DNA of 64,000 bases from Sphyrna mokarran (lineage: Eukaryota). The translations under genes were made by a program, and so were the position numbers. Shown here one piece after another: positions 1-64,000 of this stretch. Position 1 is the first letter of the stretch; every line of letters begins with the position of its first letter. Location of the stretch: NCBI GenBank assembly GCA_024679065.1, contig JAGIQG010000009.1, forward strand, positions 36,704,001 through 36,768,000. Direction: 5' to 3'. The notes below the pieces were generated by a model that ran no database searches, was not told the origin of the DNA, and saw only the letters and a list, made by a program, of their open reading frames with translations.

Positions 1-1090
1 TTTCACTGCATTCTGGGAGCCATCAACAATGCACTTTGAGGAAATGTAGACTCACTGACAGTAACTTCTGGATTTTCATATTTAATTTTATATATGCAGA
101 CTTCAAACATTACTGTAAGTTTCAGAGGGGTAATGACAGTGACTACTGACAATTTCACCATCATTGCTACAGGGTACTGCAAAATCCAGGCCATTATATT
201 TTACTTCCCAAAAACTATTTAATTAATTCTGTCTTATGTGAAAACGTGGATTGCAAATCAAGATATGCAGCTTTTCTAGTAATGACTTCTCTTTCTACCC
301 TTATGCTATCACCTCAGGAGTCTCCTAAGCATCTACTTTTAGTTCTGTTGACCTCCTTATCTGCATGCTGCCTCTTGGCACTGGTTCAATTTCCATGTGT
401 ACACTGATGACACTTCTCCTGGCCCTCTGTTCAGTACTATCAGCCTACCTACCTAATATCCAATCTTGAGAGGAGTTGTAGTTCAGAACATTATCTGCTC
501 CTTTTTTAAAATTCATTCGTGGGATATGGATGTCCCTGGATAGGCCATTTATTGCCCATCTTGAATCGTCCAGTCCTACAACACTTCAAATTTAAATCTT
601 TCTTCCTTGTCTTTAAATCCCTCTGTGACCTCATCCCTACATACTTCTGTAATATCCTCCAGCTTCTTATCGTCTTCCAAACTCTGCTGTTGATTTATTT
701 TACAAATCCCTTTCTTCATTGCTGAGCCTGCTTTCAATTGCATAGCCCCATGCTGTAAAATTCTTTTCATAAATTTCTCTATCTCTCCACTTGCCTCCTG
801 TTCTTTTAGATCCAGCTTAAAATCCATCTCTTTGACATATTTCAGCCTTTCCTCACAAACATTTCTCCTTTGGCTTGACTTGACTTCCATTATTCTTTCA
901 TTTCTGAGAAGCACCTTAAAACATATTCTCAAGTGCTGTACAAAATTCTTTACTAGTTTTCATATTGTCCCATCACCTAATGACTGTTGATGAAATAATT
1001 CTTTTGACTAATATTTAGAAAACGTTACATTGTAATAAGCTGTTTTTACAATTGCCTATTTAACATTCTTCAAATCCTTTCTTGTTTTAG

Positions 1091-1210
1091 GTGTGCCACA
1101 TAGACTGTCAAGCAGAAGGTGGCATCCCCTCCTATTCATTTACATTGATGGTAATCTTTTTTCTTCAACAAAGACAAGAACCTCTTTTACCAGCTTACTT
1201 GGGTTCATGG
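1091..1210 (+). CDS. TUT4: TUT4 exon ([40 protein letters not shown])
   Basis: tttag acceptor, gtgagg donor; matches the TUT4 GGIPSY..LMV.FFLQQR motif. Confidence 0.9.
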
Positions 1211-4200
1211 GTGAGGATCATTATACTTTTTCAGTGAGGAGCTCTCATTCTTCTGTTCTCCTTTGATATATATCTAACTCTGTTTAACTCATTATTAAAA
1301 AGTATTACAAACATCAAGTGATGTGGCTGACACTTTCCTAAAATTACAGGAGCATATATACTTACACTTGATGCATTTCTTTCATGGAATGTGGTTATCA
1401 CTAGCTGTCTCTAAGTGTGCAATTTTAGAGGCAGTTAAGCGGGAACCACATTACTGTGGATCTGGTGGCAGTCTCCTTCTTTAATGATATTAATGAACAA
1501 AAATAATTGACAATAGTTTCAAGGTCACCATCACTGATGCTAGTTTTCCAGATTTTGTTAAGTGAATTTAAATGCTACCAACTGCCATGGTGGGATTGGA
1601 ACCCATGTCCCCAGTACAACCTGGCCCTCTGTGTACTAGTCTAGCGACATTATCTCCAAGCCACCACCTCGCCCTAATGTCAAAGTGGTGTAGAAACTAT
1701 TCTCAGGCAATGGTGCAAAATGATTGGGGTTGAATTAGCCACTCCTACTCTTTTTGCAGCACTGATCAACATGCATTTCTACCCAAAAGTTTTTTTATAA
1801 AATGTGTACTGTAAGTTGTTCCTCGGTGGGAAGAGTTTGTCACTTTTTTGTAACCCTAGATTGAAGGTTTTGACTTGAAAAGAATCGATGAGTATCATCT
1901 GAAAGGAATACAGAATGATGAATATGTATTATGGGAGCATAGACCAGCAAACTCTGGGGAAGCAAAAAACACGAGCAATGGAGATGGCAAAAGCTCTAAT
2001 AAAGCAGACCACAGAAAATCTTCAAATAAAAAAACAGATATCACTGAACCTAATAACCAAAGTAGTTCATTGAAGGAAAAACAAGGCAAAGTAAGTGCAG
2101 TATCTTCTCTTTGTTTTAAAGACGCAGTTATAATTTATGTGCTGTTGTCTTCTTTCTTATTTTTTCACTGTTTATAGGATAGTGCAAGAATTAGAACTTG
2201 GTGTAAAATTGCCTCAATCTTATATTATTTCAGTATTAACTATGAACTGTACATGATTGGGCAAAATTGTATTGATTAAAAAAAATCCCTAGTTGAAAGA
2301 ATTGTAATTTCAAGTCTAATAATATTCATGTTTGTATTCCCGACAGGAAAGCTTTTGAAGGTTGTTAACTGGACAGCTTTGTATTTGAATAGGAAAATGT
2401 ACCAATAATATCCTGCATTACTGAAACTCTATAGATTTGCCTACTGAATTATGGGTCGTAACTGTGTATAAACCCACGCTCCACTCTGCTACCTGAAGGG
2501 AGAAGTATTCAAAGTGAAAATTTGACTAGAATGAAAAATATAAATGAGAAATAAATCTAGCTAGCAGAAGTACAAGAAGGGAGCATAACTAGAATATATG
2601 GTTTTAAGGTTTTTACTATCTCTATATATAAATGACTCAGCATCACAAACCATAATTATTTCAATTAACTTTATAATATCATTGACTTATAGCTGAACCT
2701 GTTTAAATATATAGTTCTAATTCCCAAGTTTCAAATTAGGAGGTAACTTTCTGTAATCTAAGAATTTTGCAATGAAAGTAGTTTAATCTATTATATTGAT
2801 ACAGCTCTGATTTCTTCTTGGTACTAAATTTTTTAATTGACTCTTTTACTGACACAAAGACCTAAGGAGACTTAAAATTATGATGCTTTCCCACTTTTTT
2901 CTTAGGCTGCATTGAAGTTTGGTTCAGCACACCAAGTTTCTCTTGGACACCTCTGGCTAGAATTACTGAAGTTTTACACTCTGGAATTTGCATTGGAAGA
3001 ATACGTCATCTGCATACGGGTAAAAGATCTTGTGTCAAGAGAGCATAAAAACTGGCCGAAAAGGAGAATAGCCATTGAGGGTGAGGTGAACATATACTTA
3101 AAATAGTATTTGATATGTGTAATAAATTTATTTATTTATTTTGTTAGTGTCTCAAGTAAACTTAAATTAACACTGCAGTGAAGTTACTGTGAAAATTTCT
3201 TCGTTGCCACATTCAGGTATATTGAGGGAGAACTTAGCATAGCCAATTCACCTAACCAGCATGTCTTTCGGATTATGGGAGGAAACTGGAGCACCCGGAG
3301 AAAACCCACACAGACACAGGGTGCAAACTCCAAATGGAATGCTCATCAACCAATTAAAGTTTAATTTTTTGATGAAGTAAACATATGACAAATTGCAACC
3401 TCCAAAATGATAAGATTGTACCAATATTTTGCACTAAAGAAAGGGGTTGAGGTTTGAAAGGATACTAATTAATTTTGCATTAGTGAATGACTATCTTTGT
3501 TGTACAAATGTCAGTTTGGTTCAGGAGTAACATTCCATCTCTTGTGGCAGAAGGTTGTGGATAGGTAGTTTATTGCTAAACTCAGCCAGAAGGTGACTAC
3601 AACATTTTATGTGTTGTTGATGGGTTAAACTTAATAATTAAAATAACATCAGTGGAAAATATTTTGAAAATGTATTTCTCTCATTGCTTCTCTTAGGAAG
3701 AGCCTTGTTAGTAAAAATTATTCATGTAACTGATGAGAACTGCATAGGCAGAGGAATTTTGATGGAATTTTGGGTACTGAATGGAAAAAGGGATACGGGA
3801 TTAATGCAGGAAGTTGGGGCCGAGATAGTTGATTAGTCGTGATTGACACCCTTTTTTATACACTTCCTGATTTTCTTCTTCTTTGACTTTCACTGGAAAG
3901 AACTTTGGACAGAATGTAAAACTATTTTCTTTCATCTTCTGAGACAAATTTCACCAACTGTGTGTTTAACCTGGAATTAAAATCTGGCCTTGCAGATAAG
4001 TCTGTATTAACTCTAAGTAATTGCTATGCTCAGCAAAGGAAAATATTAATTCAAATATTACTGTAAGCTTTTTTATTTGAATTTTCCTTCATTCAATTTC
4101 TTTTAATTCTTCCAATCTCTGTATTTTACACTGTGGAGATGCCAGCATTGGACTGAGATGGGCACAGTAAGAAGTCTCACAACACCAGATTAAAGTCCAG

Positions 4201-7200
4201 CAGGTTTATTTTGTATCATGAACTTTCGGAGCACTGCTGCTTCATTAGCTGAGTCACCCACCTGATGAAGGGAAGGTACTCTGAGGTGTTGCGAGATTTC
4301 TTACTGTCCATATTTTAGTGACTTTGAAATGTACTGAGGTCTCAGTAGTAAATTCTTCGCACTTCATACATCTCCAGAATAAAACATTATAGGAAACAGA
4401 AGTTGAATAATTTAAACACATATTTCAAAATTCTAAAATGCCCTAGACCAGGGATTCGCAACATTAGTTACAAGAAAACCATTTTTAAAATTTAGTCAAA
4501 ATCCGCAATATCTTAAAAGTCACAATGCTATTACTCAAATGCCTGTCAATTTAAAAAGCAAGACAAGACAGGAAATGATTATACTTATATTTGCCAAAAT
4601 AAAAAAAAACTTTAATGCAACTTCCGCTGTTGGATTTCTTTGAAGAGTTGTTTGATATCTGGACAGGTTACAGAACATACTCCATCAATCAAGGCCAGTG
4701 ACCACGAGTCCGTAATGAGCCTGCATCTTCAGACCTGCAAATTGCCAACCCATGCCTTAGATCATCTTCAAACTACGTCATTTTGATGGCCTTGATTTCT
4801 GAGAGTTCTGTTATGAATGCCATTGAAATATTTTTGAAGTGCACTTGATATATAAGGAAAAATGTTGGGTAATGTAATTGCTGTGTTTTTTTAACTAGAT
4901 CCCTTTGCACTAAAGAGAAATATTGCTCGGAGTTTGAACAGCCAGATGGTGTTTGAGTATATTCTGGAACGATTTAGGACTGCATACAAATATTTTGCAT
5001 CTCCTCAAATGAAAGACGGGATTAAGTTAAAATCAGATGCCAGAAAAAAAGGGAAAGTCAACAGTAAAAAGCCTATAAAATCTGAAGAACGTTCAGGGAA
5101 CTGTTGTTTGCCACAGAAGGGAACTGCAGTAAAGAGAGATACTAAAGAACCTTCCATCGATGGAGAAATTACAAATGGAACTGATGACTGCATAATACAA
5201 GTATATACTAATGCAAATGTTGAATCTACTGCAAATGTTAAAAAGGATGTTGAGCATTTGGAATTGGAAACTGTTTCATCCTCCAACAATGGAATTGCAG
5301 TGAATTTTAAAAATTGTGATCTGGGGAAGCCAGAGGTTGACAACTGCACAAGAGATTCAAGTGAAAGATTACTCAGTTGTGATTCAGTTGAACAATCCAC
5401 TAGAACACTGGAGGTGGCTGATTCTTCAGAGAGTTGTTCAAAGCAGGCAGGCCTGGAAGAGTTAGGACATGGGTCCATAGAAAATATGATGCCACCAGCC
5501 AGTATGCAGTTGCATCAACATAAAGACAGTTGCAAACTAGGAGTACATTGCTCAGAAGGAACAAATTGCACTGCCAATTGTGTTTCAACTACCTCACAAA
5601 CTTGCACAACAGAAATTGAAGCTCCTAGCTGCACTGTTATTGATGACACTGGAAATGCATCAGAAACAGGGGAACTACATTATGTCTTTGAGAAAAGCAT
5701 CCTGACAAATGGAAAGGCAAGTTATTCTTTACATTTGCATGTACTGACCAATATATCTATTGAGAACATTTTTGTAAAAAAAAGGTTCATCATAGGTAGG
5801 CTCCCTTGAAATTGCAGGTTCAAACCCATCTACACAAGTTGCACAACATTTATCCAACATTTTCAAGGCTTTGTATGATATTCCTGAACAGACTTCTTCT
5901 GTACCTTTGACATTTAACTATTTTTAATAATGAAGCTAAAATGCTGCAATCAGAAACTGGAACTGAAGTATCATGGATTGAAGGTAGGCCTCGGGCTACA
6001 CAAACAATCTGATTGATCTGCTTTTACAGATCCCCAGCCAGGATAACCACTTAGCTCGAGTCGAAAATGCTTATCCTTTAACTGCAGTAGAAACATCAAA
6101 ATTTATGTTTTAATGGAAACTATACTTACAGTTGTTCAAAGATGTTGGAAGTGTTGCCTTTTTAATTTCATTGAGGCTTTCATCCTTGCACTTCAAAATT
6201 ATCAATTGCATTTGATATTCTTCATGAATATATTGCCAAAATATATAAACTGGCTTCAATTTTTGGTTTAGTTTATGGTCTAACAGTAGTAGCCACTATA
6301 TATTGGTTGGGGATGAAAACTGGATTGAGTGAGGTTAGGCCACCTGGATGTTTTTGTAACATGCATTGTTGAGAAAAATGAGAGATTCACTTTTTGAATC
6401 TTGTGTAATGATGCAGTCTGAGAAGGAGTAATTGGACAGAGAGACTTGGATGGCCTGAGATTCAGTAATGAAGTAAAGAGGATGATCAAAGGAGATAAAA
6501 CTTAAGGATTATTTGGAAAAACGGGAATAACTGGAGGCAGAGGAGGAAGATAACATAGCATTTATAGTCTGAAATTTCTAGATGGGGCTTTAGGATAGCT
6601 GGAATCAGGCAACGAGATGATTTGTAGCTGTGAGTTCTTGAGGAATTACCATGGCAACACAACAGATATTGGAAAGCAGGGAGAGAATATTACATTTTGT
6701 AGTCCGAAACAAACATGTGGTGAGCACAGAGTGACTGCAATAGGATTTTGAACTATTATCTCTGATTGCAAAATTCATCATAGCAGATCTCAAAAAGAAA
6801 AAGAAGAAAAATGTATGTCTTTTAGCAAAGGCAAAAATGAAAACAAAGAAAATCTTTGGAGGATTGGTATTTTGTTTATATTTGGTGTTGCTGGATTAAA
6901 ATCATCATTAGTTGAGTTAGAACTTAAGATGTTTGCAGAGAGGCACACAGGAGGGAGATCAAGTGAGGAAAGGCAAGTTTTCATAAGGAGATCCCCACGC
7001 GAAGTGTAATGGACTTCCAGAAAGAACTAGGTAATTTTATGAGCAAAATTTAGCTAGTTTTTATGAATTATTTCAATTTTATATTTTGTTATCTTTAAAA
7101 TTGTTAATTGGGATATCTGGCCAATTGTTGGGGAAACAACATGGTCACTGAAGAAATCAGAAATTGTTCAGTTTGCAGCAGTTGCTGGATGTCTCTGAAC

Positions 7201-10200
7201 TGTAGAAAGAATAACGGGCTTTGCTTATTTTGTATCAGTTGATAATTTATAATCATTGGTTTTTCCAAATTAGCTGTATTTGTGAAAATCAACATGATTA
7301 ACTTCATGTTAGTTATTTCACCCAATCATTTAAATCTGAGCATTTTGAACTTCCTGTAAGACTGATAGAAGCATATCATCATAGTATATTTTAGTGACAT
7401 AAACTAAAAGACAGGAACTTAATGTAGAAATATCACAGTCTAAAACTAATACAAAAATGGTAAGCCACAAATGTTTGTGGTAAGTTGAACATGTTAAGTT
7501 AAAACAAATTATCTGCAAGTTCCATGCAATAAATGTAATTTGCAGAGTTTTCAGAAAGGATCCTGTGATGGCAGTGTGACAGCATTCAACAGACAGTTAT
7601 ACAAAGTGCATTGGAAAGGATTAGTCCAGTAGCCCTGGGTTGAAGGAAATGTACTGTATGATTTGGCAGCAAGCAGGCTGGAGGTAAAGATGAGAAAAAT
7701 GTTTCTCATTTTTGAGGAAATTCCATCCTTGTGGGAAAATACTTGGGTATAGTAGCAAAGCTGGTATCAGAAATTCAATATTTAGAAGTATCATCATTTG
7801 GTGAAAGATCATATCGATGCTCTGTCTTACTTTGATGTATAAGTATTACAGCAGTCTTATGAGAGTAATAATCATTCTTGGAGTATTTTAAGTTAGTAAA
7901 TGTTTCCTGTTATCTTCAGCCACCAACAATTGTGTGCAGTATCTGCAAACGAGATGGACATTCAAAGAATGATTGCCCAGAGGATTTCAAGAAGATTGAT
8001 TTGAAACCTTTGCCACCTATGATAAATAAATTTAGGCAAATTCTTGATCTAGTTTGCACAAAATGTTATGGTAAGTTCAATGCCATTACATAATTAATAA
8101 CATGAGTATTGGTTGAATAATGTTATGGACTTACAGGAAATGGTCTACCGTTTTAATTGGATAAGTACTGAGTCAGTATTGGTGCATTACTTGTTTTGTT
8201 TCACTTATGCTAGAAGTATGTGATCCATTTGTCACCATAACATTTATAAACGTTTTAATTTCATGTGAAGAAAAATCCAATAATTTACCATTATCCGTGT
8301 AGTATTTTCTAAAGACAAACAGTGAATTTATGCCACATTTTTGAATTACGAACTGTTTAATGGAACGCAAAAGGTTGTGACACTGAGATGAGTGATGTGT
8401 TAGATAGATTCTTGATTAATAAGGGAGTCTGGAGTTATGGGGAAAAGGCAGAAGAATTGGAGATGAGAAAAATATCAGCCATGATTGAATGGCAGAGCAG
8501 ACTCGATGGACCAAGTGGCCTAATTCTGTTCCTCTGTTTTATGATCTTATGATGTTTGTTCTGTACAAAAGCTTGATTCTATTTTTTGAACTCTGAAGTT
8601 GAGTTTACTCTTCCCTTTGCTGCTACCTAGTGCATATTTTTAAAGGCTGAAATTATGGGGAGAATTTTATGTCTTTCAGCAATGTGTGGGAAGCTGACCC
8701 AGAAATGTGCAGTCCACTGATTCCTGCAAAGGAATTTTGCTTTTTGGCCACACACTCTTGCCCTTGTTCCCTTGCAAGCTTGCAGTTAGCATCAGGAACA
8801 GTTTCTCATGCCTGTTTTTAAAAGTGCCACACCATATTAAACTCTTGTGACCTAAGTTAATATAACAAATAATATAGTGTTGAATTTTGGTTGCAGCTGC
8901 ACTCACAATATAATATGAATGACACCATGGTGTGAGGGTTCTGAGAATCAGTACTTTAGGTCATTACATCATGCAGTAAAGGGGTGATGCTACAGTCACG
9001 GCTAAATTGAAAAGTCGCTCTGCTCTCAGAATCAGTCTTTATTAATCATTTTGAAGGTGCAGAAAAGATTGTGAAAATGACGTTAAAGATCATACAGACT
9101 CTGCCATTCATCTTTAGCTGGTATGTTGGTATATTCACCCTTCGTTATGGTGTCAGGCATTGTCTACCACCTTGATGTGCTGCCTCGTCATAGCTACAGG
9201 AAAACACTCCCAACTTTTTTAGGTCCAATACCTGAAAATTCAATGAGCAGGCAATGTAAAATTGTCGATGGTTGGGTTATAAATGAGCTTAATAGCTTAT
9301 TGATTAGTTTTTAAACAATGGCAGCAGGCTGCCAATTTAGTACCAGCTGTCTTCTTTTCTTGGAGACAGGCATGAGGATGTCAGGTTGGGGATTGAAAAT
9401 CATCACGCTTGATGTAGACAGCATGCCTGATTTTACTGATGCAAACAGGAACTAATGCTTTTTGAAGTACAAGCCCAAGTAAACATAAAATTGTTACAGC
9501 ACAGAAAGCAGTCATTTAGCTTGTTGTGTCTTCACTCGCTTTCTGAATGAACAGTTCACTTTGTGCAATTCTATCACCTTCTCTCCATAGCCCTGCATGT
9601 TCTTCCATTGCAGATGACAAACTTATCCTCAATTTCAGTTAGCGCAATCCAGACCTTAACCACATATGGTGTGAAAAGTTTTTATGTGGTTTTGCTTCTT
9701 CTGCCAATTACTTTAAGTCTATACCCTGTTGTTTTCAACCCTTTCACCAATGGGAACAATTTCTCCCCGTTTCCTCTGTTTTATTGTTCATGATCTCACC
9801 AGCGGGATTTGCAATTTCCAGATTTTGTTGGATCTTGAGTCCCCACCGGCCATCTCGCAGATGGAGAGTGTGAGATTTCTTTCAGGTCTTCACCAGTGCG
9901 TACCCTGATGATAAATTTGAAGAGTACCTGACTCTTCCTTTACCAATTGTTCTGTTGTAGTTAGAATAATATCTGAAACTGTTAATGAATCAAAATACAG
10001 TGGTTTTTATTTCAAAACTCTGGTGTCTATTCCAGAGTTTTGGGAGAAATGAGGACTACCCAAACTTCTCATAGAACACAAACACAAGTGGGCATTTGTA
10101 CATTATGAACTCCAGCAGTAATCACAATTCAAAGTTCCCATTCCTGCCAGACCTCCAGTTCTTCCTTCCTTGGTTGTGATTCAGCCCCAGATTTGATCAG

Positions 10201-13200
10201 GAATTACAGTCCTGCAATCATGATATAGGCTGCCTTCTGCAGCAGTACCGGCATCTCTGTCTTTGAAGTTACTTGTGTGATCGTGACTATCCCAGCAGGA
10301 CTCTTCCTGTTAAAAGCAGGTATTGCGATCTGCCATCAGCAGCTATCAAAAGCCAGTATTGTAAACTACCATTTGTGTAATCATGAGCAACTATCACAAA
10401 TAAGTAAGATTTGCAAAGTCTACAAAATAACAACCACATTAAAATAACTGTCTTTATAAAAATGAAAGTTAAAGCATGTAAGACATGAACAAATAATAAA
10501 TTATATTACTGCCAGGAGCAGTATAAGCTTGAGAAGATCAGCCATGATGAAAGGTTATGTTTGTGACATATTGTAGATACAAAATCCATTAACCCTTTTC
10601 CGACTTCAGTTCCAAATATGTTTTTGATTAAATATCTTTGTTTTTTACCCCAAGATTAAGCTACATACTTCGAGATGCTTTGCATCTAAGCCATACACAC
10701 CTAGCATGTTATCCGATGATGAGGTTCAGCATTAATCAGGGAGCTGAATCAAAGTCAGGAGTTAAGTCAGAATTGGTATTAAGATAGCCAAATAGAATAA
10801 TTTCAAACTTTATTAAACACTGATGTTTTGCCATGGCTTTGCTCACAATAAGTGACCTTCAGATGCTCCGTACATTTATCATCAAGCATCTGCCACTACA
10901 CCCAATAGTTCCCCTGTCTTCCAAGCAGATTCAGAGAAGAGGTCTATTAAATTACTGCATTTCCTTCCATTCCCAATATTTGCTACCTTCCTTCCATTCT
11001 CAAATCCAAGGTGCAGCACTGTTAAAATAAAATGAAATGTCTTTAATTTTCTTTCAGCTATACTGAGTTTGGAAATATTTTTTAAATGTTATGCTGAATG
11101 AACTTAATATATTTTCATAGTATTGCAGCCTGAGGAGCAGAAGTAGGGCTGAATCCTAAAATGAAACATAACATAAAGATAAATTTGGGCTGGTGAACAG
11201 ATGAAATGCACAGCTTGTGAAGTGGAGGGAGAACCTTCTATTGTAGTGGCAACAATCTAGAAAAAAATCACTTTCAAAGAAAAATGTTGGTAGTTGTTTT
11301 ATCTCTTCCAATTAGTAAGAATCGTGATACGTGTTAGCTGATCGAAGGCTGGGCTTTCACACTTCATAATTTATTGGTTGACAGTAATATCAATGAAAAT
11401 TATTAAATTGCCGACATACAAAAAAAAATGCAGGTGCAAAATTCACTGCAAGCTGAAACCAGTTACATGGATTGGTATTACTAATTGATATTTGGCTTGC
11501 AATGAAGGTCAGTTATTTATTACACCAATTCTTAAAGACAGGTCTCCAATCATGAACTGTGCATCTCAATATATTTTTGTATTTGGAGGATAAACAATAA
11601 GAAAGAAATATTAACCATCTTTGTTATTTGTAATCAAATATCAGAAAGTAAATACATCTGACTATGTATAAATACACCTCAATATTATTGTCTTTTTAGT
11701 CAAATAAATAAAGCCTGATGAATAACTAAAATCTAACATGTTTATTCTTAGATGAGCTCTCGCCACTGGAGGAACAAAATAGAGAACAAACCTTAGCAAG
11801 TTTGGAAAGATTTATTCGTAAAGAATTTGATGGTAATTTCCAGAATTTTGATGCATCACACAAAATCCCATTTAGTAATGCAATACTTCTGCCACCCAGT
11901 CTTGGCCACATTCTTAGAGTATATAAAAATATATAACCAGTCAATTTTATCATAAAAATTATTATAATTATTGCACTCATATCACCACTGTGAATTTGTC
12001 CACTTGGAATAGAGGTAAAAGCTTTCAATCAAACAGTGGAACTGCTTGATGGGCCAAATAACGTTCCTCATCTCTAACTTGTGACATTGTGTCCTAAATC
12101 TGAAATTATGTGCAACAACTTTAAAACAGATAGTAGTTAAAACATTTTCACACAAAAGTTATAAATTTGTGAATGCACTATTGAATCTAATGATTGAGGT
12201 AGAGGCAATGCCAGTATTTAATGGTACATTAAATAACTGATTGAAGTAGAATGGAATAAAATAATATGGGAGTAATCCAGTGAGATTAGGACTGTTGTTG
12301 TTATAGATGATAAACACTAACACAGACTGGGCCAAATGATTTGTTTCTGTGTTCTTAAATCTATAACTCCTGCATCCTTTCCTAATGATCTTCTGACCTT
12401 TGCTACTTCTCCCTTCTCATACCACTGGTTTATGCTCCACTCTACGTATCTCTGGTCTTCCATTTGGCATTCTTCTTCCAAAACCTCTCATTCCGCCTCT
12501 TCTGGTGCTCTTTGTCTCTGTTCCTCTACCAGCTCCACTCTGTCCCTCACCTCGGCTCTCTTTTCACTCCTGCTCCAACCTTTCCTCCCCCGCCTAGCTC
12601 TGTGTTGTCTCCTGTTTTGCTTTCTCTTCTCCCCGTCTCATCTCTCCCATTTCCTTCTCCACTCTCTGAAAAATTTGGAAGGTGTTTGGGGCAGGAGATT
12701 GTGACTGCAACTAACACAGGTAATGGAACACAGAGATCAGCAATGTCAGACTCTGCAATTGCTTAACAGGTTTTAGATTATTTCAGCTTGTTTGGATGAG
12801 AGTAGGACTGCAGTGTGGATGAGCTACTTGACCATGGCATTATGGTACAGGAAATCATTCACATGGTTGGGGGAGCACAAAGGAACGTAGTAATAGTAGG
12901 AAACAGTATAATCAGGGGGATTGACACTTCTCTCCAGCAAAGAACAAGAGTCCCAGATGGTTGTGTTGGCTGTCCAGTGTCAGGGCTTGGGATATCTGCT
13001 AGGGGCTGGAGTGGAACTTGCAGTGTGAATGGGGAAATCCAGTCATCTTTGTCCATTTAGGTACCAATAACATAAGCACGATGAGGAGCTATCATTAACT
13101 TTGAGTCTGTTCTTAATTTAATAATTCTAGATTATTACCTGAGCTACATGTAAGTTGACATGCAGAAAACTGATTAGAGAAAAGACTGGTGTGGGAGAAG

Positions 13201-16200
13201 TGGGTTCAGCTCATATGGCACTGGCACCAGTATTGGAAAATGTAGGATCTTTACCACTGGGACAATCTATATCTGAACCATGCTGGAGCTGATATTCATG
13301 AAAGCCCCAAAACTGGGGAAATAGAGAGGATTTTAAACCAAGTAGTGGTGTGGGCGGGGGGAAGGAGGGAAATCAAATTTGACCAATGAAAGAGTAGAAA
13401 TAATGCATGAGAGTAAAGTACTAATATAGGAAATGATGAACAGACTTTGAAGGGAAGGGACAGAGAATTCAAATTTGAGATTAAATCAGCAGATAATGCT
13501 AGACCTACAAAAATAATAAAGGATAAAACTAAAGGCTCTGTATCTAAATGCATGTAGTATTCAAAACAAAAGAGATTAACTAATAGCACAAATAGAAATC
13601 TTGGTTTTGTGTTGCCTTGAATATAGAAGAGTAATGAGTGATCAAATGAGGTGTTTAAAATTATCAAGAAGATTGATAGGGTATTTGGAGAAAAAAACTA
13701 CTTTCACTGTTGGTGGAATCCAGAGAAGTATAACCTTAAAATTAGATCTACGTTCATCAGAGGGACATCAGGGAATTCTAATCCACACAAAGGATAATGG
13801 AAACCTGCAATTCTTCATCTCTCTGCCCTTTCAGATCCTCTACAAGAAAGTGCAGTTGAAGGCTCAGCTAATTGTAAATTGCAAAACAGATTGATAGGAT
13901 TTTTTTAAGAGTTACAGAGCCAAGGTGAATTGATGGAATTAAGGTGCAAATTGAATGATGGTGGAACAGGAACCAAGTGGCTGAATGTCCTCCTCTTGTT
14001 CCTGTGTTAACCTCTGGATCCAACTGAGATGTCATCTGCTGAAATTTTCTCTTCTCTATTCTCATCCTCCTTATTGTTTCTCTCCTTTTCTTACTTTCTC
14101 TGTTCCCTTCTCCCATTTCGTCTCCCCTTAGTTCTCCCTTGCTCTTTCATTTCTCCCCCTCTACCCCTCCTTTGTAACTATCCAATTTCTTCTTCACCTC
14201 CCCCCTTCTTTTGCAGCATTGTTGGATACTACCAGTTTTGGTTATGACTAATATTTATATATAATCTTTTTTTGAGTACAGACAAGGCTAGACTATGTTT
14301 GTTTGGATCATCTAAGAATGGATTTGGGTTTCGTGATAGCGACCTGGACATATGCATGACTTTGGAAGGCCATGAGACTGCAGAGGTGAGATTTGTTTTC
14401 AGGGTGAAGAAGCAATTGAATTGTGAATTGAAGGGAGGTGACCAGGTTGGAGGCGACCAGGTTGGACGGGCACAGGGCACAGGGTCCAAGGAAACAGGGA
14501 GCTCAGAGTGCCAATAATGCCGCATCATGGAACAAATTCAGTTTAAAGTTGATATTCAATATTTTTTAAAAACTGGCTGATTAACAAGCCCATTGGGCAC
14601 CTATCATAGACAATGAGATAGCTTGTGGAAATAACATTGTTGTATTGGCATCAACAAGTTTTTTTTTCAATAGAATTGCTATTTGTCTATTTGAGATCAT
14701 AAAGCTCTCACAGTGAATTTGTCATTTATCATTGCTACATTTATAAAGTCATATCCTATCCTTAGGACAGAATTTTCACTCCTATAGGGGGTGGATAGCC
14801 AGTTAAGGTGAGAGAATAGCCAACTAAGGCCTCTTACTTGAGGTCACATTGGGGCCCCAAGGTGTAAAGAACGAGGCCAAATGTCTGGAGGCAGCTTCCC
14901 AATGACACCTTCTCAATGGAAGACTGGGGAGCTAGTGCAGACTTTGAGGCCCTCTGCATTCCCTGGCTCTAGCTCCAGTCACAGGTCACCCTATACTCTA
15001 TCCACAATGCAGTGGCCATTTTTTATTTTTAAAGCTTTAAAAGTTACCCAGGGTGTCATTTTTTTTGTATTGTTTGAGGTTAAAGAATCCTTGTTAGTCT
15101 CCTGTGAAGGTACAGACAGATAATATATCCTGCGAAAGACACCTCTGGCATAGCTGGAGTTGGGAGAAATACGTTGGTGCACACCAGAACATGGTCGGGG
15201 ATCCTTGGATGCCTAGCCTTTAGTTTCCTATATTTTCCTGCATGGATTATGACAGTGGCTATTTGGTAATTGGACTCTTGGAATGTACTATGAGCATGTC
15301 ATCCTGTTGGGAGGAGGAGATTCATGTCCTCTCCAAGATATTCTGACAGTGGACGTCTGGACGAGTCCTTTTCCTATTGATAGGGTTTCCTTCATGGGGG
15401 GGAGAATTAGTAGAATCCTATTGATGGTGGGCCTGAATAGGGTCTCAGGTATGGCTAAAAATAGGGGAAGTTTATTTTGTTTGAAGCCAAGGGTGGTGTA
15501 AATACTCCTGGCCAGTTTGTGGTGATGTTCTAAGTAGGTTTGGGCAGTAGCTACTTTGATTCTTCATTCCCAGGCCTAGAAGAGAATATACTAGGTGAGT
15601 GAGTGAGTAAGCTGACCCCAAGGTGTCCCCTTTTGGGGACTTTTAGACAATTCCCCTTCTTGAGGTTTACGTTCCCCTGGATGGGTGTATCCTGTTGTTT
15701 GCGAGACCTGAGTGTCAGCCCAGATACTGGGGCTCCGCATTATCTGAGTTTCTGCGATGAGATTGTGTAGCTCTGTTCTGTGTACACAGTCAAACGACGT
15801 TTTATGTCTGTAGTCTTATCTTGTGTTCTTCTTTCTCTGAAGTTTCCTTTTATTATCTGGGTCAGTGGGGTGCTGATAAAGGCTCCAATTTATTATCATA
15901 AAAATCGGCATAGAAACCCATTTGATCCCATCGGGTTTCCCTCATGTCAGGAGGAGGAGATTGTGTCTACCCCAGATATCCTGTCTGTGGATATCTTGTC
16001 CATTTTTCTTCTGGTTGGAGGGGAATAGGTTAAATTTTCCAGCTAATGATGGAGCTTAAGGGGTATTTCTGGCATGGCTGGAGATAAGTGAGGCTTATTT
16101 TGTGGTGAACCCAAACGTGGTGCAAGAATCCTTGGCTTACTGGCTCTTTCATCTTGTCAATATCCCTTATTTTATTTGACTCTACGAGTAACAGCTATTT

Positions 16201-19200
16201 TGAAAATTCATTCTTAGAAATGTGGAGTTTATATTATCAGTTTAGGTCTCCCTAATATAAGATATCCTGTTATTTGTAGGGTCCGGGGTAAATTTAGATA
16301 CCTGGGTTCTATTTTATCTGCACTTTTCTAGTGAGGCTGTGTAGCACTGCTCCTGTTATCTTGTGTGTGAGAATGTATACCACCAAGGCCGAGTATCGGG
16401 TTTGGGACTGTATCATAATGTTGCTCTCTTTCTGGTCTATCCCTTCATTGTTCAGAGGTTTTGGTTCACTGCTTTAAACTTTGATTGATTTTATCTGACC
16501 CGTAGGGACTCACTTATGCAATATAGCTCAGTCCTTGTTATCCTGTGGATGAGAGCGTGCAGCATTGTGCTGTGTGCTCATGGCTTTATCCTGATATCCC
16601 CCATTCTGTATAGTATCCTTTCATTATCTGTACGAAGGGAGGTGCTGATTACAATGATCATAACGAATTGTAATTGATAATTGATATTCCAAGCCAATTG
16701 TAATGATACTTGCCTTTTCTATATGTGTATGTGGAAAATTGACTACGCTGTGTTGTATCAATCCTTGAAAATTTGTTGCGTTGTTTGGAAAAACGGGGGA
16801 AAAAAATCTTTGACAATGTCTTTTTTTTAAAAATTACCAAGCGGTACGTCAAACTGGAGGCACCTTCTCTAACTCTATCCACTGAAATGGCAGGTGCAGT
16901 TCCTTCTCCAGGCTTTCTATTGGCCCTTCACTTTGAGAATGGGAATTGGACAGTGAACGTGTCCTCTGACTGCTAATTGGCCAGAACACGGAAAATCACT
17001 ATTGGTTAATTGTTTCCCACGCAGTGTGGGGCAGTGGCCCCCATTTCACCCTGGTGTCACAGTCCAACCTGAAACCCAAAATCCTATCCTTGTACTGTGT
17101 TAATAAATTAAGCTCTAATTTTCTTGCAGAATTTTCTAATGAAACAGCTAACAGTGCAAAATTGCCCTGGTAAAAATTTGTATTTGCCAGTTAATTGATG
17201 GACTTGCATTTCTTCTTTATAGAGTAATATATATGATATTGAATTTCCCCTAACATCTCAATGTTTTAGAGTGCTGGCTTTCTTTCCTTGTTGGCACATA
17301 AGACTAGTGATTAAGAACAATCAGAGAGTGTTTGTTTTGTAGAGAATCTTTTATATCACCATGGAGTGCTGCTGCTTCCACCCAGCAGTTCTAAAGTAAG
17401 ATAAACAAATGAGTGAGACCAAACACAGGCTTATTTCTCTTTATTTATCATTTTAGACAGTTGTCCTTACAGCCATTTTTCAACAAAATGTAAAATTGAT
17501 CTGCGGGTATTTAAAATGTGCCTACTGTATCACACATTGGCTCAGTGGCTCCATGTGGTTATTTACACAGGATGGAAACTTTTGACTTCAAGCTTTATCA
17601 ATGGATGTGAGTTCATATTTGTTGCTAAAACTGCTGAAGTATAATGTTAGTGGCATATTACATTGTTGGAAACACCGTTCTGTGCACATGCTATCTCTGC
17701 CTCTCCTGTGGACAGTAAAGATCCTGAAAGATTCTTCTTCAGGATCTTGATTTTTTCCTTACCCCAAGGCATTCTCCCAGACCCAACTGTTAATCAGTTA
17801 TTCATCTTAGACCAACCTGGTGAAATACTTGGCCACGCCAATACATATTTGTCAAACAACTCAATAGGGGTATTGAATTGATTTATAGTGATTTTTACAA
17901 GTGCATGGCAGGCTATCAAGCATTTGAATGAAACTTATACAAGTGACCAACATGTAATGTACCTGTTAGTCATTGCTCAAGTTTATGTATTCTAATATAA
18001 GACAATATAAAGCAATTTTGTATTTTAGTCACCCTTAAGTCCCTTGTTCAAGCATACCATCTTAGATTATCATGATCACCAAGACAGTACATCTTGAAAT
18101 TATAATCACCCTTAAGAAAATGAACTACTTTTAATAAAACTGAAAGGTGATCTAAGTAAAATTCATACAAATGTCAAATTTGCTTGTAAAATGAATTTCT
18201 CATAAATACTTGTTATTCCAGTAATGACTTTGTGTTACAAAAGATTTTTCACAGAAAAACAAATAATAGCATAGGAGATTCATTGTAAAAATAGTTATGT
18301 CTTCTGACTGTTAAACCTTACTTTGTTGCATCACTGAAACATTGCATTACAGGGTGATGAAATTCTTGACTATGATAATACTAAACAATAAATGTGGTTG
18401 CACAAGTTGCATATATTTATTAAATGGGACCAGTTGATAGTATTTTGGAACACGATACATCAATTATATCTGTTAATGTCAGTGAACATTTTTCTTTTGC
18501 TTTAAAGTTGTTTGTCTCATTTTAGAAATGCATTGATTTCTTACAGAAACTCAATTGTAAAGAAATAATTGAAGGTCTGGCAAAAGTTCTCAAGAAGCAT
18601 CCAGGTAAGTGCTTTGTTTCTTTTTCTTAAGGTGGTATGAACATTTTTTGCATACATTTGTACTTTATGTATACACACAGAACGCTATTATTTCAAGATA
18701 TAATTGATCATGTAGCTGGAGCAAGATAGTTAAAAGCCTGGCTGAATTCCAAATCCTGGTCCTTTGGGTGGTTCTATTAGTGAGGTTAAACTTTTAACAG
18801 GCTCACCAGAAAACATCCGCTTCTTGGGCCAGATTTGGGAATTTTGCCATTTTTTAATTCATTGGTTATTTTCTTCATATCATGTGTTGTTAAGTCTTCA
18901 TAATAGTTGCTATTAATTTGCAACTATTTAATTTGCCTATGTCAATGCACCATTGATGCATTGACATAGGCACCCAGACGCTCCACCTCTGAGATAATGA
19001 AAAGTACATCACCAGACTTTTTTGTGATAGATGTTACAATGCTGTTAAGAGTCACAGCATGTATGGTGTGGTGGTACAGATCTAAATGGGGAATTTTCCC
19101 ACTGGCTTATGATTAAACATAAATATATACCTTCATAGCAGGCATAGTCAGAAGCTCACCATCCTTATTCATGGCAGAGATAGATAGCCGGCCATGTTGT

Positions 19201-22200
19201 CTCTGAGTCAGATCCAGCACTGGGATTACAGCAGCTGATTTATGCCCTTAGGGATAAACATCTAGTCACTTATCATTTTCTGGTGTGAAATCAAATGATG
19301 TATCTGGCTTGTTATTAAGGTATCCCTACGCACAAGCGAGGCTGTATACTTCCTGTTGCATATTGAGCTGTCTTTTGCTCTGGACGGATGTGTCTCAGCA
19401 AGTGTGAGATGGCAGAGCGGTACAGGCCTGACATTAACATGGTGATGGAGTGCATGTAAACCATAAAGAATATTAAACGTTCGAAGAAATTATCTTCTTA
19501 ATTTCATTCATGAGGGCTTTTAATTTTATTTGGAAAACCTGCATTTTATTTGCATGAGGAGTCTATTGTTTTTCAGTTTGTGTTGTATTCATGTTTTAAA
19601 TAACAGCATCAATCATTACCCTAAAGAAAGCATTTTAGCAATTTGTGCTCAGCAATGAATGTCTCCTATTTTGATAGGTTTGAGAAACATCTTGCCCATA
19701 ACAACAGCTAAAGTGCCTATTGTAAAATTTGAACACCGACAGAGTGGATTGGAAGGAGATATCAGCTTGTACAATACTTTGGTAAGGAAATCTGGAAGCT
19801 TTTCTTGCAGATATATCTGGATCCATGTTAAGTATAAAAATCTGTAGTTAGAACAAAAATTGTATATTGTTTACTAAGTTATCCAATAATTAAAAAATTA
19901 TTAAAAATGTAAACATGTTTTGTATGTGTGGGTTTATCTAGTGTGAGCTTGGTATTTGATCTGTGAAGTTGCAAGACTGCCCGTAATAACACTACATTTT
20001 ATAGGCCCAGCATAACACAAGGATGTTGGCGACATATGCTGCTATTGATCCTCGAGTAAGATATTTGGGATACACAATGAAGGTGTTTGCCAAGGTAAAT
20101 TTACAACATTGTTTGCAACTATTTGTCATTGATTTATTCCATTCATTGCATTTGGTCAGGTATTGTGCGGCATTATTTTGTTGTATTCAGATTAGAATAA
20201 AAAGTAGGGGTAAATGGTTGATTTACCCCATGAACTGTGCTGTAGCATCAGACCAGTCTTACACCATGTTTTTCTACATCATTCCCCTTATCAGGGGAAG
20301 GCAAAGAATGCAAATTTGGCATTGCCAAACAATAAAGATAACATTAAGAAGCCTGTGCCACTCACCTGCACCTATTGATCAATTACAAATTGGCAAAGTC
20401 CTAAGGTTCTGCCTTGATATTCAGCTATAAGACAGGAGAAAAATAACACTGAAATAGGGCACAACACAATTTCCCATTTTACCTTTTTGATTGCAAGAAT
20501 CGCATCTTAATGTCATAATAAAAATAAGTTGCAGTTTGCTTTGGGTTGTGAATCTTTGGAGTTCTCTACCAGAGGATTGTAAATGTTTCATCGCATTTAA
20601 GTCTGGGATGAACAGATTTTCAGTGTTTCAGGTAATTAAGGGATATGAGGGGCCAAGGTCAGGCTTAAATGTGCAGTCTATTCCTGCTCCTGTTTATTAT
20701 GTTTTTATAAAAATCAAATTTTATACTAAATTACTGTAAAGAATACAACTTAGGACTTTACTGTATGCTATCTTCCATGATTTAATGTCGTAATGCTATT
20801 CATCAAAAGGCGTGCATTTTTATTAAATAACTAACAATGAGATCACAGTTCTGTGGATGTTTGCCCAATATATTAAAATTAAACCAATAAAAAAATGGCT
20901 GTTTCTGCACCAGAACAACCACATACTCAATAGAATGCCATATTTAATGAAACTCAGCAAACGCCTTCAAACACTGATCTTATCCCGGTTTGCTCATTGA
21001 GTCTTATCTTAGGAAGGGTCTTTTGCAGATGTAGATGTAAAACTGGATTTAATAATTTTAATATATTTTAAGATTAGTACATCAATGAATGTTTGTTGCA
21101 TTATGTATTAATTTGATGAATGCCCATCCTCTTAAATGTAAAACATTTGATAATTTGAAAAAGAAAGTTACAGCCTCGGTCCTGCAAATTTTAGATTCAT
21201 ACTTGTAGCTTCTGCTTAAAAAATAGAGTTCACCATCTCTGTCATTTTTACCACTAGGTGCCTTCTTCATTAAAGCTGTTTCAAAACTGAAAAATCATTA
21301 AACATTTAATTACTAATAGTCAAAGTAGAAACTTAAATAAAGTTTTGTAAAATAATGAAATCAAATTTTGAATTTATATCATATTGTAATATACATTCTC
21401 AACGCACAATTTACAGGAGGACATAATGACACGGTTGTTTATATTCATTTAACAATTCAATGTGCGTCAGATTCAGTGTGGACAAAATTAAGGAATGCAA
21501 TATCCAGATGGGGTATTTTGAATAATTTCACATTTCGTGAACAGCTGGAGAGTAGTGGCAGCACCAGTATAAAAAGGAAATGCTGTGGATTCTAGAAATC
21601 TGAAATAAAAAAAACTAAAAAATGCTGGAAATACTAAGCAAATCAGGTCAGACAGCATTTGTGGAGCGAAAGAGAGTCAACTTTTCAGGTTGAGATTACT
21701 TGCAGACATATCCTACATTTCTGGTGAAAGAGTTGGGGCACTGCCGTAACAAGAATACTCTTGACGGTTACTCTTGCCTACGGAATCTGCATTATTTCTT
21801 TTATTTGTTCACAGACAGTGGAGGTTGCTGACTAGGCCAACATTTATTGCTCATCCATAATTTCCTTTTGAAAAGGTAGTGGTGATCCTTCTTGAACTGC
21901 TGTGGTCTATGTGGTATGGGTACACCTACACTGCTGTTAGGAAAGGAGTTCCAGGGTTTTGATTTAGCGAATGTGAAGGAATGGCAATTTCATTCCAAGT
22001 CTGGGTGCTTTATGGTTTGGTGTAGAAGTTGTAGTAGTGGTGTTCCCATGCATCTGTTGCCCTTATTCTTCATTGACAACAGAATAGCAACCAGGGGAAT
22101 GATTATATGTCTTTGTGAACTTGGATTTGAGGTATGACTGAAGCATACCTCCAGTTTTCATCTGATTGGGTTAGTGTGGAGTCTGTGAATTATTCATATT

Positions 22201-25200
22201 AAAATTAAATGGAACATTGATAAATCATGAAAAGTATGTACACATCTTTTTTTTAAAAATTCTTTCTAACTGAAACATGCCCTTTTTATAGCGGTGCGAT
22301 ATTGGTGATGCTTCAAGAGGAAGTCTGTCCTCATATGCCTATGTCCTCATGGTGCTCTACTTTCTACAACAAAGAAAGCCACCCGTTATTCCTGTTCTTC
22401 AAGAAGTGAGTATTAAAGTTCCTAATAAAATAAAATATAGGTACATTTTAGAACTCCTATATTGAAAATATGTGTATGAAATGCTGTCCTGTCAATGTAA
22501 ATGAAGTAGTCATTTAATAGGATAGAACTTGAGTATTGCTGAAAGACCTCTTTGTTTTGTTCATGGGTTATGGGCATCATTGACTGGGCCAACATTTATT
22601 GCCCATCCCTCAGGGCATTCAAAAGTCAACCACGATGCTGTCGAGGTAAGTACAACAGATTTCCTAAAGAACATTAGTGAGCAATAATTAACATGGTTTC
22701 GTGGTTTTTCATTAGACTTGTAATTCCAGATTCTTTTATTGCATTCAAATTTCACTGTGGTGGGATTTGAACCCGGATCCCCAATGTATTACCCTTGACC
22801 TCTGGATTATTAGTCCAGTGACAATGCCACTATGCCACTCCTTCCCCTTTAACTGCTTGCAGTTCACTGTCAGTCACCGTTAATTAATGTATTCTCCATG
22901 ATTCTACCAGATTACACTTACTAAGCAGTAAGCACTGCCTTCTCATACAATATGAAATTGTTGTTTCCCCTGACATTGGTATTCTTGCAGTTACCCTAAT
23001 GAGTGCAAGATGTAAGGTTTGAAAAATGTTTACATCTGTTGAATATATATCTGCTGAACTGTGGTAGTTAAAGGGAAAGTATAGACATTACATTTCTTCC
23101 TAAAGTGCTCTTTTGTTAATTAAAGGAAATTGTATTAATCTCTCTCCCTGTTAGACCATTTCAGTGGCCTTAATTATATGGGGTTGTTAATATGTCACAT
23201 GGTTTTCTGGAGTCTCCAGCAGCTTTGGTTTTTCTGACTAATCAGAAATTCCACTCATCAATTGGAATAACCAAGTGGAAAGGAATACTGTAACTTTTAT
23301 CTCCATTGCAGAGATAAAATTGATTTTTTTTTATTTAAAAAGTCAAAATATTTGGCAAATATATAATTTTTTTCTAATAAAAGGCTTACACTTCAAACAA
23401 AATATTATTCTTTCCCTTTGTTCCTGAATTGATACTTATTAACTTGGCTGACTTACTCTTTCCCTATGTTTAAACACCAAAGACAATAATTGCTTGTACA
23501 ATTTACTAGGTGCAGTTACTACAGCAGAATGTTTTTGGCTGAACAGTTTTGTTATCCGAAACCAGAAAAATATTTGTAAAAGATTATGTTTTTCATAAGA
23601 TATTGTATTTTTTTCTGAATGTTAATGTCCAATATATGATTCTATCTAATCTTTTCTGCTCTTCTGGCTAACTTGACTGAAAACTTTGAGGCTCCGTGGG
23701 TGCACATCAACTTGATCTTTGAAATTAATTTGAACTTTAAGACAATGAGCAATTCTTAGTACTGAATAAAAAACTATTGTTTTAATCCTGGAACAGAGAG
23801 AATATATTTCGTAACAAGTATGAATATTCAAACTATTTTGCCAGTCCTCCAAAATAATTTCCACGTCCATACTTTAATTAAAGCTTGAGATTTGCTTATT
23901 TTAGAATTTAGAAACTGTTTTTTGTGTGCAGCGACAAAAATGAATGAACACTTGTTTGCAGAAGGCGATGTTTTAGAAGACAGCAAGAGCAAGCAATGCT
24001 ACTGTTGTTACCTATGAAGAAAACCAAAGCAGTGGCCAAATTCAAGAATGGGTACTGTTATGTTTTATGAGCATCAGTGCTGGTATTCTTAAAAAAATAA
24101 TAGTACAGTACAAATCCAAAGCACTTGTGATTGTACGTGTGAATTTTTGTAAAGCAGGCATAAACTCTGAAACCAATTCTTTGTAGATTTTTGATGGAAA
24201 AGAAGTGCCGCAGAGAATGGTAGATGGATGGAATGCTTTCTTCTTTGATGATGTTGAAGAGCTGGTAATATATTGTTTTTGATTTATTACCTTCAAGATA
24301 AAACATGGATATATTGTAGTTAAATTACTGGGATTTAAGTTATGGGGAATCTTACTGAAACTGTTTAGAACCATGGAGTTTTACAAGCACATAAGATGAT
24401 AATTTTTCTCATCGTTTCTGTGCCAGACATTTGGAAAACAAAGCCATCGACTTCGACCTCCACTTAGACTCTTTCAGCATTTTTCTTTTTAAATATTTTA
24501 TTCAAATTAATTCTGCTTCCAACACTTTAAAGACTATCTATCCCATCCTGCATATAAAAAAATGTTATCTTCCTTTGTTCTTTATGTTGCAAGTTTAATG
24601 CCCATTGGCATTAAACTGTCTCACTGAACAGTTGATAAATTTCCTCACCAGTACCATCTGTTTTTCTTAAAAGAACTCTTAAATTTGTTGGACATGATTT
24701 TCCTTCTATTAATCTGTGAATTTAGGCTGTTTTTAAATGACCAGTTTTTTTCCAAACTATTATTTTTATCCTGTAATAATGTCTCGAAGGTTTTATCCAC
24801 TAGCAATATTGGGCTGACCACTCTATATTACCTTGTTTATTCCTATCTCCCTTCTTAAACACAGGTGTTACAAATCCTCCAGTCCTCTGGCACTGCTTCC
24901 ATGTGCAAGGATGTTTGAAAGATTGTGGTCAGAGCTTTGGTTTCCTCATTTACTTTGCTTAGTATTCTAGGATGCATGCTATCAGGGCCCAGAGCTTTTC
25001 CACTTTCAAGTTTCACCTAAGTGTTTCAATGCTAACTAACCTCTTCAGTGCTTAATATCCTAGAACTAGAATCAGAATTGCTCCCTTCTTTGTCAAAAAT
25101 GTATTTGTCATGGTCAATGTGATAATTCTACTGTTGGGGAAATTGTGCTGAATTACTTTGTTTAACTGCCTGATTTTACAGATCAATGTTGTAGACATTT

Positions 25201-28200
25201 TTCATATAACATACTGAACTCCTTTTCTAAAATATATCTCCTCTGTGCTTTAGAAGAAAAGGCTGCCTGAACTTGGAACAAACAAAGAATCAGTGGGTGA
25301 ACTCTGGTTAGGCCTGTTGCGATTTTATACTGAAGAATTTGATTTCAAGGAGTATGTTATCAGCATCAGACAGAAAAAGCTTTTAACAACATTTGAAAAG
25401 CAGTGGACTTCAAAGTGCATTGCTATAGAAGGTATTATTAAATTATCAAGTATATGCTTCAGTTGATAGAACCACACTAATTCCAAGAAAATTGCATTGT
25501 TTTAGGGACTAGAATCAATACAAAGCTCAGAAAGATGCTGCACTCCTATCTTTATACAGATCCACCGTCATCATTATGTCTACTGACGGTACACACAGCT
25601 AGATTTTTGCTTTGTCCTTTTGAACCCTTACAACAACTCATTATGATTATCTTTATTATTTTAAACAAGGCTGGAGTATCACCTTCAGTCATCTTTTATT
25701 ACCTTCCCCTACATTGCTCAATTGACGACTATTGTTCTATGCCTGGTTCTTTTGCCTGAAGGCTCATGGTGATCATTTATGCTGTAACTGATCACTTTGG
25801 ATTTAATTTTACCAGAAATTTGGGAGCCTGAGGTCGACTGAAAAGCCTGGGTCAGGCCCAGGTGTGAGCAGCTCAACAATTTGACTGAAGATAGCCTCCT
25901 AATTGGCCACCTACAGGCACACGATCCAATTAAGGATGCCAGGTTCACTCCTGCTGTGGTTCATCTGAAGTCTCATTAATGCCATCAGGAGAGTGGGCAC
26001 TACTGAGGCTGGTTAGAGACCTTGAGGCACTGCATAATGGAGGTGCCCATAGACAAACAAGCACAAATTGAAGTTCATATGCAAAGAGTGGCACAGTGAT
26101 TAGCATTGTAGTATCAGTGCCAGGGACCCAGGTTCAGTTCCGGCCTCGGGTCACTGTCTGTGTGAAGTTTGCATGTTCTCCCCTGCCTGCATGGGGTTCC
26201 TCCCTGTGTTCCAGTTTCCTCCCACTCTCCAAAGATGTGCGAGTTACATTGATTGGCCATGTTAAATACAGGGGGTGATAGGGTCTGGGTGCAGACTCAA
26301 TGGGCCTAACGGCTTCCATTTGCACTCTGTGATATTAAGTCAGTGGGCCTCATAGAATGAATGGAAAACAACTCCAGAGAAATCAGTGGAGCAGGAGCTG
26401 CCTAGCCTGCCTCCTTCTGCCTATCCTTGTGTGTAAACCCCCATTACCTAGGATCCTGGTCAAGTCCAAGACTCCTCACTCAGCGGATTCACCTCAGCTT
26501 CAGCAAAATGCCAGTAGCTCCATAAAAGAGCCCAAAATCAGGCCTTTCCCAACTATGAAAAATATGGGGGAACAGAAGTCTGTCTGATGACAGGACTATA
26601 ATAGGAAGTTATCCTGATGAGGCCCTTGCTAATTTCTTGCTGATCTCTAAACTTCTCATCCACCTCCATTCTTGTCACCTGGGTGACCACTAAAATTTAG
26701 CTTTTTGTTCAGAAAGGTGGAATATTGCCTGTTCATTGCTTACTACCATTGCTGCTCATTAGCGGCAAGTACATGAAAGTTTCCTGAAGTCATACCTCCC
26801 AGCTTTCTCATTCCTTATAGATGAGTTGGCCTGTGTTCACTGTTTCTGCTCTTCGTCTGACCAATTTTGGGTACTGTTGGGAACAAAGCATGTGCTGTCA
26901 CTGTCATCTCTCAGCTAATCATTTTGATGAGCATATGTAATGCTCCTACTTGTGTTTTGTCAAATATTTTAGTTTCCCAAAGTGTAAACTTCACATTTTT
27001 GCCTTTGCATTATCGTTAATAAGCAGACAGTATTTTCTGCTGGATTTTCTTGTCATTATTGTTGTTTGTAGCTAAAATAACCAATTATTTTTTATATTGC
27101 TTTGTCCACTGATCATTAATTAAATTTCATATTTGTCCATTGCCATCTGGAAGAAGTATAAAAAGGTGAAATAAATAAAAGTGTTGCAAAAGTATTAGAA
27201 TATTCTGAGACCTTGAAATTCAAGGGTAGTCACATCATAAATTTCTAGTAATCCTGTGATAATAGAATAAATGAATGAAGAGAGCTAATACCATCTTATA
27301 CAAGATGTAGTGATGCCAGAACTTATTTTTCAGATCCTTTTGATTTGAATCACAATCTTGGTGCTGGAGTTTCAAGGAAAAGTAAGTCCTCGTACCTTTA
27401 AGCTGTTCCCAAGTTTTTTTTTGCATCAAAAAGCATGAACGTGACTCTGATACCAATGTTTGCTATCTTTGCAGTGACCAACTTTATTATGAAAGCTTTT
27501 ATTAATGGACGCAAATTATTTGGTACACCTGTATATCCACATCCTGGCATGGAAACAGTATGTAAATACAATTATTTTACTGTATCTTTGTTGTTAATTA
27601 AATGACACTTGCATTGTCAATCTTAACTCCTATTAAATAAAACCCCAGTAATGTCACCTCTTGGCGTTACAATAACATTTTATTATATGACAAATTAATA
27701 TCAAGTTAATTGTAATATTTCCAACCACATTTGTCTATGGTGATTTTACTATAGAAGATAGAAAATAGGTCTTTGAAATAATGAAAGGTTTGACAGGATA
27801 GACGTAGGGAAAAGGTTTACACTGTAAGAGAATTCAAAAATTGGGGCCATAATTATAAAATAATTGCTTATGAATCCAATAAAGAACTCAGAAGAGACTT
27901 CTTTGGTTAGCATAAAAACCATGCAACCACAGGAATAGTTGAGGCAAATAGCATTGTTGCCTTTAACGAACACTGGTTAAGAACATGAGGGAGAAAGGAA
28001 TAGAAGGATAGGCAGCGAGGATTCACTGAAGTAGGATGGGAAGAGGTTCAAGTGCAGCATAAAAACTGAAATAGATTAGTTAGACTGAATGGCCTGTTCC
28101 TGTGTGGTAAATTTGATGTCATTAATTATTATTAATAACATCAAATACAGCTGTTGTAAATGCCATCTTCATTTCAAACTATATTTTACGTGGTGTTTGT

Positions 28201-31200
28201 ATAGGTTTTCCCTTTGAAAGAAAGCTGAATTGCTGATGCCATGGGGCTATTTTTTTTGTCCATTCATGGGGCACAGGCATCACTGGCTAGGCCAGCATTT
28301 GTTGCCTATCCATAATTGCCCTTGAGGGGCAGTTAAGAATCAAACATCAGGTAAGGACTGTGATTTCTTTCCTAACAGGCATTAATAAACCAGATGGATT
28401 CTTAACAACAATTGACATGGTTTCATGGTCATTACTTTTAATTCCAGATTTTTTATTGAATTCAAATTTCATCATCTATCATGGTGGAATTCAAATACAG
28501 GTCACCAGATCTTGCTCTGGGTTCCGGATTACTAGTTCAGTGACAATATCACTATTGCCACTGCCTCCCCTAATAATTATATTATCATATTCATGAAATA
28601 CTAAATTCCTACAGGTAAAGGACAACCCATTTGTAGACACTGTCTTTTGTTATCCATTTCAATCTATTTTATTCATGGCTGAAGATATATGCCCCGAGTT
28701 AGCAATCTCAGCAAGAATCCTGAGACCTATATAATTGATAGGAAGAAAGCTATATTAGGAATTGGAATTTATGGAGATAATCATTGTCATCTAACCTCTA
28801 TTGCTGGAGTTCACAATGTTTTGCCTGAGAGGCTGGATGGATACTGATACTGGATACAACAGAAACAAAGTTTAAAAGTATCCTGAGAAAGGTGAAAAGG
28901 AAAACCTACAGGAAAGAAACTGTTTTGAGCAACAACAGAATTACGGCTATATTATAGAAAAATCAGAAATGGATTTTAAACCATAAAGGGATAAGGGATT
29001 TATGCTCTAGGATGAGAATTTTAATGAATTCTGGAGGCAAGAAAAGCATGAATGAGGAATTCAGCAAGTGAGAAGAGTTACAGATATGGGAATAGGCAAT
29101 CTTAGTGCTGAAAACTCAGCTCAGGGTTGAACAGGATATTACATTTTTGAACAGTAGCACAGTCAGAAATAAAATTATTAAGGAGTCCAAAGAAGAAGAA
29201 TGTTTTCTGTGGAAATTGCTGCTCCTTCAAAATTGATTGGCAGACAAGCTGTCTCTGAGAAACATTAGAGTGCAGAGCAATAATGGGGAAATGGAGCTAG
29301 GTGTTAATAATGTGTATGGAATCTGACCTCCATATCTGGATGTCACCAAAGGGTGACATGCTAATAAGGAGAGGACAAGAATAGATCCTTGGAGTATTCC
29401 AAAATGAATTTAGATGCTGTAATTACAACTAGAGATAGGTGAGTATGGAATCAACTTTATAAGTCTGAATATCAGAGGAGAGGAAGTTTAGGAGGGTGAT
29501 GTCATTGATCGTTTTAAAACCTATCAATTGATCAAGAAAATAATGCACTACAGACTCTCAAACATTATTCATCATTGGTTAGGAATGTTTCAGTTGAGAG
29601 AAGAAATGAGTGGTAAGAAATAGATGGAGGTTATCTGGAGATAATATCCTGTTGGTGATCAGTACATTGAGGATATGTAGATATTATGGGAGATGATGAG
29701 ATAATAGGAATGGCCTGGATGAATAGGAGAGCTTGTTTGGAGGGAGTTGTTTGGGGAGGACAGATCAAAGGAATTGGGATGGAGATTAAAGTCTGTCAGT
29801 GAGGAAGAAGATAAAGGATAACATGGGATAGGATTTAGATGGGCTAATTACAGCAGTTATGAGAGCTTATATTCTCCAAGTAAGAGGAATAGGTGCCAAA
29901 AGAGTAGGAAATATGCCAAAATACAATTTGGTAAACTGAATCTAAAAAAGAATAGAAAAACAGTAACCATCAAAATGAAGAAAGTAAGTGAAATAAAGCA
30001 AATGAAAATTAGATATGAAGACGAAAAAATGAGTTGAAAGAAATAAAACTTTGACATGTGATTTTTTTGTAAACTTAAGATTGAAACAAGTTTATTTCTA
30101 TCTTTCTAGATTTTCACCTTAGTTATTTAGTGACCAAATTTAGTTTTCGCAGATGTTAAATTTCTATCCATGATCATGTGATCAACAAAATTGAAATTGT
30201 GGAAATAATTTCTTTTAGGATTACTTTTTTGATTCAAAAATCCTAACTGATGGGGAGTTGGCACCAAATGATAGATGTTGTCGTATCTGTGGAAAAATTG
30301 GACATTACATGAAAGACTGCCCAAAAAGGAGGAGGTAAGTATCAGTTTGCATTTATATACTTCCTTTCTCATCTTTGGATGATCTCAACTCATTTCACAA
30401 CCTATTGATTAGTTTTGAAGTGCATAGAAACAAGATCACAAAAAAAATTAGATCAATGAAGATAGCAAGCAGAAAGAGGCTCAGGGAAGACCTAAGAACA
30501 AGGTTGGCCTAGATACTGCTGCACTTCTGGTAAGTGCAGCAGTATCTAGGATTCCTAATGCCAGACAAAATTCAACTTTTCATCAAAACATAACCATTCT
30601 GATATGTCATGTTCCTTTAGAGCAGCAGTGAAGGGTCAGACTGGATTACGTGTTCTAACCCTGGAATTTGAACCCACATTTTTTGACTTGGGTGAGGTTT
30701 CTACCACTGAGACAAACTGACACATTGAATTATTGAAAAAGTTTTCAACATGATTATTTGATCTAAGAAATGCCCTTTTCAATACACTTTGGCCAGACTG
30801 TAATCAAGGCTGTACGTGACCAGCAGCACGCTTAGAGTTTTCTCTCAAAAATGTTATTATGTTTCTTTTCTCGCTCTCCATTTTCTTCCCACTCTTCTTT
30901 CCCTCATTTATCTTCCCTGATGATGATAAGAACATAATTCTGATTTTCATTAAATAGTTTGCATCAGTTAGTTTTGACATTTTATTATGAATACTGCAGT
31001 ACTCGATGAAAAACTGCCAGAAACCTGGATGATCACTCCTTTTTGGTGCTCTTTTGATATTTAAAGTTTTCAAAACCTGTTCATAACCTCAGTTAATATT
31101 GGGATAAGTAATAACCCTAAATTTATCCTTGCTATCATTTTTAATTAAAGGATTGCAATATTGACTAGATATATTTTGTGTTAAGAATGAAGAAGAAAGA

Positions 31201-34200
31201 AAATGAGAAAGACGAAGAGAAGGATTCAAAGGAGGAAGAAAAAGAACTAAGAGAAAAACGATGCTTTATCTGTGGTGACACTGGTCATATGAGAAGAGAC
31301 TGTCCAGAATACAGAACAACCCGACCAAGGAACAGCACTGTATCTGGTAAATAAACTAATTGGTTGGAGGAAAGAGAAGTATCTCTATTTTACCATTCTG
31401 CCATTTTTGTACATGCTAAGAAACATTTGTTTCTATTCCCACAAAATCTTCAAGAAAATGTATTTTGCGATACAGTTATTCAATGATGCTGTGCATTGAT
31501 GCGAAGAAGAATTAAGTAAACTTGTCCCTATAATTCTGCTGTTTAAATGTCCAATCTTCATAGTATTACCAAGGAAGATGAAATCATTGTTCTTTTCCAA
31601 GAGGGATAGAAAGTTGAAGAATGAGTCATTCCAGAATGCTTTCTCACTTTTATGAAATTCTTTAAAAACCATAAATTTTATATATATATACAATGCTGTA
31701 AAGTAATAAAACCTCAAGTTGCTAAATAGAAGGTAGGCATCGAGCAATGGGGAAGTGTTAGAAATTGTGGACTAAAGCATGACTGAAATAATAGCTTATT
31801 AAATGTGGGGCTGAGGAGTTTAGGAAATTCTGGAATTATATTGCACAAGAATTGCTGGTCTCTATTATCTGTCCTTATCCCAAGGATGTTACCATGATGA
31901 TTTTTTGGCATCACCAAAATAGCTAGCAACACCCCTTCTTTAAAAAGCTTATTCTGGATTGCCCTGTGTTCTCCAACTATGGCACATCTCTAACAATTCA
32001 TGTTATAATCCCCATAGAGACTGATAACTTTTAAAAGAAATTTAAACATCCAGTTAATAGCGGAAAGAATGGAACATCAAGATGACAGAACAAGATGTCA
32101 TATTTCAAAACCTTTACTGCAACAAATGACTAAAGCACCATTAAATAAACACTATTTTTATTGGCAACTTGTACTTCAAACTGCAGAAGGGAATACCATC
32201 CCTCCCTTTCTTATTTTTAGTCCAACTGAAACAGCACAGTTCACAGATATATTTTATACTATTCTTTCAATTTTCACAGAATCAATCCTGAGCATTAATT
32301 CCTATTCTGTTCTTTTCATAGCCTAGTAAATTGTGATTCTAGAACTATCTTGCACCATGAGATTTTCTTTTTAAGGAAACTCTTCCTTAGCCTAAGCTAG
32401 GTGACTTCCAATCTTGTTTTAACTCCACATAATTTTAGTTGTTTCAGTCTGAGCAGAGGCTTCCACCTTTCCTACACGGCAAGCCATAAAGATCTCCATC
32501 AGCTCCCTTTCTCCCAGATCCAGATTCTCTCTGTTTTACCTTAAACTAAAGACAGAGTTCTAAGTGATAAAAATCTTGTCAACTTCATGATTGTAACATG
32601 TTGCATACCCAGCAGTTCCCAAATATGTTATTGTCATCCAACTTGGTGCAGCTTCTCCTGTCGCTTCCTGTTTGAATCTCTTCAATCCTGCTTTTAACTG
32701 ATCCATGTTACAGAGATGGCCTTGGTCATTGTTAACAATTAATAAGCAAACCTTGTTTCTCCTTGATCTTTCACTGTAGTCTTTGACATCATTAGCCATT
32801 CTATTTTCCAGCTAAGTAATTCCATTCATAGTTTTATAATGCAAGAATTGAACTTCCTGGCTTATATGTAACTTGGCAGTGATGCATTTTCCCACTAAAT
32901 CTTTAGGGGATAAACAGATTACAGTTCAATTAATCCTTTGTCAACAAATCTAGAAATTAATCTCCATATTTAAAGGGGATGGTAATTGTGCATGGAGAAG
33001 TTCAGGATAATTGGGTACATACACTACATATATTGAAATATCCTGGACAGGTTGATGTACTATTTTAGAGCTTGAGATCTTTGTACAGTGGAGTGGTGAT
33101 ACGTTAATTGAATTGCTGTGCTCTGCATGGCAGGTCCCCAATCTCAATATGACAGCATATGAACTGGCAACAAGCCAGGCATATCCCAGCAGTGAAAAAG
33201 AGAAATCTGAAGACCCCTGAACAGTGTTAATAACACTCTTTATTGTTGATGTTATTAACGCATGGTTCAACACATCTTTTTTTCTTAGGGAAGGCTGTGT
33301 AGTTCAGACAAGATGGTGTAGGAAGGCAAGACTTAAGTAGAAAATGAAGGAGCAATTAGAAAAGGAAAGAAGCATCAAGTAATTAAAGCCTCAAGAATTC
33401 AGTAGTAACAATATCATTTATTGTTGAATAATACTTTCTAACTATTGTGTTTGGTATCTGACAAAGGTTTTATTTTTTGTCCTAAAGTTCCTCAGGTTAC
33501 TCGAAATATCACAAACATACAGACTGTTGCATCTTCCCAGCCATCAGCATCACATTCAGGGCATCAACAGGATTTCCCACAACGTTCTAGACAACCGTCC
33601 GAATGTGTGAGTTATTTGTTTCTGGTTCTTTCATAAAGTACTGCAGTTGCATAGGGCTTTCTCCAGCATAGAAGACTCTACATAAATATTGCCATTTGCA
33701 ACTTTTGTCTGAAAAACATTTTTCAATGCTTGACACCCTGGACAAAGCCCTGGTTGTAACTGAGCTGAGATTATCAATGTTATATGGTAATTAATATGAC
33801 ATATATAGAAATCTCTGTATTTACAGCTAAACAGTTGTAGTAACATATTTGTATTTGAAAATGGTATATCAGATAAATTTTTTAACACTATTATCACTTT
33901 CCCCACCCTTCCCACACACAATATTTTGTAAGTTATTTCCTCCCCCTTAAAGCATGGTTTAGTGAAAGAATGCTAGAAATTGGAAATCCAGTAACTTGCA
34001 GCAATAGTCTGTCTCATTGCTTTTTTGTTTCTAATTTTCAGTCAGAACCACATCAGACGCCTCCTTATTCTCCTCAAACTGCACATCAGCAATTAACACC
34101 AAATTCATCTCAAACAACTTCTGTTTCTCATCCACAGACCCAACAAACTGCTTCTCAAAATAAGCTTGCACAGACACTTGCTCAGCCAACCCATCAGGTT

Positions 34201-36898
34201 CAGTTGCCCATATTTCCATATCCTCAGCCTCACCCAGGTCAGTATTCCAATCTGCACTCCCTGGGTTTGCTACAGTCACACCAACCACAACATCAGGTTC
34301 AAATGCCCACTAACTCTTGGCCTGCAGTCCTTCACTCTGCATCTGGTAACCATCCCAACATTACTTTTCCAATGCGGTCTAGCAGCAACACAGCTAATCC
34401 GAATAATATGAATCTCAATGATCCTAGTATCATCTTTGCTCAGCCTGCTGCCAGGCCTATGGGTATCTCCAACACTCCTCACGATGGACAGTGGCACAAT
34501 CACATGACTCGCAGCACACTAGTGGGAAATGGCACTCTGGGAGCTTCAGGTATATTTCTTTTTCTCATTATATTAATATGTAACTATTATTCTTCTAATA
34601 TGTAATGGACATGCTTAAATGTAATTTTATAGATCTTTTAACAGTTTTTAGTATGTGTGCTTATATTTTTTGTCAGATGTTATCGAGCAAAAACGTATTC
34701 CCTTTATGATCAGATGGCAAAGGACAATGAGCTGAAAGATTATCAAATAAAATAATAAATGAGCCTAAAGATACAGTTTGTGGTAAACTCCAGAAGATGT
34801 CCAACCTGTGCTGAATTGGCTAATTTTTGGTCAGGAAAATATTAGGTGCTACAGTTGCCCTCAGAAACTGGCTGGCCCTTTGCCCTTTCTGCGCCATATG
34901 TCAGGTGAAGATAGGATTGATTCAGTATCTTGTTGATGCTGTCTACTTGATGTGTAAAGGATGGCCACTGTCAGCTTACTGGCACCTGTAGAATCAGAAA
35001 GATTGAAAGAGAAAGGAAGCAAATGAATTAATCATGCTTTGAGGAGAAGATGTGATTTTGTCTCATACAGAAACAGAGCACAAAAAGCAGCAAAGTACTT
35101 CCCGTATAATTGAATATTTTGGAAATATTTTGTAACTCAGATTATAAAAGTATAAATTACACACAAGTACCTATAGTTTGTCACCAATACTTATTTCATA
35201 AAAAATAAACTAGTGAAAAAGATAGAGATCAACTTCACAATCTTTGTGTATTGCTTTTTGAATACTTTATGCCCAAGGGATCCTAGCAGTAAAACACCTT
35301 GTGATGATTATTTTTAATTCTCCAAAATTAGCATCAACAGAAACAAAAAAAACTTGATAAAAGATTCTATGCTATTTTTGAAGGTTAATTTAGCCTGTAA
35401 TTTGCCTCTTCCTCTTCCCCTCTTTTTTCTATCCTAAGTAAGCATGTTTATATTTATTTTGAAAGTTAATCATCAGTAATAGCACTTTTTAATTCATTTT
35501 TATTGATAGGAATAAATTCTCATTAAACTCTCTGCGCTGTTTTTTCTTAAATGTCTATTGTGTTAATATTTTGCTCATACTTCTGACAGAATGTTGTTTT
35601 TAACTATGTTGGTGATGTAAAGTAAGTACATCTTGCAACAAAACATGTTGACAAGCTACCCTGCTACAAGGTTAAATATGTTATTACAGAGGAAAATAAT
35701 ACTATGGAAGAGTTACATACCACCCAGTTTGCAAATGGGACAAAAGAATGCACTTTATAGGCTTCTTAATGTTAATTTTAAGCAATCATGTCTTACAACA
35801 AACATTTGACTTTTTTTCCTCCACGGAAACGTAGATCAAAGGTTTCAGGGACAATTTGCAAAACTAAATCCTCCACCCATACCTTGGGAGCATCATCCTC
35901 TTCCTCATTTTCAAGCACCGTGGCCTTACAGAATGCCTCAGAACTTCATTCAGCAGGGAAATACGAACTATCCTCAGCAGAACAAATCCTACTATTCTCA
36001 AGGTACCAATAACAGCAAGCCATTCTGATCAGGTTTAACTATTGCAGAGTGATATGGCAGGTAAATATAGGAGTCTTACTTCTCACTTTATATGTATCCC
36101 CTTGTTGTAAATGGTTTTGAGAACAGGAAGTATACCCTACATTTAATGGACTTCGTGTACATTCCACTCAAATAGGCCATGGAAAGCCAAGAACTTTTCA
36201 TGTTAAATCACAAGCATCAAATCTGTATCCAGGATTTTATGAATTATAGAAATTGTTTCTACGACTAAATGGATGATAATCCTTAAATGCATTGGTTCTG
36301 TTCTCTTTCTTTCATCCAATTAATCCAGCCTTTCTGTGATTTAGTGCAGAATACTGAAAATGTACTGATAAATTGTGATGTGGAAGTTTAATAAAAACAT
36401 GACCAACACCAAGCAGAAATAAGAGAACAGGGCATGGGAGTATCAAATCCCATGAAATCTGTAGTATTTTATAGATTGAACTAGGTTTTGCTGCTGGTTC
36501 ATTGGACAAAAGCATCATATAACTGAACCATACAGACCAGTAGGTGAAGATGGTACCTAACTTTACAACCAGCAAACTGAATTTCCCATCCAAATAATGG
36601 TGAGTTCCAGAAAACTTCTTTCACTTATGCAAAGCAACTTGCCTGCATCTGCAACAATTGACCTGCTGTCCCATTCACACTTAAGCAAAGTTTTCTTTAA
36701 ACATACTATTACAATTTTCAATTTGCTGGAAATGTGAATACAATGTTTACATTCTCACAATGTAGCTCTGACATTGGTGTATCTGTAAAACCTATAAATA
36801 TTGCTATTTTAACAGGTCCTACAATCCACAGTAACCAGCATTTTCCAATCATGCAACAAGGAAGAATACGGATGAATTACATTCAACAAAAGAAGTGA
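1091..36898 (+). CDS. TUT4: Terminal uridylyltransferase 4 (ZCCHC11), 3' portion; 21 coding exons in window, 5' exons lie upstream of the window
   Basis: Spliced exons join in frame. They give the end of the N-terminal (inactive) NTase/PAP-associated region, three CCHC zinc knuckles ([42 protein letters not shown]), the catalytic [13 protein letters not shown] motif, [17 protein letters not shown] and a Gln/Pro-rich tail ([14 protein letters not shown]) typical of TUT4 rather than TUT7. Neighbouring PRPF38A matches vertebrate synteny. Confidence 0.95.
1860..2090 (+). CDS. TUT4: TUT4 exon ([16 protein letters not shown]...KEKQGK)
   Basis: ctag acceptor, gtaagt donor; overlaps ORF 1875..2177. 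Confidence 0.9.
2906..3080 (+). CDS. TUT4: TUT4 exon ([26 protein letters not shown]...WPKRRIAIE), PAP-associated domain 1
   Basis: cttag acceptor, gtgagg donor; conserved motif. Confidence 0.92.
3125..3333 (-). mobile_element. tRNA-derived SINE, 5'-truncated
   Basis: ttaacactgcagtgaagttactgtgaaaat..gggaggaaactggagcacccggagaaaacccac. Confidence 0.75.
4133..4308. mobile_element. Penelope-like pseudo-LTR remnant, inverted pair (same family as 61473)
   Basis: gagatgccagcattggactg...caacaccag...ctttcggagcactgctgcttcattag followed by cacctgatgaagg...ggtgttgcgagatttcttactgt. Confidence 0.6.
4899..5716 (+). CDS. TUT4: TUT4 large linker exon ([16 protein letters not shown]...[12 protein letters not shown]), GC donor
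   Basis: ctag acceptor; ORF 4934..5809; ends AAG|gcaagt, in frame with the next exon PPTIVC. Confidence 0.88.
7920..8070 (+). CDS. TUT4: TUT4 exon, zinc knuckle 1 ([23 protein letters not shown]...)
   Basis: ttcag acceptor, gtaagt donor; CCHC motif. Confidence 0.93.
11752..11832 (+). CDS. TUT4: TUT4 exon ([27 protein letters not shown])
   Basis: cttag acceptor, gtaatt donor; phase-compatible with neighbours. Confidence 0.88.
12690..14010 (+). mobile_element. Decayed CR1-like LINE with ORF1 esterase (SGNH-like) remnant and 3' fragment
   Basis: [14 protein letters not shown] resembles the CR1 ORF1 VVGDSIIRG motif; CR1 3' tail near 13850-14010. Confidence 0.55.
14282..14385 (+). CDS. TUT4: TUT4 catalytic exon ([34 protein letters not shown])
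   Basis: Pol-beta-type GS...DxD nucleotidyltransferase motif; acag acceptor, gtgaga donor. Confidence 0.95.
14764..17090. mobile_element. Terminal-inverted-repeat element containing an unidentified ~1.6-kb insert
   Basis: aggacagaatttt (14764) versus aaaatcctatcct (17078-17090), 11/13 inverted match. Confidence 0.4.
18547..18604 (+). CDS. TUT4: TUT4 exon ([19 protein letters not shown])
   Basis: ttacag acceptor, gtaagt donor. Confidence 0.92.
19678..19781 (+). CDS. TUT4: TUT4 exon ([35 protein letters not shown])
   Basis: atag acceptor, gtaagg donor; third catalytic Asp (GDIS). Confidence 0.94.
20005..20094 (+). CDS. TUT4: TUT4 exon ([30 protein letters not shown])
   Basis: atag acceptor, gtaaat donor. 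Confidence 0.94.
21572..21705 (-). mobile_element. Penelope-like pseudo-LTR fragment
   Basis: aaatctgaaataaaa..aaaatgctggaaatact..cagcatttgtggagcgaaa resembles the ends of the 42385-43335 element. Confidence 0.45.
22292..22405 (+). CDS. TUT4: TUT4 exon ([38 protein letters not shown])
   Basis: atag acceptor, gtgagt donor; GSLSSY motif. Confidence 0.94.
22560..22845 (-). mobile_element. Older tRNA-headed SINE family (related copies ~1380-1672, 28260-28570, 51900-52090)
   Basis: ggtgggatttgaacccgg..ctggattattagtccagtgacaatgccact is a reverse-strand tRNA-like head; catttattgcccatccct tail. Confidence 0.6.
24187..24264 (+). CDS. TUT4: TUT4 exon ([26 protein letters not shown])
   Basis: tgtag acceptor, gtaata donor. 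Confidence 0.92.
25254..25431 (+). CDS. TUT4: TUT4 exon ([40 protein letters not shown]...KCIAIE), PAP-associated domain 2
   Basis: ttag acceptor, gtatta donor. Confidence 0.93.
26088..26330 (+). mobile_element. tRNA-derived SINE (HE1-like) inserted in an older element
   Basis: gtggcacagtgattagca..cagggacccaggttcagttcc..gtgaagtttgcatgttctcccc. Confidence 0.8.
27334..27381 (+). CDS. TUT4: TUT4 exon ([16 protein letters not shown]), UTP-recognition His
   Basis: ttcag acceptor, gtaagt donor. Confidence 0.93.
27475..27557 (+). CDS. TUT4: TUT4 exon ([28 protein letters not shown])
   Basis: gcag acceptor, gtatgt donor. Confidence 0.92.
30219..30334 (+). CDS. TUT4: TUT4 exon, zinc knuckle 2 ([38 protein letters not shown])
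   Basis: tttag acceptor, gtaagt donor. Confidence 0.94.
31186..31346 (+). CDS. TUT4: TUT4 exon, zinc knuckle 3 ([11 protein letters not shown]...[18 protein letters not shown]...NSTVS)
   Basis: taag acceptor, gtaaat donor; CCHC motif. Confidence 0.9.
33488..33606 (+). CDS. TUT4: TUT4 exon ([12 protein letters not shown]...RSRQPSEC)
   Basis: aaag acceptor, gtgagt donor; resembles remembered human ..RTRQSSEC. Confidence 0.82.
34042..34549 (+). CDS. TUT4: TUT4 Gln/Pro-rich exon ([12 protein letters not shown]...[14 protein letters not shown]...GTLGAS)
   Basis: ttcag acceptor, gtatat donor; ORF 33970..34605. Confidence 0.9.
35835..36002 (+). CDS. TUT4: TUT4 exon ([20 protein letters not shown]...NKSYYSQ)
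   Basis: gtag acceptor, gtacca donor; PPIPWEH motif. Confidence 0.85.
36816..36898 (+). CDS. TUT4: TUT4 last coding exon ([27 protein letters not shown])
   Basis: aacag acceptor, phase 1, TGA at 36896-36898, followed by an AU-rich UTR-like stretch and AATAAA. Confidence 0.72.
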
Positions 36899-37314
36899 CT
36901 TAAAAAGAAATCCACACCATGATATACAGTTACTGATCCTTAATTACTTGGGAAGGGGGAGCAGGAAATTATTTTAAGACTTTTTTTAAACTGTATGATT
37001 TGTACATAGACCAAACCTGATTGTAATTTTTACTAGTTTTTTTGTTGTGATGCATCACAATGTGACTTATGATACAGATCACATCTATTTTAATGCCTCC
37101 CATTTTTGAAGGTGGGGCAAAATCATTTTTTTGTTTGAAGCTGATGGAACTGTAAAAAAAAGCTTTTAAAAAAAACTGGATTTATTTTCTCTTTGTTGTA
37201 TTCATACTTTGGCTGCCTCAGACTTTGTATATGGTTCTTAAAAAAAGAAAATATGGTTTAAAGATGGTCAGCTGTATTCAGAGCAAAAGTATATAGTGCC
37301 AAATGCCTTTTAAA

Positions 37315-37320
37315 AATAAA
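37315..37320 (+). terminator. Candidate TUT4 polyadenylation signal AATAAA
   Basis: AATAAA ~420 nt after the stop, with a T-rich downstream stretch. Confidence 0.5.
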
Positions 37321-38884
37321 CTGTAGCTTTTTAAAAACTTGGTATTTTATTATAATTGTTGCCTTTGGACTGCCAAAGCTTAGTGCACAAAGCCTGTAAT
37401 AGGATCAGTTTAATTAATTCTGTATTTAATTTATCAACAACAAAAAACATTACAAATGTTTGAGGCTCTCCTGCAAACAGCAGTTGATATTAGTTCAGTT
37501 TTTAATTTTAAAGTCTGAGATTAACAGAATTTCATTAACCAAAGGTATTGAGGGTTATGGGTAAAGTGGGTGTGTGGAGTTAGTTCACAGATCAGGCGTG
37601 CTTTCGTTGCACGGAGAAAGGGAGTAAAATGATTGTTCCTGAGTTCCTCAACTGATGAACTGAGTATCATATTGATCTTAAGGAATCCAATGCAGTAAAG
37701 CCTGTTGACTACAGACACCATAGGGACATAATAGGCATCTGCTACTTTTTTTTGCAGGTGATCCTATTTTCAAAATGGTTATTGTATAAACTATATAAAA
37801 AAATAGTTGAATGGGAAACCCTCTGTTCCTGGGATAGAGTTGTGGAAACATTCAACCCCAGGGATCCAGTTGTTTCTTTGGCACAATGTATGCTGGATAA
37901 AGAGCTCTCAGTTACACCAAAACTCTCATCTTGCACTGACTGGCATATCTTGATGTGGGAATTTGGTTACGGAAGGGAAGTAAGCTGCAAATAGAAGTGC
38001 ATGGGAACTCAAACTCTGAAAGTTCCAGATTAGTAGCTTTGCAAAGAGTGGCAGTCTTGGTTTTAAGTTGTAAAAGGACTGGTGTACTCATTCTTTGAGT
38101 GTGTCCATTTACACAGATTTCACTGCAACAACAAGTGTCCAGCTCTGTCTCCCAATTTTATCCTCTCTGTTTGGAAACTTCCTCTTCACGTCATTCCAAT
38201 ATGATTCCTAGCTTTTTTGATAGCATCAAACAGCCCTAACCAGTCACAAATGACTTTGTGATTTGTGACCATTATGCATTGTTCCTCCACAACTCTTCAG
38301 CAATGTTCAACACTGAACCATGTTATCCTGTTGCAACATCTCCACTATCATCCAGCATTTGGACTGATGTCCACAGCTAATCATATGAGTATAGGCAGTG
38401 CATCTTAAACCTTCTGTCTCTTGCAACTTAACCTGTTGAATTCCACAAAAATCTATTTTACCCGTTCCTTTCTTTAATTTACATTTTGTTGCAAAGTGAC
38501 ATTGTTAGCAATTTACGCTTTGATGACATCCATCTCTGTCTCTCCACAACTTCCTTCGTTTTCTGTCCCCGCCCCCCACCCCAACTGCTTCTTTGTTGTC
38601 AAACTACTTATTTAAAATTTTGGTTTTTGATGAGTCTGAATATATTTCTGTTAAACATCAGAAAGAACATCTTCAACCACCACCACAAAGTTTGCTATCT
38701 TTGATGACTCCATTCCTCTCTTTCACTAGTGCCTCAGGTTAAAGATGCCAAACTCCACGAGCCTGTCAAACACTTGAGCTGAATTTTCAACTCCATATCC
38801 TCTTCATCACAACACGTACTTCCATTTCCATAACAAAAAACTACTTTCCTCCTTACAAGGCATCTTTGAAATCTGCAAACTTGC

Positions 38885-39715
38885 CTTCATCTCTTCGGAA
38901 CTAAACCTAATGACCGCTTATTAAGATCATAGCTGAACTGGTAGTGGTCTCGACTCCCCTTTTCTGTCCGGTCCCCATAACCCTTGTCTATCAAAAGTCG
39001 ACCCAGCTCAGCCTTGAATAATTTCAATGACCCATGACCCAGCCTCCTCCTGACAGAAAACAAATTCACCTCAACTCCATCTTAAAAGGCAACCTCTTAT
39101 TTTTTGATTATGTCCCCCAGTTCTAATCTCCATAAGAGGAAACATCCTTCCTGTATTCATCCTATTGAATTCACTCAGCCCTTCATCCTACGTATGAGAC
39201 AAATGAACCTTATCTGAATTACTTTTAAGAAATTAAATCCAAAATTGTACATTGTATTCCAAAAGTGATCTCACCAATGCCTTGTACAACTGTTGCAAAA
39301 CTTCCCTACTTTTACATTCCATTCCCCTTGCAATAAAGACCTACTTTTCATTTGCTTTCCTAATCACTTACTGTACCTGCATGCTAATTTTGAGATTCAT
39401 GAACCAAACCAGTCAGACCCCTCTGTATTGCAAAGTTCCACAATCTTCATTTAAATAATATGCTGCTTTTCTGTTTGTCCTGAAGTGGACAAGTTCACAT
39501 TTTCCCACATTAGACTCTATCTACCAATTTTTTGCCAATTCACTTAACCTATCTATAACCCTTTGCAGACTTCTTATTTCCTTTCAACTTATTCTCCTGG
39601 TCATCTTGGTGTCATCAGAAACTGTAGTACCATACTTTTGGTCCCTTCATCCAAGTCATTAATATATCAACAGTTGAGACCTGGCATTGATCTTTGTGGC
39701 ATTCCATTAGTTACA
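38885..39715 (-). mobile_element. Decayed CR1-like LINE fragment
   Basis: Reverse-strand CR1 RT remnants (ORF 38887..39069; gtgtcatcagaaact, cccttcatccaagtcatt). Confidence 0.6.
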
Positions 39716-40080
39716 AATTGCTATTGCCTGTGAAATATTCTACAGAGACACTTTGACCATTTTATTACTCAAAACGTCTTCCCAGGTACTCCTAATTTAT
39801 GAGACAATTGAGGGCTATGTTTCACATTTAGTTTTATTAAAACACTTGCAAGTTGTAGGAACAACTCTTACACAATGTTAACTTTTCCCCAAACTAGGCT
39901 GACTACCCGAAGAACACAAATGCTACCCGCTGTAATAAATTTGACCAGGCTGTTTGATTCAGTTCACTAAGTTCGCGTCAATGGATGAACTCACAGTCTT
40001 CTTGGTACGAAAGCATATATCCTTCTTTCAAGATATGGTTCCAGGGAGCCTGCTGAAACTGGGGAATGCGCAAACATAAT

Positions 40081-40990
40081 GGGGGTGATCTTCCCAAAAA
40101 AATTCTAAGTGTTAAAAAAGTCTGGAAATGGGGGTATGCCACACCAGTTCTGCAATCTTCTTGTCACTTGTTAGTCTTTTGATAGATGGAAGACTTGTGC
40201 AGTGGAGAGGGGAATGGAGCCTAAATAAGCCAGTGAAACCAGCAGAAGACTGATCGGGATGCCATTGCACAGGGTGCCCTGATTTGACCATGAAGTGAGA
40301 CCTCCTGCAACACTCTTTCCCCCTCCCCCTCACCTCCACAGACATCAGGCAGTTACCCATCATCAGTGGTGTGTTTCCCCCTCCCCCACATCAATATAAG
40401 TTGACAGCATCAGGACCATCCCAGTGAGTCCCCTGAAGGACCCCCTTAAGTGCCCCCCTGCCCCATTGCATATCCCTGTGTCAAACACAACCCCCAACAT
40501 GCAATCCCTAGATCACCCCTATGTTTTGCAGAGCTCTGTCTCCTTGCATAGCGATCCCTTATATAAACTACCCCTGTCTGTGCATATCCTCTTATCAAAA
40601 CCTCACACCTACTCAGGCCCCATACACCTGGCACACATAGTGCCTAACTGGCACTGCCAAGCTGGCACTGCCTGGTCATGCCCTCAACCACCTGGAGACT
40701 TCAATGGCCTTCAATACTCCTGGCATGACCATGGGGCCTGATCCCCGCTGGTGGAGACCAGCAGTGATTCTGGCCGGTGTGTCATCACGCTGGCGAGGGT
40801 TAAATCTGGGAGGCTGGAAGATGCTGTGCAGAAACATATAACGCTTTTACTTCTGATTATTTTTATGTAATTAAGCTGGCAAATCAGGATCAGGAGGATA
40901 GCAAACAGATTTGAACCTATCCATGCCTGCGATCTTCCCAGCTCAACACGCCAATTGACCAGCACGGCAAGCTGGTATGATTATACCCAA
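40081..40990. mobile_element. Non-autonomous DNA transposon/MITE, GC-richer than flanks
   Basis: Imperfect terminal inverted repeats ggggtgatcttccc / ggtatgattataccc. Confidence 0.5.
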
Positions 40991-41304
40991 AGTCTTTTTC
41001 TAGTGTTCTGGCTGAGTACCTCTTGATGGTTTAAAATCAAGCCCATCTATTCTATACACAAGATAGATCTGGGCTGGTCCCTGTGAGCTTTTAACCTTAT
41101 GGAAAACTTCGCCTGTTTGAGTTCTATTATCCTTCTTGCTTGCAGAAGCTGTGGGTTATTTTAAAATGTTCAATTTTATTTTGGACCTAGTTTCTTAGGC
41201 TATTGGCCACTTGGCCACATTGCCAACCGAAAGATGACCCATTTATCCCTATTTTCTGCTTCCTGTTAACTAAGCAATCCTTTATTTAAATGTATAATAT
41301 CTCG

Positions 41305-42120
41305 AAATATGCAAATAACACAAAACTGGGTGGGAAGATGAGCTGTGAGGAGGATGCAAAGATCCTTCAGTGTGATTTAGACAAGCTGAATGAGTGGGCA
41401 AATGAATAGCAGATGCAAGACAATTTGAATAAACGTGAGGTTATCCACTGCATAGCAAAAACAGGAAGGCAGATTACTATCTGAATGGCCATAAATTAGG
41501 AGACGAGAACGTGCAACAAGAACTTAATGTCCTCTTACACTAGCTCCTGAAGGTAAGCATGCAGACAGTAAGAAAAGCAAATGATATGTTGGCCTTCATA
41601 GCGAAAGGTTTCAAGTTCAGAAGCAGGAATGTCACAATGCAGGACCTTAGTGAGGCCATTACCTGAAATATTGTGTGCAGCTTTGGTCTCTTTATCTGAG
41701 GAAGGATGATCTTGCTGTAGAGGGAGGACTGAGAAAGTTTACCAGACTGATTCCTGGAATGGCAGTTATGGCAAAGATTGAGTCAGTCACAACTGCATTC
41801 ACTGGAGTTCAGAAGAATGAGGAGGAAATCTCATAGAAACCTATGAAATTCTAACAGAACTAAACGAGGTAAATGAGAGAATGATATCCCTGATGGTGGG
41901 GGTGTCCAGAAGCAGGGATCTCAGCTTGAAGACAGAGAGGAGAAGAAATTTCTTCACCCAGAGAGTGGTCAGCCTTGAGGTGAAGAGGATCAAAGGATAT
42001 GAGGGGAAGGCAGGATCAGGCTATAGAGTTGGATGACCAGTCATGATCAGCTACAAAAGCAGAGCAGGCTCAAAGTGCTGAATGGTCTCCTCCTGCTCCT
42101 ATTTTCTATGTTTCTGTGTT
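41305..42120 (+). mobile_element. Decayed CR1-like LINE 3' fragment
   Basis: RT C-terminal remnants (cagtgtgatttagacaagctg, tattgtgtgcagctttggtc, ttcttcacccagagagtgg) and ttctatgtttct tail. Confidence 0.75.
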
Positions 42121-42384
42121 AACATGTTACCCTCTATGCAGGAACTCTTTTTTAAGTAGCAATCTTTAATGCAGCACCTTATCAAATACCTTTTAGAAAT
42201 CCAAGTATGTCACATCCACATGTTCCCTTTATCCACTTTGTCCATTACTTTCTCAAATAACTCTAATACATTAGTTCCTGTTTCTCAAAACCATGTTGAC
42301 TCTTCTTGATCCCATTATAGTTTTCTAATTATCCTGCTATAACCTCTTTAATCATATATTCTAACAATTACCCAATGACAAATA

Positions 42385-43335
42385 GTGCTGGAAAAGCTCA
42401 GCATGTTGGTGGCATCTGTTGGGAGAGAAATAGAATTAACAGCTCAAGAACAATATGACATATTTGGAATTGAAAAGAGATAGAAATGTGTTTTGTGTTG
42501 TTGAATAAAGGGGGAGAGGGTCAAATGGAACAAAAGAAACAGTAGGAGGTAGATTAAAGGGGAAGATTAAATATCAAAGGTGTTGTGGAAACAAACGGCA
42601 AAGAGAATGCAAGTCCAGATGAGCAGCAATTTATTTGCATTTCTTTCAATTTGGTCCACTGTATTCATTGTTCAAAATGTGGTCTCTTCTACACTGGGGA
42701 GACCAAATGCAGATAGGGTGACCGCTTTTTAGAACACCTCCACTTATTCTGTAAGCATGATTCCAATATTCCAGACACTTGCATTTCAAATCACCATCTT
42801 GCTTTCTTGCTTGCATCCTGTCCTAGGCTTATGGCAGTGTTCCAGTGCAAGCTGCAGGAACAGCACCTCATCTTCTATTTAAGGACTTTATAGCCTTCTG
42901 GGCTCAACATTGAGTTTAACAAATTCAGATGATGAACTCTGTGCTCCATTTTAATTCCCCCACCCCACTCCCACACCCTATAGTGCCAGTCTGTGTCTTG
43001 TTTTCAGACTGAGCTGACCTTTATTCTACTTTGAACACTTAGACAAAAGCTTTGTTTCTTTAGCATTCCTTTTTCCTTTTGTTCAACAGCATATTTGGCA
43101 TTTAATTTCCCCCACCCTCTAAGCAATTCCTGACCTTCCCTTTTGCCTTTAGTTCCACTTGACCACCAGCCTTTCAACATAAAACACATCAGATTTCTAT
43201 CTTTCTTTAGTTCTGAACGAAGGTCATACTGAATTCAAAACATTCATTTTGTTTCTCTGTAGGTGTTGCCACTCTAAGTTCTTCCAACATTTTATTTTTA
43301 TTTCATATCTCCAGCATCTACCATACTCTGCTTTT
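42385..43335 (+). mobile_element. Decayed Penelope-like retroelement with GIY-YIG endonuclease remnant and inverted pseudo-LTR
   Basis: 42660-42740 translates CIHCSKCGLFYTGETKCR*GDRFLEHL (GIY-YIG YIGET region); flanks resemble each other in inverted orientation. Confidence 0.65.
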
Positions 43336-44380
43336 ATCCCTATGACAGATATTTAGGCTAACATGATGCTAGTTTGCTGCTTCTTCTATCTCTTTTCTAA
43401 ATATTTAACTATTGGCTGGGATCTTACCCAAACCTAAGAAATTTTGGAAGAATATAATCAATGTCTACCTCTACTATCTCTGCACCCCTTATTTTAATAC
43501 TCGAGGATGCAGGCCATCTGGTACCAGGGACTTGTCAGCGTTTAGGTCTAATAGTCTTCTCAATATCCTTTTTCCTGGCAATGGTGATTTTTAACTTTCT
43601 CACTTTCACCTCTTGATTTTCAAGTATTTTTGGGCAGTTTGCTAAATCTTCTCCAAAGACCAAATCTTCCCCAAAATACTTGTTTTTGCCATTTCCTTTA
43701 TTAATTGACTCACTCTGTTTGCTCTCCTAGGAGATTACATGGCTTTGGAATAGCAGGAAAAGATGTTTTGATCACAATCAATCATCATGGTGCAGTGCTG
43801 GCTTGGTGAAGCAGCTGATATTTTCAAGTCTGTAATTGCAATTGAGACTGAAACTGGGCACAGTTTTCCATACTAAACTTGACCAAGTTCTTGTACAGTA
43901 ACAAAATGGTATGTCGTGTTTTACAATCAATGCCCCTGAATGTATCCCAACACCTTCATTATTTTAGACATCACCGCGTAATTACTCATATGCCTTTAGG
44001 GATCTACCTACCCAAACAACCACTTCTCTTTGTCCACCTTTAATACTTTTTCTTGAAGGTTGTATGAATGTGTGAACATTCACCCTCCTCTAATACATAC
44101 CGCAATATTTATCCAAGTTAAACTTCAGTAGTCACAAGCCCAATCTCCCAACACATCTCAAGATCTACCTGAAGTAGCTATGTAATGTGTACGGTCTTAA
44201 CACACATGTTTTGCATCCACTACAAATTTGTTGATCCCAACACCTCCATGCAGATCACTCATAAAAATAGTAAAGAGCAATTTTTCTCGTACCAATCACT
44301 GCAAGTTGCCAAAAAGCTTAAATAACATTACTTTTTGTTGTGGTTGGAAATGACTGAATTGCAAATGTTATATGTGTTGT

Positions 44381-44697
44381 GGGCAGCATGGTGGCACAGT
44401 GGTTAGCACTGCTGCTTCATAGGGCCAGGGATCCGGGTTCAATTTCAAGCTGAGATGAATGTGTGGAGTTTGCACATTCTCCCCATGTCTGTGTGGGTTT
44501 CCTCTGGGTACTCCAGTTTCCTCCCACAGTCCAAAGATGTGTGGGGTAGGTGGATTGGCTATGCTAAATTGCCCCTTAGTGTCAGGGAAATAGCTTGGGT
44601 AAATGCATGGAGTTATGGGGATAGGACCTGGGTAGGATTGCAGTCGGTGCGGACTCAATGAGCCAAATGGCTTCCTTCTGCACTGTAGGATTCTATG
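44381..44697 (+). mobile_element. tRNA-derived SINE (HE1-like)
   Basis: gggcagcatggtggcacagtggttagcactgctg (A box), gggttcaattt (B box), CR1-like tail ctgtaggattctatg. Confidence 0.85.
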
Positions 44698-45179
44698 AAA
44701 GGTAAATCTGGAATACTACAAATTAAACAGAGTAGAACAAGGTGCCAAATTCAAACCAATAGCTGAGCTTTATTAGCAGGAAATTGCACTGATCATTTCA
44801 CCAAATTCTCTATCTCTTTGACATATTAAGATTAACAAGTAGTAAGGCATCCATTTTCTTTTTGTGCGATGCAATTTCTCTTAGTTAACTGAACAGCATG
44901 AAAAAGGATTCATTGATTTCCTGATTATGGTTAGATTCCAAGAAATGCTCCAATGAACTGGTATTGCCATGGAGATGAACCACTAAGCTTTTGTGAGTAT
45001 ACAAATGAGCTAGTGAAGGTTGTCCTATTGCCGACAGCAATTTGTCTTGTGGGGATGAACTGTTAAGAAAGGTAACCAGCACACTTTCTCAGGCTCCTTT
45101 AATACAGGCAGCATTGAAGATGCAATTTCTATCAGCAGGAGGTCAGTTTGGTTAGCTTCTTGGCAGGAATAACAAATGT

Positions 45180-45917
45180 GTAGAGTATAGGACTAATGGT
45201 AGGACTCTTAATAGTGTTGAAGAACAGAGGGATCTTGGTGCATATGTGCATAGATCCCTGAAAGTTGGCAATCAAGTTGATAAGGTTGTTAAGAAGGCAT
45301 ATGGAGTCTTAGCTTTTATTGGTAGGGGGATTGAATTTCGGAGCCGCAACGTCATGTTGAACTGTACAAAACTCTAGTGCGGCCGCACTTGGAGTATTGT
45401 GTGCAGTTCTGGTCCCCACATTATAAGAAGATGTGGAGGCATTGGAGAGGGTACAGAGGAGGTTTACCAGGATGTTGCCTGGTATGGAGGGCAGGTCTTA
45501 TGAAGAGAGGCTGAGGGATTTGAGGTTGTTTTCGTTAGAAAGAAGGCGGCTAAGAGGAGACCTATTGAAACATATAAGATGATTAGAGGTTTAGATAGGG
45601 TGGACAGTGATAGCCTTTTTCCTAGGATGGAGAAAGCTAGCACGAGGGGACATAGCTTTAAATTAAGGGGTGGTGGTTTTAGGACAGATGTCAGAGGTAG
45701 GTTCTTTACCCAGAGGTTGGTAAGGGTATGGAATGCCTTGCCTGCGTCAGTTGTAGATGCGCCAAGTTTGGTGGTGTTTAAGAGATTAGTAGATAAGTTT
45801 ATGGATGAAAAGGGAATGGTTTAGGTTAGAGGGTCATTGCTTTTTGTTAATTGGTCGGCGCAACATCAAAGGCCAAAGGGCCTGTTCTGCACTGTAATGT
45901 TCTATGTTCTATGTTCT
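45180..45917 (+). mobile_element. 5'-truncated CR1/HER1-like LINE, RT C-terminus plus 3' tail
   Basis: Encodes [40 protein letters not shown] (frameshifted); ends in (TTCTATG)n. Confidence 0.85.
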
Positions 45918-46311
45918 TGTCACTTATTTTGAAAGGCTTCATTTCAATCTTAAACCTCTTCTTTTTTTGCAGCATATTTCACTGCCACCTCCAAGCTCAG
46001 GGGTTGAGTGAAGAAGCTTGAAAGATAAAGCTCAGAAGAATGAATAATTATATCATTGAGAAAATCCAGGACCTCACTAAGAAACAAGAATCCAGTGAGC
46101 CATCTAATGTCTGATACTTAAGATCTTTATTTTGATTAATAACTGCAATTTAATATCCTGAATTTTAATTGTTCCTAACTGTTGTGTTTTCTGCAATTTA
46201 TGTCCATTTCTTAAATTACAAGGAAGTTAACAATGTTCGTGTCCTGGCAAAATTCAGGAGGCTGAAATCAGGCAGACCATCTGTACAAGTTTTGCATGAT
46301 AGCTCTGATAG

Positions 46312-46580
46312 CTGCGGGTGGCACAATTGTTAGCACTGCTGCTTCACAATGCCAGGGACCTGGATTCAATTCCCAGTTTGGGTCACTGTCAGTGTGGAGT
46401 TTGCACATTCTCACAGTGTCTGTGTGATTTTTTCTCTGGATGCTCTGGTTTCCTCTCACAGTCTGAAAGACATGCAGGTTAGATGCCAAACAAGTATTGC
46501 AGTGTGTTGACTAGGGGAATTTCACAGTGACTTTGTTGCAGTGTTAATGTAAGTCTTACTTGTGACTAATAAATAAACTT
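46312..46580 (+). mobile_element. tRNA-derived SINE
   Basis: ggtggcacaattgttagcactgctg..ggagtttgcacattct..gtgttaatgtaagtcttacttgtgactaataaa. Confidence 0.8.
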
Positions 46581-47769
46581 CTATTAAACATTTTTATACT
46601 TTATGATTAGGTTTTTTTCTATGCTGTCAGTCATAGTCATAGAGTTATATGTGTCTGTTTTTCTGCATCACAATGAAATTTGAAACTTGCAGTGCAATCC
46701 AGAGTGTTTTGTAGTTCACTGACCCCACCACACACATAGACACTAATTAGCAATACTTGTGAATGGAGGGGCTGACATGATATTTTTCCCCTTTTCACAA
46801 GTTTTCAATATTTTGAAACCAATTGCGTCAGTAAACTTAACCAATCTAAGAAGTCAGAACTGGAGCCAAATTCTAATTGGAGCGAGGTTAATTGGTCATG
46901 GCTAGAATAGCTCATTTGGCCAACTGAAACCCAGCTGTTCAAAGGGCAACAATCAAGCAGGTCAGCTGAAACTAGCTCAATAACTCAAACAGGACTAGTT
47001 CAATTGGAACAAATCAGCTGGGCCTGCTGGGCCAATTTCCATTTGACAACCAGTATGGGTCCATCTTTATTCAATTCCGCAGCAAGGGTGGCAGAGAGGC
47101 CTTTTCAAAACCTATCCAAGTCATTTGATTTTCTCAAGCTGACAACATTGAGGTACCCAAAGCCATCCCCACTCAAATGAATGTCCTTACATCATTCCTG
47201 AAGAGGTCAAACATCTTCATCACAGTGACCGAACAAAATGGGAGAAAGTGCATTTAGTGGGCAACAAACAATGTTCTGACTTTATCAGGAATTGAAGTGA
47301 AGTCAAACCAATGGAGTGTAAAAAACCTCCAAACAGCTTCATTTAATTGACCCACTAGGCACCATCTGTCGCATTTGTGGCAAAGGCTGCAGATTGTACA
47401 TAACATCACAGAACTCATCAAACAGGAGTGAAGTGATTCATCCTCAATAGCAAGAAGAAAGACTGCTGTTATATAATTTGAAGCTATGCAGTATTTTAAT
47501 AGTTTTTTTACTTTACAAGCTATTTCAGCTAGGAAAACATACGCATATATGATACTGTATGGTACATTGCCTTTTTCTGGGCTAGAGGCAGCTAAAGGAA
47601 TCTAACTCAGGTACTCAAGAGGAATCAATATCAAAGCCTATGATACAGTGAAAGTTGTTTCACTGAAAGTCACAATGTTAGGGAATGCAACTACAATTTT
47701 AAGTTTGTTGCTGGCTGGGGCAGTGAAGGATAATGTTACAAAGATGGAAGTAGGCACTTTTTGAGAGAG

Positions 47770-48100
47770 AACATAGAACACTACAGTACAAACAGGCCCT
47801 TCGGTCCACAAGTTGCACTGATCACATGTATACTTACCAAGCCATAGGACCTATCTATAACCCCCAATCCCATTAGACACCATATACTCATCCAGAAGTC
47901 TTTTAAAAGACCCCAGCAAGTTCGCCTCTACCACCACCGACGGCAGCCGATTCCATTCACTCACCACCCTCTGAGTGAAAAACTTACCTCTAACATCTCC
48001 TCTGTATTTGCTTCCCTGCACCTTAAATCTGTGTCCTCTCGTAGCAACCATTTCAGCCCGGGGAAATAGCCTCTGAGAATCCACCCTACCTATTCCTCTC
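47770..48100 (-). mobile_element. CR1-like LINE 3' end
   Basis: ORF 47851..48105 GKFFTQRVVSEWNRLP; aggcccttcggtcc tail. Confidence 0.8.
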
Positions 48101-50289
48101 AACATTTTATAAACCCTCTATCAGATTGCCTCTCAACCTTCATCTCTCCAGGAAGAAGATGGTGAGGATGTGGAAAACAAAGCTCAATTTCAAGCAAAAT
48201 AGGACACCAAGTCTGGCAATTTGATATAAACTTGATATCAAGCCTAAGGAGGGGGCATGGTACAGGTACAAGGTTTGTAACAGGAGCTAATCTTTTTAAA
48301 GTTTTAACTGGAGAAAAATTGCATCTCAGCCAGGATTGGGTGTCAGGCAAGCTTGTTGACAACAGAAGCAGCAGCAGAAGATTGAGAAACTGGAGTGACA
48401 ATGGGTGTCATCAGCATATCTAGAGAATCTAAAGGCACATCTTTTGAGTAAGAAATGCACGGTCCATGAAGGAAGATTTTAGTTTGAGTGAAACAGCAAC
48501 CAAGTGAGTATATTTGGCAATTTGGTTCAAAGTGGGAATTCAGTGCATGAGGGAAAGACGTGCTTTAGGTAAAGATTTTTTTTACTGTCAACTCCGAACA
48601 GAGTACTGACAGTTGGATAACTAAGGGAGAAGGAATAAAAAGATGTGTTAATTTGCTTTTTATGCTTTCTAACGTTCTCAGCCTTGAGGAAATGGTTTTA
48701 CTCTGCTGAAGAGGCAGCCAATCATTTGATAAATATTTGGTAAGGGACTTTTCTTCCCAAGGTTCAAAACAGTTTAGCAGCTGATGAGAAGGCAGACTAG
48801 CTAGAAGCTAAGGAAAAATGTTGTTGGCCACAACTGGAGGCGGACGGTGACGAAGGGGTCTAGTTCCTCAGCAGAGACATACAAGCAAGTCAAATGTTAG
48901 AATAGTGACAGACCAGCAGAAAATATGGTCTCTACTGCTGTAGAGAGCAGCAGTGATAATGAAAGGTAATTGATCTGAAATATTTCTTCTATTTCTCTCT
49001 CTACAGATACTTCTGAACTCACTATTTCCAGCATTTCCAGTTTTTACGGTAGTGAAAACATATAAGGTTCAGATGATAGTGAAAAAACTGGATTTCTTTC
49101 CAAGACATGGACAGCATCAAAGCTAAGAAACAAGATACAGTTAAGTGTTTCATGATCATATGTGGGTGAAAAGATCGTGTGGGGGATGAGTCATAGGTTA
49201 CCTTAAAAATTGAAACAACTGAGCAACAGAATGATCACAGCAGCTAAATTGCACAACATAATCCAATGTGGCATTTAGTGCAAAACTGCAGCATTCTCTT
49301 CAACCACCTCAACTTAAATAGGAAAATCAAATGCAAGCAACTTTATTTTGGAAAATTTATTGGTACTTTGGTAAGGTTTTCTCTACATCTTCCACTGTGG
49401 AATTTTTCACAGGAGGTGCACACTGAATGCAGTCAGCAATCACAATTTTAAAGGTTCATGATTTAAACTTTAAAACTTTACCTTTTGTTCCATAGCCTTG
49501 CTTTAAAGACAAAATACCTGAAATTGTGAGAAGTGTAGATGAGTTATAAATGTTTACATCCTTTTTTTGGGAGCACCTCGGAGCTATTTTGTCGTGATGA
49601 GATTGTAAGGTGTAAAGTTCAATGACATAAACTGCATTAACCACTGAAACTGTTTTTTCCCTCCTGTAGTGATATATCCATTATGTGGAAATCTTGTTTT
49701 GTTTATCACAATGCTCTTGATATTGTAGTAAGATGAAAATGGACAAGCCCGTGATACATCTTTCACACAAATGCACAATGAAGGCTGTGAGGCTGCATAG
49801 AGACATCATCATTCTTATAGCATAGAATTAAAAGCACTACTAGAACATTATCCCAACTACTTACAGGAACCAGTTTTAGATAGAAATTGTCAGAGCAGAT
49901 TTGTTCAAGAAATATGTTCAATAATTATTTTTGTCTCAGTATATATTCTAATACGTAGTTTATAATATATATTCTAATATATACCATGTTGTTCATGACC
50001 TCAAAGCACTGTACAGCCAATATAGTTTTGAAATGCAATCAGAGAATGGACATCGGAAGAGGTTATTAGAGATTCTCAATGCAGCACATCGTCTGTGGAA
50101 GCAGGAGAGGAATTCTTTTCCATGGAATTTATCCAAGTTTTAAAAAAAATCATTTTCTGTCTCTTCCATGGCTGCTGGTGGGTGAAAACATTAGGATCAT
50201 TTCTTAATTACAGCAAGATTGTGTGGGGCAAGCTTACTAGAGCAGCTGAACTCTATCATGTTTTTGTCAATTTGAAAGTGAGAGGGAAT

Positions 50290-50560
50290 GGCGTTAAGCT
50301 CCACTCTAAAGATCTGAACATAATCTAGGCTGACACTCCAATGCAGTAATGAGGGAGTACTGTCTTTCCGATGAGACATTAAACCCAGGTCTCATCTGTC
50401 CTCTTGAATTGATGTAAAAGATCCCATGGCATTACTTTGAAGAAGTATTATCCTAAAAAAAAATTTAAAAAACCTGGTAACAATCTTATTGCTGGTTGTG
50501 GGAATTTACTGTGTGCAAACTGGTTGCCATATTTCTACATTACAACATGAAGGTACTGCA
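50290..50560 (+). mobile_element. DeuSINE-type (SacSINE1/AmnSINE1-like) ancient SINE
   Basis: ctgtctttccgatgagacattaaacc..gatgtaaaagatcccatggca..gaagaag resembles the Deu-domain core as remembered. Confidence 0.55.
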
Positions 50561-50954
50561 CTTAGTCAGATGCTCCACAACTTCTGTAAAAGCAGCAGTT
50601 CTTTTTTCTCAAATCTTTGATTTACCAAGCGATAGAACACTGTTTGTAGAAGCTTTTACTTTACTCTAGGCCTGACTGCCAGAGGGAGGCAATGTACTTC
50701 CACTGTTTATAGATCCTGATAAAGCTCTAGAAACCATAGCTGTTTTCTGTAATTGGATAATGATGCCTAGGTCAGCAAAATTAAAAATTAAAAAGGAAAG
50801 AAACAATTCAAATTTGAATGAACATTTATTGCTATTTTGAGCACTCATTGCTCAATGTATAAAGGTGGCTTTTTGGACAGATTTAATATGCGAGCATACA
50901 AAAAGTTTTGATAGTTACAAAATTTTTCTCACTTTCAAAAACAAATAGAGGTTT

Positions 50955-50960
50955 TTTATT
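50955..50960 (-). terminator. Candidate PRPF38A polyadenylation signal (AATAAA on - strand)
   Basis: tttatt on + strand ~555 nt downstream of the stop. Confidence 0.4.
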
Positions 50961-51514
50961 TTCCTAACCTGCATTTTGCCAATGAGAAACAACTGTATTG
51001 CAATTGGTCATCTAGTTTTCACAATTGTTAATGTGCTTTTAGTACAGAGTACATTAACAGTCTTGATTTTTCCACAGTATTTGTTCTTGCAACAGTCAGA
51101 ACTTTGACATTTAACATTTGTAGATTTAAGAATGGAATACAACATGAACCTTTATAGAACCATTAATCACTTTTAATAACAAAATTTACTGAATATTATA
51201 CTAAATGATGTATTTGCTCCATATTTCACAACCAATACTTCACCTAAATCATAGCAAATAAAAACTAAATTTACTTTAGGAAGCACTCAACCTACTCACA
51301 AAAAAATAGCAGAAATGTCAATCCTCTGACCCCTCCCAAAAGCTGTATAACAGCTTCACCACAGTATTTTCACATATCAAATGGAATTGTTGCAAATAGC
51401 ATCTTAAAATCAGGATAAACAAAAAGTACAAATCTTGTCAATATGAGATCAGTTATAGCTACAAACAGATCTTGTGACGCACTGGAAATGTGTATTTGTA
51501 GTTGTATATTACTT

Positions 51515-51557
51515 TCATTCATTTCCCCTTCGACTCTTCTTGTGACTCTTCTTTGAT
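51515..51557 (-). CDS. PRPF38A: PRPF38A exon 10 (SKKSHKKSRRGNE*)
   Basis: ttag acceptor; TGA at 51517-51515. Confidence 0.92.
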
Positions 51558-54500
51558 CTAAAAATAGTAAAAATTATTTGAAATAATGCATTCACTCTAT
51601 AGGACTTAATTAGAAAAAATCAAAGTTTGAAATGATTAATACCTTTCAGGTGTTTTAGAATGACTTCTATGTCTGTGGCTTCTGTGATGACCTAAATGAC
51701 AGAAACATACATTAAATGGCAAAACAGATTCTTGACAGTTCCCACCACAAAATAACACACCCCTACTCACTTTTCAAAAAGATGGCAATTAATCTATAAT
51801 ATTACGAAACATCCCCAAGGTCACTTCAGAGAGCAGTTAAGAGTGAAACACGTTAGTGTGAAACTGGATTAAAATACAGTTCACAACAGGAAAAACAGGT
51901 TTCTTTCTCATTAAGGACATTACTGAACCATATTTACAAACATCACCAGCTTTGTGCACACACTTTTATATGAAGCTTTTTAAAAACAGAATTCCAATTC
52001 TTAAGCTGTCATGGTGACATTTGGACTTAAGCTCTTTGGACACAAGTCTGAGCCTTTGACACTTGCTGACCCATGGCAATCGCCACACTATACATATATC
52101 AGCTGAAACTGTAAACACAATCAGTAATTGTTGGGCTTATTTAGTGCATATCTGATCATCCTAGACACATAAAGCATCTAGGACATAATGTATGGCTAAT
52201 ACACATCACAAGCTTAAATTAGAAATTATTTGAAATTTATTTTTAAAGATTTTTGCCAACCACACATATTAATGTAGTAACTTTCTACTTAATCAGTGAA
52301 TCTTGATTCTCAATTTTGTTTCTAAGATTGTGGATAATTTGAAATTCTGGTTTGAATTTCTTCAATATAACAATATTCCCTCTTTTGGTTTCTTTCTTTA
52401 GCCTTTCAACCACGCAGTATGTATTGTTTTACTTCCCCCTTCAAATTGTCTATTCTTATTGCTTTCCTCTTCCACCTATTAATTCAAATTCTTCTCCCAC
52501 AGCTCTGATTAACCACCCAAATTTTTAATATTTATTCTTGGGATACGGGTATCACTGGCTCATTCCTAAGATGAAAATTGTAAGATTTGACTTGAAAACA
52601 AGTAAAATAAATTATACCTGGAGATTTGGATCTTGATCTGTGACGACGATCTCTAGATCGACTGCGATGACGCCTGGGACTTTTGCTGCGATGCCTTTCA
52701 CGACGTGGTGATGGGCTTCATTAAAACAAAAACATTAAATAAGAAATAAAAACAATAGATGCATTCACTACCTATAATGACAAGGAAATAGAAAGTGTCT
52801 TACCTTCTTCTCTTGGGGGACCTGCTTCGTCTGTAAAATACAAGATTAAAAATTTGATAACTTTTGAATACTTCCTTTAGCATGATCTAAAGGAAAACGT
52901 ACCTTTATATGTTAAGTATAACTGAAATTTTTTCCAAAATTATGATTATTCTTGTGTCTGTATGCTTTAACTCCTAAATCCTAAACACCAATAAGAGACA
53001 TCTTAAAAGAAAAGATTTACCACACTCAATAGCATAATTAAAGTGAATAAAAGAGAAGAACTTTAGGTACTGTAAATCATAGAATCCCTACAGCGCAGAA
53101 AGAACACTGAGTCTGCACTGACTCTCTGAAAGAAATCAGAAATACACAAGAGCCAAAGTATCAGAGCCCTGCCAAATGGCTTGCTGAATCCACTGGAGGG
53201 AGCCTTGCCTTGGTAGGTTTGTAAAATCCTCACCCAGGACTTGAAATATACAGAGTCATAAAAGTCATAGAAGTTTACAGCACGGAAACAGGTTCTTCGG
53301 CCCAACTTGTCCACGCTGCCCTTTTTTAAAAAACTCTTAAACTAATCCCAATTGCCTGCATTTGGCCCATATCCCTCTATACCCATGTAACTATCTAAAT
53401 GCTTTTTAGAAGTTAAAACTGTACTCGCCTCAACTACTACCTCTGGCAGCTTGTTCCAGACACTCACACCCTGTGTGTGAAAAAACTTTTATATCGCTCC
53501 CCTCTCATCTTAAACCTATACCCTCTAGTTTTAGACTCCCCTATCTTTGGGAAAAGATATTGACTATCTACCTTGTCTATGCCCTTCATTATTTTGTAGA
53601 CCTCTATAAGACCTCCTGAGCTCCAGGGAAAAAAAGTCCCAGTCTATTCAGCCTCTCCTTAAAACTCAATCCATCAAGTTCCAGTAGCGTCCTAGTAAAT
53701 CTTTTCTGCACACTTTCCAGTTTAATAATACATCTGAAATGCTAATCTCCCTTTTCTCACATGCTGATTTGATTTATTATGAATTTCCAGCATTTTGCAT
53801 TTCATTTAATTTGTTAAAAAGTTAAGACTGCAGCTGCTTTCTCACCGCCTTGGTGTTTTGCTTCGACTTCTTCTGTATCGCGGAGATGGAGATCTTCGAG
53901 GCCGATCAAGATCACGGTAGCCTCGTCGTGGAGGCTCTGGTGATGGCACTCTGTCACCCTAGATATTAATGACATTAATGTACAGAAAACTAAGACAGCA
54001 AATTAACCTTTACATAATGCATTTTGCTATCAATCTACTGGATACATACATAGACAATCAAAGTTAACTCCATCCCTTCAATCAGGTGAATTAAATTGTT
54101 GAGATAAGTTGTGTTAAATATGCAAACAAAAGTGCTTTTAAAAAAATGTAACTAGTTTAAAAATTACTTTCAAATGGAAATTCAAAAAACATTTTCTACC
54201 CAGCAGAATGTGGATAGGATATCAAAGAGGTGAGGGGCAAAGGGAGGGAAGATTGAAGCTCCTTCAAAAAACAAACTTAATAAATATTGTGAGAAATGCA
54301 CAAACATGTTTGAGTGCGCTAAAGCTCCAATAAAAAAATCAAATTGGCCCTAGTGTTTATTTTCTGTAGAAAATAACAAATGTTTTTAATACGTGGAAGT
54401 ATTAAGTTAGTTTTGAAGTTCTAAAATACTTAAACATAACAATTCTATTTTTAAAAGAAACACAGGTCAACAAAAATTATGCAGTTTAGTAACAATACAT

Positions 54501-57500
54501 TCTTTTTTTTAGGACTGAATGGATCATCTCAGGTTTGCACTTGCATGCTGGGAAAAATTCTAAAGATTGATTACAAGTAAGTTTATTGTGACAGCCTTGT
54601 TTGGGTCAAATAATCTGTTCCTAAAACAATGTTTTAAAACTGCATGAAAGTACAATAAACATATCCCTTTTGAAAACAGTTGAAGCTATTGTCACAATAA
54701 AAGACAAATATCTGATATTTAGAATAAACTCGTTAGTTGTATACAAACCTTATCATCATCATCATCTTCATCTTCACTAGTGTCGACATCATCCATATCT
54801 TCCTCCAATGCACTGACTCGTGTATCCAGCATCTCTGCTTCTTCCAACACGTAGCGTTTCTAGATAAACAAAATACTATTTTAAAGCTGACTGATTTATT
54901 ACAAACAATTCAAACAGAATGAAAGTTATGCAAAATTCAGATGGATATTTGAAATTAATTAAAATTTTATTTCATTTAGCAAAGGGTTGCCCTTTGCATA
55001 CAAAAAGCCCTCAAAAAGTTTTTTTTTTTAAACAGTATCAAGAAACACTTAAATCTAGCCATTATTGCACTTATGCAAACCACTTCTATTAAATTTCTGC
55101 TTGCAGAATCCCAAGTTATGGATCTTTGGAAAATATAACTGTTGTTAACTGTTACTCTGAATGGGATATGTTCCTGGCACCAACCCCATACTTTTGTATT
55201 CCCCCTTCCAAATACCGAAGGCAAAATTCTTAATCGAAAAGGTTCTACTTGTGAAGAGAGCAACATAGAGTACCTCCTTAGAGATATTCATTTGAAATTC
55301 TAGGAGAAAGCTGTTTGATCGGACAAAATAATAAGCAATTTTGCCGTCTGGCTCAGTACAGCCTCGTTAGCCCAATCACTGTCAAATATATCTATGATCT
55401 TCAGTTGGTCATAGGATCAGATGATTTCAAAGTTTACTACCATTAGCAATTCGCCTGAGCATGAACCAGTCAATGTCACCCTACAGCAAGATTTGGAGAG
55501 GATCTATGCTTAAGTTGACAAGTGACAAGCAACATTCAAAATCACCCAAGTAGTAGGCAATGACCACTTCCAACAAGTAAAGGCATAAAACACATACACC
55601 ATTGCCAAATCTACCAATGTTTCAGCTACCAAGGCTCATACAAAGAATATATTGGAATTCTTACATCCGATCTGGATGGAAGAGGCATCTGAAACAGTCA
55701 AGAAATTTGATACCATGCAAAACAAAGCAATTATTTGGCTGACTCCTCTGCAACTGATCTCAATATCCACTTCTTCATATCAATACATGCACTACATCTG
55801 CAGCACTAGCCAAATGCACTGATGCAACTTATCAAGATTACCCTGATAACTCTTGCTGGCCCTGTGATCTCGACCAGAGGAAAACGTCAGCAATACAATA
55901 GGAACACTAACAACTCAAGGCATCCTTTCAAATCACAAATCAATTGGAGTTGGTTCCTTGTTGTCATGAATTTCCAGATACCAAAATCACCACAAGAACT
56001 GCAGAGATTAGAAATGCTCACTGGTTTAATTAGGGATGGTTGCTTTGGCCATATTCAAAGAACACTTTAAAAAAATGTGGCTGTTTAACTGAGAGATTTT
56101 CCAGTTAGGATGTTGGTGGCCTATTGTTTAAAGTCACCGTGTAGATATTCTACTTGGATACAGACAAAGTCAAATTAAAGAAAAGACAAACATGACTAAT
56201 TCATCCTGCACATTGTCATTTTCTTAGACGGTGTAACATGTAGAAGTTAGTTTTTCCACTTACATCAAAACCTTGCATTGAACCAGCTCAACTGTGTCAG
56301 GCAATTTATCTATTCTGAACAAAAAATGAACTCAGTCCTTATCCAAACACAAGCCTTTTCATATTTAAAAGATGCATCCTTTAGAGCATTGACAAGTCAC
56401 TCACCTTATAGTAACAGATGTAGTCATAATCTAGCAAATGAACAAAGCAAATCTAGCACATGGGGTCAATACTAAATTGATTGAACAAAGTGACATGAGT
56501 GCAATCAATCCATATATTGAAGATTTGCTTCACTATTTTAGAAGATTCTGAGCATTTGTGTAGAATTTTTCAGGACACTAAAAATTATTATACACTTTGT
56601 AGAGAATATTCCATTACATTCTGACTTGTGCCTTGTAGATGGTAGTCAATCTTTGGGGAGACAGGAGTTGAATTACTCATCACATGATTCCTCACCTTTA
56701 CTGCTCTGGTAGCCACAATATTCGTATGGCTAGCCCAGTTCAATCTCTGGTAAATGATAACCCCAGGATGACAGTGGGAAATTCAGCAATGGGATGTTAT
56801 GGGATGATGGTCAGATTTTCTCTTGTTGGAGATGGCCATTGTCTAGCACGTGTGTGATGCAAATGCTCCTCGTTACCCCATGCTTGGATATTGTCCTGGT
56901 CTTGTTGTATCTGAACACGGACATGGACTGCTTCAGTATCTGAGGAGTTGCAAATGGTGCTGAACATTGTTTGCTGATGACTTCACATTCTCACCCCTAA
57001 CCTTACGATGGAAGTAAGATCATTGATGAAACAGCTGAGCTTAGAACACTACCTTGAATAATTCCTGTAGTGATGCCCTGGAGCTGAGATGTTGACCTCC
57101 AACCACCAAAACCATCTTCCTTTGTGCCAGGTATTACCCCAGCCAGTGGAAGGGTTTCACCCCGAAGCCCACCGACCCCAGTTTTGCCAGGACTTCTTGA
57201 TGCCAAACTCAGTCAAATGTTGCCTTAATATCAAGGGCAGTCACTCTCACCTCACTGTCAGTAATTTTGCAAGAAAAGTAAACCACATTTTACTCCAAGA
57301 TACAATTTAACAAACAATTCTCTGAACCCCAGATATTCTTGTTTGTCTTAAAGTGCTGACTCTTTAGTGCATATGGTTCCATAGGCATCATCAGCCCTTT
57401 GTTGCTTTGTCATAGTAGCCATTCTTTACGCATGAGCCTACAGTGTGGATATTGGCACACGGTTTAATCATAGTGGTGTTTGGGGGATCAAGGAGGAAGG

Positions 57501-60500
57501 CACCAGCACATTGTAGCTGTATCAATTCCTATTCTCACCTAATACTTTTCAATAAGAGAGAGTGGAAAAAAGGTCAGTCTTTTCATTTTCCTCATGTTAA
57601 GTACTAATAATTGGAGATAAAGAACAAACATTTCTCAATATTATAATTTTGTACCTGAAGTCGGGGCAAGATAATATCACAAACTCGCTCTTCATGGAGT
57701 AACTCATCCATAAATTCATCCACATGAATAAGTTCAAACTCTGGAGAAGAAGAGAACATGATAATGTGAATCCAAAGTAATATATCAAAACTTGAAGTTT
57801 CATCTTAGCTTAGAAATTATTTATATGTAAATAAGTGAGCACTCGTTGATCCCATTTAAGAATTGATTAACTTGGAAGAAAATTAAGTCTAAAATACCTA
57901 GAATTAAAACTAGATCTTGAAGCTTTTGACACAATTTCATAACTCTTCATAATTTGCAATATGCAATGTAAAATAATTTTACAATAGACAAGTTTAATAT
58001 AAGCAGATTGAGCATGATTCAAGTCACCAGATTTCTCAACTGACTTAGTTTACAACCATCAAGGATACAACAATAATTTTCAAGGATTTAACAGTCAAAA
58101 ATGAAAGTTTGTTACTGAGAGTGAATACTTGTGAGTGAACTGAGATTAGAAATTGATGTGTACCAAACAATTGATAATAAAGCGATTTCATATCACTGCA
58201 ATCTATTTTTCAATATCATTAGTGAACAAAGTACATTTGCTCCAAAAGTTTCATGCCACAAGGCACTTAATTCTGGAAAACAATTAGGTCCCACTTTTAC
58301 TCACAGCTGGAACAATCTTTACCTCCATCTCTCTTTTGTCTCTTCACTTTTCGATAATCATTATAGAGTGGTTCCAGATATTTATAACAATCAATGGCAG
58401 AGCCCGTCAGCCGCATGTACAAAGCACCCAGCAACCTAACATACCTGGGTTAAAAAAAAATTTAAAAGAGTTTAAGCTTCAGTTAGGAAATTCTTCATTT
58501 GTAAAACACATTGCTTCATTGATAATCTAATAACATTTGACACCAGAGAACTTCATTGTGCAATAAGAAAGTATATATGTAACGCTTCATTCATGTCATT
58601 GCACAGGGCAACTAATATCCAACGCTCATTGATTTCTTTCTCCCCGTAACAAGGGCAATTACATTTTACTTCCTGCAGTTTCATTTTTTTTGTAATAATC
58701 TCCATTCATGTTGAAGAATGAATAGTTTAATGTGCACAGCTTCCTCAAATTGGTGTTCTTCATGTATATGTTAAGAATGGTAAGTCAACGAAGAACTGCA
58801 TCGCAATCCAGCATGACTCTGTTCTCAGAGTCCTCATATGCACATTTTCTAACAGGAAACATCAAATAGCAAAATGAACCAGAAACTGTGGCTAATTATT
58901 TATACTTCAGCATATTCATTGCTTTAACATTTATCTGGATTATAACTGGACAATGAACATTGAAATTGATAAGTTTATGAATTATTTGATTATAAATAAA
59001 TTTTACGTACTTAAAATCTTCATTCTTTATAAATTCAACAATGATATCCTTTTCAGGTTGAATTTGAAGCATCTTAAGGGTCAGACAAAGGAATGGTGAA
59101 GGTTTAATATTCCCACCATAGACACCACCAATGTATTTCAGTTCCATGGCTTTGTCCACAACCAATTCCGCTAAGAAGCAAAGGAAAAATCTGTTTGTGA
59201 TAATATTTTCAAAGCATAGGCCAACTTCTCAATAACTGAATCAATCTGTTATTAGACTTAAAAAATAAAGCCTTGTAAGGATTGTAATAAAGAAGATGCA
59301 AGAGCTAACAACGAAAATGCAACTGAGTGTTTAAAGAAAGTTTCTAAACTACAATTTAACACAAGTGCAATTGGCTCATCAATAAATCACTCACCTGACG
59401 AAGGGGCAATGTTCCAAAAGCTCATGCCACTGTGTTGGACATTAACCTGGGGCTGTGAGACTACTTATTGTGCCTATCCCAGTCCAACGCGAGCAACTCC
59501 ACATAATAAATAAACCTTGAGCCCTCCATCCCCGCAACTTCTACTGCATTTCCCACTTTCCTTTCTTTGCCAGAGTCCTTGAATGTTGTCATCTCTTAGA
59601 TGTCTACGCATCTTTCCTAGTATTCTGTTTTTGAATCACTCTTGCCATAGTATAAAATGAATCTTGTCAAAATCACAAATTACATCCTATGCAACTGTGA
59701 CAAAAGCTAATTATCCCTCTTTGTCCATCTCAACTTCACAGTGGTTAGTACTGCTCCCTCACAGCATCAGGGGCCCGTGTTCGATCCCTGCTTGGGTCAC
59801 ATGTCTGCATGAATTTCCTCCCAGTGCTTCATTTCCTCCCATAGTCCAAAACATAGATTGATTAGGTGCACTGATCTTGCTAAAATGTCCCTCAGTGTAC
59901 CCAAACAGGCAACATAGGGATTTTCACAGTAACTTCATTGCACTGTTAATGTAATCCTACTTGTGACAATAAATAAATAAACTTAAACCTGTCTGCAACC
60001 TTTTACATGGTTAACCACACCAGTCTTCACCATCGACCAGCTGTGTGACACTGCACTTGCTTGGTTCCATTCTTACTTATTTAATCAAAGCCAAAGCATC
60101 ACTTGCAATGCTTTCTTTTCCCTATCATACACTTTTCTCCCTGACATCCCTCAGGATCTTTGCCTCCTTCCCTCCTATTTCTCACTTGTATGCTGCCCCC
60201 AACAATATCACCTGAAACCGCACCCATTTCCATGGGAATGCCAATAACATCCAGCTGTTACCTCGCCACCACCTCTCTCAACTCTTCTGCCATTTTTAAC
60301 TTGTCAGACAGCTCCAATACCAGATCAGCAGAAATTTTTCCAGCTAAACTTTGCTGACAACTAAGCCATTGTCTTCAATGCTCACCAGAAACTCCATTTC
60401 CTAACTAGCCACCACATTCCTCTCCGAGGATGAGCTAGACTGTTCATAACCTTAGTGTTATATTTGACCCAGAAAGATTCTGACCACATATTTATCTCAT

Positions 60501-61940
60501 TAGTAAGACCACCAATTTCCACATGCATAATGTTGCCACACTATCACAATACAATCCTGTTTAGCCTTACACTTTTTACTTTCTGCATTTCCATATCCTA
60601 ACTTGTACTGAGTGCCACTCACGCCATTATCCACATTCTTGTTGATTTACATTGGCTCCCCAATTGAGTAATACCAACTTTTTTTTCAGATCCCTCAAAG
60701 GCTTCATCCTCCCTACCTTTTTAATCTCATTCAGCCTTACAACCTTTGCAGTTATCAATACTTCTTGAATTGTGGTCTTGTATTTCATTCACTCCAACAC
60801 TGGAGGCTGTGTCTTTAGCTGCCAAGGTCTGGAATTCACTCTGTAAACTTCACCTCTGCACCTTGCTTTCCTTCTTCAAGATGCCTCTTAAAACTTATTT
60901 CTTTGCCAAAGCTTATTATCATCTGCCCTAATCTCTCACGTGGCTCAATGTTAAATTTTGATAATGATTCCGTGCAGTACCTTGATAATTATGTCATTCC
61001 TCATTTTTCTTCACAAAATGTATTAACTCACACAATCTAATTAAATTATCCTGTCCAAATTTGTCCATTCTGCTAACCTATCTATGCCTCCTTTTCTACT
61101 ATTGTCAAACAGTTTCCACATTCTCAACATTATTTTGAGACTATATTGATATGAAAACAATGAAATCTTAGTATAAAACTTCTCAGTTTATTTATTAGTC
61201 ACAACTAGGCTTATGTCAACACTGCAACGAAGTTACTGTGAAAATGCCTTAGTCACCACACTCTGGCACCTGTTTGGGTACACTGAGCACAACCAGTGCA
61301 CCTAACCAGTACACCTTTCGGATTGTGGGAGGAAACTGGAGCAAACCCACACAGACACAGGGAGAACATGCAGACTCTGCATAGACGTGACCCAACTTGG
61401 GAATTCGAACCTGGGTCTCTGGTGTTGTAAGACAGTGTGCTAACTACTGCACCACTGTGCCAATCAGGGGAAACTCAGTAAGAGACCTGACAACACCAAT
61501 TTTAAATCCAACCGATTTATTTGATAGTAAACTTGCTAGCTTTCGGCCTTTGTGCCTTCGTCAGACGGATGAGGTGTTCTGGTCTGTTCTGGCAGACCAG
61601 AACACCTCATCCACCTGACGAAGGCACAAAGGCTGAAAGCTAGCAAGTTTACTATCAAATAAATTGGTTGGATTTAAAATTGGTGTTGCTAAATTCTTAC
61701 TGAGTCCTTACTACCCCAGTCCAACGCCGGCATCTATACATCCTGGCAAAGGGGCCCAGGCCTCAATCATAGTCTAAAACTGTGCTTGATTCTCCAGCCC
61801 CATTCTCTACCTGTCAGCCCGAAACATTCTTCCTTCCAGTACTTGGACTCGTAGATACGGGTGCGAATGATTTTCTCGATCAAATACTGCGGGTTAGTCC
61901 CATGAATGCTATGAGCATCTTTCACCGTCCGGTTCGCCAT
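51515..61940 (-). CDS. PRPF38A: Pre-mRNA-splicing factor 38A, complete 10-exon CDS (939 nt, 312 aa)
   Basis: MANRTVKDAHSIHGTNPQYLIEKIIRTRIYESKYWKEECFGLT start, PRP38 domain, acidic stretch and RS-rich tail ending SKKSHKKSRRGNE*. All introns GT-AG; exon lengths 130,160,122,86,111,113,27,98,49,43. Confidence 0.96.
51643..51691 (-). CDS. PRPF38A: PRPF38A exon 9 (GHHRSHRHRSHSKTPE)
   Basis: ttag acceptor, gtatta donor. Confidence 0.92.
52618..52715 (-). CDS. PRPF38A: PRPF38A exon 8 (PSPRRERHRSKSPRRHRSRSRDRRHRSRSKSP)
   Basis: gaag acceptor, gtataa donor; RS domain. Confidence 0.92.
52804..52830 (-). CDS. PRPF38A: PRPF38A exon 7, 27-nt microexon (RSRSPKRR)
   Basis: acag acceptor, gtaaga donor; phase-compatible. 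Confidence 0.9.
53255..53730 (-). mobile_element. CR1-like LINE 3' end
   Basis: catagaagtttacagcacggaaacagg..ttcggccc tail and RT C-terminal remnants. Confidence 0.75.
53846..53958 (-). CDS. PRPF38A: PRPF38A exon 6 (GDRVPSPEPPRRGYRDLDRPRRSPSPRYRRSRSKTPR)
   Basis: ctag acceptor, gtgaga donor. Confidence 0.92.
54749..54859 (-). CDS. PRPF38A: PRPF38A exon 5 (KRYVLEEAEMLDTRVSALEEDMDDVDTSEDEDDDDDK)
   Basis: ctag acceptor, gtttgt donor. Confidence 0.93.
56630..57260 (-). mobile_element. Decayed CR1/L2-clade LINE RT fragment
   Basis: ORF 57003..57206 contains ITTGIIQGSVL (RT G.PQGS motif); related copies at 55320-56050 and 63125-63500 in opposite orientation. Confidence 0.55.
57655..57740 (-). 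CDS. PRPF38A: PRPF38A exon 4 (EFELIHVDEFMDELLHEERVCDIILPRLQ)
   Basis: ccag acceptor, gtacaa donor. Confidence 0.94.
58323..58444 (-). CDS. PRPF38A: PRPF38A exon 3 (YVRLLGALYMRLTGSAIDCYKYLEPLYNDYRK...DG)
   Basis: ccag acceptor, gtaaag donor. Confidence 0.94.
59011..59170 (-). CDS. PRPF38A: PRPF38A exon 2 (AELVVDKAMELKYIGGVYGGNIKPSPFLCL...NEDFK)
   Basis: ORF 58896..59165; ttag acceptor, gtacgt donor. Confidence 0.95.
59391..59504 (+). mobile_element. Penelope-like pseudo-LTR remnant (same family)
   Basis: tcacctgacgaaggggcaatgttccaaaagctc...gttggacattaacctgg...ccagtccaacgc. Confidence 0.6.
59737..59985 (+). mobile_element. tRNA-derived SINE
   Basis: cacagtggttagtactgct..gttcgatccc..gttaatgtaatcctacttgtgacaataaataaataaa. 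Confidence 0.75.
61187..61460 (-). mobile_element. tRNA-derived SINE
   Basis: Reverse complement of the same family (gggaggaaactggagc..gaattcgaacctggg..gctaactactgcaccac). Confidence 0.8.
61473..61740. mobile_element. Penelope-like pseudo-LTR element in inverted (palindromic) arrangement with hammerhead-like cores
   Basis: Arms 61473-61586 and 61593-61705 are reverse complements; CTGACGA-A-GGC..GCC/T-GAAA-GCTA motif; 3' tail ccccagtccaacgccggcatct shared with copies at 4133 and 59391. Confidence 0.7.
61811..61940 (-). CDS. PRPF38A: PRPF38A exon 1 (coding part)
   Basis: ATG at 61940; donor gtagag. Confidence 0.95.
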
Positions 61941-61985
61941 TGCAATCCCGGCAGGCAAGGCGGCACCTGAGTCAGAACTCGATGG

Positions 61986-62107
61986 AGCGCCCCCTCCGGC
62001 CGGGCAGACATCCCGCTCACAGCGCCCCCCTCCGGCCGGGCAGACATCCCGCTCACAGCGCCCCCTCCGGCCGGGCAGACATCCCGCTCACAGCGCCCCC
62101 TCCGGCC
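61986..62107. repeat. 35/36-bp GC-rich minisatellite, ~3.5 copies (AGCGCCCCCTCCGGCCGGGCAGACATCCCGCTCAC)
   Basis: Direct tandem copies read in sequence. Confidence 0.95.
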
Positions 62108-62214
62108 TGGAGGAACTCAGGTATTTTGTAATTAATTTAAATATACCCAGAATGCATTGTGATGCCTTAGCTGACCGGAATGGCGCGAAAATCTCACATT
62201 GCGGCTGAGGAAAA

Positions 62215-62385
62215 GATAGCGGGGAATCGGCCGGAGCGGAGAGGATAGCGGGGAATCGGCCGGAGCGGAGAGGATAGCGGGGAATCGGCCGGAGCGGAGA
62301 GGATAGCGGGGAATCGGCCGGAGCGGAGAGGATAGCGGGGAATCGGCCGGAGCGGAGAGGGTAGCGGGGAATCGGCCGGAGCGGA
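62215..62385. repeat. 29-bp minisatellite, ~6 copies (GATAGCGGGGAATCGGCCGGAGCGGAGAG)
   Basis: Five identical copies plus one near-complete copy. Confidence 0.97.
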
Positions 62386-63124
62386 TTTTAATTCTTGTGT
62401 TTCACTTTAAATTTTATCCGGGTGGGAATCACCCTGCTTCTCCTCAGCGGGTGTATTTTATTTCATTTTTTATGTTTTATCTTCTGGAGTTTGCCGAACC
62501 TCTGCTGAAATGAGCAGCTATCTGACCAGGTTGAGGGAGCGGCAGAGACACATTTACAGCTGGGCTGGCAATGCTATCGATGTGAACCGCAGATTGCGGC
62601 AGACCGGCTATGAGTGAGTGACTGCTGAATCTCATCCAGATTAATAGTGATATCTGAATCAGACAGACTGGGATGTGGAAATGTGACCGCCTCAAGTTAC
62701 CCTAATCCAGCCCTACACTTATTTTTCTTTGTTTCTGTCTCAAATCAGCAATCCCCTGTTTATAAAGTAGTTCTGGATTCTCCCTCAAGAGGAAACATCC
62801 TCTCCGTATCCACCCTGTCCATACCCTAAATCTTAAAAGTCTTGATCAAGTTGCCTCTTATTTTTCTAAGCTTGAGTGAATACAAAACTATTCTTCTGTG
62901 AGGGCAGGTTGTTTCCTCACAAAACAACCTGCCCATTCCTGGTGTTAGTTTAGAAGGTTTATCTCCCATCTTTTCTTCAGTGAGGAAGCCAGTCTTATAC
63001 ACAATACTCCAGATGTGGTTTCACCAATGTTCCATACAACTGAAACATTATCTTCCTACTTCAAAAATGATAACATTTTGTTAGCATTCCCAATTATTTG
63101 TTGGACTGAATAGCCTACTTCTAC

Positions 63125-63500
63125 TGGCTCTATCTGTATGCTATCAACATCCTGGGACTATCATTGATCAGAAACTGAACTGTCCTGGCCACGTAAACAT
63201 TGTGGCTATAAAAGCAGGTCGGAGACAAGGAATCTTGTATTAAGTAACTCACCTCCTGACTTCCCAAAATCTGTCCACCATCCACAAGGCACAAATCAGG
63301 AGTGTGATAGAGTACTTGCCTCTTGGCAGGATGAACAGCACTGAAGAAGATTAACAGCATAACAAAGCGATCCCTATGATTGTCAACCCCATCTATAAAC
63401 ATTCACTTTCTCTACCACTGTACAGTGGCAACAGTATGTACCATTTCAAGGATGCACTGCAGCAAGTCACCCAGCATCTTCCAAACCTTTAACTTTAGTA
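63125..63500 (+). mobile_element. Decayed CR1/L2-clade LINE fragment
   Basis: aacatcctgggact..gatcagaaactgaactg..cacaaggcacaaatcaggagtgtga, reverse-complement similarity to the 56630 copy. Confidence 0.5.
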
Positions 63501-63769
63501 GTGCTTCTGTATACAGGTTGGAGTTCACAGTACTCAGCCTTTCAATTTCATCCTTGTAGAAATGAAGTGTTTTATGTTTATATAACTTTGCTAACCTGTG
63601 TTCCTACTTTGTCTATCTGTAACGTTCTAATCCCTCTGTCCTCTACACCATTTAGATACTTATTTTCCAAGATGTATTCTATCTCCTTGTTCTTCCTACC
63701 AATATATGCTTCCTCACACTTTTGTATTGACACTAATTTGCAAGTAATATGTTCATTTTTTTTTAAGAG

Positions 63770-64000
63770 CAACACAGACGGGAAACAGGCCCTTCGGCCC
63801 AACGAGCCCGTGCTGCCGTCATAACTATATAGTAGCAAATCCATTATCCTATTATATTATTCCTATATAATAATATATATATTATTCCTAATATGGAAAA
63901 CTCTCACTATAGGGACAATTTGTTTCCCAATCAGCCTAAGAGCGAATTTTTGGGTTGTGGGAGGAAACCGGAGTGCCCGGAGAAAACCCACGCAACCACG
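63770..64000 (-). mobile_element. SINE 3' part, cut by window end
   Basis: ggaaacaggcccttcggccc tail; gtgggaggaaaccggagtgcccggagaaaacccacg. Confidence 0.75.

Follow-up and report, generated by a model that had tools for sequence, protein, structure and literature searches.

A hammerhead-bearing palindrome in intron 1 of PRPF38A of Sphyrna mokarran and its probable origin as a head-to-head Penelope-like insertion

Structure of the intronic palindrome and its hammerhead motifs

The window, the whole 64,000-nt stretch of Sphyrna mokarran DNA that was analysed, contains exon 1 of PRPF38A on the minus strand; its coding part (61940-61811) lies outside the element described here and matches Pfam PRP38 (E 4.7e-12), in agreement with the host gene named in an earlier note on this DNA. 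Intron 1 spans 61810-59171 on the same strand and contains a gap-free palindrome with arms at 61491-61586 and 61593-61688, each 96 nt long and 96% complementary to the other across a 6-nt spacer. The inner arms are mismatched at four positions (61514/61665, 61545/61634, 61565/61614, and 61566/61613), and pairing runs beyond them, with a bulge, to about 61474/61704. The predicted fold has an energy of -192 kcal/mol (z -27.5), and none of 200 shuffled sequences was equally stable. The near-perfect palindrome of the earlier note is thus confirmed, as is its distance of ~105 nt between donor site and stem, but the element does not end at 61705 as had been proposed. It extends from 61467 to about 61745 (true end ~61742-61745), which brings an unpaired tail to within ~65-68 nt of the PRPF38A donor site.

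The left arm (61467-61586, minus strand) is an inverted, untailed copy of a Penelope-like 3' end (pLTR); it aligns at 94% to positions 1812-1931 of the reference copy L057, belongs to subfamily 1 throughout, and ends at an upstream site, designated B, where a few bases are common with the target. The loop (61587-61592) repeats left-arm bases 61577-61582 and, by comparison with junctions elsewhere in the family, is likely a templated insertion from the joining of two copies. The inner part of the forward arm (61593-61688, plus strand) pairs with the left arm and aligns with subfamily 1. At 61689 this arm changes to subfamily 2, and pairing is imperfect beyond 61688 because of the switch; the outer part (61689-61745, plus strand) includes a ~35-nt tail, and such an end is present at 11 other loci. 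In full-length copies the tail end corresponds exactly to the ORF ATG, designated site A.

A tRNA-headed SINE (61190-61462, minus strand, approximate boundaries) adjoins the left arm as a separate insertion. Its tRNA match at 61388-61461 is below threshold (E 0.57) and no tRNA was found by ARAGORN; we take the segment to be a SINE, with an inverted partner at ~59785-59967. Two related SINE copies, at ~59740-59985 and ~61190-61462, thus lie in opposite orientation in intron 1; they contain 76-100% complementary pieces 1.2-1.6 kb apart and could form a second dsRNA in PRPF38A pre-mRNA. The same intron contains an older, decayed single pLTR of another subfamily with a broken hammerhead core (59387-59504, plus strand), and a decayed pLTR fragment, 79% identical to the reference, is located at 4132-4211 on the minus strand. 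GC-rich tandem repeats occupy 61986-62110 and 62209-62385 (35-36-nt unit, 3-4 copies; 29-nt unit, about 6 copies) in the PRPF38A 5' UTR/promoter region.

Hammerhead motifs are present where the earlier note had placed the two cores, at 61564-61537 on the minus strand, which is the PRPF38A sense strand, and at 61615-61642 on the plus strand, antisense to the gene. Their description as minimal type I hammerheads with an extra A and an AGCU stem III agrees with published features of such motifs (PMC4209133). The minus-strand motif has all core boxes, the extra base after position 9, G10.1-C11.1, and the palindromic stem III. Its core and 3-bp stem II are intact and its stem I is reduced by a 2.1 C>U wobble and two C.A mismatches; in the plus-strand motif, changes at CpG sites have produced C11.1>U and, in stem I, 2.2 G>A. 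The C.A at position 2.4-1.4, a state of 2 of 77 family arms, is common to both window arms. Stem I, which had been called weak, is damaged on both strands.

Among 87 motifs from 90 loci the hammerhead covaries across subfamilies. At stem II 10.3-11.3 four pair types occur and 93% of motifs are paired, versus 46% after shuffling; at stem I 2.2-1.2 (A-U in 46, G-C in 26) the values are 83% and 67%, and positions 2.3, 2.4, and 2.6 of stem I are not above shuffles, the shuffles ignoring relatedness and the independent events being few. This stem covariation indicates that the motif is a real pLTR hammerhead at the family level. An Rfam scan of 56000-64000 returned no hammerhead family at E <= 10, and its only matches were to miRNA hairpins, below threshold, which are attributable to the perfect stem. 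The published minimal motifs themselves came from a descriptor search, not from Rfam (PMC4209133).

Self-cleavage, raised as a possibility in the earlier note, is not favoured by folding predictions. When each motif is folded alone, the minus-strand motif forms stem II with p 0.59 and stem I with p 0.03-0.05, and the plus-strand motif forms stem II with p 0.02 and stem I with p ~0. In the fold of the full element all five tested ribozyme pairs have a probability of 0.0000 on either strand. Whichever strand is read, the complementary arm is transcribed before the motif, and no cis dimer is possible because the second motif sits on the opposite strand. Single minimal motifs gave no in vitro cleavage (PMC4209133), dimer-cleavage work is cited in PMC6765202, and the motif of the anole Penelope-like element (PLE) needs protein and is dispensable for insertion (PMC11167929). 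On these predictions the window motifs are very probably locked in the hairpin and inert.

The parent element and the layout of its copies

A first-look search of the shark's genome (2.77 Gb) yielded 3372 candidates; 40 loci were scored, and, the window itself aside, all match on both strands at 83-94%. The window hammerhead variant has 348 exact genome copies and the general motif 4185, with none for reversed controls. Both arms match the last ~150 nt, at the 3' end, of the longer element L057 at 87-94%; this ORF-bearing reference copy encodes an RT (RVT_1), and its relatives, full-length copies included, show 91-92% amino-acid identity. L219 and L221 have the structure pLTR - 893-aa ORF - pLTR, and in L219, L221, and L215 the arm sequence is found on both sides of the ORF. 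The L219 ORF matches RVT_1 (E 1.2e-9) and, below the curated cut-off of 22.6 bits, GIY-YIG (E 4e-4, 21.1 bits); a CX4CX2C linker, a pair of cysteines within the GIY-YIG core, and a CCHH motif were read in the translations. Homologues carry both the RT and the GIY-YIG families, the closest named proteins are uncharacterised shark ORFs (82-83%), and a PDB search with the RT gave a single match (E 0.28). The Penelope pLTR origin suggested earlier is borne out by the match of the arms to the 3' end of RT and GIY-YIG elements, and the window palindrome is almost certainly a PLE stub, a 5'-truncated insertion of this abundant element. A C-terminal GIY-YIG with a CX2-5CxxC linker defines Neptune/Nematis (PMC8557442), and by this motif definition the parent would be of Neptune/Nematis type, the assignment to one or the other resting on motif and host.

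Several features of the wider family were noted. Many copies of subfamily 2 (L219, L221, L220, L222-L226) have long open frames of 873-945 codons between stops, which makes a recent origin of the subfamily likely; in its hammerhead, stem II has 5 bp and CUC replaces CUA. L227 and L228 are multi-kb head-to-head pairs of ORF-bearing copies, one tailed and one untailed. L231 and L232 carry an identical insertion with identical flanks 711 kb apart on C749, either a segmental duplication or an assembly duplicate. At L058:1497-3394 a PLE copy is interrupted by a separate RT-bearing element, presumably LINE-like.

The layout of the family was assessed in 95 of the first 100 matches listed, out of 348 in all, a sample biased to copies with an intact hammerhead, which gave 90 insertions. 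Among these listed matches 48 insertions were two-arm, 37 single-arm, and 5 complex; the complex insertions were left out of the two-arm counts, and L058 and L112 out of the junction counts. Exactly one arm was tailed in all 48 two-arm copies (46 A+B, two A plus a shorter end), a result with P ~2e-16 if ends were independent at the single-arm rate of 14/37. On the reference, tailed arms end at 1949-1961 and untailed arms at 1911-1935 in 46 copies and shorter in two. A wider, overlapping set obeyed the one-tail rule in 121 of 123 pairs, and 60 newly fetched loci did so in 30 of 31. The A+A exception, L219, is a tandem with an untailed downstream end; the B+B exception, L274, is genuine and has an 11-bp TSD. 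TSDs of at least 9 bp (median 12) flank 46 of the 48 sampled two-arm copies and 15 of the 37 single-arm copies, compared with 5.4% of 427 mismatched flank pairs; the best match for the window copy is 6 nt, which equals the control median. Hidden inverted pieces were sought beside the 37 single-arm copies and L058: L134 scored 38 against a control maximum of 25, L074 and L067 were only marginally above controls, and the remaining single-arm copies had none above control.

Centres, arm lengths, and ends differ from copy to copy, with arms from ~60 nt to more than 1.9 kb that reach the RT ORF. Tight palindromes resembling that of the window make up 26 of the 48 sampled two-arm copies, and the others extend into the ORF. 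Junctions of 46 family copies comprise 22 with overlap, 3 blunt, and 21 with inserted bases; those of L044, L053, L055, and L123 carry insertions copied from target or element sequence close by, which to us resembles a polymerase-theta end-joining signature. In 92 pairs the junction-start positions form a broad cluster at reference 1804-1839, with none at 1860-1866 and five at 1857-1859, a stretch in which a 6-bp palindrome makes the position imprecise; the distribution is also biased by the sampling on intact hammerheads. The variable centres and the anatomy of the family indicate that the palindrome is rebuilt at each insertion rather than moved as a unit. A MITE or other fixed non-autonomous palindrome was rejected as an identity, given the asymmetric ends and the variable centres and lengths. 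No tandem repeat of the arm was found at the locus, and sampled family copies are head-to-head or single; this, together with the variable centres, arms, and ends and the extension into the RT ORF, speaks against the non-autonomous or retrozyme-like unit proposed in the earlier note.

The same proposal held the unit to be young or gene-converted. The window arms differ at 4 of 96 positions in the inner part and at 9 of 108 overall; the family arm-arm distance has a mean of 5.4% (n = 43), separate copies differ from one another by 6.6%, and 38 of the 43 family pairs are at least as alike as the window arms. Three of the four inner mismatches fall at CpG sites. Across 112 pairs, before removal of two duplicates, CpG differences between arms match independence (for example 39 vs 37.9 and 23 vs 22.4), and non-CpG variants are mostly common to both arms (4 discordant vs 30 expected; 5 vs 15.5). 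Because CpG sites behave independently and non-CpG variants are shared, the arms must have been alike at the outset and have since decayed independently, with no ongoing conversion; relative to its family the window copy is neither young nor gene-converted.

Formation of the two-arm insertion

Overall, the window copy is in our judgement probably a 5'-truncated EN+ PLE insertion, composed of an inverted untailed and a forward tailed copy, that likely arose in one event primed from both nicked strands and is predicted to have its ribozymes locked; priming on both target strands, taken by itself, is somewhat favoured. The one-tail rule, the fact that either arm can be the longer one, and the discordant arms of some family pairs all point towards it. 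In such an event the element endonuclease would nick both target strands about 12 bp apart. One target 3' end would prime at the tail end, site A at the ORF start, and the other would prime ~35 nt upstream, at site B, aided by a microhomology of a few bases. After early termination of both cDNAs, microhomology or templated insertion would connect them head-to-head; in a variant, one cDNA would fold back and its copy anneal to the other cDNA. The arms would usually derive from the same or an identical RNA and sometimes from two RNAs. In vitro, the protein of an anole PLE has been found to cut both strands and extend them from two start sites, one on either side of the tail (PMC11167929).

An alternative origin of the inverted arm is fold-back self-priming of the first cDNA or of antisense RNA, the latter already proposed in print (PMC3846280); the product would then jump to the target close to site B, and later deletions would give the asymmetry. 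It would directly predict the coupling of arm lengths that is observed (Spearman 0.64; 19 of 48 copies within 20 nt of each other vs 9.1 expected), and it is consistent with palindromic junctions such as that of L006 and with the sharing of non-CpG variants beyond chance (position 1865 is discordant in 4 of 93 pairs vs 30 expected). Microhomology at B also fits it: the mean is 3.4 nt at B, 1.4 at A, and 0.7 for the null (n = 34, leaving out the 14 of 48 copies without an exact TSD of at least 9), only B and A being fairly comparable since BLAST ends inflate the measure. The excess at B over A is also in line with priming on both strands, the second priming site in L1 twin priming having microhomology too (PMC2837659). 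Against it, the untailed arm extends at least 20 nt further 5' in 12 of the 48 sampled two-arm copies (the tailed arm does so in 17), the excess reaching 597 nt in L146, where the 12-bp TSD is preserved; a longer untailed arm cannot arise by simple copying of the tailed cDNA. Single-arm copies also end at B with the same distribution, the positions of A ends (KS p 0.97) and of B ends (KS p 0.70) being alike in the single-arm and two-arm groups. In 13 of 89 pairs the two arms disagree at no fewer than two of the 8 diagnostic sites; the background rate predicts 1.7, a number that would be raised if the diagnostic sites are mutation hot spots, and random pairing predicts 57%. A TSD of at least 9 bp is kept at 9 of 12 discordant loci checked (L060 and L116 were left out of this recheck), so that discordant arms lie within one TSD, as in L035, L273, and L013. 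We therefore regard this route, on its own, as unlikely. The B+B insertion L274, with its 11-bp TSD, counts in turn against dual A/B priming. Priming at both ends, combined with the folding of one cDNA back onto its partner, would be a hybrid route that fits all counts as well as the pattern of the window copy and L013. The fuller proposal for PLEs is evenly poised in our assessment: an asymmetric complex would prime at the tail end and ~35 nt upstream and may load two RNAs, and the window copy would be a fossil of an event in which one of the two cDNAs folded back and annealed to the other. If dual priming is true, it would explain the inverted pLTR together with the one-sided tail, whose formation has been called undefined (PMC8557442).

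The subfamily switch adds a question specific to the window copy. The exact 36-nt outer end recurs at 11 other loci, two of them apparently a single locus in duplicate. Every one has the subfamily-2 hammerhead, and their partner arms agree with subfamily 2 where they reach that region. The mixed 66-nt stretch has one occurrence in the genome at <=2 mismatches, compared with 526 for the pure subfamily-1 stretch; with this single genome-wide match, a recombinant subfamily was rejected as the source of the mixed arm. The subfamily-2 outer end either came from a second RNA or was acquired later, when a nearby insertion became fused to this one. A post-insertion deletion or ectopic conversion, at this locus only, could have brought together a subfamily-1 palindrome and a subfamily-2 copy next to it by way of a shared block of ~40 nt; the switch falls where the two subfamilies have identical sequence, no second copy of the mixed stretch occurs in the genome, and the window copy lacks the TSD (best 6 nt) present in 46 of 48 sampled two-arm copies. 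The window copy and L206 (7 of 8 sites discordant), both without a TSD (best 6 nt), may accordingly be fusions. On the other side, the SINE adjoining the left end could have removed the TSD, and L013 has a similar pattern, shared inside and different outside, yet retains a 13-nt TSD. We place such a fusion slightly below an even chance.

The idea that a self-standing non-autonomous or retrozyme-like unit acts on PRPF38A through its hairpin or ribozyme, by self-cleavage, editing, siRNA production, or altered splicing, gains something from the intact sense-strand core, from the similarly tight palindromes in 26 of 48 sampled two-arm copies, and from the general plausibility of a ~110-bp duplex near the donor as an ADAR or Dicer substrate. 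It is nevertheless very improbable: the centre is different in every copy and grades into ORF-length arms, tandem units are absent, CpG decay is neutral, the ribozyme pairs have p 0.0000 in context with no same-strand partner, and single minimal motifs did not cleave in vitro (PMC4209133). Putative editing, endo-siRNA, and splicing effects would hold equally for many other copies, and the sequence of the window copy carries no sign of selection. An inverted duplication introduced by the assembler or the library has a negligible probability, since the same layout recurs at 48 independent loci, 46 of them with TSDs; moreover, the arms differ at CpG sites and by subfamily, and one arm has a unique tail. 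The locus is unremarkable as a 5'-truncated PLE insertion; PLE stubs of this kind number in the hundreds to thousands. The family is a natural data set on how inverted repeats and tails form, and a prediction for the existing in vitro PLE system follows directly from its one-tail rule and discordant arms.

Relation to known systems

The head-to-head layout itself is already published (PMC3846280, PMC8557442, PMC4209133). EN+ PLE insertions can carry an inverted, 5'-truncated copy and a one-sided tail of 30-40 bp (PMC8557442), and Pen2a_Av of Adineta vaga has an inverted pLTR, a tail, a 9-10-bp TSD, and a palindromic junction (PMC3846280). The present family resembles these EN+ PLEs in its head-to-head pLTRs, one-arm tail, TSD of about 9-16 bp, and palindromic or microhomologous junction. 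The window copy differs from Pen2a_Av-type insertions in that both arms are cut to the pLTR, so that the hairpin is near-perfect and ~230 nt long, a subfamily change occurs within one arm, and no TSD survives. A proposal of dual priming for PLEs was not found in the literature searched, where subscription papers are thinly covered, and the available text of PMC9977147 adds nothing on inverted insertions, which that of PMC11167929 does not treat either.

Metazoan PLE minimal type I hammerheads (PMC4209133) have the same core boxes, extra base after position 9, G10.1-C11.1, and palindromic 15.2-16.2, and pairs of hammerheads 100-700 bp apart on opposite strands have been reported (PMC4209133). 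The window stems are shorter than those of Schistosoma, with 3 bp versus 4-5 bp in stem II and 2 bp plus mismatches versus 7-8 bp in stem I (PMC4209133). The non-LTR retrozymes (bioRxiv 10.64898/2026.07.22.740005) are likewise pLTR-derived and non-coding with a type I hammerhead, but they are head-to-tail tandems of a fixed unit, whereas the window copy is head-to-head with no fixed unit.

The 893-aa ORF of the parent is like those of Neptune/Nematis PLEs in its RT, its CX4CX2C linker, and the two cysteines in the GIY-YIG core (PMC8557442). In PAc, the Poseidon element of Anolis, two RT start sites bracket the tail, as two end clusters ~35 nt apart do here; the PAc sites lie 111-118 nt inside the ORF (PMC11167929), whereas here site A is the ATG and site B is upstream. 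L1 twin and dual priming (PMC2837659) are alike in that both strands are primed, the inverted arm lies within one TSD, and microhomology is present at the second priming site. L1 'dual priming' uses two RNAs (PMC2837659). Twin priming of L1 yields non-overlapping fragments (PMC2837659), whereas in the shark PLE both arms copy the same 3' region.
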